A DNA stretch of 64,000 nucleotides from a virus: IMG/VR virus record IMGVR_UViG_3300044820_000144, positions 51,592 through 115,591 of that record; one strand, given 5' to 3'. The first letter of the stretch is position 1; the number at the start of each line of letters is the position of its first letter. Shown piece after piece: positions 1 to 64,000 of this stretch. Both the position numbers and the translations under genes were made by a program. The notes beneath the pieces are model-generated. The model searched no databases. It worked only from the letters and a program-made list of their open reading frames with translations, and was not told where the DNA came from.

Positions 1-90
1 GACCAGGACTCCTACGACGCCGGCCTGGTGACGGGCGCGAAGTTCCTGCTGAAGCTGGCCGACCAGATCGAGGCCGGGGTGGGCCGGTGA
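1..90 (+). CDS. Partial hypothetical protein (3' end)
   Basis: Open frame DQDSYDAG...EAGVGR* whose TGA overlaps the GTG of the next gene (GTGA). Confidence 0.6.
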   Translation, partial: DQDSYDAGLVTGAKFLLKLADQIEAGVGR

Positions 91-323
91 GCATCGGGGA
101 CGCCCACCTGGTCCACTGCGACTTCTGCGCCACCACCGCCTGGTTCGACGCCACCATCTGGGCACCCCAGGAGGGCCTGGTCTACCTCACCCGCTCCCGC
201 GGCTGGACCAGCTACGGCGACATCAGCCACTGCGGGGACTGCCCGCCCCTGTGCCCCCGCTGCGGGGCCGTCTACGACGGCAACGCAGGCGTCTGCCCGG
301 ACTGCACCCATGGTCAGGGCTGA
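87..323 (+). CDS. Small Cys-rich (CxxC x4) zinc-binding hypothetical protein
   Basis: CDFC, CGDC, CPRC, CPDC motifs; coupled to neighbours. Confidence 0.7.
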   Translation: MSIGDAHLVHCDFCATTAWFDATIWAPQEGLVYLTRSRGWTSYGDISHCGDCPPLCPRCGAVYDGNAGVCPDCTHGQG

Positions 324-870
324 CCTCGAAGCCGCCAAGCGCCTCTACCCCAGCTGCGCGATGGGGGTGGACGACTGGGTGGCGTTTTTCAACAGCCCCG
401 CCGGGCTCGGCGCCATGGGGAAGATCCTCTACGACATCTACGACGAGGTCCGCTCAGCCGAGGAACGCAACGCCGGCCTGCGCCGCATCGGCCGTCGCCC
501 AGGGCGGTCCGCCGTCCCGCTCGACGAGGTCATGAACGTCGTCCTGCCGCAGGAGTTCACCAACGACCCGCTGACGGTGTCCCTGGCCCGCCTCATCGCC
601 GGCCGCTCCCAACGCCAGTTCGCCCGGCGGGTCCCCATCACCCAGTCCCACCTGTGCCGGCTCCTGTCGGGGGAGCGAACCCCGAACCTGCAGCTGCTCG
701 AATGCCTCGCCCAGGCGGCCGGAGTCCAACCCTGGTACTTCCCCGAATGGCGGGCCGCGTACATCGCCGCGCTGCTGTCCGAAGTGCTCGTGGAGTCCCC
801 GCACCTGTCGATCACCGCCCTGCGGGCCATGCGCGACGGACGCCGAGGGATCCCCGCGCCACGCCGCTGA
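310..870 (+). CDS. XRE-type helix-turn-helix protein
   Basis: RSQRQFARRVPITQSHLCRLLSGERTPNLQLLECLAQA fits HTH_XRE pattern. Confidence 0.75.
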   Translation: MVRADLEAAKRLYPSCAMGVDDWVAFFNSPAGLGAMGKILYDIYDEVRSAEERNAGLRRIGRRPGRSAVPLDEVMNVVLPQEFTNDPLTVSLARLIAGRSQRQFARRVPITQSHLCRLLSGERTPNLQLLECLAQAAGVQPWYFPEWRAAYIAALLSEVLVESPHLSITALRAMRDGRRGIPAPRR

Positions 871-940
871 CTGCTCTCGCGCGCACCACGTTCCGATGCG
901 ACGTCACGCATCACGCACGCATTCCCCACGGAGGTGGACC

Positions 941-3607
941 TTGGTAGCCCTTGTCGAGCCGGACGAGGAGGAAAGATACCTGCTGGCGATCCTCGATTCC
1001 CCGGACGGGATCGACCTCGCCGAATTCGTCATCCACGACGCCCGCAACGCCGACGGCTGCTACCGGTTGTACGACTACCAGTGGCCGTGGTTCGCGAACC
1101 GGGAAGTCCTGCAGATCGAGCAGGGCGGGCGTAACACAGGTAAAACTGAGTCAGTTAAGTTGAGAAGTATCGCGTTCCCGTTCTACCACCCCGGCAAGGG
1201 CATGCTCCTGACCGCGCCCGAGCTGAACCACCTGCGCCCCCTCACCGACGAGGTCGAGCGGATGCTGCTGTCCACCCGGATCGTGCGCGAGATGATGCCC
1301 GGCGGGAAGAGCGCCGGCATCGCCCGCCAACCCCACTGGCAGGTCCGGTTCAAGAACGGCGCGACCATCGTGTCCCGTCTGCCGAACAAGGACGGCAAGG
1401 GCGTCAAGGGTTGTATCGCTGCAAATACGCTGGTTATGACCCGTCGCGGCCACATTCCTGTGCAGGAGGTCGTCGTCGGCGACCAGGTCCTTACCCACAA
1501 GACCCGCTGGCGGCCGGTCACTGCGACGTTCGCGTTCGACGGCGGGGAAGGCCTGCAGGTGAAGGGATCCGGTCACCGCGGGCTCGTCGTCTCCGACTCG
1601 CACGCCTTCTACGGACGACGCAACTCCAACCCGCAGCGCACCCGCAATCTCTCGGACCCGATGTGGGTCGACGCCGTCAGCCCCGAGCTGACCCGCTGGT
1701 ACTGGGCCACCCCCACCTCGTTGCCCGACGACAAGGACGGCGATGCCCCTCGGGTGGACGTGGCCCTCGCGGGCGCCTACGTCGCCGACGGACACATCGC
1801 TCGACGCGGCGACAAGCCGGAACGCCTGGTCTTCACCGACTCGTGGGACGACCTTGCGCGATTGGCCTCAATGGCCCGAATGGGGGGCTACAACCCAGGG
1901 CTGTACCCGCACCCGGACCACCCCAAGACGACCGGCCACCTGGAGATCTGCTCCCGCGAGCTGGCCGCCTGGGTCCTGGAGCACTTCGGCGAGCACGCGG
2001 ACGCGAAGCATCTGCCCGTGTGGCTGCTCGGCGCACCCGAGATGCTGCGGCGGGACTTCTGGGACGCCTACTGCGCCGGTGACGGCCACTGGGAACCGGC
2101 GCGTCAACGCTGGACCGTCAGCACCGCGAGCCGGCGCCTGGCCTGCGACCTGAAGCTCCTGGCGGCCGGTCTCGGCTACGACACCGGCCTGTCCTGGGTC
2201 GACCCGAAGGTCACGCAGATCGCCGGCCGCGAGCTGAAGGCCCCCGCGAAGAGGTCCTACCGTGTCACCGCCGTCCGTCGTGGCCACAAGATCGTCGATG
2301 ACGGGCATGCCTGGGGGAAGATCTCGTCGGTCACCCGGGTCGAGGTCCCGAGCTTCCACGACCTGGCCGTCGAGGAGGACCACTCCTACGTCGCCGAGGG
2401 CGTCGTCCAGCACAACCAGCACGTCGTGAACCTGGAGCTGGACGAGGCGCAGGACTACCCGCCCGCCGGGTGGAAGGAAGTCGTCGAGACCCTGAACCGC
2501 GGAGACCCCGACGCCATGTGGCGCTGCCACGGCGTCAGCAGGGGAGTGCGGGACTCGTTCTTCGACAAGTCCCAGCCGGGCTCGGGGTGGAAGGTCCACC
2601 GCCCGATGGCGATGAACCGGCCCTCCTGGGCGAAGGAGGAAAGGGACTCCAAGATCGTCGAGTACGGCGGGTCCCGGCAGGCCGTGGATTACCGCCGCAA
2701 CATCTACGGCGAGCACGGCGACGCCGCGAACTCCGTCTTCGTCCTGGCCAAGCTGATGGCCACCGTGGACCTGGACGAAGGGTCGATCTACAACACCGAC
2801 GTCTACTCCTGCACGAAGATCGAATACGAGCGGTTCCCGGCCGGTGCGACCGACGACGAGCGCGCCGCCATGATGCACGGCTGGATCCAGATCCCCGGCG
2901 AACACTTCACCGGCTACTCCCAGCGCATCGTCAACCGCGAGGTCGGGTCCCCGCGCGGCTACACCGCCTACTGGGGCGGCATGGACGTCGGCGTCACCAA
3001 CCACCCCAGCGAGATCCTCATCTTCGGCCAGCGGACCGGCACCGAGTTCCTGGAGCTGCTCACCCGCGTGCAGATGCACCGCATCAACACCGACGACCAG
3101 CTGCTCGTGGTCCAGCGGATGTTCGAGATCTACGGCGAAAAATTGCGCTTCGGGATTGACAAGACCGGCGTCGGGTTCCCGCTGTGGGACCAGCTGACCC
3201 GCCGGTCCTTCGGCGACCGGGTCTACGGGTTCGGCTTCAGCGAGAAGCGGGTCGTCGCCATCGAGGACCGCGACCTGGAAGCCGGGGAGACGATGAAGGA
3301 CCTGGCGAAGATGCGGAACATGGTCGAGGCGTCCACCGACTGGCTGCGCAACGACTACGTGGACGCCAAGAAGTTCCGCCTGCCCTACGACCGTGAGGTC
3401 CTCATCGAGTTCCAGGGGCAGACGTACACCGTCATGCGCGACACCGGCGACCCCTACGGCATGCGCCGACAGTTCGCCGGCGGCAGCTTCCACACCCTGG
3501 ACGCCGCGAAGGTCGCCGTCGCGACCAAGCACATCCCGCCGCTGGAGGCCCTCCTGGATGCCAAGCCGGCCCAGGGACAGGTCTTCGACGTGTTCATGGG
3601 CGCGTGA
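941..3607 (+). CDS. terL: Terminase large subunit, intein-containing
   Basis: GGAGG then TTG at 941; Walker A GGRNTGKT, Walker B LELDEAQD, nuclease motifs GMDVG, IDKTGVG, HTLDA. Confidence 0.92.
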   Translation: MVALVEPDEEERYLLAILDSPDGIDLAEFVIHDARNADGCYRLYDYQWPWFANREVLQIEQGGRNTGKTESVKLRSIAFPFYHPGKGMLLTAPELNHLRPLTDEVERMLLSTRIVREMMPGGKSAGIARQPHWQVRFKNGATIVSRLPNKDGKGVKGCIAANTLVMTRRGHIPVQEVVVGDQVLTHKTRWRPVTATFAFDGGEGLQVKGSGHRGLVVSDSHAFYGRRNSNPQRTRNLSDPMWVDAVSPELTRWYWATPTSLPDDKDGDAPRVDVALAGAYVADGHIARRGDKPERLVFTDSWDDLARLASMARMGGYNPGLYPHPDHPKTTGHLEICSRELAAWVLEHFGEHADAKHLPVWLLGAPEMLRRDFWDAYCAGDGHWEPARQRWTVSTASRRLACDLKLLAAGLGYDTGLSWVDPKVTQIAGRELKAPAKRSYRVTAVRRGHKIVDDGHAWGKISSVTRVEVPSFHDLAVEEDHSYVAEGVVQHNQHVVNLELDEAQDYPPAGWKEVVETLNRGDPDAMWRCHGVSRGVRDSFFDKSQPGSGWKVHRPMAMNRPSWAKEERDSKIVEYGGSRQAVDYRRNIYGEHGDAANSVFVLAKLMATVDLDEGSIYNTDVYSCTKIEYERFPAGATDDERAAMMHGWIQIPGEHFTGYSQRIVNREVGSPRGYTAYWGGMDVGVTNHPSEILIFGQRTGTEFLELLTRVQMHRINTDDQLLVVQRMFEIYGEKLRFGIDKTGVGFPLWDQLTRRSFGDRVYGFGFSEKRVVAIEDRDLEAGETMKDLAKMRNMVEASTDWLRNDYVDAKKFRLPYDREVLIEFQGQTYTVMRDTGDPYGMRRQFAGGSFHTLDAAKVAVATKHIPPLEALLDAKPAQGQVFDVFMGA
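1412..2416 (+). mobile_element. Intein (335 aa) with LAGLIDADG homing endonuclease
   Basis: Block A CIAANTLVMTRRGHIPVQEV; LAGAYVADG and FWDAYCAGDG endonuclease motifs; block F/G FHDLAVEEDHSYVAEGVVQHN. Confidence 0.93.
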
Positions 3608-3614
3608 CGCTACG

Positions 3615-3905
3615 TCAGGCGCCGTCGGGCCTGGAGTTGATCAGCGTGGTCAGCAGGCCGGTGATGGCGGCGATGCCGCTCTTGATCTCGGCCAGGTCGT
3701 TCGTGTGCCCGGCCACCACGGCGGCCAGGTCATCGATCTTGCGGTTGTGCTCGCTCTGAGTGATCGCCAAGGCCTGCAGGGACAGGCTCATCGCTCGCTG
3801 GGCCTGCTCGATCGACCCCAGGTCGCGGTCCTGGGCCGCCCGCAGTCCGACCTGCTCGCGCAGCAGGCGCTCAAGGTCGGCGACGCGCTGCTCAAGGGTG
3901 CTCAT
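3615..3905 (-). CDS. Small coiled-coil protein, antisense moron (96 aa)
   Basis: MSTLEQRVADLERLLREQ... heptads; TGG-CACGAT 6 nt upstream of ATG suggests leaderless promoter. Confidence 0.7.
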   Translation of the reverse strand: MSTLEQRVADLERLLREQVGLRAAQDRDLGSIEQAQRAMSLSLQALAITQSEHNRKIDDLAAVVAGHTNDLAEIKSGIAAITGLLTTLINSRPDGA

Positions 3906-3950
3906 GGCCGCATCGTGCCACACCGGCTCGGTCGCTGCGCCGCATTCCTT

Positions 3951-3973
3951 GGTTCCTCCACCCAGAACGCCGA
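3951..3973 (+). promoter_or_regulatory. Candidate late promoter GGTT-N14-GCCGA
   Basis: One of a repeated bipartite motif family in intergenic gaps of the virion region. Confidence 0.55.
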
Positions 3974-3999
3974 ATCCCGAAGCAGAACGGAGCAGACAC

Positions 4000-4368
4000 A
4001 TGCAGTTCGAGGTGGAAGGCACCCAGGACGCCGGCTATGTCGACGGACTGGTGCCCGAAGTCGCGGCAGAGCTGGCATGGGGAGCCCTTGTCAGCCGCCA
4101 GGCCGTCGAGGAAGAGATCGACCTCATGCTCCGCACCGTCCGCGGCTTCTGGCAGTTCGAGCCCGACGCCGTCGCCAAGCTGATCCAGGCGATGAGCGCC
4201 CGGTGCACCGAGTTGTGCGTCCACCTGCACCGCCTCGAAGGCCGCAGGGAGTGGAAACAGGTGCGCACCCAGCAGGTCGAACGGCTCCTGGCGGAACTGG
4301 ACCGGCAGTGGAAGCTCGCCAGCCGTCTGATTGCTGTCCGGCAACAGGACATCGATCTCTCACGATGA
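4000..4368 (+). CDS. Hypothetical helical protein upstream of portal
   Basis: ATG at 4000 after GGAG; phage-like codon usage. Confidence 0.75.
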   Translation: MQFEVEGTQDAGYVDGLVPEVAAELAWGALVSRQAVEEEIDLMLRTVRGFWQFEPDAVAKLIQAMSARCTELCVHLHRLEGRREWKQVRTQQVERLLAELDRQWKLASRLIAVRQQDIDLSR

Positions 4369-4378
4369 GAGGCCGTCC

Positions 4379-6187
4379 GTGTTCGAAGTCGAAGCCACCT
4401 CCGAGCTGACCCTGCCCGACGGGCGACCGCTCGGCCTGATGAACACCACCAGCATCGGCAACGGGGAAATCGCCGGCGACCCGGAGGTCCAGCGACTCGC
4501 CCGCGAAATCAGCCGCTGGGTCGACCTGTCCCGCAACAGCCCCACCGCCCACGGCGGCATGTTCGACCGGCAGGCGTACACCCCGCCCAACAACCCGTAC
4601 GACCAGATCCGCACCGCCAAGATGGCGCTGATCGAAGACGACGTCGTCGGCACCGTCGCCGAAGCCACCGAAGCCATCGCCTTCCGGGGCGGCCTGAAGT
4701 GGGAAGCGCCCGACCCCGACGACGCCGACGTGTTCAACCAGATGGCCGCCGACCTGAACCTCGACGACCAGATCCGCACCATGTGGCGCGAGGCGTTCGC
4801 GACCGACCAGTTCGTGTGCGCGAAGCTGTGGGGCTGGAGCGAGTACACCGTCCGCGGGAAGACCACCAAGGGCAACCAGCGGAAGAAGAAGTACCGGATC
4901 TGGTGCCCCCAGCGTCTGGTCATGCTGAACAGCGAGCACGTCGTCCCCCTGGGCATCGGGCCGCTGCGCACCGACCGGCTGGCGTGGAACGCCAACCCCG
5001 CCGACATCGTCAACTTCGACGCCGCCAGCCGCGGCGACATCATCGACCCGCTCATGGTCCAGTTCTTCAAGGGCCTCTACACCCCGTCCGACCCCGAGCG
5101 GACCGAGTTCCAGCAGTGGCACATCTACGGTGACCGGCTCCTGGAGATGGACCCCGCCTGGGTGTTCCGCCACTGCCACACCAAGCCCGACTACCTGAAG
5201 TTCCCCGACCTGCGGTTGCGGTCGGTGTTCCCGCTGCTGGATCTGAAGCGGCAGCTGCGCGCCAGCGACCGGGCCGCCCTCATCGGCGCCGCGAACTACA
5301 TCCTGCTCATCCGCAAGGGCGACAAGGAGACCCCGGCCACCCAGGACGAGGTGAACCACCTCAAGCAGAATTACAACTTCCTGGCCAAGCTCCCGGTCAT
5401 CATCACCGACCATCGCCTCACGATTGACGTGATCGCTCCGAAGCTCGACTTCGTCCTCAAGCCCGAGGCGTACGACGTCCTGGACCAGAAGATCCTCACC
5501 CGGACCCTGTCGGCGTTCCTGCCACCCAAGGTCCGCACCCTGGACGCCCCGTCCTGGAACGACGTGATCTGCAACTCGGTCCAGTCCCGCCGCCACATGA
5601 TCGCCCGGACGCTGGAGCAGGAGATCGCCCGCGCCGTCGTCAACCACCCCAAGAACGCCGGCGTCTTCGCCCCCGGCGGACGGCCCTCCCTGGTCTTCAC
5701 CCCCCGCACCGTGTCCGTCGGCACCGACGACGCCACCATGCAGGCCCTGCTGGCCCTGCGCACCCAGCGTGAAGTCAGCCGCGACACCATCCTCGAACAC
5801 CTCGGCCTGGACGAAGCGACCGAAGCCCAGCGCATGGAGCTGGAAGACGAGCTGTACGACGACATCTTCAAGACCCAGATCCCGTTCGCCTCCCCCGGCA
5901 TGGGCGGTGTCGCCAACGGCGGCGCAGGGCAGGGCCAGACCCCCAACGGCCGCAACGACAGCCCCGGCGCCCCCGGCGCCTCAGCCACCGTCAAGCCCGC
6001 CGCGAAGAAGGCCGCCCCGGCCGCACCGGCCAAGAAGACCGCCACCCCCAACGGCACCCCCGAGGCACCCAAGGTGTCCGGCGGACGCGGGGGACGCCCC
6101 GTCGGCGGCGGATCGAGCGCCAAATCGCCTGCGGCGACGGCACGGCCGAAGACCAGCAACGGCAACCCGTCGACGAAGGAGAGGTAA
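4379..6187 (+). CDS. Portal protein (low-complexity Pro/Ala/Lys C-terminal tail)
   Basis: Size (~600 aa), position after terminase and before protease/scaffold, helical portal-like composition. Confidence 0.8.
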   Translation: MFEVEATSELTLPDGRPLGLMNTTSIGNGEIAGDPEVQRLAREISRWVDLSRNSPTAHGGMFDRQAYTPPNNPYDQIRTAKMALIEDDVVGTVAEATEAIAFRGGLKWEAPDPDDADVFNQMAADLNLDDQIRTMWREAFATDQFVCAKLWGWSEYTVRGKTTKGNQRKKKYRIWCPQRLVMLNSEHVVPLGIGPLRTDRLAWNANPADIVNFDAASRGDIIDPLMVQFFKGLYTPSDPERTEFQQWHIYGDRLLEMDPAWVFRHCHTKPDYLKFPDLRLRSVFPLLDLKRQLRASDRAALIGAANYILLIRKGDKETPATQDEVNHLKQNYNFLAKLPVIITDHRLTIDVIAPKLDFVLKPEAYDVLDQKILTRTLSAFLPPKVRTLDAPSWNDVICNSVQSRRHMIARTLEQEIARAVVNHPKNAGVFAPGGRPSLVFTPRTVSVGTDDATMQALLALRTQREVSRDTILEHLGLDEATEAQRMELEDELYDDIFKTQIPFASPGMGGVANGGAGQGQTPNGRNDSPGAPGASATVKPAAKKAAPAAPAKKTATPNGTPEAPKVSGGRGGRPVGGGSSAKSPAATARPKTSNGNPSTKER

Positions 6188-8073
6188 TGGTGAGCCTGGA
6201 CCGCGAGCGGCTCCTGCAGACCTACGCGCCCCGGCTCGCCGCCAGGGTCCAGACGCAGGGTGCCGTGGACTACCTGGCGTCGCTCGGCTACGACCCGGAT
6301 CAGGCCGCTGCCGCCCTCGACCGGCTCACGGCTGCGCGTGACGCGGTCAACGCCGTCATCCCCGACCTGCCCCGCACCGGGACCAGCGCCGGCGACGCCG
6401 TCAGCCTCCTGACCGACATGGTGCAGCAGATCAACGACAGGGACGAGCAGGACGAACAGGAGGAGAAGGACGACGACCAGCCCACCGGGGTCATGGTCGC
6501 CTTCTACCCCGACCCCGAGACCGCCGCCGCCCTGGCCCTGTCCGACGCCGACTGCGAGATGGCCCGGGACATGCCCGGCGGGACCGCGACGACGCCCAAG
6601 GGCATCCCGATGCGCTCACGGCCCATGCTGATGCCCAAGGCCGGCGTCACCATGGGCGAGCCCGTCGACCCCGGCGACGACCCGGTCGGCGGTCACGAGG
6701 ACGGCCCCGAGGAGAAGGACGACCAGGGCGGCGTGGACGCCGAGGACGCCGACGAGCTGCACCTCACCCTGGTCTTCCTCGGCACGGCCGGCGCCGACGT
6801 CCCCGAGTCGCTGCTGCCCACGCTGCTGTCCACCGTGAAGGGCTGGGCCGCGACCACCCCACCGATCACCGGGTACACCTCCGGGATCGGCGTCTTCGCC
6901 AACCCCGGCGAGACCGTCACCTACGCCAGCGTCGACTGCCCCGCCCTGCCCGCCGCCCGGCAGGAGCTGGTCCGCCTGCTGACCGGCGAGGGCCTGCCCG
7001 TCTCGGCGACCCACGGGTTCACCCCGCACATCACCCTGGCCTACGGCGACGCCCGCGACGCCGAGGTCTCCCGGCTGCCGCTGGTCTTCTCCACCGTCTC
7101 CGTGGTGTACGCCGGGCAGCGCACGGACTTCCCGATGGGCCCGGCCCCCGCCGTCACCGGCCCGCCCCAGGTCGACGACGTCGCCGAACGCGCCCGGGTG
7201 GTCGAGCGGGTGGTCGAACGGGTGGACGAGTGGACCATTCCGACCCTGACCGCCGCCGGAGCGAGCGTCACGGTCCCGGCCGAGCCCTGGCACGCCGTGG
7301 TCACCGACATCGGGGGCCGCACCTTCCTCACCGCCCCCGCCACCACCTCCACCGTCGGCCCCGAGCTGGCCGCGTGGGCCGGCGCCCCGAACCCGAACAA
7401 ACACATGCTGTGGATGCAGGGCCGGTTCGTCGGCGGGGACCGGCCCAACAAGAACGGCGCCCTCTGGTCGTCCGCCGACCTGGAGATGGGCAAGGCGACC
7501 GTCAGCCACGGGCCGCTGAACTGGCTGCACGAGGATCGGCACGTCATCGGCACCATCGCCGACGCCAAGTTCGTCCCCGCCCCCGGCGGCGGCGGCCTGC
7601 AGGTCGCGATGGACGGGATGGGCGGCGCCCCGGCCTGCCAGGACCCGCACATCGCCGCCCTGTCGGTGATCTGGCGGTGGATCTACCCCGACGAGGCGTC
7701 CATCGTGCAGATGGCCTCCGACGCCCAGGTGCTCGCCTACTCGATGGAATGCATCTCCGAGGCCATCCAGTGCGTAGGCGACAGCGGCTGTCAGCAGACC
7801 TACTCCTACCTGGAGTACGCCCGCGGTCAGGCGTGCGACCACCTGCAGCAGCGCGCCTCGGTCCGGCGACTGGTCAACCCGACATTCCTCGGCGGCGCCG
7901 TCATCGTCCCCCCGACCCGTCCCGGGTGGGCCGAAGCCGACGCCACCGTGCTGAAGCAGGCCGCCGCCATGGCCGAGAAGGCGTACGAACAGGCCGGGCG
8001 TCCCGACATCCCCGCCGCCACGTGGGACCAGATGATGGCCGGAGTGCTGACGTTCGCTCAGGGCGCCCAGTGA
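6187..8073 (+). CDS. Fusion of 2H phosphoesterase (2'-5' RNA ligase/Acb1-like) and putative capsid maturation protease
   Basis: HLT (6760) and HIT (7027) 2H motifs; C-terminal NWLH...AYSMEC...FLGGAVI protease-like region; position between portal and scaffold. Confidence 0.75.
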   Translation: MVSLDRERLLQTYAPRLAARVQTQGAVDYLASLGYDPDQAAAALDRLTAARDAVNAVIPDLPRTGTSAGDAVSLLTDMVQQINDRDEQDEQEEKDDDQPTGVMVAFYPDPETAAALALSDADCEMARDMPGGTATTPKGIPMRSRPMLMPKAGVTMGEPVDPGDDPVGGHEDGPEEKDDQGGVDAEDADELHLTLVFLGTAGADVPESLLPTLLSTVKGWAATTPPITGYTSGIGVFANPGETVTYASVDCPALPAARQELVRLLTGEGLPVSATHGFTPHITLAYGDARDAEVSRLPLVFSTVSVVYAGQRTDFPMGPAPAVTGPPQVDDVAERARVVERVVERVDEWTIPTLTAAGASVTVPAEPWHAVVTDIGGRTFLTAPATTSTVGPELAAWAGAPNPNKHMLWMQGRFVGGDRPNKNGALWSSADLEMGKATVSHGPLNWLHEDRHVIGTIADAKFVPAPGGGGLQVAMDGMGGAPACQDPHIAALSVIWRWIYPDEASIVQMASDAQVLAYSMECISEAIQCVGDSGCQQTYSYLEYARGQACDHLQQRASVRRLVNPTFLGGAVIVPPTRPGWAEADATVLKQAAAMAEKAYEQAGRPDIPAATWDQMMAGVLTFAQGAQ

Positions 8074-8261
8074 AACTGCAGGTCGAGGTCGACCAGATCG
8101 TCGCGAACATCACCTTCGACGGCGCCTGGACCCCCGAACTGCTCGCCACGCTGCTGCGCCATTGTGGCGACGAGGTCGTGCGGGTATGCCAGGCCCTGGA
8201 CGACGAGGAGCCGGCAGAGACCGGCGAGACCACCGGCCCGGACGCCTCCACCCCCGAATGA
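8070..8261 (+). CDS. Small acidic hypothetical protein
   Basis: GTGA overlap with upstream stop; MKLQVEVDQIVANITF... Confidence 0.6.
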   Translation: MKLQVEVDQIVANITFDGAWTPELLATLLRHCGDEVVRVCQALDDEEPAETGETTGPDASTPE

Positions 8262-8351
8262 CCGCCCGCGGCGGGCCACACCCGATTCAGGTGGCCCGCC
8301 GCTGAGGCATTTGTTCATTCCGCCGCGCCCGCCATCGATGCCCTCAACGCG

Positions 8352-9077
8352 ATGTCGGTTAACGCGAGCGTTCAGACGGCACACGACGCGCTCCTGGCCA
8401 TGCCAGAAGTCAGCGCCGCTGGTCACACATGCGCGCTCTGCACCGCCGGCACTCACGCCAGAGTGAAGGAAGGAGCCAGCGTGTCCGACACGGCACCCGC
8501 GAACGTCTACACGGAGGCTCAGCACTTCGCGCTTCTGGAGTCGGCGGTGGAGCGGGAGACCGCGAAGCTGTCCGAGGCGAAGGAGACCCTCGAAACGCAG
8601 CTGGGGACGCTGGAGAGCGAGAAGGCCGCACTGGCCGACGAACTCGCCGGCACCAAGTCCCGGCTCGACGTTGCCGAGGCCGAGAAGGCTGCCGCCGAGG
8701 CTCGCGCCGACGCCGCCGCCAAGGAACTCGCGGACTTCAAGGCGGAACTGGCCCGTGCGGCCGAGGTCGCCGAGAAGCGGACCGCTCGCATCGAGCGAGT
8801 CAAGGCCGCGAACTCCTCGCTCGGTGAGGACTACTTCACCACAGAGCGCGCCCAGCGCTGGGCCGAGATGAGCGACGAGGGCTTCGAGGCCCTTGTCGCC
8901 GACCTGATCGAGGCGGCTGCTGCCGCCAAGCCGGCGGACTCGACCGACACCACGTCGGCCACCGAGCTGGCCCGCGAGAGCGCTGCTTTCGCCGGCGGCC
9001 AGACCGCCACGTCCATCCAGGGCGAGACCGCCCTGGCCCAGCTCCTCGGCGCCCGGCGCCGGGGTTCGGCTGCCTGA
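8352..9077 (+). CDS. Capsid scaffolding protein
   Basis: Long Ala/Glu/Lys coiled coil directly upstream of decoration and capsid genes. Confidence 0.8.
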   Translation: MSVNASVQTAHDALLAMPEVSAAGHTCALCTAGTHARVKEGASVSDTAPANVYTEAQHFALLESAVERETAKLSEAKETLETQLGTLESEKAALADELAGTKSRLDVAEAEKAAAEARADAAAKELADFKAELARAAEVAEKRTARIERVKAANSSLGEDYFTTERAQRWAEMSDEGFEALVADLIEAAAAAKPADSTDTTSATELARESAAFAGGQTATSIQGETALAQLLGARRRGSAA

Positions 9078-9094
9078 AGGGAGGGCAACGAAAC

Positions 9095-9625
9095 ATGGCA
9101 TCCAGCTACGGTCTGAACTTCGGCTTCCGCCGGAGTGACGAGACCGTCCGCGTCGCCGAGGGTCGATTCAAGACCCCGGCGTCTGGCCCCGCCCTCCTGA
9201 TCGGGACGGCCGTCCAGATCGATTCCGCGACTCCCGGGTACGTGAAGGCCTGCTCCGCGCAGGCCCCGCTCGTTCCCGGATTCTCTGGCCTGCTCCTGCA
9301 GGAAGAGATCATGTTCCGGAGCATCTACGAGCAGCAGGTCGTCGACGTCTACGCCCTCGGCGTGGCGAAGCTGAACCGGCTGTCCGTCATCACCTCCGGT
9401 GCCGGCACGAAGGTCTGGCTGCAGAACACCGCATCCTCGACCCGCGCCGACGGCCGCGTCATTCCCGCCGTCAACATCTGGGTCACCACCGGTGTGGGCG
9501 TCGGGGACTACCTCGGCTGGAACGGCACCGCCTGGGCCAAGACCACCGTCGCGGCCGAGCAGTGGATGGTCGTCACCTACCTGGACGCGGCGAACGGCAA
9601 GTGCGAGGCGGTGATGGTGAAGTGA
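9095..9625 (+). CDS. Putative capsid decoration protein
   Basis: 176-aa beta-rich protein between scaffold and capsid; strong RBS GAAGGGAGG. Confidence 0.65.
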   Translation: MASSYGLNFGFRRSDETVRVAEGRFKTPASGPALLIGTAVQIDSATPGYVKACSAQAPLVPGFSGLLLQEEIMFRSIYEQQVVDVYALGVAKLNRLSVITSGAGTKVWLQNTASSTRADGRVIPAVNIWVTTGVGVGDYLGWNGTAWAKTTVAAEQWMVVTYLDAANGKCEAVMVK

Positions 9626-10596
9626 AGACCACCGCGAAGGACTTCATCGCCGCGAACGGCAAGCTCGACTCCTGGGGCCGCGACCGGTCCGCGCAGGAGG
9701 CCGCCAAGGAGCTGGCCGCCAAGCTCGACGCCGAGGCCCGCGAGAACTGGGACAACGAGGCCTGGCACCGCCAGGTCGCGGCCGACCTGGCCAGCTCGCT
9801 CGACTACGGTTTCGTGTTCGAGAACCTGTTCTCCTCGTACATCGACACCGAGACCGTCGGCGAGTTCGACCGCGTGATCCTGCGCGAGCGGCGCGGCATG
9901 AAGGTGTTCTACACCTCCCGCGGCGGCTACATCGACGAGTCGCAGATCAAGAACGAGATGTGGGAACTGCCCCGTGACACCATGGGCTTCCACGTCTCCG
10001 AGCACATCGACAAGCTCCGCGCGAACTTCTCCGAGACGATCGCCGACCTGGCCTCGCTCGGGCAGTCCCGCCTGGAGGCCGAGGTCAACCGGCGCATCCT
10101 GAACCTCGCGCAGTCGGCCATCCCGAACACCTCGGCGAACTACGTGGCGTCCACCGGCCTGGCCAAGGCCGAGGTCGACCACGCGGTCCGCGCTGTTCGT
10201 GACGCGGTCAAGCCCGACGGCACCGGGGCTGTCCCGGTGACCATCCTGGGCCGCGCCACGATGATCGACAAGCTCGCGGACCTCCTGCCCACGTTCGCCC
10301 CGGTGGCGATCGAGGAGATCCGTCAGCAGGGCTTCCTGGGCCACTACAAGGGCGCGCAGGTCATCGTCGTGCGCAACTACGTGGACGAGGAGGGCGCGGC
10401 CTTCCTCCCGGGCAACGAGCTGTGGATCATGGGCGGCACCGCCGGCAAGTTCGCGCTCTACGGCGGCCTCACGGTCAAGTCGTGGGACGAGAACACCGTC
10501 GACTACAGGCACTACCGCGCCCGCAAGGACATCGGTGGCCTCATCCACCACCCGGAGCAGCTGCGCCGGATCGTGGACTCCTCCGAGACGGCCTGA
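9622..10596 (+). CDS. Major capsid protein (HK97 fold)
   Basis: 324 aa, position, GC-optimised codons, motifs such as RGGYI...ELPRDTMGFHV and ELWIMG...GKF. Confidence 0.82.
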   Translation: MKTTAKDFIAANGKLDSWGRDRSAQEAAKELAAKLDAEARENWDNEAWHRQVAADLASSLDYGFVFENLFSSYIDTETVGEFDRVILRERRGMKVFYTSRGGYIDESQIKNEMWELPRDTMGFHVSEHIDKLRANFSETIADLASLGQSRLEAEVNRRILNLAQSAIPNTSANYVASTGLAKAEVDHAVRAVRDAVKPDGTGAVPVTILGRATMIDKLADLLPTFAPVAIEEIRQQGFLGHYKGAQVIVVRNYVDEEGAAFLPGNELWIMGGTAGKFALYGGLTVKSWDENTVDYRHYRARKDIGGLIHHPEQLRRIVDSSETA

Positions 10597-10703
10597 CGGC
10601 CGGGCTCGAAGCGCTCGAAAGCGGCCGGCACCTCACCCAGAGGTGTCGGCCGCTTCGTCGTGCCACCCCCACGCACCCACTGCACACCCCCCAGGGGAGA
10701 AAC

Positions 10704-11168
10704 ATGTCTCCGTCGGCGAAACAGGTGCTGCACGCCATCGCCTGGCCCCCGGCCCGGATGACCCACCCGTCCTTCTACGGCATCCTGCTCGTCCTCAACC
10801 TGCTGCACGTCGCCCTCGGCCTGGTCAGCATCTTCGCGACCCACAACACGCCGCTGTGGTTCTACTTCGGCGGAGACCGCGGCCTGGACGCGCTCGGGAT
10901 CATCCACGTCATCATCGCCACCGTGATGTTCGCCGGCATGTACCTGGGCCACTACGCTCTCGTGCGCGCCGCGATGCTCTGCTCCATCACGTGCTACCTG
11001 CTGAAGTTCTGCCTGTTCACCGCGGCGGTCATCAGGTCCCGGTTACTGCCCGGTGTCATCGACCTATCCTGGGAAACGCCCATCTTCACCGCGGGACTCG
11101 CGCTGCTGTCCCTGGCCGTCTACTGGCAACCCACCCCCTCCAGCCGCGAGTACCAGGTACTGCACTAA
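10704..11168 (+). CDS. Four-TM membrane protein (154 aa), paralog A
   Basis: Four hydrophobic segments; GGAGA RBS before ATG 10704. Confidence 0.8.
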   Translation: MSPSAKQVLHAIAWPPARMTHPSFYGILLVLNLLHVALGLVSIFATHNTPLWFYFGGDRGLDALGIIHVIIATVMFAGMYLGHYALVRAAMLCSITCYLLKFCLFTAAVIRSRLLPGVIDLSWETPIFTAGLALLSLAVYWQPTPSSREYQVLH

Positions 11169-11295
11169 ACCGCCACCTGACGGTCAGTTACACAAGGTCA
11201 CCGGTCGAGGACACGGGCGAAGCTCCGCACCGGAGACCGACCGAAACAGACCGCCTCGGGCCGCCCACCGCCCCCGTCACGGAGGAGCGCCCGGT

Positions 11296-11760
11296 ATGCC
11301 CTTCGGACTTGGGAAGGCCTTCCACGCAGTCGTCGTACCCCCCGTGCGAGTCCTTCTCCCGAACTTCCACGGCGTCCTGCTCGGCATGACGATCCTGCAC
11401 ATCTGTCTCGGCGCCGCGGCCCTGTTCGGCCCCCACAACATGCTGTGGCACTACTTCGGCGGCCGACCTGGCCTGGCCGGCATTGCCGTGATGCACTGGA
11501 CCGTCGCCGCGATGATTGTCGTCGGCGCCTACACCCGCTTCGTCATCACCAGCACCGGCCTCCTGTTCTCCTTCAGCCTCTACCTGCTGCAACTGTGCCT
11601 GTTCATGGCCGCCATCATCCATTCGATATCTTCCGGGCGCGCAGGGATGCTCATCTTCGAAGGCCCCATCAACACCGTGGCCCTCATGCTGCTTTCGCTC
11701 GTCGCCTACCGGCAACCGGTCGTGCAGGTCACCCTCCAAGCCCCCGAGGAGTTCGACTGA
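11296..11760 (+). CDS. Four-TM membrane protein (154 aa), paralog B
   Basis: Same length and shared LH..LG...F..HN.LW.YFGG..GL motif with paralog A; GGAGGAG RBS. Confidence 0.8.
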   Translation: MPFGLGKAFHAVVVPPVRVLLPNFHGVLLGMTILHICLGAAALFGPHNMLWHYFGGRPGLAGIAVMHWTVAAMIVVGAYTRFVITSTGLLFSFSLYLLQLCLFMAAIIHSISSGRAGMLIFEGPINTVALMLLSLVAYRQPVVQVTLQAPEEFD

Positions 11761-12170
11761 TGGACGGGGCGATCCTGACCGCGCTGATCTCAGCCGCCGT
11801 CGCCATCGGAGGGACGATCGCCGCCTTCCTGTCGCGGAACAAGGACTCCACGGACAAGCGCCTGGACCTGTTGTTCACCGCCAACAAGGATCTCGTCGAG
11901 GACCTACGGACCGAACGCACCGAGCTGCGCACCGAACGCACCGAGCTGCGCGCCCGGCTGGACGTCCTGGAATCCGAGGTCGAAGGCCTCCAGGTGAAGG
12001 TCCACCAACAGGACAACGAGCTGGCGAACCTCCGCGCCCGCGAACTGGAACTGCGCGCCTGGGCCGACGACATCATGCGCTGGGCCGCCACCGCCGTCAC
12101 CCTCATCCGCGGCATGGGCGGCACCATCGACAACCCGCCAACCCCACCCCGCCAGCCCATCGACCCGTGA
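11760..12170 (+). CDS. N-terminal TM plus coiled-coil protein (lysis-cassette type)
   Basis: Hydrophobic N-terminus then heptads including LRTERTE x2; TGATG coupling. Confidence 0.75.
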   Translation: MDGAILTALISAAVAIGGTIAAFLSRNKDSTDKRLDLLFTANKDLVEDLRTERTELRTERTELRARLDVLESEVEGLQVKVHQQDNELANLRARELELRAWADDIMRWAATAVTLIRGMGGTIDNPPTPPRQPIDP

Positions 12171-12270
12171 CCGACAGCTGACCCCGCGAGCTGCTCACTC
12201 GTTTTCGACCACCAGGGCGCCGACTACTCCCCGTCAGCACGAGCGAACGTGGAACGGGAAGGACGTCGCC

Positions 12271-12807
12271 ATGGTCAGGCCCCTGGTCAACGAGGAAGAC
12301 GCTGTCGTCGAGTCATGGGAGATCGCCTTCGCGGGCTCCGTCTGGGTGTGGATCTACGACCGACGCGAGGACGCGTACAAGAAGGTCCAGGTCGGCAATA
12401 CCTCCGGCTCCAAGCGCCTGCACATCACCCGCGACGACCGCAAGTACAACCAGGAACTCATTCCCGACGAGAACAGGCGCCTGGATCCGTTCACCAACGG
12501 CTCTCTGCGCCTGCTCGGCTCCGCCAACCGCGACGAGTCCCTCGACATCCGCAACCACTTCGCCGACGACGAGCTGACCGCCATGTTCGAGGTCCGCGAC
12601 CCCGACCTGTTCGCCGAGGCCCTCGCCGACATCACCAGCGAAGTCGTCCTGCGCCGCCTCGCGGCCCTGGCCGACGCCCACGCCACGGTGAACCAGAACA
12701 ACGCGCTGCGCGACCTCATTCAGGCCCGCTACCCGATCGGCGGCACCCAGAAGACCGTCCGGGAGATGTTCGAAGCCGGCGAACGCATCGGCGCCGGGCG
12801 CATCTGA
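12271..12807 (+). CDS. Hypothetical virion-region protein
   Basis: RBS GGAAGGA; phage codon usage; followed by terminator. Confidence 0.75.
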   Translation: MVRPLVNEEDAVVESWEIAFAGSVWVWIYDRREDAYKKVQVGNTSGSKRLHITRDDRKYNQELIPDENRRLDPFTNGSLRLLGSANRDESLDIRNHFADDELTAMFEVRDPDLFAEALADITSEVVLRRLAALADAHATVNQNNALRDLIQARYPIGGTQKTVREMFEAGERIGAGRI

Positions 12808-12817
12808 CCCTTCCTCG

Positions 12818-12859
12818 AACGAACAGCCCTCACCGCTACGGCGCTGAGGGCTGTTCGTT
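12818..12859 (+). terminator. Intrinsic terminator-like hairpin
   Basis: Perfect 15-bp stem AACGAACAGCCCTCA/TGAGGGCTGTTCGTT. Confidence 0.75.
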
Positions 12860-12916
12860 TCCCCCTCGCCAGCGCCGAGGCAGTGAGAGCACATCAGGGC
12901 TCTCAGGAGGAATCCC

Positions 12917-13288
12917 ATGCCGTACAGCGCCATTGCGAAGAACTACATGCTGGACCAGCTGGCCTCGCAGGCGACGTACGCGAGCCTGCACACCTCCAGC
13001 CCCGGCTCCACCGGCGCCAACGAGGTCACCGGCGGCACCCCCGCCTACGCCCGCAAGGCGCTCACCTGGGACGCCGCGTCCGGCGGGTCGATGTCGCTGC
13101 ACTCCGGCAGCACCCCCACCTTCGACGTCCCCGCCGCCACCACCATCACCCACGTGGGCATCTGGTCCGCGGCCACGGCGGGCACCTACTACGGCTACGT
13201 CGACGTCACCGACGAGACGTTCGCCGCCCAGGGCACCTACCAGATCACGTCCGGCACGTTCGACCTGAACGCCACCACGTCGGCCTGA
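12917..13288 (+). CDS. Minor structural / fibre-associated protein
   Basis: YASLHT..PG.TGANEV.GG..YARK...W...TITH.GIWSA.T.GT motif typical of actinophage minor tail proteins. Confidence 0.75.
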   Translation: MPYSAIAKNYMLDQLASQATYASLHTSSPGSTGANEVTGGTPAYARKALTWDAASGGSMSLHSGSTPTFDVPAATTITHVGIWSAATAGTYYGYVDVTDETFAAQGTYQITSGTFDLNATTSA

Positions 13289-13329
13289 CGTCCGCGCCAG
13301 CCTGAGTCGAGCCCGAACAGGGGGCCCCG

Positions 13330-13683
13330 GTGGACGCCCACGCGAACCTGGCGATCACGGCAGTCGCCACGCCGCCCAGCCCCGCGACCACCGGCACCAG
13401 CCTCACGGTGACCGCGGGGACCGGCAGCCGCTTCCCGGCCGCCCCGTTCAACGCGACCATCTGGCCCGCCGGCCTCTCACCCGACCCCACCAACGCTGAG
13501 ATCGTCCGCGTGACGGCCCGAGCCACCGACACGCTGACCATCACCCGCGCCCAAGAGTCGACGACGGCCCGCACCGTCATCGCGACCGACCAGATCGCCG
13601 CCACCATCACCGCGAAGACGTTGACCGACATCGAGACCCTGCTGGCTGACACGACCGTCCTGCTCGAAGTCGGTGCCCTGTGA
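13330..13683 (+). CDS. Structural protein (fibre N-terminal anchor-like domain)
   Basis: EIVRVTARATDTLTITRAQESTTAR motif typical of phage fibre N-termini. Confidence 0.7.
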   Translation: MDAHANLAITAVATPPSPATTGTSLTVTAGTGSRFPAAPFNATIWPAGLSPDPTNAEIVRVTARATDTLTITRAQESTTARTVIATDQIAATITAKTLTDIETLLADTTVLLEVGAL

Positions 13684-13997
13684 CCGCGACCGCGAAGAAG
13701 CTGTACGGCGGCACCCTGTCCACCTCGGCGGGCACCGTGCTGTACACCGCCCCCTCCTCCACCACCACCGTCATCACCAGCCTGACTATCTGCAACAAGA
13801 CGGCCACCGCCGCCACCATCACGATGGCCATCGACGGAGTCACTCTGTTCGCCGCCGCCACCGTGAACGGGAACGAAACGTGGCTGATCGGCCCGAGCGA
13901 CCTGCGCCAGGCCATGGCCACTACCACCACGATCACCGGCAGCGCCGGCACCTCGGCCACGATCGATGTGCGGATCAGCGGAGCTGAAATCACATGA
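13680..13997 (+). CDS. Small beta-sandwich structural protein
   Basis: LYTAPSSTTTVITSLTICN; paralogous to 22621-22953. Confidence 0.7.
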   Translation: MTATAKKLYGGTLSTSAGTVLYTAPSSTTTVITSLTICNKTATAATITMAIDGVTLFAAATVNGNETWLIGPSDLRQAMATTTTITGSAGTSATIDVRISGAEIT

Positions 13998-14656
13998 GCC
14001 CCAGCATCTGGCCGCCCCGGAGCACCCCGCAGAACGGCGTCGACTACTGGCTGTGGCGGGGCTACCGCAATGAGCCGTTCGCGCCGAACCTGCAGCTCGG
14101 CGCCGACTACGGTGCACCCAATTCCAACGACGCCTTCCCGGGATACACGTTCCCATCAGGCGCCGTCAACGGCTCGTCTTTCACGTTCACCCCAGTCCCC
14201 CTGTTCGGGCCGGGGAAGACGTACGGGACCTGCACCATCACGTGGGACCTCTGGCTCCAAAGCCAGGGCAACAACAACAACACGCTGTACTTCCTAAACT
14301 CCCCTGCCACCTTCGGGCCCGGGATCAGTTTCGGCGGCCTCGGGACGGCCTTCACGATCAACTACTCGTCGCAGACCTGGGCGGGGACCCTCGCGAGCTA
14401 CACGTCGGGTAACGGCAGCGCCTGGTACCAGACAGCGCTCTCGTGTTTGATGTCGATGACCTGGACCGCCGTGCCCGGCGTCGGCTTCGCCGCCTACACG
14501 GTGTCTGTCACTCACCCCATCCTCGGCGTCTTCAGCGCCAACAACGCCTCCGGCACAGATATCGCGGTCTCTCCACAGTTCAAGGCCTACTGGTCGTCGA
14601 GTAGCCCCGTGGTAAACCCGTGCACCTTCCGCAACGTGAAGATCACTTACAGCTGA
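13994..14656 (+). CDS. Beta-rich hypothetical structural protein
   Basis: ATGA coupling; aromatic/Gly/Ser/Thr-rich. Confidence 0.65.
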   Translation: MSPSIWPPRSTPQNGVDYWLWRGYRNEPFAPNLQLGADYGAPNSNDAFPGYTFPSGAVNGSSFTFTPVPLFGPGKTYGTCTITWDLWLQSQGNNNNTLYFLNSPATFGPGISFGGLGTAFTINYSSQTWAGTLASYTSGNGSAWYQTALSCLMSMTWTAVPGVGFAAYTVSVTHPILGVFSANNASGTDIAVSPQFKAYWSSSSPVVNPCTFRNVKITYS

Positions 14657-14697
14657 GGGTTCAGGTCGACCGGTAAGACGAGGAGAAGGGGGAGGCC

Positions 14698-17600
14698 ATG
14701 TACGGCGGCCTTCCCTTCGGCGCAGCTCCGTTCGCCGGCACCGCGAGTTCGGCCAAGCGGGCCACGACCTCCCTGTCGCTCACCGGCGGCGGAGCCACCA
14801 CAGCCCTCGGGGCCAAGCACGCCCACATAGCCCCGGCTCTGTCCGGCGGCGACATCGACGCCGTCACGGCCACCACGGCCCGTCGGTGCAGTCCCTTCAC
14901 GCTGCACGGCGGCGGAAACCAGACCACCCTCGACGTCAAGCACGCCCTGGCCTCGGTCACGGTCGAGCTGGACGACTTCCTCCTGGGCACCTCCTACCTC
15001 GGCCCCGACTACACGCTGACCGTCACCGGAGGCGGCGCCACCTCGATCGGCGGGCATGCCGCCGACTTCAGCGACGTCCACGCCACCACCGGCGGCACCG
15101 CCACAGCCGCTGGCACCGCCCACCGCCAGGGCACCGCCACCCTGTCCGGCGGAGACACCCTCACCGCCACCGCGACCACCCTCCGTGCCACCGCCCTGGC
15201 CGACTCCTCCGGCGGCAGCCTCACCGCGGCCACGACCCGACACGTCACCGGCTCCACCCTGGCGTGCAGCAGCGGCGGCACCACCGACCTGGCTACCCAC
15301 CGGACCGCCATCAGCGCCGTCACGGCCTCCGGCGGCGGCGACAGTGTTGTCGCCGGGCACAAGCAGGCAGCCGCCTCGCCCGCCCTGACCGGCGGCGACA
15401 TCGACCAGGCCACCGGCACCACCACCCGCACGACTGCCATCACCCTCGCCGGCGGCGACAGCGCCACCATCGCCGCAGCCATCCACACCAGCGGCCCACT
15501 AGCCCCGCCCCTCACCGGCGGCGGCACACTGGCAGTCAGCGGCGCCCGCGCGGCACGAGAAGCCCTGGCCCTGCCCGGCGGCGGCACCCAGCTGACCACC
15601 GGCCGGAAGATCGCCTCGACGTCCGCCGAGGCATCCGGCGGCGGCACCACCGACGCCACCGGCCGGCACGACGCCAGCACTAGCCTGACCCTCACCAGCG
15701 GCGCGACCCACCTCACCATCGACGCCGTCGCCCACCGCGCCACCACCCTGACCGCCACCGACGGCGGGACCCTCACCGCCACCGCCACCCGGGCCGCCCG
15801 CACCACCATCACCTGCACGAGCGGCGACAACCTGGCACTCACCGGGTTCGCCCGCGCCAACGGACGCCTGTACCCGCCCCTGACCGGCGGCGGAACGCCG
15901 AGCCTCATCGCCGCCAAGGGCGCCCTGTACGCCCCCGCCGACAGCGGCGGAGGCGGCCCCGGAGCCAGCGCCGCCAAGGGCGCGGCGTCGACCCTCAACC
16001 TGCCCGGCGGCGGCACCAGCACGGCCACCGCCACCCGCACCGCTACCGGCCACGTGGCGACCAGCGATGGCGGTTCCGGTGACGTCACGGCGACGCGGAC
16101 CACCAGCAGCGGCCTGCTCCTCACCGGCTCCGGGAACGCCAGCGACCTGGCCGTCAAGCATGCGCTTGCCTCGGTCGCCATCGAGCTGGACGACTTCGTC
16201 CTCGGCACCTCCTACCTGGGACCCTCCTACACCCTCACGATCAGTTCAGGTGGGGCCCTCACCGCCACCGGCCACATCGTTACCCAGGGCCAACTGCACG
16301 CCAGCGACGGCGGCGACCAGTCCACCACCGCCACCAAGCGCGCCGACACCGCCCTGGCCGACACCAGCGGCGGCACCACCACCGCCACCGGTCGGCGCGT
16401 CGTGGACGCCAGCCCGCTGCTGCTCACCGGAGGCGGGGCAGGCGCGACCACCGGTGGTCGCGGCGCCTACAGCGCACTCACCGACACTGCGGGCGGCCAA
16501 GGGGCCGCCAGCGGATCCAAGCAAGCCCGCAGCGACGCCAGTCAAGCTGCCGGCGGCGCAGACGCTGCGCAGGGGCTCAAGGCCACCACGGGCCAGCTCG
16601 TCGACCACGCCGGCGACACCAGTACGGTCGCCGCCGCCAAGCACGCCACCACACCTATCGCCGCGACCACCGGTGACGACCTCGCCATGGGGGGGTCCGC
16701 CAACGACCGCGGCGACCTGTTCCCCCCACTGTCCGGCGGCGGCACCCCGACCGCCAGCGGGCTCAAGGGTGGACACGGCGAGGCCGCCGCCTCCGACGGG
16801 GGCGCCACCAGCATCACCGCCCGCCGCGCCACGACCGGCTCGTTGGCCGGCGACGGCGGTGGAGACTGTGCCGCCACGGGGGAGCGGACCGCCCGCGGCC
16901 AGCTGAGCCTGACCGGCTCGGGTACCGGCAGCGACCTGGGCACCAAGCACGCCCTCGCCTCAGTCACGGTTGAGCTGGTCGACTTCCTGCTCGGCACCTC
17001 CTACCTCGGCCCCGCTTACACGTTGACCGTCACCACCGGTGGCGCAACGACCGTCACCGGTGCGCACACGGCGGCGGGCGCCCTGGCCGACACGGCCGGC
17101 GGGTCCCTCACCGTCACCGGGCACGCCAGCGGCTCGGGCGCCCTGTACGACACCGCGGGCGGCACGCTCGCCGCAACCGGGGCCCGGTCGACGACCGCGA
17201 CGCTCACCGACACCTCTGGTGGCAACACAGCCGCGGCAGGTGCGAAGCGTGCGCTCGCGCAGGTCAGCGCGAGCGACGGCGGGGACTGCGCCACCCAGGC
17301 GAGCAAGGCCACCGGGTCACCGGTCGACCTGGACGGCGGCGGATCCCTCGCCGCGCTAGGCGCCAAGCACGCCGCAGCATCGGTCGCGGCCACCACCGGC
17401 GACAACCTGGTCGCCACCGGCGTCGCCCGCCCCGAGGGGCGGCTGTACCCACCGCTGTCCGGCGGCGGCTACACCCTGCTCGACACCCGCCGGCAGGCCT
17501 ACACCGCTCTCGCCGAGACCGACGGCGGACAGTGCGCCACCACGGGCGTCAAGCAGGCCACCACCGACCTGACCCTGGCCGGCGGTGGCAGCGAGGACGT

Positions 17601-20400
17601 CCGCGCCCTCAAGGGGTCCCGCTCCGCGCTGTCCACCACCGACGGCGGTGCCGCCACTGTTGCTGGCGTCAAGCAGGCCGCCGGCACCGTGGACGACAGC
17701 AGCGGCGGATCCCTGAACGCCGATGCCACCATCCGCATCGCCACCACCCTCGCCTGCTCCGGCGACGGCACCCTCAGCGCCACCGGCCGCGGCAACCGCA
17801 GCAGCGACCTCACCGACACCGACGACGGCGCCCTCACCGCCACCGCCGTCAAGGGCGCGCTGACCACCCTCGCCGACACGGGTGACGGCGTCACCACCGT
17901 CGACCACTCCACCGGACGCCTCGGTGCCCTGCCACTGTCCGGCGGCGACACCGCGACCGCCGAGGCGATCGGACGCCGCGCCGGCACCCTCACTGTCACC
18001 GGAGACGGCTCCGGCGCCATCACCGGCCTGGCGCGCGAGGAGGGCCAGCTCTACCCGCCCGTCTCCGGCGGCGGCGATCAGACCCTCACGGCGACCCGGC
18101 ACGCCCAGGCCACCCTGACCGCCGTAGATGGCGGCACCCTCGACGAGACCGCCACCAAGATCGCGGACTCGAGTTTGTCGGCGACCGCCGGCGGCGACAC
18201 CGTCGTCACCACGCTCGCCGTCCACCTCGGGGAGATCACCGCCACCGGCGGTGACACGTCCACCGCCACCGGGGCGAGGCAGGCCTACGCAGACCTGGGC
18301 GACTCCAGCGACGGCCAACTGCTGCTGGCCGTCCTGGCCGGGCGGTTCACCGTCCTGGACGACCAGGAAGGCGGAACTCCCGCCGCGACCCACGCCAAGG
18401 AGGCCCTCGGCGCGCTGCCAGCGGTCAGCGGCGGCGGGGACCTGGTGGGCATCAGCGTCCTGGTCGGCCATGGCGGCCTGGACATCTCCAGCGGCGGCAC
18501 CACCACCGCGGCCGGAAGCAAGGCCGCGTCCGCAGACGTGGCCGCCAGTACGGACGGGACGCCCACCGCCGTCGGGCTCAAGACCGCCTACGACGCCCTC
18601 GCCGTCCCCGCGGGCGGCTCCGGGCAGGTGGCCGGCTCCAAGCGGGCCACCACCGCGCTGGACGAGTCCGACGGCGACAACGCCGACACCGCCGCCACCA
18701 AGCACGCCCTCGCATCAGTCGCGGTCGAACTGGACCAGTTCCAGCTGGGCCAGTCCTACCTCGGTCCTGACTACAACCTGAAGGTCACCACCGGCGGCTC
18801 CCTGGCCCTGACCGGGAACGCCAACGACCACGGTGACCTCTTTCCACCCCTGTCCGGCGGCGGCACCCCCGACCTGACCGCCCACAAGAACACCACCACC
18901 ACCCTGGACGCCGCCGACGGCGGCACCCCCACCCTCGACGGCCGCAAGCAGGCCCTGGCCGCCACCACCCTGCCCGGCGGCGGATCAACCACCCTCGCCG
19001 GCCTCAAGATCGGCCAGAGCGACGCCTCCCTCAGCGGCGGCGGCACTCTCACCGCGACCGGTGTCGCGCACGTCATCGCCCACGTCGACCTGCTGCTGTC
19101 CGGCGGCGGCGACATCGACCACTTCCACGCCATCCACGTCATCCACGCGGACGACAACCGATCGGCGAACCTCCCCCCGGTCCACGGCGGCGGCACCCTC
19201 GCTATCACCTGGGCCGGACACCACGCCGGCACCGTCGCCCTGTCCGGTGGCGGGATCATCTACGGCCTGATCCACGTCACCACCCCGATCACCGTCACCG
19301 GGGGCGGCGCCACCGCGGCGACCGGTCGCGCCCGCCGACGCGCCCCGCTCGCCCTCGCCGGCGGCGGAACGGTCACCGTCACCGGCACCCACCGGGAGAA
19401 GACCACCTTCTCCCTCGCCGGCGGCGGACGCCCGCTCGCCACCGGCCGCAAGAACGCCACCACCCGTCTGTCCACCACCACCGGCGGCGGCGCCACCACC
19501 ATCCGCGGCGCCAAGGGCGGACGCGGCACCCTGCAGGTCAGCGGCGGCGGCGCCGGCCACCTCGACCGCGCTGCAGCCATCCACCTCACCACCGGCGGCG
19601 CCCTGACCGCCACGGGACGCCGCAAGGCCACCGCCACCACCGGGCAACTCCTCGGTGGCGGATCCCTCGCCGTCGTCGCCGCCAAGCACGCCCACGCCGG
19701 CATCACCGTCACCGGCAGTGGCGCCGGCCAGCTGGTCGAGAGCCGCCGCACCCAGACCTCCCTGGGCACCACCAGCGGTGGTGGCGCACCCGCCCTGCGC
19801 ACCCGCAAGGCTGCCGTCGACCAGGCTCCGCTGGACTTGACCACCGGCGACGCGTTCACCCTGGCCGCCCACAGGACCGTCCACCAGCCCGCCGACCTCA
19901 CCGGCGGAGGCATCCTCACCGCCAGCGGGGCCAAGCGGGCCGGATCCCGGATTGCCCTGGCCGGCGGCGGCGCCCTGCTCCTGCGGGCCGTCCATCACGG
20001 CGGCGTCGACCTGCTCCTGTCCGGAGGCGGCGGCCTGTGGGGCGCCTACCCGACCACGGTGTTCGCCCCCACCCTCCAGTTGCTCACCACGGCCAGCGCC
20101 GTGGACCTGCTGACCGGCCAGGGCGACGCCACCTTCTTGGCCGCCCCCACGGCCGTCGACCCCACCCAGCCCGGCGGCGTCACCACCCTGGCTACCACCC
20201 CGGGCATCGAACTCCTCAACACCGGTGGAGCAATCCAGGCCCTCACAGGCACCGGGAACGCCGTCGTCCTCAATCCCACCGGCGGAACCATTGAGGTTCT
20301 CACCGTCCTCACCGCCCTGGAATCCCTGTCCCTGGCCGCCGAACTCGATCTGACTGTCGCGTCCATTGGCGTCGCCGCGCTGACGAGAACAGGGGCATGA
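14698..20400 (+). CDS. Giant Thr/Ala/Gly-rich repeat protein (1900 aa), putative virion fibre
   Basis: Many ~20-aa xLxxGGGxxxAxG repeats; 4 copies of KHALASV.VEL..F.LG.SYLGP.Y; strong [10 protein letters not shown]. Confidence 0.8.
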   Translation: MYGGLPFGAAPFAGTASSAKRATTSLSLTGGGATTALGAKHAHIAPALSGGDIDAVTATTARRCSPFTLHGGGNQTTLDVKHALASVTVELDDFLLGTSYLGPDYTLTVTGGGATSIGGHAADFSDVHATTGGTATAAGTAHRQGTATLSGGDTLTATATTLRATALADSSGGSLTAATTRHVTGSTLACSSGGTTDLATHRTAISAVTASGGGDSVVAGHKQAAASPALTGGDIDQATGTTTRTTAITLAGGDSATIAAAIHTSGPLAPPLTGGGTLAVSGARAAREALALPGGGTQLTTGRKIASTSAEASGGGTTDATGRHDASTSLTLTSGATHLTIDAVAHRATTLTATDGGTLTATATRAARTTITCTSGDNLALTGFARANGRLYPPLTGGGTPSLIAAKGALYAPADSGGGGPGASAAKGAASTLNLPGGGTSTATATRTATGHVATSDGGSGDVTATRTTSSGLLLTGSGNASDLAVKHALASVAIELDDFVLGTSYLGPSYTLTISSGGALTATGHIVTQGQLHASDGGDQSTTATKRADTALADTSGGTTTATGRRVVDASPLLLTGGGAGATTGGRGAYSALTDTAGGQGAASGSKQARSDASQAAGGADAAQGLKATTGQLVDHAGDTSTVAAAKHATTPIAATTGDDLAMGGSANDRGDLFPPLSGGGTPTASGLKGGHGEAAASDGGATSITARRATTGSLAGDGGGDCAATGERTARGQLSLTGSGTGSDLGTKHALASVTVELVDFLLGTSYLGPAYTLTVTTGGATTVTGAHTAAGALADTAGGSLTVTGHASGSGALYDTAGGTLAATGARSTTATLTDTSGGNTAAAGAKRALAQVSASDGGDCATQASKATGSPVDLDGGGSLAALGAKHAAASVAATTGDNLVATGVARPEGRLYPPLSGGGYTLLDTRRQAYTALAETDGGQCATTGVKQATTDLTLAGGGSEDVRALKGSRSALSTTDGGAATVAGVKQAAGTVDDSSGGSLNADATIRIATTLACSGDGTLSATGRGNRSSDLTDTDDGALTATAVKGALTTLADTGDGVTTVDHSTGRLGALPLSGGDTATAEAIGRRAGTLTVTGDGSGAITGLAREEGQLYPPVSGGGDQTLTATRHAQATLTAVDGGTLDETATKIADSSLSATAGGDTVVTTLAVHLGEITATGGDTSTATGARQAYADLGDSSDGQLLLAVLAGRFTVLDDQEGGTPAATHAKEALGALPAVSGGGDLVGISVLVGHGGLDISSGGTTTAAGSKAASADVAASTDGTPTAVGLKTAYDALAVPAGGSGQVAGSKRATTALDESDGDNADTAATKHALASVAVELDQFQLGQSYLGPDYNLKVTTGGSLALTGNANDHGDLFPPLSGGGTPDLTAHKNTTTTLDAADGGTPTLDGRKQALAATTLPGGGSTTLAGLKIGQSDASLSGGGTLTATGVAHVIAHVDLLLSGGGDIDHFHAIHVIHADDNRSANLPPVHGGGTLAITWAGHHAGTVALSGGGIIYGLIHVTTPITVTGGGATAATGRARRRAPLALAGGGTVTVTGTHREKTTFSLAGGGRPLATGRKNATTRLSTTTGGGATTIRGAKGGRGTLQVSGGGAGHLDRAAAIHLTTGGALTATGRRKATATTGQLLGGGSLAVVAAKHAHAGITVTGSGAGQLVESRRTQTSLGTTSGGGAPALRTRKAAVDQAPLDLTTGDAFTLAAHRTVHQPADLTGGGILTASGAKRAGSRIALAGGGALLLRAVHHGGVDLLLSGGGGLWGAYPTTVFAPTLQLLTTASAVDLLTGQGDATFLAAPTAVDPTQPGGVTTLATTPGIELLNTGGAIQALTGTGNAVVLNPTGGTIEVLTVLTALESLSLAAELDLTVASIGVAALTRTGA

Positions 20401-20759
20401 CGGTCAGCCTTCACCTCAAGCAGCACGACCTGAAACCAGATCTACGGGTGCGGCTGCTCGACGAGGCCACCCCCGTCGACCTCACGAACGCCACCAGCGT
20501 CCACATGGTGATGAGCAGCCGCCGCACCGGCGTCGTCATCGACGCCCCGATGACGATCCTCGACCAGACCGACCCCGACACTCTCGGCGTCGTCGTCTAC
20601 GCCTGGTCCCCCGGCGACACCGACACCACCGGGGAGTTCCAAGCCGAATTCCGGGTCACCTGGCCCTCAGCCCGCCAGCAGACCTTCCCCGCTAGCAGCT
20701 ATCTGACGGTCGTCATCCAGAAGGAACTCAACGCCGGCGGCGGCCCCACCATCGGCTGA
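20397..20759 (+). CDS. BppU-like N-terminal Ig-fold baseplate/fibre adaptor
   Basis: LKQHDLKP.L...PVDLT.A...GVVVYAW..GDTDT.GEFQAEF.VTW..QTFP pattern. Confidence 0.75.
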   Translation: MTVSLHLKQHDLKPDLRVRLLDEATPVDLTNATSVHMVMSSRRTGVVIDAPMTILDQTDPDTLGVVVYAWSPGDTDTTGEFQAEFRVTWPSARQQTFPASSYLTVVIQKELNAGGGPTIG

Positions 20760-20816
20760 GTTCGCCGGACCCACCGGTCGAAAGCATCCTCGACAACGGT
20801 CCAGAATCCGGAAGAG

Positions 20817-21011
20817 ATGGTCGACATGTTCGCGTGCATCACCGACGGCGTGGTCATAAATGTCATCCTGGCCGATCAGGAATTCATCGACGGATGGCTG
20901 CCGACCTCCGGATACGACGAAGCCGTGGACGTCAGCGACATGGACCCATGGCCCAGCGCCGGCTGGACCTGGGACGGCACCACGTTCACCCCCGGGCCCG
21001 ACAACGGCTGA
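20817..21011 (+). CDS. Small fibre-assembly-like protein
   Basis: FACITDGVVINVILAD...GWTWDGTTFT motif typical of small phage fibre accessory proteins. Confidence 0.65.
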   Translation: MVDMFACITDGVVINVILADQEFIDGWLPTSGYDEAVDVSDMDPWPSAGWTWDGTTFTPGPDNG

Positions 21012-21104
21012 ACACTCCAGCCCGCACCGACACCCCGCCAGGGCGTCTATTTCCCCCGCCGCCCAGTCGAGGACTCCCTCAGTAGCCGCTGACCGGGAGG
21101 GCCC

Positions 21105-22619
21105 TTGAGCACGTACCCCGCCTCCCTCGACGTCTTCTCGGTGAAGGCCGAAGGGCCCGGCAACTACCTGTACGCCAAGGACGTCAACGACATCACCACG
21201 GCGATCGAGGCGATCCAGACCACCCTCGGTATCGAGCCCGCCGGTGCCTTCCCCACCCTCAAGGACGCCGTCGATCAGCTCGTCACCGACGTCGGCGACA
21301 TCGACACCACCATCGCTGAACTCGGCGACACCGTCATCTCCCTGTCGAGCACCGTCACCGGCCTGGAAGCCGACGTCCTCGCGATCGGCGACGGCCCCAC
21401 CGGCGCCACCGGACCCGCAGGGGCGACCGGCCCCGTCGGCGTCACCGGCCCTACCGGCGCGAGCGGCCCGACCGGCCCCGCCGGATCGACCGGCCCCGTA
21501 GGTGCCACCGGGGCGACCGGCCCGGCAGGAACCGACGGCGCAGCCGGTGCCGACGGAGCGACGGGACCGACCGGGGCCACCGGCCCGGCCGGAGCTGACG
21601 GACTCGACGGGGCCACCGGACCCGCCGGAGCGACCGGCGCCACAGGCGCGACGGGTCCCGCCGGGGCCGACGGCGCACCTGGGGCCGACGGCGCCGCAGG
21701 CCCAACAGGAAGCACCGGTCCCGCGGGCGCCACCGGCCCGGTCGGTTCAACCGGCCCCGCGGGGGCCACGGGCCCGGCAGGCGTCACGGGCGCCACCGGC
21801 GCAACGGGACCGCTCGGCGCCACCGGCGTCACCGGCGCCACCGGTCCGCAGGGCGTCGCCGGGCAGACCTGGCAGATCGTCGGATCCGTCCCGACCGTCG
21901 CCGACCTCACCGCCCTTGAAAGCGGAGCCAGCATCGGCGACGGCTACATCGTCGACGAGAACGGTGACCTCTACGTCTTCTCCGGCTCCACCTTCACGTT
22001 CGTCGACATCGGCCAGATCGTCGGCCCGACCGGCCCTGCAGGCGCCACCGGACCGGTCGGCTCCACGGGTCCCATCGGTGCCACCGGTCCGGCAGGAGTA
22101 ACAGGCCCGGCCGGTGCAACCGGGCCCATCGGTGCCACCGGCCCTGCAGGCGCAGACGGCGCCGTGGGGGCGACCGGACCTGTCGGAGCCACCGGACCCA
22201 TCGGGGCCACCGGCCCTGCCGGCGCGACGGGCCCCGCCGGCGCCTCGGGAGCGGTGGGGGCGACCGGCCCGGCGGGCGCCACGGGACCCGCCGGAGCTGA
22301 CGGTTCGGCGGGTCCCGCAGGCGCCACCGGCGTCACCGGCCCGGCCGGCGCCGCGGGCCCGACGGGTGCCACCGGGCCCGCTGGGGCCGTCGGCGCCACC
22401 GGCCCAGCAGGGGCAACAGGACCCGTTGGTGCCACCGGGCCCGCGGGCGCCGACGGAGCGATCGGCGCGACCGGAGCCACGGGCCCCACGGGCGTCGGCG
22501 CGACCGGTGCGACGGGCCCGGCGGGTGCGACCGGTGCGACGGGACCCGTGGGCGCGACCGGTGCCAGTTCTTCCGGCGGTGCCACGTGGGCACACACCTT
22601 CAACATGATGGGCGGCTGA
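21105..22619 (+). CDS. Collagen-like (G-X-T/G-P-A) fibre protein 1
   Basis: Two long Gly-X-Y tracts split by a ~55-aa globular insert; N-terminal YPASLD.F domain. Confidence 0.85.
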
Positions 22620-22620
22620 C

Positions 22621-22953
22621 GTGGCTGAGAGTTTCCAGGTAATCGCCCAGGTCCTCCCGGGCGTTACCACCGAGACGACCATGTACACCGTCCCGGCCGC
22701 CACCTCGGTCGTGGCATCGACGTTGGCCATCTGCAACGTCACCTCCAGCTCGGTCGTCTGCGACGTCAACGTGAAACCCCTTGGCGCCGCCACCACCGCC
22801 GTCCACGCCCTCATGCGCAGCGCGTCCATCGACCCCAACGCCACCGTCTTCCTGACGGTCGGGCTCACCCTGGCCACCACCGACGTCATCTCGGTGCGCT
22901 CGGCCACGGCCAATGCCCTGGCATTCCACCTCTACGGCACGGTGATCACGTGA
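22621..22953 (+). CDS. Small beta-sandwich structural protein
   Basis: MYTVPAATSVVASTLAICN; paralog of 13680-13997. Confidence 0.7.
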   Translation: MAESFQVIAQVLPGVTTETTMYTVPAATSVVASTLAICNVTSSSVVCDVNVKPLGAATTAVHALMRSASIDPNATVFLTVGLTLATTDVISVRSATANALAFHLYGTVIT

Positions 22954-24497
22954 GCGTTGTCCGCGCCGGGTCCTCGACCATCGGCACGCGGGTCGTCAAG
23001 GTCTTCACCAGCTCGGGATCGTTCACCCCACCCGCCGGCACGGCCAGCACCCACCCGCTCATCTGCGACGTCCTGGTCGTCGGCGGCGGCGCAGGCGGCA
23101 ACGGCTACCACGCCACGAACAACGTCGGTGGACAGGGCGGCAGCGCCGGACAAGCGTTGCTGTTCAACGGGTTCCGCATCACCTCCACCACCGCCGTCAC
23201 CGTCACCATCGGCGCAGCCGGATCCGCCGGATCAGCGGGAAGCGCAGGCGGCAGCGGCGGCACCACCTCCTTCGGCGCACTCACCGCGCTCGGCGCGGCT
23301 GCCGGCACGGCCGGTTCCTCGGCGACCCCAGCCACTCCGACGGCAATGCCGGCCACCAGCGCCGGCGGCTCCCCGGGCATCGGCCTGCGGGACCTGGTGG
23401 TGAGCGCGACGACCGCGGCGGCCAGCAGTGACAACCTGTCCACCTGGACCGCCCGCACCTACTCCAACACCGGCGCCTCCCTCACCGCCTACGGGAACAA
23501 CACGTTCGTGGCCATGTCCACCGCCAACTCCACGCTGGCGACCAGCCCGGACGGCATCAACTGGACCAACCGCACTCCTCCGACCACCGGACTCGCGAAC
23601 CTGGTGTTCTTGAACGGCCAGTTCCTCACGTTCGGTGCCGCCAGCGGCGCGCTCTACACCTCCGCCGACGGCATCACGTGGACCCGAGTGATCACCTCGC
23701 TGTACCTCGGCTCGTCCGTCCCGGCGACGATCACCTACGGCAACGGCATCTACGTGGCCGTCTTCAGCAACGCCGGGAATGATGCTTACTCCTCGACGGA
23801 CCTGATCACCTGGACCCGGTTCGCGCTCCCCGCCAGCGCGAACTGGTCAGCCGTCGCGGCCAGCACGGCCGGGGTGTTCGTCGCCGTCGCCTCCGGCTCC
23901 ACGAGCGCCGCGTACTCCGTCGGCCGGGCTTGGACCGCGCTGACGCTGCCGTCCACGTCCAACTGGGCCTACCTGGCCTACGGCGCGGGCGTGTTCGTCG
24001 CCCTGTCCACCACGGCCTCCAGCACCTACGCCACCTACTCCGTCGGGGCCGGGTGGACCACGCGGACTATGCCGCACTCCTCCGGCGCCTCGGGTCTGGC
24101 GTTCGTCGACGGCCAGTTCATCGCCACCTCCGCGGCCAGCACCAACCAGCTGTGGACCAGCCCCGACGGCGTCAACTGGACCGCGCGCACCCTGCCGTCC
24201 ACCGGCGTCTGGACCGCCCCCACCGGGCGGGCATCGGCAGCAGCGGGGGCGCCCAAGCTCGCCACCGCCACCATCCTCGCGCCCAGCGGCGGAGCCGGCG
24301 GGAGTGCGGTCGCCTCCGGCAACGGCGGCGCTGGCGGGGACTACGGGCCGCCCGCCGCCGCCACCGGCACGGCGTCGGTGGCGGCCACCGCGGGGCAGGC
24401 GTTCGGGGCGGGCGGTGGCGGGGGAGGTGCCGGCTCGACGGCTGGCGCTGCCGGCGGCGCAGGTCTGGTCATCGTCTCCTACTCAGTGAGGGCCTAG
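22950..24497 (+). CDS. Gly-rich domain protein with inserted beta-propeller (SxDGxxW repeats), paralog 1
   Basis: VKVFTSSGSFTPP...DVLVVGGGAGG start, TSPDGINW/TSADGITW repeats, GAGGGGG...GLVIVSY end. Confidence 0.75.
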   Translation: MSVVRAGSSTIGTRVVKVFTSSGSFTPPAGTASTHPLICDVLVVGGGAGGNGYHATNNVGGQGGSAGQALLFNGFRITSTTAVTVTIGAAGSAGSAGSAGGSGGTTSFGALTALGAAAGTAGSSATPATPTAMPATSAGGSPGIGLRDLVVSATTAAASSDNLSTWTARTYSNTGASLTAYGNNTFVAMSTANSTLATSPDGINWTNRTPPTTGLANLVFLNGQFLTFGAASGALYTSADGITWTRVITSLYLGSSVPATITYGNGIYVAVFSNAGNDAYSSTDLITWTRFALPASANWSAVAASTAGVFVAVASGSTSAAYSVGRAWTALTLPSTSNWAYLAYGAGVFVALSTTASSTYATYSVGAGWTTRTMPHSSGASGLAFVDGQFIATSAASTNQLWTSPDGVNWTARTLPSTGVWTAPTGRASAAAGAPKLATATILAPSGGAGGSAVASGNGGAGGDYGPPAAATGTASVAATAGQAFGAGGGGGGAGSTAGAAGGAGLVIVSYSVRA

Positions 24498-26086
24498 TGA
24501 GCACCGGGAGTCAGCCAGCCAGCGTGCCCTCGGGCACCCGCGTGGTGAAGACCTTCACCAGCTCCAGTACGTTCACCCCGCCGGCGGCCACGTCGTCGAC
24601 CAACCCGCTGCTGTGCGATGTCGTCGTCACCGGCAGCGGCGGCGGGGGAGCCGGGGGCACTCCCTCGGGGTCCCTCTTCGGCGGTGGCGGCGGCAACGCC
24701 GGGCAATCCCTCGCCGCCACGATGGCTGTCACCGGATCCGTGTCGGTCACCGTTGGTGCCGCTGGTGGCGCGGGCGGCCAAGGGGCGTCAGGCAGCGCCG
24801 GGAACGCCAGCTCCTTCGGAGCCCTGTCCGCGACGGGCGGCACGGGCGGCACCATCAGCGCCGCCCCGAGGACCGCGACGTCGCTGATGCCGACGTCGTC
24901 GGCGGGTGGCCTGCCCAACGGCGGTCGGCTCTACGTCATGGCCGGGGGAAGCACCACGCTCGGAGCCACCAGCCCCGATGGCGTCACCTGGACTTCCATG
25001 ACCATGCCGTCCGCCACCGCATGGCCCGCCATCGGCTACGGCAACGGGCTCTTCCTGGCCATCACCGACGCCTCCAGCACCGGTTATGCCACCTCCCCCA
25101 ACGGCGTCACCTGGACCGCCCGCTCCTTCCCCGTCCCACCCACCACCACCTCGTGGGGCTCCACGTCGGTGCAGTACGGCAACGGACGGTGGCTCGTTCT
25201 GGGCTACACCGGCGTCACGGCGACCGTGTACGTGATGTCCTCGACGGACGGCATCAACTGGGTCTTCGGCACCCTGCCCAACCCGGGGGCCAGCAACTAC
25301 TGGCAGTACGCCCGGTTCGCCGGAGACTACTTCTGGGCCTTCCAGGGCCTCACGGCCACCACGATCGCCAGCTCCCCTGACGGCATCACCTGGACGTCGG
25401 TCGGCATGCCCGCCAACGCCGTGTGGACCGACGTCGCCTACGGCAACCGCACCTACCTCGTCACCGCTCAAGGAACCAGCACGGCCGGGACCAGCACCGA
25501 CGGGTTCATCAACGTGTCGACGACCCGGACATTGCCTGCTTCCACGCTCGGGTATGCGGTCCACAACGGCACCAACTTCATCGTCACGCCCGTGACCGGC
25601 ACTTCGTCCGCGTACTCCGCCGACGGGGCGAGCTGGAACTCGATCAGCTTGCCGATCTCGCCTACCACCGCATGGACCCCGCCCGTGGTCGCCGACGGGC
25701 GCGTCATCATCGCCGACAGCGGCGGGTCCCGGGTCTGCTACCTGGACACCACCTCCTGGACCGCCACCTCCGCCGGGGCCCTCCCATCGACCTACACCTG
25801 GAAGATGCCCGCTGCCCGCTCCGCCTTCTCCGCCGTGGCGCCAGCTGTCCTGACCTCGACCACCTCGACCACCCCGTCGGGCGGCGCCGCCGGCAACACC
25901 GCCACCAGCGGCGACGGCGGCGCCGGCGGCAACCTGCTGCCTCCCACGGCCACCTCCACCGCGACCTCTGCCGCAGCCACCGCCGGGCAGGTCCCCGGCG
26001 CAGGCGGCGGCGGAGGCGGAGTCGGCGCCACCTCGGGTGCCGCCGGGGGCGCCGGCCTGGTGACCGTCAGCTACTACCAGCCGTAG
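24497..26086 (+). CDS. Gly-rich domain protein with inserted beta-propeller, paralog 2
   Basis: GTG at 24497 overlapping upstream TAG; same architecture as 22950-24497. Confidence 0.75.
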
Positions 26087-26096
26087 GGGATCGAGC

Positions 26097-26909
26097 ATGA
26101 GCGCCTACCCGACCGGGCTCGACACGTTCACCACCAAGGTGGACGGCGCCGGACAGTACGTCTACGCCGAGTTCTTCAACGACCTGCAGGACGCCGTCGC
26201 CGCCGTCGAGGCCACCCTGGGCACCAACCCCCAGGGCAGCCACACCACCGTCGCGGACTGGCTGGCCGCCCTGCAGTCCGGCAGCGGCGGCGGCTCGGGC
26301 GCCACCGGACCCACCGGACCTGCAGGGGCAGCTGGACCGACCGGGGCGACCGGCCCCGCTGGCGCGACCGGCCCCGCGGGACCCACCGGGGCGACGGGCC
26401 CGACCGGCGTGGGCGCGACCGGTGCCACCGGCCCTGCGGGTGCCACCGGCGCGTCCGGGGCCGTCGGTGCCACCGGTGCGACCGGCCCGGCAGGTAGCGG
26501 GGGAGGGGGCGGCAGCAGCCCCGCGTTCGCGAAGTTCACCACCGACTCCGCCTCCTTCACCACTGCCGAGACGTCCGGCGGGTCCATCACCTTCTCCGCC
26601 ACCACCGGGACCAGCTACTACATCACCTTCGACGGCATCCTCATCGCCGGATCGATGCCCCTGGAAGCCGGCATCTACATGCGCGTTGCGGCCACCAACG
26701 CCCTGCTCGGCCTGTCCTTCGAACCCATCACCTCCGGCGCCGGCTGGCACCGAGTCCACATCGAAGGCATCTACACCGCCGACTCCACCACCAGCGTCAC
26801 CGTCCAGGTCAACGCCAGCCGCAACAGCGGCTCCGGGAACCTCAACTGGGCCGGCTCCGACCCCAACTACCCGCGCATCATGACCGTCCAGACGGTCGTC
26901 GCCGCGTGA
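26097..26909 (+). CDS. Collagen-like fibre protein 2 with C-terminal globular domain
   Basis: N-terminal YPTGLDTF domain shared with 21105 gene, GATGPT repeats, beta-rich C-terminus. Confidence 0.85.
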
Positions 26910-26953
26910 ACGCCCCGCTCGGATCTCACCCCTCGACTGCCGACGAGTAAGCC

Positions 26954-27535
26954 ATGGCGGGCATCCTCAACCTCACCGGCGGCGGGACCGCGACCCTACG
27001 CGGGGTCGGGGACCACTGGACGGACCTGGCCGCCTACACCACCTCGGTCCGCAACATCCTGGCCCGCCCCGGCATGTTCGACACGATCTTCCCCGAGACC
27101 ACCGACGACGGGCTCGTCGGACTCCTGCAGGACGCCCTCGCCGAATGCCACATGGAAGCCACGCTGCTCGGCTACGAAGCGGACAGTAACGCCCAGGTCC
27201 GTCCCGCGATGATGTCCGGTGAGATCGCGCTCGTCGTCCTCTACGCCGGCATCCGGATGATCCGTGCGGAGCTGCTGAACCGCATCTCCTCCAGCAAGTA
27301 CGTCGCCGGGCCCGTCTCCGCCGAGACCACCTACGCCACCAACGTGCTGCGCGACATCATGAAGGCCCTGGAAGTCCAGAAGGACGCCGTCACCACCAAG
27401 CTCACCACCCTGGGCGCCGGGATGGCCTTCTTCATGGAGGACCAGTACACCGCCAACGCGTTCCGGTTCCCGCCCAACGGCGTCCCCCTGGCCTACTGGC
27501 TGCCCATGCAGCCGGCCTGGCTCCCCATGTACTGA
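26954..27535 (+). CDS. Putative head-to-tail adaptor
   Basis: Helical 193-aa protein with SKYVAGPVSAETTY; first of the neck gene series. Confidence 0.6.
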   Translation: MAGILNLTGGGTATLRGVGDHWTDLAAYTTSVRNILARPGMFDTIFPETTDDGLVGLLQDALAECHMEATLLGYEADSNAQVRPAMMSGEIALVVLYAGIRMIRAELLNRISSSKYVAGPVSAETTYATNVLRDIMKALEVQKDAVTTKLTTLGAGMAFFMEDQYTANAFRFPPNGVPLAYWLPMQPAWLPMY

Positions 27536-27543
27536 GTCGGGGC

Positions 27544-27578
27544 AAAAAGATCCCCGCCAGTCCCGGAGGACGGCGGGG
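27544..27578 (-). terminator. Terminator for antisense coiled-coil gene
   Basis: CCCCGCC...GGCGGGG stem followed on the minus strand by a T5 tract. Confidence 0.6.
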
Positions 27579-27594
27579 CGGAATCGACGTCAGG

Positions 27595-27789
27595 CTAGTC
27601 CGACGACGCGTCCGGGTCCACCCCGGCCATGCGGGTCAGCAGCTGCGACATGGCCAGCTGCTGGGCCAACACCTCGCGCAGCAGCCGCTCGTGCTCGGCC
27701 AGGGCCCGGTCGTGCCGGTCCAGGTGCTGACTTAGCTGGGTCAGCGCGTCGCTGTTGGCGCGAACCAGGCGCATCAGCTCGGGGTCCAT
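27595..27789 (-). CDS. Small coiled-coil protein, antisense moron (64 aa)
   Basis: MDPELMRLVRANSDALTQL...; TAGGCT 7 nt upstream of ATG; own terminator. Confidence 0.7.
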   Translation of the reverse strand: MDPELMRLVRANSDALTQLSQHLDRHDRALAEHERLLREVLAQQLAMSQLLTRMAGVDPDASSD

Positions 27790-27801
27790 GCCCGTCAGCC
27801 T

Positions 27802-27819
27802 ACGACCCGATCGGGTCGT
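27802..27819. promoter_or_regulatory. 18-bp perfect palindrome, candidate operator
   Basis: ACGACCCGATCGGGTCGT; the 12-bp core recurs at 52663-52674. Confidence 0.5.
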
Positions 27820-27846
27820 CTGCGTTTCCCTGGGCGGGCCGACGAC

Positions 27847-28989
27847 GTGCAGCCCATGGACTTGGACCAGGACCTCATCCCAGCCGAACCGCGCGCACCC
27901 GGCCGCCCGCAGATCCACCTCGTCGCCCTCCCTCACACCATGATCACCAGAGAGTACGACTGGTGTGCCTACACCGCGAAGCTGCGCCGCTTCACCGCCA
28001 TGCTCGTTGCCCGCGGGTACACCCCGGTCGTCTACGGGCCCGACGAGCACGAGTGCGCCGAGGGCACCGTCTACGAGCCGATCGTCGGGCCCGAGGACCG
28101 GATGAAGTGGTTCGGTGCCCCGCAGTGGGACTCGACGCGGGTCTTCGACCAGTGGGACGGCGACGCCCCGCACTGGCGGGAGATGAACATGCGCGCCGCG
28201 GTCGCCATCGCCACCCACTGGCAGGCAGGGGACATCCTCGGCCTCATCGCCGGCACCGCACAGCAGCTGGTCGTCCAGGTGCTGCAGGCCGCCGGGCTGA
28301 AGCCGCTGGTCTGGGAGTGGGGCATCGGGTACAGCGGGATCCTGCCCGAGGCCCACCACACCTTCGAGTCCTACGCCTGGGCCCACCACGTCGCCGGCCT
28401 GCGCCACCGGGACGACATCGCCTTCTTCGATTCGGTGATCCCCAACTGCTACGACCCGGCCGACTTCACCCCGTCCATGCAGGATGCGGGCTACCTGCTC
28501 TACATGGGCCGGCCCACGCCCCGGAAGGGCCTCCCGATCATCGCGGAGATCGCCGCCCGGACTGACTTGCCCGTCCTGGTCGCCGGGCAGCCGGGAGCCG
28601 ACATCCCCGGCACGAAGTACGTCGGGCTGGTCACCGGCTCCGAGAAGGCGCAGCTGCTCGCCGGCGCCCGCGCCCTGCTGGCCCCCACCACCTACCTCGA
28701 ACCCTTCGGCGGCGTCGCGGTCGAGGCCATGCTGTCCGGCACCCCCGTCATCGCCACCGACTGGGGCGGGTTCACCGAGACCGTCCACCACGGGGTGTCC
28801 GGGGTCCGCTGCCGCACCCTGGGCGAGTTCATGACCGCCGTGGAGCGCATCGACACCCTGGACCGGCGCGAGGTCCTGCGCCACGCCACCGCCCGGTACA
28901 CCCTGGACGTCGGGGCCCGCATGTACGACACCGTCATCCGGCAGCTGTCCACCCTCCACGGCGACGGCTGGTACACCGTGTCGTCCTAA
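27847..28989 (+). CDS. Glycosyltransferase, GT-B fold (GT4-like)
   Basis: LYMGRPTPRKG and EPFGGVAVEAMLSGTPVIATDWGGFTETV motifs. Confidence 0.92.
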   Translation: MQPMDLDQDLIPAEPRAPGRPQIHLVALPHTMITREYDWCAYTAKLRRFTAMLVARGYTPVVYGPDEHECAEGTVYEPIVGPEDRMKWFGAPQWDSTRVFDQWDGDAPHWREMNMRAAVAIATHWQAGDILGLIAGTAQQLVVQVLQAAGLKPLVWEWGIGYSGILPEAHHTFESYAWAHHVAGLRHRDDIAFFDSVIPNCYDPADFTPSMQDAGYLLYMGRPTPRKGLPIIAEIAARTDLPVLVAGQPGADIPGTKYVGLVTGSEKAQLLAGARALLAPTTYLEPFGGVAVEAMLSGTPVIATDWGGFTETVHHGVSGVRCRTLGEFMTAVERIDTLDRREVLRHATARYTLDVGARMYDTVIRQLSTLHGDGWYTVSS

Positions 28990-28998
28990 GATGCCCGG

Positions 28999-29244
28999 AT
29001 GACCTCGGGCCTCCCTCCCGGCATCCTGGCTCGCATCCCGCTGGACCATGCGGACCTGGAGCTGCACGTCGTGTACGTCGACGACCCCGGGGGCGGCCCG
29101 GGGTTCGTCGAGCTGCGCCACTACGTCGTCAGCCTGGACGAGTACGAGAAGCAGGAGCGCTGGTACATCATCACCGCGCACACCCTGGACCCCCTCACCG
29201 ACGCCCTCCGCGTCGCCCAGGACAGGATGAGATCCGACACCTGA
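28999..29244 (+). CDS. Small hypothetical protein, probably leaderless
   Basis: TAAGAT 6 nt upstream of ATG. Confidence 0.65.
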   Translation: MTSGLPPGILARIPLDHADLELHVVYVDDPGGGPGFVELRHYVVSLDEYEKQERWYIITAHTLDPLTDALRVAQDRMRSDT

Positions 29245-29261
29245 CCTGCCGACGACAGGGC

Positions 29262-29702
29262 ATGGCCGGGACGAACTCCTCCTTCAACGCCAGCGCGTTC
29301 CGCGCCGCGATGCGCTCGGCCATGACCATGGGAACCCCGCCCGTCGCCGCGGACGCCTTGACGTTCTGCTGGAATCCCACCAACGCCACCACGTCGGTGA
29401 AAGACGGCGAAGGCGTCCCCTTCGACCCCGCCGCCCCCGTCGTGCGCACCCCCCGCACCCCGGTCTCCAAGCCGTGCGCCGTGGAATACATCGACGCCGC
29501 CGGAAACCCCACCCCGTTCGGTGCGATCGTCCCCAGCAAGGTGCGCGTCACCCTGCTCGACGAGGACTACACCGTCGTCAAGGACGCCGATTTCGTCGTC
29601 ATCTCCGGCGACCGGTACCTGCGCCACCACGAACCACCATCGGTCGGCCTGTTCTCGGTCGGCGTGCACCAGATCATCTACGCCGCCGAGAACGAGTCGT
29701 GA
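29262..29702 (+). CDS. Putative head-tail joining (stopper) protein
   Basis: Position; beta-rich C-terminus FVVISGDRYLRHHEPP. Confidence 0.6.
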   Translation: MAGTNSSFNASAFRAAMRSAMTMGTPPVAADALTFCWNPTNATTSVKDGEGVPFDPAAPVVRTPRTPVSKPCAVEYIDAAGNPTPFGAIVPSKVRVTLLDEDYTVVKDADFVVISGDRYLRHHEPPSVGLFSVGVHQIIYAAENES

Positions 29703-29709
29703 GGGAATC

Positions 29710-30213
29710 ATGGCCATCCGACACCGCAGCCGACACCTGCGGGCCACCATCAAGAACAAGACCGTCGCCGAACTGACCACCCTCGGGTGGATCGACAAGA
29801 ATCTGGGGCCCATCAACTTCAACGCCGACCCCATCGTCGTCCTGGACTACCAACCCGACGAACGCGGCGAGATCATCACAACGAACACGGTGGCCGTGTC
29901 CATCGGCGACGTCATCAACGACGTCGACGAAGAGATGGGCGCCGGCCTGCGCTCCGCCTGGTACCCCGTCTTCATCGACGTCTACATGGACACCCAAGCG
30001 TTGTCCGACGCCGTCTGCGATGACATCCGCGACATCTTCGACACCCGCGTGTTCCCCCTGGTCAACCAGATCGACCAGACCGACACCGACCAGCAGATCG
30101 AGATCGAAGAAGTGATCGGCCCGGACCGACCCGCAGCCAGCGGAGCCGCCGAACAGTTCAAGCGCTACTGGCGCGTGATGCGCCTGGGCGTGCGCCTCTA
30201 CTACGTCCCCTGA
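29710..30213 (+). CDS. Putative tail terminator
   Basis: Position; VAVSIG...FIDVYMD...VCDDIRDIF pattern; GAGGGA RBS. Confidence 0.6.
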   Translation: MAIRHRSRHLRATIKNKTVAELTTLGWIDKNLGPINFNADPIVVLDYQPDERGEIITTNTVAVSIGDVINDVDEEMGAGLRSAWYPVFIDVYMDTQALSDAVCDDIRDIFDTRVFPLVNQIDQTDTDQQIEIEEVIGPDRPAASGAAEQFKRYWRVMRLGVRLYYVP

Positions 30214-30265
30214 AGATGAACCACCGGAACCACACCACGCACCGACACGAGAGAGAGCGTCCACC

Positions 30266-30427
30266 ATGCTTGCTCTGATCGCGATGATCGTCTTCATTCT
30301 CGGCCTCTGCAAGGTCGACCTCGGCAGCCTCAACATGCTCTACCTGGGCCTCATCTTCCTCGCCGCGCACTTCGCGTTCACCGGGATGTCCTGGTACACG
30401 TGGCCCGGACGCCCCAACAACCTCTGA
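30266..30427 (+). CDS. Small two-TM membrane protein (53 aa), not in ORF track
   Basis: MLALIAMIVFILGLCKVDLGSLNMLYLGLIFLAAHFAFTG... translated by hand. Confidence 0.65.
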   Translation: MLALIAMIVFILGLCKVDLGSLNMLYLGLIFLAAHFAFTGMSWYTWPGRPNNL

Positions 30428-30467
30428 CCAGCACGCCAGCACGACCGCACCACCACCGGATCGGGAC

Positions 30468-30743
30468 ATGGAGGCAAGCGTGAGCGGGGCAGTCATACGA
30501 GTGGTCACCGAGCAGCGGAAACGCTGCCTGGCCAGCATCCTCGGGGCGGCCGAGACCTCCACGTGGTGGCCCCGACTCACCAAGGACGAACAGCTCGCCT
30601 ACCGCCAGCGGGTCATCGACGCACTCGGCGTCTTCTACGACCTGTGCCGCGACGTCATCAAGGTCTCCGACGAGGACGGCCTGCGCAACGACCACGTCGT
30701 CGACCTCATCGAACGCATCCACGTCCAGGTCACCAGGAGGTAG
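30468..30743 (+). CDS. Hypothetical helical protein
   Basis: Clean ORF with phage codon usage. Confidence 0.7.
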   Translation: MEASVSGAVIRVVTEQRKRCLASILGAAETSTWWPRLTKDEQLAYRQRVIDALGVFYDLCRDVIKVSDEDGLRNDHVVDLIERIHVQVTRR

Positions 30744-30745
30744 CC

Positions 30746-31327
30746 GTGGCGTCCCGCGAATGGTCCTTCCGGGTCGACGACACCGGCCTGCGGGACCGGC
30801 TGCGGGACCTGCGGGGCCGATTCCAGCAGGGGTCGGGAGCCATCCGCCGCGCCAACCAGCGCAGCATCGAATGGCTCGGCCAACGGGCCGCGAAGAACCT
30901 GGACGACAAGGTCCACCGCTACAAGGACGCCCGCAACCCCGTCAGCCTCGCCGAGATCGTCGCCAATCCCGACGCCTCCCGAGCCACCACCACCGGGTTC
31001 GACTTCCTCATCGACCAACGCGTCGCGGCCCTGTCCGCCAGGGCAGCCGCCTACTACCGGGTCATCGAGGGCGTCCCCGGACGGGAATGGGGTTCGACGT
31101 ACTGGGTGGGGCGGACCATCCGCCTGCAGTTCTACGGATCCGGAGGTGTCGGGGGACAGGCCGCCCGGCCCGCGTCCTACCGGCGCGGCGGCCGGCAGGT
31201 CACCATCACCAAGGGCGTGCTGGCCTACCACTACGCCGACGAGGCCCGCACCGCGTTCGTCAAGGGCCGCATGTGGTACCGGTTCGCCTACGACGAGCTG
31301 CGCGCCGTCGGGATCCGACGCGGCTAG
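30746..31327 (+). CDS. Putative neck / HK97 gp10-like tail completion protein
   Basis: Basic, Arg-rich, located before major tail; AGGAGG RBS. Confidence 0.55.
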   Translation: MASREWSFRVDDTGLRDRLRDLRGRFQQGSGAIRRANQRSIEWLGQRAAKNLDDKVHRYKDARNPVSLAEIVANPDASRATTTGFDFLIDQRVAALSARAAAYYRVIEGVPGREWGSTYWVGRTIRLQFYGSGGVGGQAARPASYRRGGRQVTITKGVLAYHYADEARTAFVKGRMWYRFAYDELRAVGIRRG

Positions 31328-31725
31328 AGGCCCTTCGGGGAATCCGGGGCCCGCATCGACGCCGACAACACCTCGGCCAGCACGTCGTCGATGCGGATCA
31401 ACCCGCCGCCCGCCCGGTACACCGCGGCCATGATGTCCCCGAAAGCCCAGCTCTCGGTGATGAACTCCCGGCCCTCGGGATGGATCAACAGCAGCTGGTC
31501 GCGTCCAGATTTCGCGTGATACGCCCACCCGCGGGGCATCAACTCCAGGGTGCGGACCTGAATGCCGCACACCTGCGTGGACTCCCGGTACCGCTCCCAC
31601 CCCGACCGTTGCACCGCGGCATCCGCCAGCAGTCGAGCCGCCGGGATCAGCCCCGCGGCGACCGCCTCGCCGGTCAACAGCCACGCATCCCGCATCGGGA
31701 TGGTCAACGGCCGATGGCGTGGCAT
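31324..31725 (-). CDS. Hypothetical protein, antisense moron
   Basis: TACGGT 6 nt upstream of ATG 31725; converges on 30746 gene with 4-nt stop overlap. Confidence 0.55.
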   Translation of the reverse strand: MPRHRPLTIPMRDAWLLTGEAVAAGLIPAARLLADAAVQRSGWERYRESTQVCGIQVRTLELMPRGWAYHAKSGRDQLLLIHPEGREFITESWAFGDIMAAVYRAGGGLIRIDDVLAEVLSASMRAPDSPKGL

Positions 31726-31918
31726 CGGCCCACCGTAGACCGCCCGGCCGACCCTCCACCCCGGCCATACGGGGGAGTCACCCGGATGGTCCATTCCTTC
31801 GTTCCAGGCAGAACCCCGCCGAGATCTGGTCAGAAGCCGCCGGCCGCGCGTGAGCCTTCCAGTGCTTGCGGCTCTCGCGGTAACGCGCTGTCGAGCAGCA
31901 GAAAGGCGAGAAGGACAC

Positions 31919-33484
31919 ATGGCGATCAAGGCCGGCCAGCTCATCCATGTCGCGAACCAGATCCTGGTCGACCGTGCGCAGACCGCCGGTCCCGGGACTG
32001 TCAACCTCAACAGGCAGAAGGTCTACGAACTCGGCAACTACCTCGCCGTCGGTTCGGTCACGGACATCCCGGATCTGTCGTTCTCGCTGGAGTCGTTCGA
32101 CGCCTCCGCGGAGCTGGAGGCGACCCTCACCGGGAACGTCTTCAACGCCACCAACGGCGTCCAGACCCTCACCATCACCGGCTCGCCCACGGGCGGGACC
32201 TACGACGTCACGTTCGCCGGGCAGACCACCGCCACCGGCATCGCCCCGAACGCGACGGCCGCCGCGGTGCAGACCGCGCTGCGGGCCCTGTCCAGCGTCC
32301 CCAGCGGCACCCTGTCGGTCTCCGGTGCGGCCGGCGGCCCCTACACGGTGACCTTCTCCGGCTCCCTGGTCAGCTCGGGCACCGTCGCGCTGCTCACCAC
32401 CGACGCCAGCGGTCTGACCGGCGGGTCCAGCCCGGCCGTCACCGTGGTCGGCTCGGACGGCATCGCGATGGCCGACGGCTTCGCGATGCACCTCAACCAG
32501 AGCCTGCCGCTGGACGTGGCCAGCCAGTTCAAGACCGGCCAGACCGCCTCGGCGCCGTTCGACACCCTCGGCGGCGTCGCGATCCCCTACCTGGCGCTGG
32601 AGTCCCTCTCCTACCGGTACGGCATCACCAACAACGCCGCGCAGACGGCCACGCTCAAGGGCGACGGCCTGTTCTACACCCCGGGCAGCGTCTACATCGA
32701 CGAGTTCGCCGGCACCAACAGCGCCAACCAGGCGATCGCCCTGGCGCACCCGGTGTTCCCGTACAACGGTGACACCGTCGCCGGCACGAAGTACGCCCTG
32801 TCGGTGTCGCTGTCCACGGGGGAGCGGCTGTCGATCGGCGCCGACTACACCGAGGCCGCCACCGGCAGCAACGCCGACGGCACCCGGTCGGTCACCCTCA
32901 CGATCATCGCGGCGGTCCCGACCACCAGCAAGATCAAGGTCACCTACGCCTCGAACGCGGTCAAGACCTACCCGCAGGCCAGCCACGCCCTCGCCACGGT
33001 CACCCGCCCCGCGGCCATCCGCGGCCGGAACATCACCGTCTGCGTCGGCGGCGTCAGCCTCGTCGACCGGTGGACCAGCGTGCAGTCGGTCCAGCTGGAC
33101 TACAAGGTCACCCTGCAGCGCGACGAGGAGTTCGGGAACTCCGCCCTGGTCGGCCAGGACTTCGACGTCCCCGACGTCACCGGCAACATCGGCCTCAAGC
33201 CGCGCGACTACACCGAGCTGTACAAGAAGGTCTGCATCATCGCCGGCGTCCCCGTCAACGAGGTGGCCGGCGCCCTCACCACCGACCCGCTGCCCCTATA
33301 CATCGCCCTGCACAGCCCCGACAGCGGCGCCGTCCTCAAGTCGTTCTACGTCTCCGACGCCCGGTTCAACCTGCCCGGCTTCTCCGGCCGGGTCCAGAAC
33401 AAGCTGGAGGTCCAGTTCGACTGGACGTCCGACACCGGCGACCTGACCGTCTACAAGGGCGCCAAGCCCGGCGCCAACGGCTGA
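31919..33484 (+). CDS. Major tail (tube) protein with inserted Ig-like domains
   Basis: Position before chaperone/TMP; QTLTITGSPTGGTYDVTF..TTA.GIA.NATAAAVQTAL Ig-like insert; followed by terminator. Confidence 0.78.
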   Translation: MAIKAGQLIHVANQILVDRAQTAGPGTVNLNRQKVYELGNYLAVGSVTDIPDLSFSLESFDASAELEATLTGNVFNATNGVQTLTITGSPTGGTYDVTFAGQTTATGIAPNATAAAVQTALRALSSVPSGTLSVSGAAGGPYTVTFSGSLVSSGTVALLTTDASGLTGGSSPAVTVVGSDGIAMADGFAMHLNQSLPLDVASQFKTGQTASAPFDTLGGVAIPYLALESLSYRYGITNNAAQTATLKGDGLFYTPGSVYIDEFAGTNSANQAIALAHPVFPYNGDTVAGTKYALSVSLSTGERLSIGADYTEAATGSNADGTRSVTLTIIAAVPTTSKIKVTYASNAVKTYPQASHALATVTRPAAIRGRNITVCVGGVSLVDRWTSVQSVQLDYKVTLQRDEEFGNSALVGQDFDVPDVTGNIGLKPRDYTELYKKVCIIAGVPVNEVAGALTTDPLPLYIALHSPDSGAVLKSFYVSDARFNLPGFSGRVQNKLEVQFDWTSDTGDLTVYKGAKPGANG

Positions 33485-33507
33485 CCCACGTACCACCCCC
33501 TGCACTC

Positions 33508-33547
33508 GACGTGCCCCCCGGCAGCCCGCCGGGGGGCACGTCAGTTT
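33508..33547 (+). terminator. Intrinsic terminator after major tail gene
   Basis: Perfect 15-bp stem GACGTGCCCCCCGGC/GCCGGGGGGCACGTC then AGTTT. Confidence 0.75.
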
Positions 33548-33620
33548 CCACCCCACCCCCGTCGATCCCACCCCTGGGACAGGCACAGGAACTGGATCAA
33601 AACGACTGGGGACAACCACC

Positions 33621-34508
33621 ATGAGCACGCGGTTTCGCCGACTCACCGACCTGTTCGTCCAGGGCCGCGAAGTACCCCTGCCCGACGGCACCTACCTGTG
33701 GGTCCAGGCCATCAACGCCTACGAGCGCGACGAGTGCCTGTCCGACGCCCAGGTCGCCCGCGCCCGCCTCATCCTGGCGCTCAAGGAGAACGGCAACGAG
33801 CGCATCAAGATTGAGGGCCGTCTCGTCGAGCGTGGCCGCGAAGCCATGGAGCAGGACGTCGTCACCGCACGCGTCGACGACAAGTACTCCGAGATCCTCG
33901 CCGCCCTCGAAGACGACCCCGAGTGGACCGAGCGGCTGGCGATCCTGCGGCGCAGCGACTTCTCCCAGTCCGCCAAGCCCGCCGACCCCGCGGAAATCCT
34001 GCTCGTCGAGAAGATCCTCGCCGAGTGGACCGCCCACCTGAACGAAGCGGTGGAGAACGAGCGGGCCTGGCAGGCCAGCAACTACTCCCGCATGTCCGAC
34101 GAGGAACTGTTGGACGACTACATGGAGTTGTGGCTGGACCGGCGTGGAAGCGACGTCGCCACCGCCGAGTACGCCCTGACCGAACTGTGGTACGCCACCC
34201 GCTACTGCGAAGCCACCGCCAACCCCGACGGGGTCCTGGACCACAACCGGTGCGAAGGCCACCCCGAGCGCGTCTTCGCCACCAAGGCCGACGCCCGAGC
34301 CATTCCCGACGCCCTCCACGCACTCATCACCAAGGAACTCGCCGCGCTGTCCATGGAGGGCCGGGACCCAAAAGGCTCGGACAATCCAACGAGTTCCTCC
34401 GGCTCGTCTCCAACGCCAAGCGAGGCGGAGGGATCGACGCCCTCTACATCCGGCGAGACCCCGCCGCCACCCCCTGGTATCTCACCGGAGCCATCAGTCA
34501 CGCCCTGA
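33621..34508 (+). CDS. Tail assembly chaperone (G-like, 0 frame)
   Basis: Between major tail and TMP; contains slippery site. Confidence 0.8.
   Translation: MSTRFRRLTDLFVQGREVPLPDGTYLWVQAINAYERDECLSDAQVARARLILALKENGNERIKIEGRLVERGREAMEQDVVTARVDDKYSEILAALEDDPEWTERLAILRRSDFSQSAKPADPAEILLVEKILAEWTAHLNEAVENERAWQASNYSRMSDEELLDDYMELWLDRRGSDVATAEYALTELWYATRYCEATANPDGVLDHNRCEGHPERVFATKADARAIPDALHALITKELAALSMEGRDPKGSDNPTSSSGSSPTPSEAEGSTPSTSGETPPPPPGISPEPSVTP
34367..34373 (+). other. Programmed -1 ribosomal frameshift site C CCA AAA
   Basis: XXXYYYZ in correct phase; -1 frame stays open to 34705, 1 nt before the TMP start. Confidence 0.85.
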
Positions 34509-34705
34509 CTGTCCTCGGATGGTTCGAGCTACCCGACGACGATCGACCCCCTGAACGGATCTGGCTGGACGACAAGGCGCTCACCGCCCATTTCGAGGCG
34601 GTCACCGAGCGGTACAGCAGCGACAGCAGCGGATCGGACGGCTGGCAGTCCATACCCACCACCGAGCTGCAGCAGAACGAGCTGACGGCCCAGTTCAGGA
34701 GATGA
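34373..34705 (+). CDS. Tail assembly chaperone GT extension (-1 frame)
   Basis: RLGQSNEFLRLV...WFELPDDDRPPERIWLDD reached via CCCAAAA. Confidence 0.8.
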   Translation, partial: RLGQSNEFLRLVSNAKRGGGIDALYIRRDPAATPWYLTGAISHALTVLGWFELPDDDRPPERIWLDDKALTAHFEAVTERYSSDSSGSDGWQSIPTTELQQNELTAQFRR

Positions 34706-34706
34706 C

Positions 34707-37700
34707 GTGAGCGAGACCACCGGCGGCGGCGGTGAAGTCACCCAGTTCACCGCGACCCAGAACTTCACCCAGGTCTTCAGCGAGATCACTCAGGCCTTCC
34801 AGACCGGTGAAGCCACCATCACCGGCACCGTCGGGCGCATCAACTCCGTCCTGGGCCAGCTCGGGGGCATCAACCCCGAGGGCATGACCCGGTCCTTGAC
34901 CGCGTTCGAGCAGGGCGCCGAGCGCATCCAGCAGCGCATCCAGCAGCTGCAGGTCGAGATGACCCGGACCCTGCAGGCCGGCAACCAGCCGGCCACGCAG
35001 TTCGGGCCCGCCGCCCGGCAGGTCATCACCCAGGCCACACAGGCGACCACCCGGGACCTGCGCGGCGCGGGCGTCGAGGAAGCCCAGATCCGCGCCCTGG
35101 TCGCCAGCCTGCAGGCGCTGGGCGTCTCCCTGGCCCGCACCGCCCAGACCCAGCTGCGCACCACCGCCGCCGAGAACAACGTCGCCGGGTTCAACCCCGG
35201 TCGGGCCCTCAGCTTCCCCAGCGCCTCCCGCGTCGACGGAGAACTCGGCCAGGCCATCTCGGGACTCGTCGCCGCCCTGAGCGGACGAGTCAGCGCCGCC
35301 AACGAGGCCGCCGCAGCCGACCGGCGCGCCGCCGAAGCCGCGAACGCCGAAACCGCGGCCAGGGGCCGCCGCAGCGAGACCCCCGCAGCCGCCGGCGGGG
35401 CCGGCCAGCCCCCCACCACGCCCCCGGCGCCCCCCGCCGCGGCACCGCCGCCCGAGCAGCCCCGCACCCCCACCGTCAGGTCAGGGGTTGTCGAGACCAA
35501 CCGGGAAGCGCAGCTGCAGAGCCAGCGGGAGCTGGCCGCGTCGTTGAACGCGCGCCTCGTCGACCCCAGGGCGCTCGCCCTGGCTGGCCAGGAGCTGGGC
35601 GCCGGGATGGTCTACCGCGTCAAGACCGGCTTCGCCGAAGTCCAGGCCGACCTGAGCCGGCGCTACTTCGCGCCGGATTCGTCTGGAGGCGTTCGACCCT
35701 TCAACGGCAACACCACAGGCGAGGGCGCCAACCCTCGCCTGTTCGGTGAGTACGAGGCCGCCAACAGGCAGATCCTCGGGAATGCCCGGCAGGCCGTCGT
35801 CGACCAGGCCGCCCGCCAGATCGCCGACCTGCTGACTGCCGCCTCCCAGATCGTCGGCTCCGGCGTCCAGCGGCTGCGCAGCGGGTTCATCAACACCAAC
35901 ACCGCTCAGCCGTCCTTCTATAGCCCCAGCGGGGCCCGGCTGGAACCCGGTTCAGCGCAGGCGCAGAACATCCGCGATCAGTACGACCGCGCCAGCCGCG
36001 CCCAGCAGAACGAAGCCGACCAGGCGCGCATCACGCAGGCCACTCGACAGATGGCCGACACCCTGACGGCCGCGTCGCAGCGCCTCGGATCCGGTGTCGA
36101 ACGGATGCGCAGCGGGTTCATCAACACCAACACGTCCGAGCCGTCCTTCTACAACGCCCGCGGTCAGCGGCTGGAGCCTGACTCCGCGCAGGCGCTAAAC
36201 ATCCGCGATCAGTACGACCGCGCCAGCCGCGCCCAGCAGATCGCCGACGAGCAGCGCCAGCTGGCCTCCCGGCTGCAGCAGGAGGCCCTCACCCGCGAGC
36301 AGGCCCGCTCCGCGCAGGGCGCCCTGCCCGGCGGACAGCTGACCCAGGTCGGCGCCAACACCTTCCGGGACGCCACCGGCCCCATCACCGAGTTCTTCAA
36401 GACCTTCACCCAGCAGGGCGAGCTGCGCGCCCGGCGCCTCGACCCGGCCAACGAGGCCGACCGCGGCGCCATCGCCCGGATCGAGCAGGAGTACGCCGCC
36501 AACCTGCGCAAGGCCATCGCCCAGGCCGAGGGCGACGCCCAGCGTGAACACCTCGAACGGGAGCGCGTCAGCCAGGCCACCCAGGAACTGGCCCTGGCCA
36601 ACCGCCGCTACGTCCAGGAGCTGTACGAGGCTGCCGCCGAGACCCGGCGCCGGATCGCGCAGGGGCAGCAGTCCACCAACGGCGTCACCCAGGTCGGGCC
36701 CAGCACGTTCGCGATCGCCCCCCGGGCCACCGGGGACGTCGGACACGTCGTAGAGATCAACCGGCAGGGGCAAGCCACCCAGCTGGACCCCGAGGTCGAC
36801 CGGTCCCGCTTCGCCGCCGCCCAGCTGACCGCCGCGACGCGGGAGGAGACCGCCCAGCGCCGCCTCAACGCCCGCACCGAAGCGGAGAACGCCGCCGCCG
36901 AACGCGAACTGACCGCGGCGATGAAGGAGCAGGCCAAGCGAGGCCTGCTCAACAACTTCCTGACCGGCATCTCCAACTCCGGATTCGGTGGCGGGCCCGC
37001 CTTCAACGGCCAGTTCGACGGCCTCGCCCGGTCCGCCGGCCAGGCCGTGAAGTACAACCTCCTCTACACGGTGATGGGGGATCTCCAACGAGTCGCTGGC
37101 GAAGCGGCCAAGGAGTTCCTCGACATGAACGACTCCCTCACCGAGCTGGAAGTCGCCATGGGGAGTGGCGCCAACATCACCGCAGACTTCACCGACAAGC
37201 TCCAGAACTTCGCCGCCATCGGCGGATTCAACGTCGGCGAAGCCATGGACGTCGCCGCGAAGGGCATCCGCTCCTTCCGCGGCGAACTGGAAGCCGCGGA
37301 CGCCGCCCTGGCCCAGACCGGCGACAAGACACAGTCGCTCGCCGACCGGCAGCGGGCTTTCGGCGACGACTACGCCAAGGAAGCCTCACGCCTGGCGGTC
37401 CTGGCGACCACCACCCTCACCGACTCCGCCGGCAACCTCGCCGCCATCAGCAAGGGCTTCAAGCTGCCCACCAGCGGGGCCGGGCTGCGGCAGGTCACCG
37501 ACGCCGTCGCCGGCGCCAAGCTCGCCGGCGGTGGCGACGAGACCCAGATCTACCAGGGGCTCGCGAACTCCGCGGTCGTCTTCAAGCAGATGGGCTTCAG
37601 CCTCCGCGAAGCCGCCACCATCATCTCCCAGCTGAACTCCGAGACCGACCAGTCCGGCACCCTGCTGGCCACCCGCGTCTCCCGCCTCGGCCAGATCCTC

Positions 37701-40700
37701 GAAGGATCCTCCGGGAAGCAGTTCATCCAGGCGATCAACCAGACCCGCCCCGCCGGTACCGACGCCGTCGACACCACCGCGAGCGCGCGCGACCAGATCC
37801 TCGCGCTCAGCGAGATGTTCCAGAAGATGAACGAGGCCCAGCGCCAGGTCCTCACCTCCCGCCTGGGCGGCACCGGCCAGGCACGGGAAATCCTCGTCCT
37901 GCTGGACAAGCTGAGCGGCGCCCAGGGAATCCTCGCCAAGGCCGGCGACACCCAGACCTTCGACAACGCCGGGTTGCGGGAGTTCGAGAAGCGCCTAGAG
38001 AACGTCCGAGCCCAGCTGACGATCATCCAGGGCAACCTGAAGGCGCTCGTCACCAACCTGGCGGCGTCCGGACTGGCCGACCCGTTCGTCGCCCTCGTCG
38101 AAGCCGTGAAATTCCTCACCGGCCTCCTCAAGGGCGCCACCCAGGAGATCGCCCGGTTCACCGGCGCCTTCGGCCCCCTGCGTCCGATCGTGGTCGACCT
38201 GCTGGCGCTCGGCCTGGCCCTCAAGGCCGTGGCAGCAATCCGCTCCGCCGGCAGCATCGGTGGAGCCCTGCTGGCCGCCGAAGGTCGCTTCGCGCCAGCG
38301 AGCGCACTGGCTCGCGTTCAGCTTGCCGAGCGGGTCGGGACCGAGGCCACGGCTGGAGCAGCCGCTGCGGCACCCTCGGTCGGCGCCACCGCCGCCGGCC
38401 TGCGCGCACAGACGGCCCTGCGCACCTCCGTCGACGAAGGCGTCGTCACCGCAGCCACCCGACTCAACGCGGCGGCCATCCAGCTGGAGGCCGCCGAAGC
38501 CGCCCTGGCCACCGCGGCGACCGAGCAGCAGGCCGCGTCGACCGCGATGGCCGCCGCTGTCGCCAGCCAGGACGCCGCCGCCATCTCCCAGGCCGAGGGC
38601 GCCTCCGCCTACGCCGCCGCCGTCGCCACCCAGGCCCGCACCTCCGTCATCCGCGCCCGGACCGACGTCGGCGCTGCCGCAGGCGGCCTCACCGCCGCCG
38701 AGCGCGCAGCCCGACCCGCAGCCGAGATCACCGGTCGCACCAGCCGGGCCATCGAGAGGGCCCAGGCCGACTACGCCGACGAAGTCGCCCGGGGCCAGCG
38801 GCGCCTGGAACGCATCCAGGCCCGCGTCGACGCCGTCCCCGCCGGCGGGTCCACCCGCCAGCTGGAGCGCCTGGCCGCCCAGGAAGCGGCCGTCCGCAAC
38901 CGCCTCGTCACCACCGAGGCCGCGTTCCAGGCCCGCCTGGCGGCCATCTACCGGGAGCGGGAAGGCCTGGAAATCAGGGCCGCCCTCGCCGCCCGACGTA
39001 GCGGGGTCGGCAACTTCGTCAACACCGCCACCGGCGGCCTGCTCGGCAGGGTCGGACAGGCCGCCCAGGAAGGCAGCCGCGTCCCCACCTTCGTCGGACT
39101 CGGCCGGACCCTCAGCGCCGGAGGCAGCGCCCTGTCGGGCCTGGTCGGCGGCCCCGTCGGTATCGGAGTCATCGCCGCGCTCGCGGGCGCCGCGGCGCTC
39201 AACGGCCTGCGCTCGGCGTTCGCGGATGTCGCGGCCGCGCAGAAGACCGCGGCCGAGGAGCTGGCCAGGGTCAACGGCTCCTCCGCTGAGGCCCTGCGCT
39301 CGGCTGCCGACTCCCAGGAGGCGGCAGCCAACGCGCTGCGCGAGTCCACGGGCGGGTTCTTCGGCGGCATCGCCGCGGCCAACTCCTCCGACGTGAAGAT
39401 CAACCCGGTGACCGGGGAGAAGACGGTCGACAACCGGCTCAACATCCTCCAGGACGTCGCCAAGGGCCTGCAGGAGTTCACCGAGGGCGCTAGGGCCACC
39501 TGGAACAGCATCACCCACGGCCCCGCCTCCGACCAGGCCGACCAGCTCACCTCACTGGCCGCCCAGAACCGCCGTGACGCCGCCGCCCTGGACCGGCTGC
39601 GCACCCAGGGTGCCGCCGCCGGAGGCACCGAAGGGCTGGTGAAGTCCCTCGACTTCACCAGCATCGACACCCTCACGGCCAGCCTGAAGGCCCTCGTCGA
39701 CGCGGGGTACAGCGCCGCGTCGGTGATGCAGGCCCTGACCCAGTCCATCAAGGACGACCAGAAGCTCCAGGAAACCCACACCACCAGCGACCTGACCGAG
39801 GCTCGGCGCCGTGCACTCACCACGACGATCGCCGCGTCCGTCGGGTCGAGCGTCACCAACGTCCAAGGGCTGCTCAACACCTTCGCGGACACCCCGACCA
39901 CCTTCGTCGGCGGCCGGCGCCCCCGCGGCTTCGTCGGCGGCTCCGACGTCTTCACCCTCGGCACCGGAGGCGGCGGAGAGACGATCACCCGCGCCGAGGT
40001 CAACCAGGGACGACAGGCCATCGACGCGCAGGGCGGCGTGGCCGGACTCAAGGCGATCGTCGAGTCGTCCACCCAGAAGTTCCTCACCACGCCCGGCCTG
40101 GACCTCTACTCGGCCGGCACTGCCGACGCCTACCGCCAGGCCATCGAGTCGACCCTGGAATCGGCCAAGCTGCCTGCCCCGGTCGCCCGAGCGATCGCCC
40201 GAGGCCAGGCCGCCGCCTTCGCCAAGGCCACCGAGGCGCTGCGGACCTCCCTGGCCCAGGACGACACCAAGCTCCTGGAGTTCGCGAAGGCGGCACCGGC
40301 GAACAGCCAAGCGGTGGGCCAGGAGACCACCACCGCCGCGAAGCTCGCCGCCGCCGTGAGCGGCAACCCGGTGGACCTCTCCGCGACGGCCGGCGCGAAC
40401 GCTCGACTGAACACCGCCCAGAGCAACCTCGACCTCGCCAAACCCCTCCTGGAGCGAATCAAGGCAGCCCAGCCGGACAAGAACAAGAACGGGGAGATCG
40501 ACGCCGCCATCCGCCTCCTGGAGGTGGACCTCGACAACGCGAAACTCGCGAAGATCGAAGCGGTCACCGCGGACGCCAAGAACCTCCTCGCGGACAACGA
40601 GCGCGTCCGCCAGACGCAACTGGCCCATGCCACAACGGTCGCCCAAGCGCAGTCGATCGCGGCCGGATTCAACAGAACCAACCTGGACGTCGCGGCGAAC

Positions 40701-41888
40701 ACGGGCAACGTCGACGTCATCGTCGGGGCGATGAACTCCTCCACCCAGGAACAGAACGACGCACTGAAGAAGCGCACCGACGACGCAGCAGCGAAGGCGA
40801 AGCTCGACTTCGACGCCCAGAAGAAGGTCTACGACGAAGCGCAGCAGCGGAAGGCAACCGCCGATGCCGCCTTCGAGGACCTGAAACGACAGGCCCATCT
40901 CCCCGGATCCGGGGTCACCGCCGCAGACCTGGACAAGGCCCGCCAGGAGAAGGAAGCCGCCGACGCCGCCGCCGGCAAGGTCAAGGCCCCCGACTCCACC
41001 GCCCTGGACAAGGCCAACGCGGACGCGGCAGCCGTCAACAACGCCCTGGGCCGATCCAACCCCAACGGCGGCACCGACCTGCAGATCAAGGCGGCGCTCG
41101 ATGCAGCGAACGCCACCAAGTCCCGCGACAGCGTCGGCCAGCTCCGTGCCGCCCGCGACGCGGCCCAGGCCGACCTGATCCTCCAGTCGGTCAACAAGGA
41201 CTCCCTGGCCTACAAGAACGCTCTCAAGGCCGTCTTCGAGACCGAGAACGCGCTCGCCGATGGACTGCTGGATGCTGCGGACACGGCGCGCCGGGGGAGC
41301 ATCGATCTGTCCAATCCCCTCACCGTCGCGCAGGACGCCCTGCGCACGGCCCGGGACAAGCTCGCCTCCGACAAGGCGAGGGGCGCCAGCGACGAGCAGA
41401 TCCAGAAGGACACGATCTCGGTCCACGAGGCGCAGAACACCGAGGAATCCACCCGACACCAGCAGCGCATCAGCGACGCCCAGAACCTGGAACAGCTCGG
41501 GAAGATCAGCCACTCGGCGTACATGGGGATGCTGCAGGCCGAGCACAACCGCATCCAGACCCAGCTGAACGCCACCCAGAAGGGCACGAACGGATACTTC
41601 CAGCTGACGCAGATGCTGATCGACACCGACCTGAAGATCAAGCAGGCGGCCAGTTCGCTGTCGGGACAGTTCAACCTCGGCGACATCAAGGTCCCGACGG
41701 TCTACGAAGTGCGCCGGAGCCTGCAGAACTCGCTGGGCGGGCAGGCCATCAACGCCACCACCAACCAGGCCACGACGACGACGAACAATTTCACCTTCCA
41801 GGGTGCCGATCTTTCGAAGGTCGAAGCGATCGTCAAGCAAGCCGTCGGGGCCGGGAACCGGGTCACCGTCGCGACGCGGAAGGCGTGA
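34707..41888 (+). CDS. Tape measure protein (2393 aa)
   Basis: Very long Ala-rich helical protein after chaperone; TMP-like core from ~37000. Confidence 0.92.
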   Translation: MSETTGGGGEVTQFTATQNFTQVFSEITQAFQTGEATITGTVGRINSVLGQLGGINPEGMTRSLTAFEQGAERIQQRIQQLQVEMTRTLQAGNQPATQFGPAARQVITQATQATTRDLRGAGVEEAQIRALVASLQALGVSLARTAQTQLRTTAAENNVAGFNPGRALSFPSASRVDGELGQAISGLVAALSGRVSAANEAAAADRRAAEAANAETAARGRRSETPAAAGGAGQPPTTPPAPPAAAPPPEQPRTPTVRSGVVETNREAQLQSQRELAASLNARLVDPRALALAGQELGAGMVYRVKTGFAEVQADLSRRYFAPDSSGGVRPFNGNTTGEGANPRLFGEYEAANRQILGNARQAVVDQAARQIADLLTAASQIVGSGVQRLRSGFINTNTAQPSFYSPSGARLEPGSAQAQNIRDQYDRASRAQQNEADQARITQATRQMADTLTAASQRLGSGVERMRSGFINTNTSEPSFYNARGQRLEPDSAQALNIRDQYDRASRAQQIADEQRQLASRLQQEALTREQARSAQGALPGGQLTQVGANTFRDATGPITEFFKTFTQQGELRARRLDPANEADRGAIARIEQEYAANLRKAIAQAEGDAQREHLERERVSQATQELALANRRYVQELYEAAAETRRRIAQGQQSTNGVTQVGPSTFAIAPRATGDVGHVVEINRQGQATQLDPEVDRSRFAAAQLTAATREETAQRRLNARTEAENAAAERELTAAMKEQAKRGLLNNFLTGISNSGFGGGPAFNGQFDGLARSAGQAVKYNLLYTVMGDLQRVAGEAAKEFLDMNDSLTELEVAMGSGANITADFTDKLQNFAAIGGFNVGEAMDVAAKGIRSFRGELEAADAALAQTGDKTQSLADRQRAFGDDYAKEASRLAVLATTTLTDSAGNLAAISKGFKLPTSGAGLRQVTDAVAGAKLAGGGDETQIYQGLANSAVVFKQMGFSLREAATIISQLNSETDQSGTLLATRVSRLGQILEGSSGKQFIQAINQTRPAGTDAVDTTASARDQILALSEMFQKMNEAQRQVLTSRLGGTGQAREILVLLDKLSGAQGILAKAGDTQTFDNAGLREFEKRLENVRAQLTIIQGNLKALVTNLAASGLADPFVALVEAVKFLTGLLKGATQEIARFTGAFGPLRPIVVDLLALGLALKAVAAIRSAGSIGGALLAAEGRFAPASALARVQLAERVGTEATAGAAAAAPSVGATAAGLRAQTALRTSVDEGVVTAATRLNAAAIQLEAAEAALATAATEQQAASTAMAAAVASQDAAAISQAEGASAYAAAVATQARTSVIRARTDVGAAAGGLTAAERAARPAAEITGRTSRAIERAQADYADEVARGQRRLERIQARVDAVPAGGSTRQLERLAAQEAAVRNRLVTTEAAFQARLAAIYREREGLEIRAALAARRSGVGNFVNTATGGLLGRVGQAAQEGSRVPTFVGLGRTLSAGGSALSGLVGGPVGIGVIAALAGAAALNGLRSAFADVAAAQKTAAEELARVNGSSAEALRSAADSQEAAANALRESTGGFFGGIAAANSSDVKINPVTGEKTVDNRLNILQDVAKGLQEFTEGARATWNSITHGPASDQADQLTSLAAQNRRDAAALDRLRTQGAAAGGTEGLVKSLDFTSIDTLTASLKALVDAGYSAASVMQALTQSIKDDQKLQETHTTSDLTEARRRALTTTIAASVGSSVTNVQGLLNTFADTPTTFVGGRRPRGFVGGSDVFTLGTGGGGETITRAEVNQGRQAIDAQGGVAGLKAIVESSTQKFLTTPGLDLYSAGTADAYRQAIESTLESAKLPAPVARAIARGQAAAFAKATEALRTSLAQDDTKLLEFAKAAPANSQAVGQETTTAAKLAAAVSGNPVDLSATAGANARLNTAQSNLDLAKPLLERIKAAQPDKNKNGEIDAAIRLLEVDLDNAKLAKIEAVTADAKNLLADNERVRQTQLAHATTVAQAQSIAAGFNRTNLDVAANTGNVDVIVGAMNSSTQEQNDALKKRTDDAAAKAKLDFDAQKKVYDEAQQRKATADAAFEDLKRQAHLPGSGVTAADLDKARQEKEAADAAAGKVKAPDSTALDKANADAAAVNNALGRSNPNGGTDLQIKAALDAANATKSRDSVGQLRAARDAAQADLILQSVNKDSLAYKNALKAVFETENALADGLLDAADTARRGSIDLSNPLTVAQDALRTARDKLASDKARGASDEQIQKDTISVHEAQNTEESTRHQQRISDAQNLEQLGKISHSAYMGMLQAEHNRIQTQLNATQKGTNGYFQLTQMLIDTDLKIKQAASSLSGQFNLGDIKVPTVYEVRRSLQNSLGGQAINATTNQATTTTNNFTFQGADLSKVEAIVKQAVGAGNRVTVATRKA

Positions 41889-41892
41889 CCCC

Positions 41893-42339
41893 ATGGCCAC
41901 CTCGTTCATCCCGCTGGCCGGTCTGCAGGCCGTCTACGACGACGACGACACCGCCGCCACCGTGACCGTCTACCTCCTGGACGCCACCGTCACCGAGCTG
42001 CTGGACGGCTACGACAACGTCTCGGACCTGCCGGGCCTGCTGCCCACCGGCGGCGGCTACGACGCCACCACGGGCCTGGCCGCCGGGGCGTGGCCGCTGT
42101 ACTTCGACGCCGACGCGGCCGTCATGGAACTGTCCCTGCCCGACACCAGCTGGGCCAGCGACGAGACCCTCTCGGTCACCTTCCGCTGGGTGGTCCTGGC
42201 CCTGCCGGGCGGGACCGTCCTGACCGCCGTGGACTTCGGGTCCGCCCAGACCCTCAGCGACGCACCCCTGCAGCTGTACGCCACCCGCTCCACCGAGCTG
42301 CCCAACTCCTACCCGGTCTTCCGCTGGCGCAAGGCCTGA
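41893..42339 (+). CDS. Hypothetical tail protein
   Basis: Follows TMP; acidic, beta-rich. Confidence 0.65.
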   Translation: MATSFIPLAGLQAVYDDDDTAATVTVYLLDATVTELLDGYDNVSDLPGLLPTGGGYDATTGLAAGAWPLYFDADAAVMELSLPDTSWASDETLSVTFRWVVLALPGGTVLTAVDFGSAQTLSDAPLQLYATRSTELPNSYPVFRWRKA

Positions 42340-42342
42340 CCG

Positions 42343-43470
42343 ATGACCGTCGACGCGAGCTTCCTCTACGACATCGGCGTCCTCCAGCTCGGCACCTACG
42401 GAGGCATGGGCGTCCAGCCCGGCATCGGTCTACCCGGTGGCGGTCAGCTGACCGCCACCGGGGTCAACCCCAACCCGACCCGCAGCACCACCGTCACCCT
42501 GTCCGGCGGGGACCAGGAGAGCGCCACCGGGACCCGGCAGGCCACCACCACGCTGACCCTGTCCGGGGGCGGGAACCTTGGCACCGACTCACCCCGCCCG
42601 GTCGTGCTCTTCCTGTCCGGGGGCGGGGCCCCGGCGCTGGTCGCCGGCCCGGAGGCCGGCTTCCACCTCCCACTGGTCCAGCTGTTCATCGAGGCCCCCG
42701 CCCTCGCCCTCGGCGCCCCGCCGGCGCCCACGCCGGCCGGGCTGATCCTCACCGTCGTCGACACCACCCTGGACATCTCCCCGGGCAGCCTCACCGTGTT
42801 CGTCGCGAACGGCACCCCCGACGAGGAATGCGCCTTCACCGTCGTGGACGGAGCGATTTCCACACCGGCGATATCTACCACCTTCGACGACGCGGGAGCC
42901 GTCGCCGGCCTCTCCGTTCCCATCGACGTCGTCGCCGAAGGCACCTACAGCCTCGTCGTCACCGACATGACCACGGCCCTGACCGCTTCGGCCGATTTCA
43001 GCGTGGCCGCCGTGGCGACAACGCAAACGATTGGAGTGCCCGTGACCACGCCGCCGCCGAGTGTCCAGCCGGGAACCGGCGTGCGGAAGTGGGTGTTCCA
43101 GGACCCGGTGACCGGCGAGACGTACCACTTCCCGATCAACCCGAACAAGATGAACTCGCCGTTCCCGCCCAAGAAGATCACCTTCTTGGCGACCACCAGC
43201 ATCAACGGGGCCAAGCTGGCGTTCGAGGGACAGTCCGCGCCCGTGGACTGGCAGTTCTCCGGGACGCTGTTCACCAAGGCGCAGTACGACGCGTTCGTCG
43301 CCTGGACGGGCAAGCGGAACCGTATCTGGATCACCGATCACTATGGTCGCGCGTGGCTGTGCTACCTCACCCACTTCGACCCCCAGGCCCGCCGTGACGT
43401 CGTGCACCCCTGGTGCCACGAATGGTCGATGAGCGCCCTCATCTTCGAGGGCCCGGTGACCCCGGTATGA
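42343..43470 (+). CDS. Putative distal tail (Dit-like) protein with N-terminal repeat/Ig extension
   Basis: C-terminal YHFPINPN...WQFSGT...ITDHYGR.W...HFDP; N-terminal TLSGG repeats like the 1900-aa protein. Confidence 0.6.
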   Translation: MTVDASFLYDIGVLQLGTYGGMGVQPGIGLPGGGQLTATGVNPNPTRSTTVTLSGGDQESATGTRQATTTLTLSGGGNLGTDSPRPVVLFLSGGGAPALVAGPEAGFHLPLVQLFIEAPALALGAPPAPTPAGLILTVVDTTLDISPGSLTVFVANGTPDEECAFTVVDGAISTPAISTTFDDAGAVAGLSVPIDVVAEGTYSLVVTDMTTALTASADFSVAAVATTQTIGVPVTTPPPSVQPGTGVRKWVFQDPVTGETYHFPINPNKMNSPFPPKKITFLATTSINGAKLAFEGQSAPVDWQFSGTLFTKAQYDAFVAWTGKRNRIWITDHYGRAWLCYLTHFDPQARRDVVHPWCHEWSMSALIFEGPVTPV

Positions 43471-46220
43471 GGATCGTCCCCCCGACCCTGACCGACACCT
43501 GGCTGGGCGGGGAGTTCACCGGCGACCGTCGCCCGATGGCCCGGGTCACGATGCAGCGCATCCAGATCAAGCTGCAGAGCGTCGACCCGAAGCGCCTGTT
43601 CGCCAGCATGATGTTCGGTCAGGGCGACCAGCCCCGCGAGATGCCCAACGTGAAGAGCGTCGAATGGGACCGCTCCACCGGCTCCGACGTCGCCACGTGC
43701 ACCATCGTGCTGTACAACACCGCCGCACTGCAGCTGGGAACCCAGCCCGTCCCCTCGGGCGACTTCGACCAGCCCGGCTTCTACACCTACAACTACGGAT
43801 CCACCAAGTGGGGACCCAACCGGTGGGGGGCCGTCGCGAACGACTGGACCGACTTCATCATCCCCGACCGGCTCGTCCGCACCTACGAGGGATACGGATT
43901 CGACTCCACCGTCGCACCCGAGAAGGACCCCCACCTGGTCCAGACCGGGACCTGGCTCATCGACGACGTCGAGTTCAGCACCGACGGCCTCATCACCGTC
44001 ACCTGCCGGGACGTCGGCAGACTCCTGCTGGACCACATCATGTTCCCCCCGGTGATCCCCCCGGCCGCCTACCCGCTGATGTGGGACCCCCCGCACCAGG
44101 TCGACAATCCGCCCGTCGTGTCGCCCGTCGGTCCCAGCTGGAGACCCACCTACGGGACCGACTCCGGGCGGCCCTACTTCGGGCGCAACGGCCTGGTCCA
44201 CGGCCACCGGCCCTCCGACGCGTTCGACCGCTCGACCTCCACGTACTGGCTCAGCGTCGGGAACGCCCAACCGAAAGCCGGGTACGCGTATGAGTTCATC
44301 GAAGGCAACTGCGGCGGCAAGACGGTCTCCTCTGTCACCGTGAAGACGTGGGGCGGCCCCTACCGCGCCTTCCTGTCCATCAAGGTCAAGGGCAAGTGGC
44401 TCGGCACCACCACCATCCCCTACGACCCGAACAACCCCGTCAGCGCGCCCAACGGGTCGAACATCACCTACTCCCTCGTCGCCACCGCCGGCCGGGAGAC
44501 GAACACCACCTTCACCCTGAAGACGCCGGTCGCCAAGGTCGACGCCATCCGCATCACCTTCACCGACCTGTGCAACTCCGGGATCGGTCCCTGGCGGTAC
44601 CGCGCCGGCGTGCGTGACATCCAGTGCACCAGCCAGCACCAGACCACCACTCCCGGCGGCACCCACACCGTCGGCGATTACAACGACTACACCGACATCG
44701 TGAAATACCTGTTGGCCTGCGGAGGATTCCACTGGCCGCGCACCGCGATGGCATTCGAGACGCTCTCCGACGGTACGAAGGTCGTCCTGTCGCCGCCCAC
44801 CGACGACTCGTTCCTGAAGTCCGGGCGCGTCTGGGGTGACCTGGAGATGAGCGGCACCACAGCCATCTACGTGTACGGCGACGTTGGCAGGCTCGGCAGC
44901 GACTGGGACAAGAAACCACTCATGGACGGGATCGCCTACATTCGCGACCTGCTCGGTTTCGTGTTCTTCATCGACGAGACCGGCGGCGCCGTGTTCCGGC
45001 TGCCCAACTGGTTCTCCCTCGGCAACTGGGTCGGCGACCTCGCCGCCAACGCCGGCTACCTCGCCGACCCCACCGGGCTTCGCAACTACATCGTCCAAGA
45101 GGGCGGCAAGTATCCCGTCGTCGCCGGCGACAACTGGATCACGGTCGCGGTGAAGCTGGGCGTCACCGAAGCCGAACTGCTCACCGCCAACGCCGCACGC
45201 GGTGGCGGTGCCCTCGTCGTCGGCGAGGCCCTGGTCATTCCGCTGAACGGGTCCTACACCTACACCGTCCTGGCGGGCGACACGTGGGCCACGGTCGCGG
45301 TCAAGCTGGCCGTCACCGAGACGGAACTGCACGCGGCGAACTCGGCCCGCGGCTCCGGGGCCCTCACCCCCGGGGAGCACCTGGCCCTGCCCGCGCCCGA
45401 CACGTGGGCGACCGCCGCGGCCCACGCCGGTGTCACGGAGGCGGTCCTGCGCGACGCGAACTCGCTGCGCGGGTCCAGTCCGCTGCGCCCCGGGGAGGCG
45501 CTGGTCGTTCCCGCCCTGCCGACCTCCGACACGGCGTCCTACACCGTCCGGGCCGGCGACAACTGGATCACTGTGGCGGCCCAGTTCGGCATCACCGAAG
45601 CCGCCCTGCTCGCGCTCAACGCCACCCGCGGCGGAGGCGCCCTCGCCATCGGAGAGCACATCGTCGTCCCGACGATCCACCCGATCATCACGATCGACGA
45701 GCGACAGACGCTGGTCGGGCTCCGCGCGAAGATCAGCTCGAAGAACATCCGCGAGTCCATCTTCGTCGCCAACACCAACGGCCAGTACGGCGCCGTCGCC
45801 AAGGGCTTCCACCCCACCAACGAGCCCATGGGCTTCCGCCGCGTCGGGGGTTGGACCGACCAGAACTTCGCCTCCACCGCGGAGGCCCAGCGCATGGCCG
45901 AGATGATCACCATCCAGCAGCAGGTCACCTACCGGACCGACACCATCACCATCGTCGCCAATCCCGCCATCCAGATCGACGACCAGGTACGCGTCTGGGA
46001 GCGGATCACCGGCGAGGAGTTCGTCCAGTACGTCAAGGGCATCAAGTCCAAGAACGACCTGGAGTCGGGGGAGTGGACCTACGACTTGGACACCCATTGG
46101 CTCGGCAAGGACCCGCTGCAAGCCTGGGGGGTCGACATCTCGCAGGTGAGCACCGAGACGGCCATGTTCCTGGACCTGCTCAAGGCCAACCGGCCCCTCC
46201 CCACCGGATTGGGGCAGTGA
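43467..46220 (+). CDS. Tail hub / Tal-like protein with four LysM domains
   Basis: LLDHIMFPP and LRDLLGFVFFIDETG hub-like segments; four GD.W.TVA..GVTEA.L..AN..L..GE.L..P repeats. Confidence 0.78.
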   Translation: MRIVPPTLTDTWLGGEFTGDRRPMARVTMQRIQIKLQSVDPKRLFASMMFGQGDQPREMPNVKSVEWDRSTGSDVATCTIVLYNTAALQLGTQPVPSGDFDQPGFYTYNYGSTKWGPNRWGAVANDWTDFIIPDRLVRTYEGYGFDSTVAPEKDPHLVQTGTWLIDDVEFSTDGLITVTCRDVGRLLLDHIMFPPVIPPAAYPLMWDPPHQVDNPPVVSPVGPSWRPTYGTDSGRPYFGRNGLVHGHRPSDAFDRSTSTYWLSVGNAQPKAGYAYEFIEGNCGGKTVSSVTVKTWGGPYRAFLSIKVKGKWLGTTTIPYDPNNPVSAPNGSNITYSLVATAGRETNTTFTLKTPVAKVDAIRITFTDLCNSGIGPWRYRAGVRDIQCTSQHQTTTPGGTHTVGDYNDYTDIVKYLLACGGFHWPRTAMAFETLSDGTKVVLSPPTDDSFLKSGRVWGDLEMSGTTAIYVYGDVGRLGSDWDKKPLMDGIAYIRDLLGFVFFIDETGGAVFRLPNWFSLGNWVGDLAANAGYLADPTGLRNYIVQEGGKYPVVAGDNWITVAVKLGVTEAELLTANAARGGGALVVGEALVIPLNGSYTYTVLAGDTWATVAVKLAVTETELHAANSARGSGALTPGEHLALPAPDTWATAAAHAGVTEAVLRDANSLRGSSPLRPGEALVVPALPTSDTASYTVRAGDNWITVAAQFGITEAALLALNATRGGGALAIGEHIVVPTIHPIITIDERQTLVGLRAKISSKNIRESIFVANTNGQYGAVAKGFHPTNEPMGFRRVGGWTDQNFASTAEAQRMAEMITIQQQVTYRTDTITIVANPAIQIDDQVRVWERITGEEFVQYVKGIKSKNDLESGEWTYDLDTHWLGKDPLQAWGVDISQVSTETAMFLDLLKANRPLPTGLGQ

Positions 46221-46221
46221 C

Positions 46222-46683
46222 ATGTACAACGACAGCGCCTACGGGCTGCTCCTGCAGGACCGGGCCCGACTGGACGCCGCGCGGGAGAACACCGCCCGCA
46301 CCGCCCGCAGCGCCATCACGTACACCACCACCGGTATCGGGGAGCTGTTCACCGGCGTCTACCTGGACCTGAAGACCCGGTTCGTCGAGGAGCCCGTCTT
46401 CACCTCCGGGATGGTCCTGGACCACTCCACCCCCCTGGTGTCCGGGCACTACCCCCGCGCTCACACCGGCGTCACCGAGTGGCACCGCGACAGCTCCGAC
46501 TTCTACGTCGGCGCCTTCCTCTTCTTCTGCGTCGACACCACCGGCCCCGGGTCCCTACTCGGCACCGAACCGAACTACGTGATCCACCACAACCTGGTGT
46601 TCGAGGGCAAGGCCATCAAGGACCTGCCCACTCACCTCCTCGACATGGTCATCGGCACCGTCGCGGACGACGGGAAGGGCTGA
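46222..46683 (+). CDS. Hypothetical tail-tip protein
   Basis: Coupled ORF in tail-tip region. Confidence 0.7.
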   Translation: MYNDSAYGLLLQDRARLDAARENTARTARSAITYTTTGIGELFTGVYLDLKTRFVEEPVFTSGMVLDHSTPLVSGHYPRAHTGVTEWHRDSSDFYVGAFLFFCVDTTGPGSLLGTEPNYVIHHNLVFEGKAIKDLPTHLLDMVIGTVADDGKG

Positions 46684-46684
46684 C

Positions 46685-48535
46685 ATGGCGATCGTCCCGA
46701 TCCGCGACGAGTACACCGACTCCACCGCGGGCCTGTGGCAGATGCACACCCCGGTCAGCCTCGACAACGGCACCTTCGTCGCCATCACCGACAAGCACAC
46801 CAGCGGCGGCGGCCCCGACGGCATGTCCTTGCGGATGGTCTCCAGCGACGACGCACCCGCCGGCCCCCAGGCCCGCCTCTACACCCAGACCGCCACCGGC
46901 TGGACTCGCGGCGACCCCACCGCCCTGACCGTCGACTGCATCAACGCCCGCGCCAGCGCCGCCACCCTGGACGGCAACGTCCTCACCCAGGGCGAGGCCA
47001 CCGTGGAGACCGTCACCTACGCCCCGGCCGCCTCCGAGACGACCGGCCCCAGCCGGGACATGAGCCCGACGCGCACCCACCCACTGACCCAGACCCTCGG
47101 CCAACTCCTGGACTACACCGGCCCCGGACCCCTGCAGGTCACCGCCGTTCACGTCGGCGTCCTGGACGGCACGAACGTCTCCGGCGCAGCCACCATCCGA
47201 GCCAGGATCTGCTGGGACGTCAGCGGCAGCCTCCTGCCCATCGCGGAGGCCACCCACCTGCTGGTCCCCGGCTCCACGACCTACCAGCTCACCTTCTCCG
47301 AGCCGGTCTTCCTGCAGCCCAGCCGCCGCTACTACGTCCTGCTCCTCGACCTCACCGCGGCCGGCGGTTCCGACGAAGGCTTCTGGGAGCTGACCAGCGA
47401 CACGAACGCTTCCACGCCCGCGGGGGGCGTCCTGGCATCGCTCGGCACCTTCGTGGATGGCGACCTGCACACCGGTCCCGGTGTCCTCCCGGTGTGGTTC
47501 TCCTTCGACTACTGGCGCGACGCCTACCCCGTCACCACCACGGTCACCGCCACCGGATACACCGTCCTGGACGTCAACCCGACCACCAAGACCATCGCCA
47601 CCGCCCCCGTCGCCCTCGCCCCCGGAGGGGACCTGGACGCCTGGGGCCGCTGCGCCACCGAACCCGATGCCATGGCCCGCATCCCCGGCACCAACCGGTT
47701 CTGGGCCTGGCGGTCCTACCCCGACCCCGGCATGAACCTCCTGGACCTGCTCCAGGTCACCGGCACCCACGTCGACGTCATCGCCACCGCCGCCGTGGGC
47801 CCCGTCGGCACCCACGCCTACCCACCCCACGCGATCATCCCGCTGAACGCCACCGAAGCGATCAGCCTGCTCTCCACCCCCGACGAGATCCTGCTCGTCC
47901 ACGTCGTGGTCGCCGGCACCACCCTCACCGTCAGCACCCAGCCGGTCGTCGGCTACCCGCCCGCCGATGACGCCACCCTCGTGCCGGGCCTCAACTTCCA
48001 GGCCGAGCTGCTGGTCAAGGCGAACAGCAGCGAACCCCTCACCCTGGCCCGCCTCGGGCTCACCTGGCACGCCGGCAGCTTCACCATCACCACCCTGCCG
48101 ATCGTCCAGCTCACCGCAGGCACCAAGCCCCCCGACTACTCACCTCGCAACGCCAACTACTACGTCCGGATCACCTCTGGCTCCACCTCCATCGCTCGCA
48201 ACGGCGCCCTCGTGGTGGCCCGACAGTTCTTCGACGCCGGCTCCAACGACAACTGGGTCCTGCTCACCCAGTACGACCAGAGCACCGGCAACATCGTCGC
48301 GAGCACGTGGAGCAAGGGGGATCGCAACGGCTCCACGAAGGACTACCTGTGGATCAATGACCTGTCGTTGCGGTTCGACGTCTCCACCTCCCGCCTGATC
48401 CTCGCCGGCACCGAGTCCTACGAACCGCTCGGGGCATCCGTCGCCCTCGTGCAGGCTGCTCGGCTCGGGGTCTACCGGCTCGGCTACGTCCTGGACGGCA
48501 CCCCGCGCAGCGACCGGCAGCGCTTCGAACGGTGA
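46685..48535 (+). CDS. Putative tail-tip / receptor-binding protein
   Basis: 616-aa beta-rich last gene of the late region. Confidence 0.6.
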   Translation: MAIVPIRDEYTDSTAGLWQMHTPVSLDNGTFVAITDKHTSGGGPDGMSLRMVSSDDAPAGPQARLYTQTATGWTRGDPTALTVDCINARASAATLDGNVLTQGEATVETVTYAPAASETTGPSRDMSPTRTHPLTQTLGQLLDYTGPGPLQVTAVHVGVLDGTNVSGAATIRARICWDVSGSLLPIAEATHLLVPGSTTYQLTFSEPVFLQPSRRYYVLLLDLTAAGGSDEGFWELTSDTNASTPAGGVLASLGTFVDGDLHTGPGVLPVWFSFDYWRDAYPVTTTVTATGYTVLDVNPTTKTIATAPVALAPGGDLDAWGRCATEPDAMARIPGTNRFWAWRSYPDPGMNLLDLLQVTGTHVDVIATAAVGPVGTHAYPPHAIIPLNATEAISLLSTPDEILLVHVVVAGTTLTVSTQPVVGYPPADDATLVPGLNFQAELLVKANSSEPLTLARLGLTWHAGSFTITTLPIVQLTAGTKPPDYSPRNANYYVRITSGSTSIARNGALVVARQFFDAGSNDNWVLLTQYDQSTGNIVASTWSKGDRNGSTKDYLWINDLSLRFDVSTSRLILAGTESYEPLGASVALVQAARLGVYRLGYVLDGTPRSDRQRFER

Positions 48536-48777
48536 CACGCCGTCCACCCGGCGGCCGATCACCCACCGTGAGATTCAGACCCTGAAACACCCGGGAATGT
48601 CCGACACGTACCCATCGAACATCACCAACGGCTGCGGGTTCATCTGTTCGACGGAGCACCCATCTACTGCCCCCACACATAACGGAGTGCTAATTTTCGG
48701 ACACGTCGTGCGGCTGACCTCACGACGGGAACACCGGGTCGCGCGCGCCGCGACTTCGCACGAGAGGACCTCCCCCC

Positions 48778-49032
48778 ATGACGCTGCCGAGCCCCCGCAT
48801 GCCCGCAGACAACCAGGCCGACAAGGCCCTGTTCCTCGCGGCCTGCGAGCACATCTTCGATCACTGCAGAGCCGCGAGCCGAGCCCAGCTCGTGCACGGC
48901 GCCCGCATGATCACGCTGAAGCTCGGGGGCACCCTGCTGGTCATGGCCGAGTCCACCGTGTCCAAGCGCGACGTCCCCGAAGTCGCCTACGTCTCCGAAG
49001 GCATCAAGATCGCGGGAATCCAGTTCAGCTGA
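48778..49032 (+). CDS. Small hypothetical protein
   Basis: GAGG RBS, phage codon usage. Confidence 0.65.
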   Translation: MTLPSPRMPADNQADKALFLAACEHIFDHCRAASRAQLVHGARMITLKLGGTLLVMAESTVSKRDVPEVAYVSEGIKIAGIQFS

Positions 49033-49140
49033 ACGGCTGAGGCCACGTAGCTTGCAGCTCCCCGAAGCACAGAAATACCGTTCTCCAGGTACGGGATAGC
49101 GGCGAGGCCGCCACCCGAGGTCCAGACCCGAGGGGTCGCA

Positions 49141-49221
49141 AGGGCCGACCATCCACCGCATCGCCCACGGGGCGGTACGGAGCCAGGCGCTCAGGGCGCA
49201 GGCGGATGGTCGGCCCTTTTT
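49141..49221 (+). terminator. Long-stem terminator/attenuator with internal hairpins
   Basis: 14-bp stem AGGGCCGACCATCC/GGATGGTCGGCCCT followed by T-tract, 49-nt structured loop. Confidence 0.6.
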
Positions 49222-49255
49222 CGTGCGCCCACAGAGCTGACATGAGGAACTGAAC

Positions 49256-50140
49256 GTGCTGATCCACCAATCCACCCTCTCGTCCTGGACGCGGTGTCCA
49301 CAGGCAACATTCCTGTCACAGCAAGGCCACCGTCAGATCCAGACCAGCGCCCTCAGCTTCGGCACCGTCATGCACTACGCCCTCGAAGTCTTCGAAGGCG
49401 AATGGCGCAGCGGCAACACCACCTGGGCCGGCGCCCGCGACCAGGCCGTCGAGACGTTCCGCCACTACTGGCACCCCATGCACATCGAGGCCATCACCAC
49501 CCCCGTGGAACTGTGGCTGCCCCGCCAGTCCTACGCGGGCCTGGCCCGCACCGGCGTGGACGCCATCAAGTGGTTCGCCGAATACTCGCGCGACGCGGAC
49601 GAGGAACTGCTGGCCACCGAGTTCGGCTTCCAGGTCCCCATCGAAGGCACCTGGGACTACGACCTGAACGAGCCCCACATCCTCGGCGGCACCATCGACC
49701 GGCTGACCGTGACCTACTTCAAGGGCGTCCCGACCCTGACCTGCGGGGACTACAAGACCGGCAAGGACTACCCCTACCTGCGTCAGAACCTGCAGTTCTC
49801 CGCCTACCTGATGGCGACCACGCGGCGGGAGTTCTGGACCGGGTGGCGGGGCGAGGACGGGTTCGGCGACCGCGGCGAAGCCCTCTTCGAGCGCTTCAAG
49901 ACCCTCCCGCGGCGGGGCTCGTGGATCGCGCTGAAGACCAAGAAGGTGATGGACGCCGGCTGGCGCGGACCCGACGACTACGCCCGCTTCGCCCTGGCCG
50001 CCGAGCAGGTCATCGCCTCCATGAAGGCGGAGATCTACCCGATGTCCCTGTCGGGGGAGAACTGCTCCTTCTGCACCTACCGCGACATCTGTGTCGGCGT
50101 CGGCGTCCCGGCCGCCGAACACGGTGCGCCCACTCGCTGA
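49256..50140 (+). CDS. PD-(D/E)XK (RecB/Cas4-like) exonuclease
   Basis: WTRCP, FGTVMH, GGTIDRL, GDYKTG, QFSAY and C-terminal CSFCTYRDIC. Confidence 0.88.
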   Translation: MLIHQSTLSSWTRCPQATFLSQQGHRQIQTSALSFGTVMHYALEVFEGEWRSGNTTWAGARDQAVETFRHYWHPMHIEAITTPVELWLPRQSYAGLARTGVDAIKWFAEYSRDADEELLATEFGFQVPIEGTWDYDLNEPHILGGTIDRLTVTYFKGVPTLTCGDYKTGKDYPYLRQNLQFSAYLMATTRREFWTGWRGEDGFGDRGEALFERFKTLPRRGSWIALKTKKVMDAGWRGPDDYARFALAAEQVIASMKAEIYPMSLSGENCSFCTYRDICVGVGVPAAEHGAPTR

Positions 50141-50170
50141 CCAGAACCGAACCCGCAGATCGGAACCGTC

Positions 50171-50641
50171 ATGCCGCCACAGTTCGAGAGATTCGAGCCG
50201 CCACCGCGCCCCTGGTACACCAAGCCCCGAGCCCACATCGCCTTCGGCATCACCCTGATAGTCCTGGCCGTCATCATCCTGTTCGCGGCGAACAGAAGCG
50301 ATGACCGACCCGGCATCAGCACCACGAGCATGATCACCCCGCTCATCGCCGTGAACACCAAGACCCTCGGCGACGAGTTCGGTCGAGACCCCGCCGCAGC
50401 TGGACGCAAGTACGGCGGCCGGCGGATCGAGCTGACCTCCACCGTCATCGACGTGTCCGACTCCCAGCTCACCCTCGGAACCACCGCCACCAAGAGCCCC
50501 ACCACCACGCGGATCGCCTGCCGCCTCGGACGTCTCAGTCAGTCCATCGCCCTCAAGAAGGGCGCGCAGATCACCGTCATCGGGACGGTCGCCGGCCAAT
50601 ACCTCGGCGCCATCGACCTCGACAACTGCGTCGTTCTCTAG
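50171..50641 (+). CDS. Membrane-anchored OB-fold protein (tRNA_anti-like family)
   Basis: Single TM then LGDEF..DPAAAGRKYGGRRIELTSTVIDV...KKGAQITVIG. Confidence 0.7.
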   Translation: MPPQFERFEPPPRPWYTKPRAHIAFGITLIVLAVIILFAANRSDDRPGISTTSMITPLIAVNTKTLGDEFGRDPAAAGRKYGGRRIELTSTVIDVSDSQLTLGTTATKSPTTTRIACRLGRLSQSIALKKGAQITVIGTVAGQYLGAIDLDNCVVL

Positions 50642-50715
50642 CCCACCAGGCCGACCATTCCGTATCGATTCCTGGCCACCCCCATGCCCAAAATCGGCTC
50701 AAAAGGAGAACGACG

Positions 50716-52188
50716 TTGGCTCTGGTAATTCGAACGACCGGGCTGGAACAGTACGCTCCCGGAGGGGAAGCACGCCTCAAGCTGCTCACCATCGGCGGCC
50801 CCGGCGTCGGCAAGACCCGCTTCGCCTCCTACTTCCCCCGCCCCATCTACGCCGACTGCGAGGCCGGCCTCGCCTCCGTCGCCGACCGCAACGTCCCCTA
50901 CGTCTCGGTCAACTCCAGCAGCGACATGCTCGACCTGCTCGCCCACCTCAAGCTCGAATGCCGCCTGCCCAAGGACAAGCGCACCTACGACACCGTCGTC
51001 ATCGACACCCTGGACGCCTACCAGCGCAAGCTCAAGAACGAATGGATGGAGACCAACAAGGCACCCGCCTTCACCGGCTGGGAGGCATGGGGATTCGTCG
51101 GACAGAAGATGAGCCTGCTGTTGACCAGGCTGCTGAACCTCGACATGAACGTCATCGTCAACGTCCACTACAAGGACAAGACCACCAAGGACGACGACAG
51201 CGGCAAGGAAACCCACGAGCTGATGCTCCAGCTCCAGGGCGAGATCTCCGACACCGCGTTCAACGACTTCGACCTCGTCGGCTGGATGGGCACCTACTGG
51301 GAGACCGAGGCCGGCGAGCGCGTCCAGAAGCGCGGCCTGACGTTCAAGCCCACCCCGGACAAGCCGTTCCTCAAGGACCGCCTGCACGTCACGCCCACCT
51401 GGATGGAGATCCGGTTCGCCGACAGCGACTACGAGCAGCTGTTCACCCGCATCACCGACCGCCTCGCCGACCTGGCACCCACCCAGACCGTCGGGGAGAT
51501 CCCCACCGCCGACCCCAACGCCGTCATCCCGTCCGGCGTCGTGCGCCCCGAGGCGGTCGCCTCCGGCGCCCTGCCCCCGCAGCAGCCGACCGAGCTGCCC
51601 CTGGCCCAGCTGGACAAGCCGGCCCTGGCGAAGAAGGCCCGCGACCTCGGCGTCACCACCCTGCCCGACGGGTCACCGATCAAGGGCAACACCCTCAAGG
51701 CCGAGCTGATCGCCGCCATCGAGCACCACCAGGCCCAGCCCGCAGCCGAGTCCCCTCAGCCCGCCGCGGAGCCCGCCGCGGAGCCCGCCGCGGAGCCCGC
51801 CGCGGAGGCGAACACCGAGACGCCGGCTGCTGCACCGCCCACGGCCAACCCCAGCCGGGTCACCGTGCCCCGACAGAACAGCGCACCTGACATCGAGCGG
51901 GTCACCGAGGGCCTGGTGGACAAGCGCACCGGGGAGCTGCTGGACGAGCCCGACACCGAGGCCGCCATCGCGACGGTGCAGAAGGAGCTGGGCGGGCGGG
52001 TCATCGCCCAGCCCGTCGACAAGCCCGCCGAGCCGAAAGCTGCGCCGGCATCCACCGCGCCGACCGTCGTCTGCGAGGACTGCGGAAAGGACCTCGCGGG
52101 AGAACGACAGGACTACGTGAAACTCGCGTGGATCAAGTACCGGAAGCGGCTGTGCGAATCCGATTACCAGACCCGCAAGAACGGCTGA
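50716..52188 (+). CDS. AAA_24 / Sak4-like ATPase recombinase with C-terminal Zn finger
   Basis: GGPGVGKT, VVIDTLD, DLVG; CEDC...LCESD; AAAAGGAG RBS before TTG. Confidence 0.82.
   Translation: MALVIRTTGLEQYAPGGEARLKLLTIGGPGVGKTRFASYFPRPIYADCEAGLASVADRNVPYVSVNSSSDMLDLLAHLKLECRLPKDKRTYDTVVIDTLDAYQRKLKNEWMETNKAPAFTGWEAWGFVGQKMSLLLTRLLNLDMNVIVNVHYKDKTTKDDDSGKETHELMLQLQGEISDTAFNDFDLVGWMGTYWETEAGERVQKRGLTFKPTPDKPFLKDRLHVTPTWMEIRFADSDYEQLFTRITDRLADLAPTQTVGEIPTADPNAVIPSGVVRPEAVASGALPPQQPTELPLAQLDKPALAKKARDLGVTTLPDGSPIKGNTLKAELIAAIEHHQAQPAAESPQPAAEPAAEPAAEPAAEANTETPAAAPPTANPSRVTVPRQNSAPDIERVTEGLVDKRTGELLDEPDTEAAIATVQKELGGRVIAQPVDKPAEPKAAPASTAPTVVCEDCGKDLAGERQDYVKLAWIKYRKRLCESDYQTRKNG
51760..51807 (+). 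repeat. 12-bp tandem repeat x4 (PAAE linker)
   Basis: CCCGCCGCGGAG four times. Confidence 0.9.
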
Positions 52189-52213
52189 GCCTCACCCACT
52201 GAAGGAGTAGACC

Positions 52214-52663
52214 ATGGGACGCCAGTTCACCACCGAGGAAGAGAAGGATCTCACTCTTCCGATCGACAGCATTCACCGTGCCCGCCTGGAGGACATCAAG
52301 GAGCGCACCTTCGAGTTCACCGACCGGAACGACGGGACCAAGAAAACCGCGTCGAACCTGGAATGGTGGTGGGAGATCACCCGCCCTGGTGGGGGGCTGG
52401 ACGACGAGTACATCGGTCGCCGGGTGAAGGGCGAATGCCGCCCGAAGATCACCAACCGGCCGGGGAACAAGTTCCGCGAGTGGTCCGAGGCCATCCTCCA
52501 GCGCGACATCCCCATCGGCATGGTCGTGGACCTGGACGACCTGATCGGCCTGGAGGCCGAGATCGTGATCGGCCATCGCCCGGACAAGAAGGACCCGCTG
52601 AAGGTCTGGGAGGAGGTCGTCGGAGTGCTGCCGGCCGGTGAGGCCGAGGCTCCCCCGTTCTAA
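52214..52663 (+). CDS. Putative single-stranded DNA-binding protein
   Basis: After Sak4-like gene; OB-like pattern, acidic/aromatic C-terminus EAEAPPF. Confidence 0.65.
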   Translation: MGRQFTTEEEKDLTLPIDSIHRARLEDIKERTFEFTDRNDGTKKTASNLEWWWEITRPGGGLDDEYIGRRVKGECRPKITNRPGNKFREWSEAILQRDIPIGMVVDLDDLIGLEAEIVIGHRPDKKDPLKVWEEVVGVLPAGEAEAPPF

Positions 52664-52677
52664 CCCGATCGGGTTAG
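52660..52677. promoter_or_regulatory. 18-bp perfect palindrome, candidate operator/hairpin
   Basis: CTAACCCGATCGGGTTAG, same 12-bp core as 27805-27816. Confidence 0.5.
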
Positions 52678-52679
52678 AG

Positions 52680-52817
52680 ATGTCCGAGCTGGGAGAGATC
52701 CGCAGCGAGCTGAGCGGCATCCGGCGCGAGCTGACGGAAGTCAACCAGCAACTGCTCCAGCTGGTCGACATCCAGTTCGCGATGCTCACCGAGAAGGGCG
52801 TCGCGACGGACGACTGA
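52680..52817 (+). CDS. Small coiled-coil peptide (45 aa), not in ORF track
   Basis: MSELGEIRSELSGIRRELTEVNQQLLQLVDIQFAML... translated by hand. Confidence 0.55.
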   Translation: MSELGEIRSELSGIRRELTEVNQQLLQLVDIQFAMLTEKGVATDD

Positions 52818-52824
52818 GGCACCA

Positions 52825-52870
52825 GGGGCGACGGTCTCCGGGCGGGTTCGACTCCCGCCGCCCCACTCCA
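52825..52870 (+). ncRNA. tRNA-like minihelix (acceptor-like stem plus T arm)
   Basis: GGGGCG/CGCCCC stem stacked on GCGGG-TTCGACT-CCCGC; no D or anticodon arm. Confidence 0.45.
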
Positions 52871-52919
52871 CGTTCTGCATGCCGCGACCTGCGGTTCAAC
52901 ACCATGCCCTGGAGTCGCT

Positions 52920-54884
52920 ATGAGTCTCGACGTACCGGCCTACCTGGCGGGAAAGGGATACCGCGGCCGTCCCGCCAGTGGGGGACGGGAGCTGACGTAC
53001 CCGTGTTTCTTCGACTGCGCGGAACCCCCCGATTCCCGCAAGCGGAAACTGTACGTGTCGCCGGACGAAGGGGTTTACAACTGCAAGGTCTGCGGTGCGT
53101 CGGGTGGTTCGTACACGCTGCAGAAGCATTTCGGGGACGACCCCCGCGCCGGTTCCACGGACGATGCGTTCACGCGCCGCAGAATCCTCGACTGGGCCGC
53201 AGGGGTGGGCGCGGAAATGCTCGCCAACCGCGACGACGTGTTGTTGTACCTGATGAACGACCGGGGGCTGGACCCGCAGACCATCGTGGACCGCCAGCTC
53301 GGGTTCGTCGGCGACGGCTGGTCGCTGACCGGGTCCCTGCCGGCGGAGTTCACCCGCGAGCAGCTGGCCGCGACCGGGTTGGTGTGGAAGGACGGCAACC
53401 GCAAGGGCGACGACTACTTCTACAGGCACTTGCTGATCCCGGTCGTCAGCCGGGGTCACGTCATCCAGATCCGCGGCCGGGTCTGGGGGGAGTCGCGCGG
53501 CGGGAAGTACTTGAGCGGCCCGGGGGAGGTGGTGCGCGCCTACAACCTGGACAGCCTGGACGGCGCAGAGGAGGTCATCCTCACCGAAGGCGAGTTCGAC
53601 GCGATCCGGTTGCACGAGGTGCTGCGCGCCTCCACCGAGGAACGCGTCCGGAAGATCGCCGTCGTGGGCCTGCCCGGCACCAACGCCTTCCCCGAGGACC
53701 TGGACGACCGGCTCACCGAGATCAAGCGGATCTACCTGGGGTTCGACAGCGACGAGCCCGGCCGCATCGCCGCGGAGAAGCTCGTCGACCGGTGGGGTGC
53801 CAGGGCCCGCCTCCTGGTCCTGCCCAGCATCGACGGCCGCAAGTGCGACTGGAGCGAGTACCTGCTGCCCAAGCAGGACGGGCGCAGCTGGGAGCTGGAA
53901 CACCCCTACGCCGGACACGGCGCCGGCGACGTGCTGCGGCTCATGTCCACCGCCGCGGGGAAGCGGATCCACTCCGTCGCCGAGTCCGGGGCGGCGTTCC
54001 GGGAGTACCGCAACCAGAACGCCGGCCTGCAGACGGGATGGCGGGAGCTGGACGCGGTGACCCACCCGGGCCTGTTGCCGGGGCAGGTCGTGTTCCTGCT
54101 GGCGAAGACCGGCACCGGGAAAACGCTGCTGCTGTGCAACCTGGCCTACCAGATGCGCGAGCACCGGATCCTGTTCATCTCCCTGGAGATGACCCGCGAA
54201 GAGGTCTACCACCGCCTCGAACGCATCTACCTGTTCCACCACCCCCGCGCCACCGTCCAGGAGCTGGAGTACGCGCTCGATCGGATCTGGATCTGCGACG
54301 AGAACCGCCTGGGGGAGAAGGACATCCAGGCCCTGGTGTCGGAGTACCGGGTGGAGACCGGCGAGCGCCCCGACGTGGTGATGGTCGACTACCTCGGCTA
54401 CTACGCCCGCGGCGCGAAGGGTTCTTCGCCCTACGAGAAGGTCACCGCTGCGGCGATGCAACTGAAAGCCGACGCCAAGGCCGGCCGCCTGGTCGTCATC
54501 AGCCCCACCCAGGTCAACCGGGTCGCCAAGGACGGCAAGCCGATCGACCTGGACGACGCCCGCGACTCCGGGGCCATCGAGGAGACCGGCGATTTCGTGC
54601 TGGCCGCCTACCGGCCCGACAACGCCCTCACCGAGGGCGACGCCATCAACGTGCGGCCCACCGGGAAGATCAAGCTCGCGGTTCTGAAGTCCCGTCACGG
54701 CGGGGTCGGGCGGGTGGTGTCCCTGCAGATGGACCTGCTGACCCTCGCGATCGTCGAGGACGGTTCCCGGGATGCGAAGCGGGCCGAAGAACACAACCTC
54801 CTCGCCTGGCGCGGCCACAAGTGGGAAGAGCTGCGCGCCGCCGAGACCCGTCCCGAACAGCTCTTCCTGAAGGGCGGTGCCTGA
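52920..54884 (+). CDS. Bifunctional DNA primase-helicase (Zn finger + TOPRIM + DnaB-like)
   Basis: CFFDC..CKVC; TEGEFD and FDSD TOPRIM; AKTGTGKT, VDYLG, QVNR, DSGAIEE, KSRHG. Confidence 0.92.
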   Translation: MSLDVPAYLAGKGYRGRPASGGRELTYPCFFDCAEPPDSRKRKLYVSPDEGVYNCKVCGASGGSYTLQKHFGDDPRAGSTDDAFTRRRILDWAAGVGAEMLANRDDVLLYLMNDRGLDPQTIVDRQLGFVGDGWSLTGSLPAEFTREQLAATGLVWKDGNRKGDDYFYRHLLIPVVSRGHVIQIRGRVWGESRGGKYLSGPGEVVRAYNLDSLDGAEEVILTEGEFDAIRLHEVLRASTEERVRKIAVVGLPGTNAFPEDLDDRLTEIKRIYLGFDSDEPGRIAAEKLVDRWGARARLLVLPSIDGRKCDWSEYLLPKQDGRSWELEHPYAGHGAGDVLRLMSTAAGKRIHSVAESGAAFREYRNQNAGLQTGWRELDAVTHPGLLPGQVVFLLAKTGTGKTLLLCNLAYQMREHRILFISLEMTREEVYHRLERIYLFHHPRATVQELEYALDRIWICDENRLGEKDIQALVSEYRVETGERPDVVMVDYLGYYARGAKGSSPYEKVTAAAMQLKADAKAGRLVVISPTQVNRVAKDGKPIDLDDARDSGAIEETGDFVLAAYRPDNALTEGDAINVRPTGKIKLAVLKSRHGGVGRVVSLQMDLLTLAIVEDGSRDAKRAEEHNLLAWRGHKWEELRAAETRPEQLFLKGGA

Positions 54885-54951
54885 TGAACCTCATCCACAA
54901 GCTGATCCACACCCTGTTCGACACCAAGACTCCGATGCTGGGCGGCGCATC

Positions 54952-55353
54952 ATGAACCCCTGGAACAAGGCCGCCGCCGGCCTGTGGTTCGGGGAGACCC
55001 TGCGCCCGTTTCGCGCAGAGTTCGACGCCGTCCTCACCTTCAGCCCCGACCCCCCTCCTACGGATGAGGGATTGCGCCACCGGTGGATGCCACTCCCGGA
55101 CGACGACGACGAGATCCACACCGTGATCGACGAGGCCATCGCGTGGCTTCAGGCCCGTTGGCAAGCCGACCGGAGTGTGCTTGTCCAGTCCCCGGCGTGT
55201 GATTTCGCCGAACTCGTGGTCGCCAGCCTCTTCGTGCATCTGGGTGCGACCGCGGACGAAGCAGCCCTGTCGTTGCAGGAGGCCCGGCCCCTCGCGCTGG
55301 CCAAGCAGCGGTATCTCGATCTCCTACGGGACCGTGAGGTGCGCCATGCCTGA
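54952..55353 (+). CDS. Dual-specificity-phosphatase-fold protein lacking the catalytic motif
   Basis: AVLTF...PLPD...EAIAWL...VLVQSPACDFAELVVASL..G....EA...RP mirrors DSP with HCx5R lost. Confidence 0.6.
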   Translation: MNPWNKAAAGLWFGETLRPFRAEFDAVLTFSPDPPPTDEGLRHRWMPLPDDDDEIHTVIDEAIAWLQARWQADRSVLVQSPACDFAELVVASLFVHLGATADEAALSLQEARPLALAKQRYLDLLRDREVRHA

Positions 55354-55597
55354 AGTGCCTGTGCAGCTGCCTCTGGGTGTCGAAGACCTGCCGTCCGAGG
55401 CGATCCGCGGTGGTGCCCCCGCCGACGAGGCCGCACGGCAGGCGGCGCAGCTGGCCTTCTACCACCAGCTGATCGCCGCGTCCCCCACTCCGCCCACGTG
55501 CCTGCCCGACCGCGGCGTCCACGTGTTCGCCCTGTCCGCCCTGAAGTCCGGGCCCTGCTTGTGCCAGTCGAACAATTCACCGAAGGGGGAGCAGTGA
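55346..55597 (+). CDS. Hypothetical protein
   Basis: GAGG RBS; overlaps neighbours. Confidence 0.6.
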   Translation: MPEVPVQLPLGVEDLPSEAIRGGAPADEAARQAAQLAFYHQLIAASPTPPTCLPDRGVHVFALSALKSGPCLCQSNNSPKGEQ

Positions 55598-56019
55598 CTG
55601 CAACGCTCATGGAGATTGTTGTCGGATGCGAAAACTACCTGGGGTGGCAACCTAAACCAGGAGTACCCATGTGGAAGGCCCGCAGCGCCGAGATCGGAAA
55701 GCTGAAGCGGGCCATCAGTGCAAGCAGCGAAGAGATCACCATCGAACATCTGGCCCTGGCGTTGGAATACTCCCGACGCAAGCGGATCCCCATCTCCAGC
55801 CCCTCCGGTCTCCTGCACCGCATCGGCGACGCCCTCGCCCTCGCCTACACCGCCCCCACACCCAGCGACGCAGCCCTGGCCATCGCCGACGCCATCGCCT
55901 GGGAGCAGGACCGTGACGACACCGAGTCCCTGCGCTGGATCCACCGCCTCGTCCGCTGCGCCGGCCCCGGCCAGGCCGACGTCCTGATCGAGTGGTCGGA
56001 GGCCGGCCGTGGCCGCTGA
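55594..56019 (+). CDS. Hypothetical protein
   Basis: GTGA coupling; 5' half has lower GC3. Confidence 0.65.
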   Translation: MTATLMEIVVGCENYLGWQPKPGVPMWKARSAEIGKLKRAISASSEEITIEHLALALEYSRRKRIPISSPSGLLHRIGDALALAYTAPTPSDAALAIADAIAWEQDRDDTESLRWIHRLVRCAGPGQADVLIEWSEAGRGR

Positions 56020-56419
56020 CCGCACCACCCTCACTCTCCTGGACGGCGTGACCACCCCGCCCGTCTCGGATCAGAAGCCGTTCGCCATCCGCCGCCGGAT
56101 CCGCCACAGCGCACGCCGGGTCGGCACGTCCAGGGAGCCGCAGCCCATCGACATCGACACCTCCCACCTCGCCTGGCAGGCCAACGCGATCTGCACCAGC
56201 TGCGACCCGGAGATGTTCTTCGTCGAGGGCGCCGTCTCCAACTACCTGCGCCGCCTGTGCCTGTCCTGCCCCGTCCAGGCCGACTGCCTCCTGCACGCCC
56301 TCGCCGACCCCACCCTGGTCGGGGTCTGGGCCGGCACCACCGCCGAGGAACGCCGCCGCCTGCGCCGCCGCGACGCCAAGCAGGCCACCGCCCCCGTACG
56401 CACGACCCAGGCCAGTTGA
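56009..56419 (+). CDS. whiB: WhiB-family Fe-S transcription factor
   Basis: WQANAIC...DPEMFF...CLSCPVQADC...GVWAGTTAEERR. Confidence 0.92.
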   Translation: MAADRTTLTLLDGVTTPPVSDQKPFAIRRRIRHSARRVGTSREPQPIDIDTSHLAWQANAICTSCDPEMFFVEGAVSNYLRRLCLSCPVQADCLLHALADPTLVGVWAGTTAEERRRLRRRDAKQATAPVRTTQAS

Positions 56420-56721
56420 TGGCTCGCACCCCCACCAAGAGGGAACTGCACGCCCACGGCTGCCGCCAGTGCCGCACCCGCTACCAGGACACCTGCAAGG
56501 ACCGCGGCGAAGACGACCTGTGCCCGGCCTGCCTGGGCGGCAAGCCCTCCGAGCTGCTCATCCACGGACGGGCCCCGCGGACCTGCTGCCTGGCCTCCCG
56601 GCTGGTCACCAAGGCCGAGCGCACCCTCTACGACCTCGCCGGCCGCAGCAACTGGCACATCTGCCCGACCTGCGCGAGGACCCACCCGTTCAAGCCCACC
56701 GAGAAGGAGATCAGGACATGA
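56419..56721 (+). CDS. Cys-rich zinc-binding hypothetical protein
   Basis: CRQC, CPAC, CC, CPTC; TGATG coupling. Confidence 0.7.
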   Translation: MARTPTKRELHAHGCRQCRTRYQDTCKDRGEDDLCPACLGGKPSELLIHGRAPRTCCLASRLVTKAERTLYDLAGRSNWHICPTCARTHPFKPTEKEIRT

Positions 56722-56984
56722 CGTTGGCCATCGTGAACGGCAGCTACGCACCGGACGAGGAGGATGCCCCGACGTTCGAGGGCGAACCGATCCAGGGTCT
56801 GCGCGCCAAGCTGATCTCCACGGGCAGCCTCGAACTGAGCGACGAGCACCACCGCCTCGACCAGACCGCTCGCCTGCTGGTCACCGGCCGCGTCACCCGC
56901 GTCGACCACGTCGTCGACCAGCGCTCCGGGAAGCTGATCCGCGTCGAAACCTTCAAGATCGTCGACGCGGTCGAGGTCCCCTGA
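56718..56984 (+). CDS. Hypothetical protein
   Basis: AAGGAG RBS, ATGA coupling. Confidence 0.7.
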   Translation: MTLAIVNGSYAPDEEDAPTFEGEPIQGLRAKLISTGSLELSDEHHRLDQTARLLVTGRVTRVDHVVDQRSGKLIRVETFKIVDAVEVP

Positions 56985-57280
56985 TGACCGACCTGACCCG
57001 CCCCATCGTCCGCTCCATCGTCTTCGACGACGACGGTGCCGCCGTCATCGAGTACTGCGTGCCCGCCCAGGACGTCCGTGACAACGGTGTCGTCCTGAAC
57101 CACCTGCTGTCCGTCCCCCGCGAGGACCAGTACGACGACGAGATCGACGCCGTCACCGACGCCGTCCAGGCGCTGCTCGCCGACGTCCTCGAAGACTTCC
57201 CCACGATGGCCCCGTTCACCCTGCCCCGCCTCGACGACACCGACGACACCGACCCGGACGACACCGATGACGACGACTGA
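56984..57280 (+). CDS. Acidic hypothetical protein
   Basis: TGATG coupling. Confidence 0.7.
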   Translation: MTDLTRPIVRSIVFDDDGAAVIEYCVPAQDVRDNGVVLNHLLSVPREDQYDDEIDAVTDAVQALLADVLEDFPTMAPFTLPRLDDTDDTDPDDTDDDD

Positions 57281-57470
57281 ACCCGAAGCGCCCGTCGGGG
57301 GCTGGGACTGGATCCGCTTCTACGGCACGTGGAACGGGATGGACGTCACCACCAAGCACCGCACCGCGTGGAACCGCCTGTTCACCGCCCCCTGCGCGTG
57401 CGGCGCCATCGTCGACTGGGATGCCCGCGTCCGCCCGCCCGAGCCCCTGTGCGACTGCGAGCCGACATGA
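57267..57470 (+). CDS. Small hypothetical protein
   Basis: Overlapping neighbours; Trp/Cys-rich. Confidence 0.55.
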   Translation: MTTTEPEAPVGGWDWIRFYGTWNGMDVTTKHRTAWNRLFTAPCACGAIVDWDARVRPPEPLCDCEPT

Positions 57471-57709
57471 CCAAGGACTGGGGCCGCCTGGCCCACGAGG
57501 CTGCCGAAGCCCACCTCGAAGCGATCTTCCAGGCGGAGGAAGACGGCGACGACAGCCCCTCCGTCGCCCCCTACGACGGCTGCCAGACCTGCGACATCCG
57601 GGAGATCCTCGCCGGCGCCTGGCCCGTGATCGAACAGATGCTCCGCGAACAGATCACCGACGCGGTCAACGCCGCGCTCGAACGAGACCGAGAGGAGACC
57701 GACTCATGA
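57467..57709 (+). CDS. Small hypothetical protein
   Basis: ATGA coupling; PYDGCQTC. Confidence 0.65.
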   Translation: MTKDWGRLAHEAAEAHLEAIFQAEEDGDDSPSVAPYDGCQTCDIREILAGAWPVIEQMLREQITDAVNAALERDREETDS

Positions 57710-58086
57710 CCTCCTGGACCCCCGCCCGGCCCCTGCCGCTCCACCGCCGGGAAGCCGCCGTCGCCCGCGACGCCCAGGACACCTCCCGTGAAGCCGCCCG
57801 CCTCACCATCGGCCGCTCCGGCAACCACCGCAGCCAGGTCGTCGCCTACATCGTGTCCGCCCCCCACCAGCAGGCCGGGCGCACCGACGACGAGATCGAA
57901 GCCGCCACCGGCCTGTCCCACCAGACCGTCTCCGCCCGCCGGCGCGGCCTGGTCCTGGACGGCTGGCTCGAAGAGGCCCGCGACGAGCAGGGGCGACCCA
58001 TCCGCCGGCGCACCCGCTCCAACACCTCCGCCCTGGTGTGGACGCTCACCCCCAAGGGCCGCGCCCAGTGGGAAGCCGACCACTGA
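57706..58086 (+). CDS. Winged-helix DNA-binding protein
   Basis: GRTDDEIEAATGLSHQTVSARRRGLV..GWL...RRTRS. Confidence 0.75.
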   Translation: MTSWTPARPLPLHRREAAVARDAQDTSREAARLTIGRSGNHRSQVVAYIVSAPHQQAGRTDDEIEAATGLSHQTVSARRRGLVLDGWLEEARDEQGRPIRRRTRSNTSALVWTLTPKGRAQWEADH

Positions 58087-58451
58087 TGAGCCGCCTGCCC
58101 CCGGGCGCCGGGCGGTCCGCCAGCGAGACCCTCGCCATCCCCGCGGCCGTCCGGGCCGCCGTCGACGAACGCGACGGGCAGTACTGCCGGGTCTGCGGCC
58201 GGTTCGTCGGCGAGCAGCGCGCCCTGCACCATACGATCTTCGGGGGAGACGCCCGGGGGATGGGCGGGCGGCGCGTCCACGAGGTCAGCGAGATCGTCAC
58301 GGTCTGCTGGATGTGGGGTGGGAACTGCCATGACCGGGTACATCGAGAGAAGCTGCGCTTCCAGCCCGTGCTGCTGGAGGTCGTCAACCGGCCAGGGCTG
58401 ACCGCCCTGCAGCTGCTGCGCTGGAAGACCGCCCACGGAGGCGACAAGTGA
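58086..58451 (+). CDS. HNH endonuclease-like protein
   Basis: ERDGQYCRVCG...LHH...VTVC...CHDRVH. Confidence 0.75.
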   Translation: MSRLPPGAGRSASETLAIPAAVRAAVDERDGQYCRVCGRFVGEQRALHHTIFGGDARGMGGRRVHEVSEIVTVCWMWGGNCHDRVHREKLRFQPVLLEVVNRPGLTALQLLRWKTAHGGDK

Positions 58452-58669
58452 TCATTGAGAAGGACCCGGACGGCCAAGAGATCCGCCTCGGCACCACCTC
58501 CGACGTCGCCCGCGAGCTGGGCGAGACCATCGAACGGGTCCGAGCCATGTACCGGCGCCGGACCGGCAACGGCTTCCCCGAGCACGTGGCCGTCCGCAAG
58601 GCGAAGAACGGCACGAGGGCCAGGCACTGGGACATCGACGAGGTCCGCGTCTGGGCCATCAACCGGTAG
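58448..58669 (+). CDS. Small HTH (MerR/Xis-like) DNA-binding protein
   Basis: GTTSDVARELG...GFP...WDIDEVRVW. Confidence 0.7.
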   Translation: MIIEKDPDGQEIRLGTTSDVARELGETIERVRAMYRRRTGNGFPEHVAVRKAKNGTRARHWDIDEVRVWAINR

Positions 58670-58906
58670 TCAGCACCCGCCCGGCTCGTCCTCCACCACC
58701 TTGGACAGGATCCGGTCCACCTCCTCCTGCGTGAGGTGGCCGAACCCGCTGCGGAACAGCTCCAGCAGCGCATCACGCTTCGGCGCCGGAGACTCCGGCA
58801 CACCCGACATCTCGTCCATGTCACCCAGGGTCGCATGCCGACCCCTCACCGCGACAGGTCATCACAATCACCCGCAAGGGTGCTTCCCCCGCGTTACCCT
58901 CAGTGC

Positions 58907-59194
58907 GTGCCCGAACACAACGGCGTGCCGTTCTTCCGCTCCGACGCGACCACCCCCTGCCCGTGGTGCGGCGCCCAGCAGGACGCCGTCACCCCCCTCG
59001 GCCACGACTCGACCATGCCCCGAGCCGGCGACTTCTCCGTCTGCGCCGACTGCAACAAGATCGTCGTCTTCACCGGCGTCGGCCTCCAACGCCGCAAGCC
59101 CACCCGCGCCGAAGCCCTAGAGGCCGCCGCCCACCGCGTCGCCGGCCCGGCGCAGCGCTTCATCCGCCGCTACCACGAAGGACTTGAACCGTGA
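58907..59194 (+). CDS. Zn-finger hypothetical protein (start uncertain)
   Basis: CPWCG...VCADC. Confidence 0.6.
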   Translation: MPEHNGVPFFRSDATTPCPWCGAQQDAVTPLGHDSTMPRAGDFSVCADCNKIVVFTGVGLQRRKPTRAEALEAAAHRVAGPAQRFIRRYHEGLEP

Positions 59195-59454
59195 CCGCCA
59201 CCGTCAACGAGCCCCCCCTGTTCGAGCCCGGCCTGAAGGTCATGGTCCGCACCGCCGTCATCAGCGGCGAGATCAACGGCCACCTACCCCTGGTCTGCAT
59301 GGCCGAGGTCATGGGACCCGCCGAAGGCGACGACCTGTGGTGGCTCACCGTGTGGATGGGCCAGAGGGAGGGCATGCCGCAGATGTACAAGTCCGAGGAG
59401 ATCCTCGGCACCCCCAGCCTCGGCCTCACCTACGTCCCCGTGATCGGATCATGA
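59191..59454 (+). CDS. Hypothetical protein
   Basis: GTGA/ATGA coupling. Confidence 0.65.
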   Translation: MTATVNEPPLFEPGLKVMVRTAVISGEINGHLPLVCMAEVMGPAEGDDLWWLTVWMGQREGMPQMYKSEEILGTPSLGLTYVPVIGS

Positions 59455-59678
59455 GCGCGCAAGACCCCGACGACGACGGCTACACCAAGGCCAAGATCGC
59501 TGACGTCCCCTGCCCCGAATGCGGCGCCAAAGCGTTCTCCATCAAGACCCGCCTCGTCGCCCGCCCCATCGGCACCTACAGCCTCGCCGGAGCCCAGATG
59601 AAGGTCAGCGCCTACGAATGGCCCCACCTCGTCTGCGGCAACTGCGGCGCCGCCTACGCAGCCAAGGAGACCACGTGA
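59451..59678 (+). CDS. Zn-ribbon protein
   Basis: CPECG...CGNCG. Confidence 0.7.
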   Translation: MSAQDPDDDGYTKAKIADVPCPECGAKAFSIKTRLVARPIGTYSLAGAQMKVSAYEWPHLVCGNCGAAYAAKETT

Positions 59679-59863
59679 CCGCATCCCGACGCGGCAGCTG
59701 GATCATCGAAGTCTGCAGGACCTGCGGGAAAAAGGCGGAGTGGCCCTTCTGCGACCACCGCCAAGAGTGGCTGGCCACCGACCGCACCCGCAGCTGGTGC
59801 GAGACCGTCACCGTCACCGGCACCTGGCACCCCGAGCCCGAACCCGAGCCCGAGCCAGAGTGA
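59675..59863 (+). CDS. Small Cys-containing protein with PE-repeat tail
   Basis: AAGGAG RBS, CRTC...C.H, PEPEPEPEPE. Confidence 0.6.
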   Translation: MTASRRGSWIIEVCRTCGKKAEWPFCDHRQEWLATDRTRSWCETVTVTGTWHPEPEPEPEPE

Positions 59864-60360
59864 CCCTGATCCTCGTCACCGGATCGCGGAACTGGACCGA
59901 CAAGCACCTGCTCGCCGACGCCCTCCACGACCTCGCCGACACCGCCACCGACGCCCCCGGCAAGCAGCGAGCCATCATGCACGGCGACTGCTCACGAGGC
60001 GCCGACCGCATCGCCCGCGACCTCGCCCGCTCCTGGGACTGGATCGTCCTCGACCGCCCCGCCGACTGGCGCCACCACCCCCGCGGCCTCGCCGGCTACA
60101 TCCGCAACGGCGACATGGTCGCCGAATGCCAGGACTACGCCGCACGCGGCAGCATCATCCGGGTCGCCGCCTTCACCATGCCCTGCCCCAACCAGCCCTG
60201 CCGCAGCCGGCTCTGCACCGGCTGGTCCCACGGCGCCAGCCACTGCGGACAGCTCGCCGAAGAAGCCAGCCTCACCGGCTGGTGGGTCCGCCCCGACGGT
60301 ACCCGCGACCCGCTCGGCGACTGCGTTAGCCCCCCGACGGGACCGATCACCGGTCCGTGA
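59860..60360 (+). CDS. SLOG-family (YspA/DUF2493-like) protein
   Basis: ILVTGSRNW, IMHGDC.RGADRIA, PADW, AGYIRN..MV. Confidence 0.85.
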   Translation: MTLILVTGSRNWTDKHLLADALHDLADTATDAPGKQRAIMHGDCSRGADRIARDLARSWDWIVLDRPADWRHHPRGLAGYIRNGDMVAECQDYAARGSIIRVAAFTMPCPNQPCRSRLCTGWSHGASHCGQLAEEASLTGWWVRPDGTRDPLGDCVSPPTGPITGP

Positions 60361-60803
60361 CCGGACTGCACCGCAAGACCACGTCACCCGTCGGTGCCGG
60401 CCCCTTCTGGCGCGACCTCCTCGAACGCCTCGGCCGCCAAGCCGCCCAGGTCGCCCTCCCCATCGTCCTCGCAGCCGGCACCACCCACAGCCTCGACATC
60501 CCCGCTGTCGCCCTCGCCATCGGCGTCGCCGTCGGCGTCTCCGTCCTCAAGACCCTCGCCGGCATCACCGCCGGCCCCGACGACGCCCTCGCCTGGCGCC
60601 TACTCGACCGCGTCGTCGCCGCCATGGCCGGCACCGCCCTCGGCTTCATCCCCCTCGACCTCGGCCAGCTCATCACCGTCGACTGGGACCACGTCGCTAT
60701 CGCCGCACTCGCCGCCGGGCTCACCTCCCTGCTGGCCTACTACGTCACCCCGCCGGCCACCTCCACGCCACCCCTGGTGGACCCGCCGCCGCCCACCCCG
60801 TGA
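60357..60803 (+). CDS. Holin (r1t-like, internally duplicated)
   Basis: FWRDLLERLGRQAAQ and WRLLDRVVAAMAG repeats with TM segments; VDW...ALAAGLTSLL. Confidence 0.7.
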   Translation: MTGLHRKTTSPVGAGPFWRDLLERLGRQAAQVALPIVLAAGTTHSLDIPAVALAIGVAVGVSVLKTLAGITAGPDDALAWRLLDRVVAAMAGTALGFIPLDLGQLITVDWDHVAIAALAAGLTSLLAYYVTPPATSTPPLVDPPPPTP

Positions 60804-60807
60804 CAGC

Positions 60808-60840
60808 GAAGGGCCCCCGACAGCTCTGCGGGGGCCCTTC
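60808..60840 (+). terminator. Hairpin terminator after holin
   Basis: 12-bp stem GAAGGGCCCCCG/CGGGGGCCCTTC. Confidence 0.7.
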
Positions 60841-61124
60841 AGTCACCTGGCCGCCTTCGCGCCTTCCCCGACCAGGTGCCGTCGATATCGTCCGAACGGC
60901 CAGGCGAAGTCAGCCGTTCACCGGTGGGAGCAGGCCAGCTCCACTCGCTAGGGTCGACCCAGCAGCACAACCGGGTGTCTCTCCGAGGGAGAGATACAGG
61001 ACCGACGGCCGCGGGCCGTGAAGGGTCCCAAGGCGAGACATCCCGACGCGAGCGAGGCTCCAGGTGAACTCACCCTGGGGCCCTTCACGCGTTTGCGCCG
61101 TCCAGACCGACAAGGACGCCGCAC

Positions 61125-61298
61125 GTGGGCATCATCACCCTCACCCTCAACGACGCCGAAGTGGCCCTCATCCTCGACGCCCTCGCCGCCCTCGCCCTGC
61201 GCGACCGGCGCGCCGAAGTGTTCGCCTTCCTCGTCGAGCACGCCGATCTGCCGCTCATGGCCAACGTGCCCGAGCCCACGGCAGAGGAGGACAGGTGA
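61125..61298 (+). CDS. Small hypothetical protein (57 aa)
   Basis: AAGGA RBS; MGIITLTLNDAEVALILDAL... translated by hand. Confidence 0.6.
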   Translation: MGIITLTLNDAEVALILDALAALALRDRRAEVFAFLVEHADLPLMANVPEPTAEEDR

Positions 61299-61447
61299 GC
61301 GGCCTCACCTTCGCCCTCCTCCTCATCGCCGCCGTCGTGATCATCGCCCTGTTCGGCCTCGTCCAGCTGGAGAACGCCGCCAGGCGCCGCCAGTACGAAG
61401 CCGAGCTGGCCCAGCTACGCGACGCCATCCACCGGAGCCAGTCATGA
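61295..61447 (+). CDS. Small membrane protein (50 aa)
   Basis: GAGGAGG RBS; N-terminal TM. Confidence 0.65.
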   Translation: MSGLTFALLLIAAVVIIALFGLVQLENAARRRQYEAELAQLRDAIHRSQS

Positions 61448-61737
61448 CCCCCCGCCTCTACCGCCACCGCCCCACCACCGTCGAAGCCGCCCAGATCGAC
61501 CGCGACAACCCCGCCGACCTCGAAGCCATCGCCAACTGGTGCGGAGGCGACATCGTCCGCCCCAGTGTCCTCCTCGGCCGGGAGAACGTGATCCTGTTCG
61601 TGCCCGATCTCGATGACGACCTGGTCGGCTCCTACGCCGAGTCCGGCGACTGGATCGTTCGCACCCCGACCGGCGCATACGACGTGTTCGCCCCCGAGGC
61701 ATTCCATGCCACCTACGCACCGGTGGTGGAACTGTGA
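61444..61737 (+). CDS. Conserved phage hypothetical protein
   Basis: YRHRPTTVEAAQ...GDWIVR...F..TY pattern common in phages. Confidence 0.75.
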   Translation: MTPRLYRHRPTTVEAAQIDRDNPADLEAIANWCGGDIVRPSVLLGRENVILFVPDLDDDLVGSYAESGDWIVRTPTGAYDVFAPEAFHATYAPVVEL

Positions 61738-62015
61738 CCGTCGACGTCGCCTGGACCGAGCACGCCCCCGACTGCAGCTGCGTGCCCACCTGGCCGCCGC
61801 TCACCCGCCCCGAGGTCCTCACCCTCCAGCAGATCGCCCGCGGCATGTCCTATAGCGACGTCGCCAAGCAGCAGGGCGTGGCCATGGACACCATCAAGGG
61901 GCGGATGAAGAGGATCTACCGGAAGCTCGGGGCCGCCAACGCACCCCACGCCGTCAGCATCGGCATCGGCATGAAGCTGATCTTCGCTGAGCAGCCGCAA
62001 GGGGCGGACGCATGA
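61734..62015 (+). CDS. LuxR-type HTH regulator
   Basis: LTRPEVLTLQQIARGMSYSDVAKQ...TIK..MKRIYRKLG. Confidence 0.85.
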   Translation: MTVDVAWTEHAPDCSCVPTWPPLTRPEVLTLQQIARGMSYSDVAKQQGVAMDTIKGRMKRIYRKLGAANAPHAVSIGIGMKLIFAEQPQGADA

Positions 62016-62167
62016 CTGTGCCTGTCCCTTACCAGCTCGACGACGAGGCTCTCGAAGACATTCGGGTCGCCGTTGCTGCTCTACCTCCGCTCTCGGATGA
62101 GGAGATCCAGAGCCTCGTCGCCGAGATCACTGCTCGCCGGGTTCGCTGGTTGCCGCGTCCCAGATGA
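62012..62167 (+). CDS. Small protein (51 aa), candidate recombination directionality factor
   Basis: AALPPLSDEEI motif; converges on and overlaps integrase 3' end. Confidence 0.45.
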   Translation: MTVPVPYQLDDEALEDIRVAVAALPPLSDEEIQSLVAEITARRVRWLPRPR

Positions 62168-63668
62168 ATCGCTGCTGCGCAGGACCGCCTCCCGCGCGAA
62201 GCAACATCAAGCGGGGGAACGCCCAGCGCACCATGGAGCGCATCGCAGTTAGGTCTCCGGACGCCTGCGCTGCATCCCAGGTGCGCTGGGCGTCCTCAAT
62301 CGGCGACGCCTCCATCTCCGAGGATGCCTGCAGCGCCTTGAGCTTCTCTATGATCTTGGCCTTCTGGGCATCAAGCCCCGCGAGGTACCGCTCCATCCGG
62401 TCGGGCGTCCAGGTGTCCGACCCCGCCTTGCTGAGCAGGTCTTGCTCCTGTGTCTGAAGCTCTGCTAGCCGGGCGTCCAAGGGCTCGCGCTCTGCTCGTG
62501 CATCGGCGGCCCGGCGGGAGATCCCGTCGTTGAACCGCGGGTCGCTCAACCTCAAGATCACCGCCCTCCGCACAATCTCGTCCGCGAGGCGCTGATCAAT
62601 GTTCACCCTCCCGCAGCCGCCACCGTAGGCCTGGGGCTGGCAGAAGTAGTCGCGGGCGACCTCTCCGTCTGGGTACGGAGTGCGCGCGGGCCGCGGGCGG
62701 CCGTACATCCTCTGGAGTCGCTGCCCGCCGCTCGCCCTGTAGCACTCGGCGCAATGCATGAGCCCGCTCAGAAGATAGGTCGTCGCCAAGCGACCGCGCT
62801 TCCGGGAGGCGAAGAGCGTCTGCAGCCGGTCCCAGGTCTCGCGGTCCAAGACCGGCTCGCCAGGAAGCGTCTTGCCCTCGACGATCTGCCCCTTGTAGAC
62901 GACCAGTCCCGCCAGGCTCGGCCGCTTCAGCAGCTGGCGCATCGTGTTCGATGTCCAAGGCCCGGAGAGCGACTTCAGTCCGCGGCGGTTGTAGTCACGG
63001 ACGATCTCGTCGATCGTGTCGCCGCCAAGATGTCTCCGGGCGGCTTCCTGGACGATGGCCCGCTCGGCGTTCACGATCTCCAGCGCCACCATGGGTGGCC
63101 TGGGATCGCCCTGCTCCCAGCCCTCGGGCCTTGGCTCGGGCCCCTCCATCGCGTATCCGCGAGGGCCTGCATTGCTTCGACCCCGGCGCGCCTTCTTGGC
63201 CTTCCCGCGGGTCGTCCGCTGGCTGTTTTTGTCCGACTCCTTGGCGGCCTGGGTCATGTCGGTTCGGAAGTGGGCTCTGCTGTCCGGATCGGCGAGGTTG
63301 TACGTGTTCTCCAGGCTGGAGACGATCAATCCGCGTTCGGCGACCGCGATCAGGCGTTCGCCCTCGATCGGCTTGCGGGTGAACCGGGTGAGGTCGTAGA
63401 CCATCACGCCATCCGACTTCCCGCTCTCCAGGCGCTCCATCAGCGCCTCCCACTCGGGGCGGCGGACCTTCGGGCTCCAGCCGGACAGGGCATGATCGAG
63501 GAAGGACATGCCCACGACCCAGCCGTCGCGATCATGCTCTTCGATGGCGGCCCGGCAGTCCTCGTCCTGCTCCTGGACGGAGATCGTCCTGCCGTCCTTG
63601 GCCTTCGAGATGCGGGCGTAGATGTCGATCACCAGGGTTCGCTGCTCGGCCACGATCCCACTGTACAT
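62127..63668 (-). CDS. int: Large serine recombinase (integrase)
   Basis: IYARIS, S-G..RP, VYDLTRFTR catalytic domain; recombinase domain; CAEC...C..C Zn ribbon and coiled coil; start codon uncertain (63668 or 63653). Confidence 0.93.
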   Translation of the reverse strand: MYSGIVAEQRTLVIDIYARISKAKDGRTISVQEQDEDCRAAIEEHDRDGWVVGMSFLDHALSGWSPKVRRPEWEALMERLESGKSDGVMVYDLTRFTRKPIEGERLIAVAERGLIVSSLENTYNLADPDSRAHFRTDMTQAAKESDKNSQRTTRGKAKKARRGRSNAGPRGYAMEGPEPRPEGWEQGDPRPPMVALEIVNAERAIVQEAARRHLGGDTIDEIVRDYNRRGLKSLSGPWTSNTMRQLLKRPSLAGLVVYKGQIVEGKTLPGEPVLDRETWDRLQTLFASRKRGRLATTYLLSGLMHCAECYRASGGQRLQRMYGRPRPARTPYPDGEVARDYFCQPQAYGGGCGRVNIDQRLADEIVRRAVILRLSDPRFNDGISRRAADARAEREPLDARLAELQTQEQDLLSKAGSDTWTPDRMERYLAGLDAQKAKIIEKLKALQASSEMEASPIEDAQRTWDAAQASGDLTAMRSMVRWAFPRLMLLRAGGGPAQQRFIWDAATSEPGEQ

Positions 63669-63706
63669 AAATGCACGTCCGCCGGGGTCGACATGCATTT
63701 TAGTAC
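63663..63706. other. Candidate attP site
   Basis: 17-bp imperfect inverted repeat (14/17) GTACATAAATGCACGTC / GACATGCATTTTAGTAC around a 10-bp spacer at the integrase 5' end. Confidence 0.65.
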
Positions 63707-63811
63707 CGGACTACGTGCTGTCATCGTGCCTGCTCAGACGCCCGTCCGCCCTGGGCACCTCACCCACACGGTGGATGGATGGTCGGCCGTGGCGTCCGTC
63801 AGGGTGGTGGG

Positions 63812-64000
63812 GTGTCCGACGAGCGGCCCGAGGAGCCCATCCTCAACATCAGGAACAAGCACATCTTCCCGGCGCCAGACCTGGGCGTCGCGGGAGGGCT
63901 GACGGTCGATCGGCCGCGCCGCTACGTGAGCTACTTCGAGAACCCGCTCGGCGAGCAGTGGGTCTTCATCCGCGAGATCGACGAGAGCGGTGAGGCTGAA
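63812..64000 (+). CDS. Partial hypothetical protein (runs off window)
   Basis: MSDERPEEPILNIRNKH...YVSYFENPLGEQWVF open to the window end. Confidence 0.6.
   Translation, partial: MSDERPEEPILNIRNKHIFPAPDLGVAGGLTVDRPRRYVSYFENPLGEQWVFIREIDESGEAE

Follow-up and report, generated by a model that had tools for sequence, protein, structure and literature searches.

All three recognised intein classes are regarded as requiring a cysteine, serine or threonine at the first C-extein residue (+1), and its absence distinguishes the bacterial intein-like (BIL) domains. Type A BILs, such as BIL4 of Clostridium thermocellum (PDB 2LWY), have a HINT domain with Cys1 and a terminal His-Asn but lack a nucleophile at +1. 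They are thought to splice by aminolysis, in which an N-S shift to a thioester and Asn cyclisation are followed by attack of the freed α-amine; cleavage accompanies this as a side reaction (PMC4031507, citing Dassa 2004 and Aranko 2013; PMC7664689). BILs are described as non-mobile domains without a homing endonuclease that occur in variable regions of non-essential bacterial proteins (PMC4031507, PMC7664689). The canonical class 1 LAGLIDADG inteins (TliVMA and PhoVMA, 7QSU and 7QST; PI-SceI, 1VDE; PI-PkoII, 2CW7; PI-PfuI, 1DQ3) carry a +1 Cys, Ser or Thr and splice via a branched (thio)ester. Inteins have also been reported in the large terminase (TerL) of mycobacteriophages (PMC5050341) and in an actinophage survey (bioRxiv 10.1101/2025.01.02.630785), where they cluster in the ATPase domain at the P-loop and Walker B, encode active endonucleases, can occupy several sites in one protein, belong to class 1 or class 3 and splice efficiently in reporters; the searched text of both reports makes no mention of a missing +1 nucleophile. 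In fractured genes with split inteins, an essential gene is cut at the intein site and the intein itself is split, with a piece on each half (Dassa et al. 2009, PMC2677866).

The intein described here lies in the TerL gene of a 136-kb peat phage record (CheckV completeness 95%; IMGVR_UViG_3300044820_000144), within the window, the whole 64,000-nucleotide stretch of DNA that was analysed. It shares with type A BILs the HINT domain, Cys1, the C-terminal His-Asn and the lack of a +1 nucleophile, but it has an intact LAGLIDADG endonuclease, lies within a near-invariant loop at the active site of an essential phage enzyme, is polymorphic for presence and absence, and falls among true inteins in both sequence and fold. 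Its nearest relatives are inteins, in TerL and elsewhere, that are followed by Cys, Ser or Thr. It has the fold of the canonical class 1 inteins (TM up to 0.72) and, like them, contains Cys1, His-Asn, blocks A, B, F and G and a two-motif LAGLIDADG domain nested within, whereas its +1 residue is Gln. It resembles the known TerL inteins in position, although the TerL family concerned matches neither Pfam nor PHROGs. An incomplete literature search turned up no account of an intein that has an endonuclease but lacks a +1 nucleophile, and this does not by itself prove novelty. A bona fide mobile intein of this kind in an essential phage enzyme, across a deep lineage with constrained catalytic residues, would mean either that inteins can ligate by the α-amine alone or that a packaging ATPase works when it is nicked, or produced as two pieces, within its active-site loop. 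The former, if true, would be of consequence for protein engineering, where intein-based ligation is limited chiefly by the +1 'scar'.

The intein and its terminase host

The gene, the sole TerL in the record, and its intein have the following features.

941–3607, plus strand: TerL gene, assigned to TerL by fold
941–1411, plus strand: TerL N-extein, 157 residues, with a probable TTG start at 941 and GGAGG at 930–934
1124–1147, plus strand: Walker A (P-loop) GGRNTGKT, inside a patch of A/T-ending codons
1412–2416, plus strand: intein, 335 residues, a HINT splicing domain with nested LAGLIDADG endonuclease, recognised by Pfam, AF2, Foldseek and 3485 homologs
1412–1414, plus strand: Cys1 (TGT), the block A nucleophile; Cys in 39/50 and Ser in 11/50 same-site inteins
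1601–1603, plus strand: block B His64 (S-x-x-H), invariant in 50/50 same-site inteins
1766–1792, plus strand: LAGLIDADG motif 1, LAGAYVADG, residues 119–127, with Asp126; G121, A125 and G127 in 50/50, D126 in 44/50
2057–2086, plus strand: LAGLIDADG motif 2, FWDAYCAGDG, residues 216–225, with Asp224; Y220 and G223 in 50/50, D224 in 49/50
2354–2398, plus strand: block F, FHDLAVEEDHSYVAE, with Asp323 and His324, the latter relaxed in the split-gene clade only
2411–2416, plus strand: block G His334-Asn335 (CAC AAC), the C-terminal splice junction; Asn in 44/44 unsplit and Gly in 6/6 split inteins
2417–2419, plus strand: Gln+1 (CAG), first C-extein residue, not a nucleophile; seen in the sequence, homologs and an independent assembly
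2417–3607, plus strand: TerL C-extein, 396 residues plus stop, with the Walker B strand, the remaining ATPase domain and the nuclease domain
2432–2446, plus strand: Walker B LELDE, with D166 and E167 invariant in the homolog alignment

Judged by modelled fold, the host protein is a phage large terminase. The AF2 model of an intein-free homolog (P0004, 86% identical) matched the TerL structures of T4 gp17, Sf6 gp2, D6E, HK97 and P74-26, covering both the ATPase and RNase H-like nuclease domains (E 4e-16 to 1e-7), and the C-extein is 38% identical to one annotated phage terminase large subunit. The identity rests on these two matches because sequence-family searches gave nothing: the exteins matched no family in Pfam or PHROGs, and a profile built from 32 homologs and compared with PDB sequences yielded nothing beyond a weak match, at Walker A, to P74-26 TerL (E 0.27). 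The neighbourhood is that of a morphogenesis module, with family matches to head protease, major head, tail fibre and endolysin proteins downstream and an HTH protein upstream. Translation probably starts at TTG 941, since the record's own gene call (P0003, 888 aa) and the homolog alignment, in which N-termini begin MxAxVxPDEEE, both place it there and give an N-extein of 157 residues; the upstream ATG 896 was disfavoured on the same grounds.

The intein matched Pfam LAGLIDADG_3 at 29.4 bits (cut-off 22.5), and Hint_2 and Intein_splicing matched its two ends, both below their cut-offs. Its AF2 model (pLDDT 93.6) was closest in the PDB to the TliVMA intein (TM 0.72, E 1e-18), followed by PI-SceI, PhoVMA, PI-PkoII and PI-PfuI, with TM of 0.56–0.72 across the inteins associated with homing endonucleases. 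The best 50 fold matches comprised such inteins and free-standing LAGLIDADG endonucleases (I-DmoI, I-Tsp061I), with no BIL entry among them. Blocks A, B, F and G, Cys1, His64, His-Asn and both LAGLIDADG motifs with their acidic residues are all present, as expected of class 1; the feature that departs from the class is the first C-extein residue, Gln instead of Cys, Ser or Thr. The original prediction of a full-length TerL intein with this combination of residues, inserted upstream of Walker B, is thus confirmed in the sequence.

The junction flanks are KGVKG/CIAANT and GVVQHN/QHVVNLELDE (a slash marks each junction), the C-terminal one lying nine residues upstream of the Walker B Asp-Glu. The insertion is in frame at the near-invariant GKGVKG-xH loop, and intein-free alleles up to 86% identical exist. 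Because intein-free homologs 79–86% identical in the C-extein read continuously KGVKG-QHVV..DE, G/Q is the native junction, as predicted, with no ambiguity of register. The corresponding position in 110 intein-free homologs reads KG-(Q/M/V/I/N/L)-H, with Ser, Thr or Cys in 0/110. A sequencing error, which had been raised as an explanation for Gln, found no support in assembled contigs: an independent Logan assembly of the probable source sample was identical to positions 1300–2600, with no Ser, Thr or Cys at +1, and a 151-nt contig from a separate freshwater metagenome study, about 93% identical, spans the C-terminal junction with positions 2411–2419 unchanged. No RNA dataset was listed among those containing the sequence. 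A shifted junction was rejected since the G/C and N/Q end residues permit no other register. There is no alternative nucleophile nearby, as the C-extein begins QHVVNLELDEAQ. A separately translated C-extein was also rejected for this window, where +1 is CAG and the sole in-frame GTG (+4) has no well-placed ribosome-binding site.

The intein lineage at this terminase site

Fifty diverged inteins that share this TerL site group in a single clade (SH-aLRT 98, the only support measure, from a quick tree search). As called by alignments and patterns applied to metagenomic proteins, their +1 residues are Gln in 13, Ile in 11, Met in four, Val in three, Leu in one, Thr in 11 and Ser in one, and six are split; a +1 residue without nucleophile (Q/I/M/V/L) is thus found in 32/50 and Thr or Ser in 12/50. 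The nucleophile-less inteins make up two deep groups whose branches measure about 0.3–1.5 changes per site. In contrast, related inteins at other insertion sites have Cys, Ser or Thr at +1 in 97/99 cases, and the other intein sites within the same TerL family are all canonical. Despite the divergence, catalytic residues are retained among the same-site inteins: Cys/Ser1 and the block B His in 50/50, Asn335 in 44/44 and His334 in 43/44 unsplit members. The recurrence of non-nucleophilic +1 residues in 32 diverged cluster representatives with conserved catalytic residues argues against a one-off defective phage, the outcome that would have undermined the original prediction. Same-site inteins with Thr, Ser or Cys at +1 (P0161, P0132, P0180, P0254) share the KG/xH site, the monophyletic family and the architecture, but retain the nucleophile. 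The only consistent difference between nucleophile-less and Thr/Ser inteins is Pro105, which has no obvious catalytic meaning.

The histories of intein and extein disagree. One homolog (P0005) is 85% identical in the extein and 44% in the intein, whereas another (P0072) is 55% identical in the extein and 63% in the intein. Together with the retained LAGLIDADG Asp residues, this discordance points to ongoing homing into Q+1 alleles. About 90% of this TerL family's alleles have no nucleophile at the site, so that dropping the +1 requirement would greatly widen the range of targets that the endonuclease can invade, which suggests an evolutionary reason for the loss.

Ile and Met at +1 are one mutation away from Thr, and Thr at +1 is tolerated by TerL, yet it is not fixed in the nucleophile-less groups. 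The nucleophile-free route must therefore be good enough. In the T/S-type TerL lineage, a +1 nucleophile is associated with the intein, occurring in 7/10 intein-bearing and 4/33 intein-free alleles (Fisher p = 0.0009, uncorrected for phylogeny), compared with 0/10 and 0/110, respectively, in the TerL lineage of this window. Evidently, on these sequence comparisons, the intein is real and mobile and belongs to an old, widespread lineage that functions without a +1 nucleophile.

The split-gene sister clade

Six of the 50 same-site inteins form a split-gene clade nested in a nucleophile-less group and sister to the subclade of the present intein. At four good loci (L001, L003, L004 and L046), the C-terminal part of TerL is translated separately from a Met start exactly at +1 (Met-His); its N-terminal counterpart continues into a HINT domain that retains Cys/Ser1 and the block B His, whereas the C-fragment has no intein piece. 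As in fractured genes with split inteins, an essential gene is cut at the intein site, but the split clade keeps the whole HINT-endonuclease on the N-fragment. The terminal His-Asn is lost (Asn335 to Gly in 6/6) and constraint on the block F His is relaxed, but both residue 1 and the block B His persist. The clade is, at the level of sequence, a natural control. Since its TerL C-terminal part is a separate gene starting at +1, it also shows that a C-extein with a free N-terminus can be viable, to judge from these gene structures. No split TerL without a HINT domain was seen in a small sample, the best 120 relatives of a split C-fragment; one candidate (L045) proved to be a frameshifted intein-free gene. 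Decayed copies were recognisable as such, with L045 frameshifted and L002 without Walker B.

Proposed excision, with or without ligation

The best reading of these data, all of them computational, is that the intein would remove itself through a Cys1 acyl shift and Asn cyclisation, with no branched intermediate, after which the exteins would be either ligated or left as a nicked two-chain TerL. Of the outcomes originally proposed, the comparative data point to this pair, non-canonical splicing or a two-chain terminase, and lend support to that part of the interpretation; nothing supports a conditional packaging switch.

We tentatively favour, at somewhat below an even chance, a working mobile intein of class 1 build that restores intact TerL by α-amine ligation. 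Residue conservation suggests the first two steps, in which Cys1 would form the Gly157 thioester by N-S acyl shift and Asn335 would cyclise without awaiting a branched intermediate, freeing the C-extein with the α-amine of Gln+1. This amine, held near Gly157 by the HINT active site and the extein ATPase fold, would then attack the unhindered Gly thioester to give intact TerL; we infer this third step, the least certain of the three. The route is that proposed for type A BIL domains, and their behaviour counts against ligation, since BIL cleavage products outweigh the spliced product (PMC4031507, PMC7664689). Two cleavages without ligation also predict the same pattern of conservation, and 11 same-site inteins have Ser at residue 1. 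A Ser oxyester is a poorer acyl donor for aminolysis. It seems rather doubtful that the lineage goes further and performs efficient extein-templated ligation without a side-chain nucleophile, sufficient to support an essential enzyme, in which any +1 α-amine could attack the Gly thioester and the HINT domain of the split clade would ligate a separate, intein-less C-fragment. If true, this would add a fourth class, by mechanism, to the true inteins and amount to a naturally occurring traceless ligase without a +1 requirement.

Excision without ligation is a quite possible alternative, well short of an even chance. Here the Cys1 shift with hydrolysis and Asn335 cyclisation would yield a nicked TerL, whose 157-residue chain (Walker A) and 396-residue chain (Walker B, nuclease) would stay joined via the shared ATPase β-sheet. 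The predominance of cleavage in BILs and the apparent viability of the split clade's C-fragment, starting exactly at +1, both accord with this outcome, as does the position of the junction in an inter-strand loop, which has the lowest confidence of the modelled ATPase core (pLDDT ~76, residues 150–160). A nicked product would also account for the lack of pressure to regain Thr+1. However, the nick would fall within a nearly invariant motif (G152, G154, K156, G157, H159) and add two charges to it, and the four good split loci still carry HINT with Cys/Ser1 and the block B His on the N-fragment, with no HINT-less form seen in the small sample above.

Compared with α-amine ligation or nicking, it is improbable that the intein stays in TerL as a permanent 335-residue insertion, perhaps serving a separate function or acting as a switch. 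Such a loop insertion would be sterically possible because HINT termini lie close together, but deep divergence has left Cys/Ser1, the block B His and the terminal His-Asn in place, and we know of no role for these residues beyond bond rearrangement. Decay of His-Asn is confined to inteins whose C-extein is translated on its own, and the site lies just nine residues from the Walker B Asp-Glu. On the basis of the P74-26 pentamer, Kelley et al. (2016, PMC5050341) contend that an intein within the ATPase domain is incompatible with the formation of TerL rings.

An unrecognised nucleophile or helper, either His+2 (as acyl-imidazole or general base) or a host or phage factor, is likewise hardly to be expected. 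His+2 is invariant in all alleles with the intein, but it is equally invariant in intein-free TerLs and is therefore an extein requirement rather than an intein adaptation. Finally, although the record is a metagenomic assembly with no isolate, the notion of a dead element, in a defective phage or created by an assembly or sequencing error, is very improbable and largely refuted by the agreeing independent assembly and the other-study contig that crosses the junction unchanged, by the same +1 state in 32 diverged representatives with intact frames, by the 95% completeness and intact structural module of the record, and by the different appearance of the truly decayed copies.

Separately, we found no hot spots of A/T-ending codons common to the whole TerL family, such patches being genome-specific; the patch in this genome, at 1130–1168, spans an empty class-3 intein site (GK/T) at Walker A.

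An intein within a large terminase gene

TerL is encoded in a long plus-strand frame of 903 codons (896–3607). Its most likely start is TTG 941, six bases past a GGAGG, because the record's own gene call has 888 residues and the homologs all begin at the equivalent MxAxVxPDEEE. On rereading the sequence, the coordinates and junction strings of the original prediction proved exact:

1412–2416, + strand: intein insert, protein residues 158–492, Cys first and His-Asn last
2417–2419, + strand: CAG codon of the +1 Gln (first C-extein residue), followed by His, the Walker B strand and LELDE

By sequence and by fold, the insert is an intein. LAGLIDADG_3 was matched above the Pfam cut-off, and Hint_2 (N-terminal) and Intein_splicing (C-terminal) pieces were matched below theirs. 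Both predicted LAGLIDADG motifs are present, with Asp126 and Asp224. Among the 1.84 billion cluster representatives searched, 3485 relatives were recovered, including 181 at E < 1e-30. Modelled in AlphaFold2 with 42 relatives (pLDDT 93.6, pTM 0.91), the insert had as its top PDB matches only endonuclease-bearing inteins, namely TliVMA (TM 0.72, E 1e-18), PI-SceI, PhoVMA, PI-PkoII and PI-PfuI.

The host protein is the large terminase. Its exteins had no family match in Pfam or PHROG, and when a profile was searched against PDB sequences, the only match was a weak one to Walker A. An annotated terminase large subunit is 38% identical to the C-extein, and the model of an intein-free TerL (P0004, 86% identical) matched T4 gp17, Sf6 gp2, D6E, HK97 and P74-26 TerL in the ATPase as well as the nuclease domain (E 4e-16 to 1e-7). 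A phage structural module surrounds the gene. The virus record (136,218 bases, peat metagenome, CheckV 95% complete) contains TerL once and the intein likewise in single copy.

The +1 Gln is not a sequencing error, a concern attached to the original prediction. A Logan independent assembly of the probable source sample showed no difference over 1300–2600, and a contig from a different study (~93% identity) crosses the C-terminal junction with 2411–2419 unchanged. The intein-free TerLs among the best homologs have KGVKG-QHV..DE at this point, which makes G|Q the native junction, as originally supposed. In 110 intein-free alleles the +1 position is Q (76), M (20), V (4), I (4), N (3) or L (3), and S, T or C in none.

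The presumed portal (618 aa, 4331–6187) likewise lacks any Pfam or PHROG match. Relatives sit on several contigs of 130–138 kb, pointing to a coherent group of uncultured, high-GC phages about 135 kb in size; a 622-kb contig belonging to an Actinomycetota MAG holds one relative. After the presumed portal, the frame at 6187–8073 encodes a 628-residue protein that carries a 2H phosphoesterase/2'-5' RNA ligase-like domain (Pfam 2_5_RNA_ligase2, E 7e-12) and also resembles a head maturation protease family.

Inteins at the KG157 site

The Pfam-less TerL family (homologs P0003–P0122, e.g. P0072, P0014, P0059 and P0009) attracts inteins to an extreme degree. They occupy at least nine sites, which follow W48, the P-loop GK, KG157, the Walker B DE, R193, G351, DK407, Y495 and H517 (numbering of P0004). 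Up to three inteins occur in one gene (P0072, 1502 aa). The intein studied here follows Gly157; at every other site in the family, +1 is C, S or T. Fifty KG157-site inteins were gathered from the cluster-representative search, and their +1 states were counted over 50%-identity cluster representatives, using junction calls made here.

State at +1 in the 50 KG157-site inteins
Gln: 13
Ile: 11
Thr: 11
Met: 4
Val: 3
Leu: 1
Ser: 1
Split gene: 6

At residue 1, 39 members carry Cys and 11 carry Ser. Of 99 related inteins located at a different site or in a different protein, 97 have C, S or T at +1; the two exceptions include at least one (P0144) that represents the KG157 site itself, truncated at its N-terminus. 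The 50 inteins were monophyletic (SH-aLRT 98) in a quick-search tree rooted with inteins from other sites. One half of this tree holds nucleophile-less and split members only; the other comprises a Thr/Ser group plus an Ile/Val/Leu/Met group that is itself monophyletic (SH-aLRT 97). Terminal branches span 0.3–1.5 changes per site, which argues that the nucleophile-less state is old. On this evidence, comparative and predictive like all presented here and drawn from metagenomic sequences throughout, the missing +1 nucleophile is a family trait and no accident.

The intein shares build and ancestry with class 1 LAGLIDADG inteins but departs from them at +1. Its junction pattern, and probably its chemistry, is common to type A bacterial intein-like (BIL) domains; unlike these, it has an endonuclease, is mobile, occupies an essential conserved site and has inteins as relatives. 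In a study of mycobacteriophage TerL inteins (PMC5050341) and a 2025 actinophage survey (bioRxiv 10.1101/2025.01.02.630785), all inteins described are canonical, of class 1 or class 3. A full-text literature search returned no report of an endonuclease-bearing intein without a +1 nucleophile.

Splice residues and the split-gene clade

The block B His is kept in 50/50 KG157-site inteins, the terminal Asn in 44/44 unsplit members and the penultimate His in 43/44. The six split members form a single clade (SH-aLRT 95), sister to the subclade of the window's intein. Four split TerL loci had usable DNA:

L001, 456–3156
L003, 717–5551
L004, 105–3192
L046, 1174–3811

In all four, ORF1 encodes the N-extein joined to a complete HINT-endonuclease domain that lacks His-Asn, and closes with a short, conserved, Ser-led tail (Gly-Ser-x-Phe/Trp-Leu/Met-Pro...). 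ORF2 is translationally coupled to ORF1, and its Met-His start lies exactly at +1. This layout is unlike that of published fractured genes with split inteins. Across the clade, Gly stands in place of Asn335 (6/6) and conservation is relaxed at the block F His; residue 1 and the block B His persist. The C-terminal-cleavage residues thus decay exactly where the C-extein needs no cutting off and are held where it does, and those for the N-terminal acyl shift are held throughout, split clade included. No other available evidence speaks as strongly for both reactions operating in the Gln+1 form. The pattern further shows a C-extein with a free alpha-amine as a putative on-pathway species, which is impossible on the canonical branched-intermediate route.

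With no +1 side-chain nucleophile (Ile, Val and Leu are among the residues), the branched intermediate cannot form. Excision would instead start with an N-S acyl shift at Cys1, followed by uncoupled cyclisation of Asn335. The freed alpha-amine could then attack the Gly157 thioester directly, giving ligated TerL, or simple hydrolysis could leave a nicked two-chain TerL. Type A BIL domains have been proposed to splice through such an alpha-amine attack (PMC4031507, PMC7664689). We tentatively favor excision with ligation by this attack, as the junction lies within a near-invariant motif and every split locus seen retains the HINT domain with its nucleophile. Gly at −1 is invariant at the site, and glycine is the least hindered acyl donor in ligation chemistry. 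Excision that leaves the exteins unjoined is only slightly less likely: the split clade indicates that a separate C-fragment is viable, and cleavage dominates in BILs, but the same motif and retained HINT nucleophile count against it. A permanent insertion, never removed, is improbable because it leaves the conserved splice residues unexplained, and a dead element is hardly credible, since the state recurs and truly decayed copies (L002, L045) look different.

L002 (1–1334) has an early N-extein end, the HINT-endonuclease as its own frame without His-Asn, and then TerL sequence without the Walker B segment. L045 (3400–5194) is an intein-free TerL broken by two frameshifts, and its contig carries a LexA-like repressor gene as well. 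The frameshifts fall at the P-loop GK and KG157, the two intein homing sites, and may be scars of imprecisely repaired endonuclease cuts, or sequencing errors.

Homing, +1 alleles and A/T-ending codons

The closest intein-bearing TerL (P0005) is 85% identical to the window's in its extein and only 44% in its intein; for P0072 the values are 55% and 63%. P0004, the closest allele of all, is intein-free. Together with the conserved endonuclease residues, this discordance indicates that the element has probably homed repeatedly into alleles without the nucleophile. Within the Thr/Ser-intein TerL lineage, a +1 nucleophile is present in 7/10 alleles with an intein versus 4/33 without (Fisher p = 0.0009, shared ancestry ignored). 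Part of the family thus remains canonical, and TerL tolerates Thr. A single mutation separates Ile and Met from Thr, and their persistence in other groups suggests that the nucleophile brings them little.

In this gene of 91% GC3, a P-loop patch at 1130–1168 (RNTGKTESVKLRS) has A/T at the third position of 9 of its 13 codons (binomial p about 2e-7). It spans a class-3 intein site (GK|T) that is empty here and filled in relatives. Three further high-GC relatives (L030, L031 and L041) carry A/T-ending patches on the same empty site, and L041 has another on an empty KG|QH site; among 24 genes examined, 5/7 such patches lie on intein sites. They would fit recoding to escape the homing endonuclease, or conversion tracts. 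A/T-ending codons are also densest in the first ~15 codons of the intein at 4/6 loci (the window, 1409–1444, L039, L042 and L001), with 7, 7, 9 and 4 of 15 against a typical 0–3.

Follow-up and report, generated by a model that had tools for sequence, protein, structure and literature searches.

The window, a 64,000-nucleotide stretch of an IMG/VR phage record (IMGVR_UViG_3300044820_000144, positions 51,592 to 115,591), carries a gene for a large terminase (TerL) that is interrupted by a single intein (Table 1). The record as a whole comprises approximately 136 kb of high-GC DNA, is classed as linear and is estimated to be 95% complete. The longest open reading frame at the locus (896..3607) opens at ATG 896. 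However, the gene probably starts at TTG 941, downstream of a GGAGG Shine-Dalgarno sequence at 930-934, and the TerL precursor is then 888 rather than 903 amino acids long. The database copy of this TerL (P0003) likewise has 888 residues, and the N-termini of homologs read MVALVEPDEE. A scan of named bacterial genomes returned four MAG contigs only, with no host assigned.

Table 1 Features of the interrupted TerL gene. Positions are those of the window; the basis of each assignment is given in the last column.
Feature	Position	Strand	Basis
TerL gene, with a single intein inside	941..3607	+	ORF call; length of database copy P0003; homolog N-termini
N-extein: N-terminal part of the ATPase domain, last residues KGVKG (Gly-1)	941..1411	+	alignment to P0010
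Walker A P-loop GGRNTGKT	1124..1147	+	read from sequence
Intein, 335 aa: HINT splicing domain with inserted LAGLIDADG homing endonuclease	1412..2416	+	Pfam, profiles, model
Cys1 (TGT), N-terminal nucleophile	1412..1414	+	in frame with ORF 896..3607
Block B GLVVSDSHAFY (Ser61-x-x-His64)	1580..1612	+	conserved in relatives
LAGLIDADG motif 1, LAGAYVADGH	1766..1795	+	conserved in relatives
LAGLIDADG motif 2, YCAGDGHW	2069..2092	+	conserved in relatives
Block F FHDLAVEEDHSYVAEG	2354..2401	+	read from sequence
Blocks F and G FHDLAVEEDHSYVAEGVVQHN, terminal His334-Asn335	2354..2416	+	conserved in relatives
His334-Asn335 (CAC AAC)	2411..2416	+	in frame with ORF 896..3607
Gln+1 (CAG) and His+2 (CAC), start of the C-extein	2417..2422	+	read from sequence
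C-extein: remaining ATPase domain and nuclease domain	2417..3604	+	alignment to P0010
Walker B LELDE	2432..2446	+	five residues past the intein junction

The identity of the host protein was taken from its fold, since annotation of the extein was empty: no Pfam or PHROG family matched that of P0010, an intein-free homolog, and a PDB profile search with P0010 gave a weak match to 4zni (E 0.04). The window exteins are 86% identical overall to P0010, with values of 81% for the N-extein against residues 1 to 157 and 85% for the C-extein against residues 158 to 554. The predicted structure of P0010 (pLDDT 89) matched the fold of T4 gp17 (3cpe, E 3e-17) as well as the TerL proteins of HK97, D6E, Sf6 and P74-26 (E 3e-17 to 1e-9, T4 gp17 included), and the nuclease domains of G20c and SPP1 were matched too. 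The model thereby combines the two parts expected of a TerL, namely an ASCE ATPase with Walker A and B motifs (GRNTGKT and LELDE) and a C-terminal RNase-H-like nuclease fold. The Walker A region gave a weak profile match to the P-loop region of P74-26 TerL. An alignment of intein-free TerLs (A1) revealed that G67 and K68 of Walker A, and D166 and E167 of Walker B, are invariant. The C-extein is present as a single copy in the 136-kb record, in which no second terminase was detected by Pfam Terminase_6N, TerL_ATPase or Terminase_3, or by a C-extein query. The interrupted gene appears to be the sole TerL of the phage, a divergent, Pfam-invisible TerL being conceivable.

The intein matches Pfam LAGLIDADG_3, Hint_2 and Intein_splicing, and its profile matches among solved inteins are PI-PkoII, TliVMA, gp41-1 and PI-SceI (E 5e-19 to 1e-10). 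A structural model (pLDDT 95, pTM 0.93) found its best fold match in the TliVMA intein (7qsu, E 6e-19, TM 0.73), with PI-SceI also at the top. Residues 173 to 507 are the exact extent aligned by homologous inteins from other host proteins. The element has the HINT fold with blocks A, B, F and G, the residue-1 nucleophile and the terminal His-Asn of class 1 inteins; it departs from that class at the +1 position, where Gln (CAG, 2417-2419) stands in place of Cys, Ser or Thr, and the first 24 residues of the C-extein contain no C, S or T. An alignment of inteins (A2) showed the block B His and the terminal Asn to be invariant, as are G126, A130 and G132 in the first LAGLIDADG motif and Y225 and G228 in the second, where D229 and G230 are nearly so. 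In the model of P0010, the insertion point falls in a surface loop that connects two ATPase-core strands, just ahead of the Walker B strand (E162-165).

The junctions read KGVKG/CIAANT...GVVQHN/QHVVNLELDE, the slash marking each boundary. Approximately 150 uninterrupted homologs read KGVKG-[Q/M/I..]-H-x5-DE across the same site; the insertion is thus in frame within a conserved protein, and the intein-free alleles correspond to the joined exteins. The DNA of P0010 at the empty site is AAG GGT/CAA CAC, and the intein-free TerL of phage GX15bay reads GVKG-I-HPIWLELDEAQ. Neither Gly-1 nor Lys-2 varies, whether the intein is present or absent. The +1 residue of intein-free alleles is Q in 81 cases, M in 24, I in 19, T in 9, V and A in 5 each, and S and L in 4 each, so that T, S or C occupies this position in only 8% of uninterrupted homologs. 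The first-pass annotation had placed an intein with Gln at +1 at 1412-2419, just upstream of Walker B, and had taken G/Q for the native junction. These coordinates, junctions and motifs were borne out (TGT at 1412-1414 and CAC AAC CAG at 2411-2419 lie in frame, and LELDE begins five residues past the junction), and none of the intein-free homologs shifts the boundary. The anatomy of the element and its native junction are in our view established. Gln+1 also upholds the contention that canonical class 1 splicing is impossible here.

Several trivial explanations for the missing nucleophile were considered and rejected. A misplaced junction is contradicted by the pairwise alignments of every long homolog, all of which put the insertion after residue 157 of the intein-free reference, and nearby there is no alternative Asn followed by C, S or T. 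A sequencing error at +1 was excluded, because at least two base changes separate CAG from any Ser, Thr or Cys codon and because Gln recurs in independent homologs (29 intein-bearing and approximately 80 intein-free). The discovery of Ser, Thr or Cys at this codon, which had been named as fatal to the original proposal, has not come about. The Gln side chain is itself an implausible nucleophile: sister inteins carry M, I, V or L at this position, and therefore the +1 side chain is not the nucleophile. Ser333, found in an SHN arrangement, was entertained as a substitute; the window intein, however, has Gln at 333, and a branch on an intein residue would give no ligated exteins.

A total of 81 inteins were recovered at this TerL site, all from metagenome assemblies and from many samples. 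The +1 residue is non-nucleophilic in 56 of them (Q 29, I 15, M 5, V 4, L 2, N 1). Across the 81, residue 1 is Cys in 65 and Ser in 16, and 77 terminate in HN. The non-nucleophile inteins form two deep clades (support 99/86 and 100/96) with a median tip length of 0.53 substitutions per site, while a third clade carries T, S or C. Within the non-nucleophile group Cys/Ser1, Ser61 and His64 are conserved at 100%, and D323, H324, S325, Y326, H334 and N335 at 86 to 98% each (98% for both His334 and Asn335); nine of its members have Ser rather than Cys as residue 1. The clades differ in residue 333 (Ser versus His) and in block F (Asp versus Asn), and a search for intein-side substitutions specific to the non-nucleophile clades found none separable from phylogeny. 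What was at first presented as a single odd gene is instead characteristic of two large clades of inteins inserted here, which makes the case much stronger.

The relationship between inteins and their empty alleles was also compared. For 43 of 47 non-nucleophile alleles the neighbours are likewise non-nucleophilic. Alleles of the T/S/C clade have nearest intein-free relatives with I, A, V or L in nine of 15 cases; for example, P0166, with S at +1, shares 97% flank identity with the intein-free P0254, which has A. The TerL family also supplied two internal controls. Approximately nine other insertion sites are used in it, and every resolved intein but one at these sites is followed by C, S or T. 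Ten residues further downstream, at site 167, the empty alleles carry A (111), G (41), M (18) or S (8), whereas S or C is found in all 19 interrupted alleles.

Comparison of substitution rates indicates that the intein is under purifying selection, dN/dS being 0.08 between P0075 and P0082 and 0.19 between the window intein and P0004. The inteins of P0075 and P0082 are 92% identical and their exteins 78 to 80%, with dS of 0.52 for the intein and of 1.5 and 0.79 for the exteins. This greater likeness of the inteins suggests recent transfer by homing into Q+1 alleles. Mini-inteins without the endonuclease also occur with Q or I at +1 (P0177, P0203 and P0213); these are unable to home, and their hosts must tolerate them. 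Thus, the notion of a mobile intein in an essential TerL has stood: the element is real, under selection and in what is apparently the only terminase of the phage. Conservation across the family and selection together with mobility can be regarded as established, and it is the chemistry of maturation and its efficiency that we infer.

The trans-esterification step of intein classes 1 to 3 is impossible here because the +1 residue is Q, I, M, V, L or N. Dozens of diverged relatives have a non-nucleophilic +1 residue under purifying selection, and for this reason the whole mobile lineage is likely to process its host protein non-canonically. We propose that the window harbours a functional, mobile, class-1-type intein ahead of the TerL Walker B motif, belonging to a lineage that has been freed from the +1 nucleophile and ligates its exteins by alpha-amine aminolysis; on the comparative data, our confidence in this reading is evenly balanced. 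In such a scheme, an N-S acyl shift by Cys1 would generate a linear thioester on the invariant and unhindered Gly-1. Cyclisation of Asn335, aided by His334 and proceeding with no branched intermediate, would then cut the C-terminal junction and expose the alpha-amine of Gln+1 while the intein still keeps it in the active site. Attack of this amine on the Gly-1 thioester would form the native G-Q bond and release the intein, with the extein residue His+2 a possible general base. A true intein would here be following the route that has been put forward for type A bacterial intein-like (BIL) domains. These provide a precedent for the chemistry (PMC4031507, citing Dassa 2004 and Aranko 2013): lacking a nucleophile at +1, they achieve splicing once Asn has cyclised, when the amine so released attacks the thioester. 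Ligation may be inefficient in the present case, since type A BILs yield mainly cleavage products, and in the non-nucleophile inteins with Ser1 aminolysis of a less reactive oxoester would be required.

The main alternative, which we consider rather unlikely, is a two-chain terminase in which both junctions are cut and none ligated, through hydrolysis of the Gly-1 thioester and Asn cyclisation. Residues 1 to 157 with Walker A, and the remainder with Walker B and the nuclease, would co-fold while tethered by the intein and then stay together non-covalently. Double cleavage would need the same conserved Cys1, block B His and His-Asn as splicing, the conserved Cys1 and His-Asn fit cleavage without ligation equally well, and cleavage dominates both in BIL domains and in +1-mutant inteins (PMC4031507, PMC7664689). 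A nick in the modelled surface loop between ATPase-core strands could be tolerated; yet a tolerated nick would give little reason for exact native G-Q boundaries to be kept in more than 50 diverged copies, and the invariant Lys-2, Gly-1 and His+2 beside the active site suggest that the loop matters. Moreover, no member of this TerL family was identified that is naturally divided at this point; short matches such as P0185, which begins at +2, look like contig-end or gene-calling fragments. The first-pass annotation had offered non-canonical splicing, a two-chain terminase and a conditional packaging switch as possible outcomes. The sequence data fit the first two alike and offer nothing for the switch, in which slow or condition-dependent processing would be the function itself, TerL maturation serving as a packaging timer or environmental switch. 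Inteins in ATPase active sites have been suggested to act as regulators (PMC5050341), and nucleophile-free chemistry is expected to be slower and pH-sensitive; a regulatory function is most improbable all the same, given that close relatives such as P0010 do without the intein and that its sporadic, seemingly horizontally transferred distribution is that of a selfish element.

A different nucleophile might replace the +1 side chain, most plausibly the imidazole of His+2, with an acyl-imidazole standing in for the branch and being resolved onto the +1 alpha-amine after Asn cyclisation. His+2 adjoins the scissile bond and does not vary among the 66 aligned inteins with flanks, and the occurrence of Q, M, I, V and L demonstrates that the +1 side chain is irrelevant. 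However, His+2 is equally invariant in intein-free TerLs, and its conservation is thus explained by terminase function; the T/S/C clade carries the same His, no precedent was found, and we regard this mechanism as very unlikely. That the intein is a dead or dying, non-splicing insertion carried by a defective phage or a prophage remnant, or that faulty assembly or sequencing produced the +1 codon, is barely credible. The record is indeed a metagenomic assembly classed as linear, and the intein is absent from cultured relatives: no cultured phage with it was found, the sole isolate match, GX15bay, being intein-free. Against this stand the 29 independent Gln+1 copies among 56 non-nucleophile inteins from many samples, the intein dN/dS of 0.08 to 0.19, the intact catalytic motifs of the exteins, the near-completeness of a record in which no further TerL was found, and the presence of both CAG and CAA in intein-free alleles. 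The comparative data largely refute this explanation.

A broader proposition is one that we advance tentatively, at a little short of even confidence: that two deep, mobile, endonuclease-bearing clades truly splice with any +1 residue by attack of the alpha-amine on the thioester, possibly assisted by His+2. If true, they would constitute a fourth mechanistic class of natural inteins, whose ancestors at this TerL site were canonical and T/S/C-dependent, and a natural template for scarless protein ligation. According to reviews, a +1 Cys, Ser or Thr is required in every known intein class and is missing only from BIL domains, which are not mobile (PMC4031507, PMC7664689). What is new here is a large natural lineage of true mobile inteins, with putative splicing activity, in an essential gene and without a +1 nucleophile. 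The +1 rule would not be absolute, and BIL-type or new chemistry would be efficient enough to sustain a virus. The contrast at one site between the T/S/C clade and the Q and I clades allows direct tests of how a new splicing mechanism evolves, and nucleophile-independent splicing would free intein-based engineering from the Cys/Ser/Thr scar. Pipelines for intein discovery that demand C, S or T at +1 will overlook such elements.

Among known systems, the canonical class 1 LAGLIDADG inteins (TliVMA, PI-SceI and PI-PkoII) have the fold of the window intein (TM 0.73 to 7qsu), the same blocks A, B, F and G, Cys1, His-Asn and two LAGLIDADG motifs, and the same in-frame placement near the active site, at a conserved position that is unoccupied in relatives. 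The window intein does not belong to class 3, since Cys1 is present, block F FHDLAVEEDHSYVAEG (HDLAVEEDHSY) has no Cys and there is no WCT motif. Natural intein variants without a residue-1 nucleophile also bypass one canonical step, yet they need C, S or T at +1; here the situation is reversed, with a canonical residue 1 and a non-canonical +1. In nature the window intein is closest to the T/S/C inteins inserted at this TerL site and to methylase inteins. The DNA-methylase intein of Pseudomonas phage Lana is 33% identical to it from end to end. Like the canonical inteins named above, which have Cys, Ser or Thr at +1, the Lana intein has a nucleophile there (Cys; VVHN/C), whereas the C-extein of the window intein and of 55 relatives opens with Q, I, M, V, L or N. 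Searches of the literature outside subscription journals turned up no description of a natural intein with a non-nucleophilic +1 residue.

The TerL inteins of mycobacteriophages and actinophages (Kelley et al. 2016, PMC5050341; Gosselin et al. 2025 preprint) likewise cluster in the ATPase domain near the P-loop and Walker B, splice readily in reporters and have active endonucleases. A term search of the two papers found no mention of a non-nucleophilic +1. Their hosts are Pfam-recognisable Terminase_1 or Terminase_6 proteins, whereas the TerL family in the window matches neither Pfam nor PHROG and includes an insertion site at which most inteins are without the nucleophile. Type A BIL domains (Amitai 2003; Dassa 2004; Cth BIL4, 2LWY, Aranko 2013) share with the window intein the HINT domain, Cys1, His-Asn and the lack of a +1 nucleophile. 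However, the similarity of 2LWY is confined to the N-terminal part (E 1.5e-4), the best solved relatives are inteins, and the element is neither small nor set in a variable region, nor closer to BILs in sequence. Type A BILs are small, have no homing endonuclease, lie in the variable regions of bacterial proteins that are not essential, lack empty alleles and mostly cleave. The window intein, by contrast, comprises 335 amino acids with conserved LAGLIDADG motifs, and is mobile at a fixed site, with empty alleles, in an essential phage enzyme.

The intein of the window's TerL is of full length, with block B (GLVVSDSHAFY), both LAGLIDADG motifs (LAGAYVADGH and YCAGDGHW) and block F (FHDLAVEEDHSYVAEG). 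The CAG codon (Gln) at +1, the first C-extein residue, was read directly after CAC AAC and precedes His+2, with Walker B (LELDE) lying five residues beyond the junction. This agrees with the first-pass annotation, which had reported Gln rather than Cys, Ser or Thr at this position. The intein residues form the exact alignment span of inteins from unrelated phage proteins, mostly annotated DNA methylases, the closest of which (Pseudomonas phage Lana, 33% identical) is followed by Cys at +1. The structure model based on an alignment of 66 inteins (pLDDT 95) found its best fold matches in endonuclease-bearing inteins, namely TliVMA (TM 0.73), then PI-SceI, PI-PfuI and PI-PkoII. Intein GC and GC3 agree with the phage values. 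Full-length alignment to the intein query at 24% identity was also obtained for the dmt methyltransferase genes of an Escherichia phage P1 record and of vB_EcoM-Ro157c2YLVW, suggesting that P1-like phages have intein-bearing dmt alleles.

Features of the window
Feature	Position (nt)	Strand	Remark
Possible small terminase subunit ORF	310-870	+	immediately upstream of TerL
TerL ORF	896..3607	+	longest ORF, 903 aa from ATG 896
GGAGG (Shine-Dalgarno)	930-934		precedes TTG 941
TTG, likely true TerL start	941		gives 888 aa
AT-rich patch	1131-1175		45 nt, 40% GC
Intein	1412-2416	+	residues 173-507, within TerL ORF
Cys1 (TGT)	1412-1414	+
Terminal His-Asn (CAC AAC)	2411-2416	+
Putative portal gene	4331-6187
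LigT / 2'-5' RNA ligase-type phosphoesterase domain protein	6187-8073	+	628 aa; directly follows portal gene
Collagen-repeat protein	21105-22619	+	seven Collagen stretches
LysM-domain protein	43413-46220	+	935 aa

The extein matched no family in Pfam or PHROGs. However, the model (pLDDT 89) of P0010, an intein-free homolog 86% identical to the window exteins, matched the large terminases of T4 (gp17), HK97, D6E, Sf6 and P74-26 (E 3e-17 to 1e-9) as well as terminase nuclease domains, and places the insertion point in the loop joining a core strand to the Walker B strand. Homolog N-termini agree with the TTG start, and the resulting protein equals that in the public collection. No second terminase was detected in the 136,218-bp IMG/VR record (completeness 95% by CheckV estimate), where the C-extein has one copy; GC of the window is 70%. 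The position of the upstream ORF is occupied by a gene with HTH_3/HTH_31 domains in L006, the locus of a homolog, and by an annotated transcription factor in phage GX15bay. L006 also shares the portal-LigT arrangement. The collagen-repeat and LysM products probably have fibre and cell-wall-binding or lysis functions.

The junction was compared with uninterrupted alleles. The cultured-phage homolog GX15bay reads GVKG-I-HPIWLELDEAQ, and approximately 150 metagenomic homologs share the pattern KGVKG-x-H-x5-DE, in which position x is occupied by Q in 81 homologs, M in 24, I in 19, T in 9, V and A in 5 each, and S and L in 4 each; only 8% have T, S or C. At the DNA level, AAG GGT/CAA CAC in P0010 corresponds to AAG GGT/intein/CAG CAC in the window. 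These comparisons show that Gly-Gln is the native junction. The observation of Gln at +1 is confirmed and has been much strengthened.

Large protein searches yielded 261 relatives, 81 of which possess an intein at site 157, the window intein's insertion point (after residue 157 of the intein-free reference TerL). Residue +1 is Q in 29, T in 20, I in 15, M in 5, V in 4, S in 4, L in 2, N in 1 and C in 1; residue 1 is Cys (65) or Ser (16), and 77/81 terminate in His-Asn. A maximum-likelihood tree of 69 full-length members resolved three well-supported groups. The window's intein belongs to a Q(/M/I/V) clade of 35; the others are an I/V/L/M clade of 13-14 members and a T/S/C clade of 15. A median terminal branch of 0.53 substitutions per site shows the two nucleophile-less clades to be old and diverse. 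Within them Ser61 and His64 stand at 100%, D323-H324-S325 is kept and His334 and Asn335 reach 98% each; judged by sequence, their catalytic residues are conserved to the same degree as in any intein family. Three mini-inteins, 129-137 aa long and followed by Q or I, lack the endonuclease and keep all four splicing blocks. The missing nucleophile is a family trait and no accident.

Between the homologs P0075 and P0082 (L004 301-2910 and L005 301-2916), intein dN/dS is 0.08; the inteins are 92% identical and the flanking exteins 78-80%, with dS of 0.52 in the intein versus 1.5 and 0.79 in the exteins. The pattern indicates that the intein recently moved horizontally from one diverged terminase allele to another, with Gln at +1 in both. 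For the window and P0004, another homolog, intein dN/dS is 0.19.

Other insertion sites in the same TerL family served as controls. Inteins occur at at least nine (reference positions ~48, 68, 167, 193, 219, 272, 351, 407 and 495/517), and +1 is C, S or T in every resolved case but one. The sharpest control is site 167, ten residues downstream of site 157, where alleles without an intein have DE-A/G/M-QD (A in 111, G in 41, M in 18 and S in 8) and those with one have DE/intein/S(C)-QD in 19/19. T/S/C-clade inteins at site 157 follow this pattern too: the nearest intein-free neighbours of their host alleles have I, A, V or L in 9/15 cases, with P0166 (S) and intein-free P0254 (A) sharing 97% flank identity, whereas neighbours of Q- or I-type alleles are non-nucleophilic in 43/47 (Fisher p 0.009 for the contrast). 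Therefore, the T/S/C clade brings or selects a nucleophile and the other two need none.

This family, unrecognised by Pfam, is an extreme intein hot spot with at least 10 distinct insertion sites and three or four inteins in single proteins (P0129, 1861 aa; P0138, 1887 aa). Inteins at sites 68 and 407 start with A, E or M and, without a residue-1 nucleophile, are class 2- or 3-like. The AT-rich patch (against 70% GC in the genome) comprises synonymous codons over Walker A (GRNTGKTESVKLRS), where P0010 has 63% GC, and coincides exactly with the GK/(T or S) insertion point of relatives' class-3-like inteins; it may reflect homing-site immunisation or be a scar of co-conversion.

Transfer of the N-extein onto the +1 side chain is impossible in the window intein, and that side chain is irrelevant, given that Q, M, I, V and L can stand in for one another. 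The first-pass interpretation, which offered non-canonical splicing, cleavage to a two-chain terminase or a conditional packaging switch, is partly supported, in that some route other than the canonical one is required. We give even chances to aminolytic splicing, in which a thioester would form at residue 1 on Gly-1, Asn cyclisation would release the C-terminal fragment and its freed amino group would attack the thioester to restore a native peptide bond. Gly-1 is invariant among site-157 sequences, and in ligation chemistry generally glycine gives the thioester with the least hindrance and the highest reactivity. Invariant His+2 could assist, but this is speculation because terminases without an intein conserve it just as strictly; a His+2 intermediate receives small weight.

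The same route is proposed for type A bacterial intein-like (BIL) domains in PMC4031507, on the basis of Dassa 2004 and Aranko 2013, and in PMC7664689; it is the only precedented one yielding a native bond. As caveats, cleavage is the main BIL outcome in these texts, one BIL spliced only once given a +1 Cys, and nine of the non-nucleophile inteins have Ser at residue 1. Residue conservation is as compatible with double cleavage, giving a two-chain terminase, as with ligation, although we regard that outcome as rather unlikely. Small weight also goes to a regulatory role of processing and to a dead element.

A term search of the accessible text of phage terminase intein surveys turned up no case with a non-nucleophilic +1, and no such natural intein was found by full-text search of the openly accessible literature. 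Its anatomy, its way of inserting and its nearest relatives make the window element an intein, yet it lacks the +1 nucleophile that is the shared criterion of mechanistic classes 1-3. We propose, by analogy, that it works in the same way as type A BILs. It is not one of them, though: it possesses an endonuclease, occupies a conserved site for which empty alleles exist and has inteins as its sequence neighbours.
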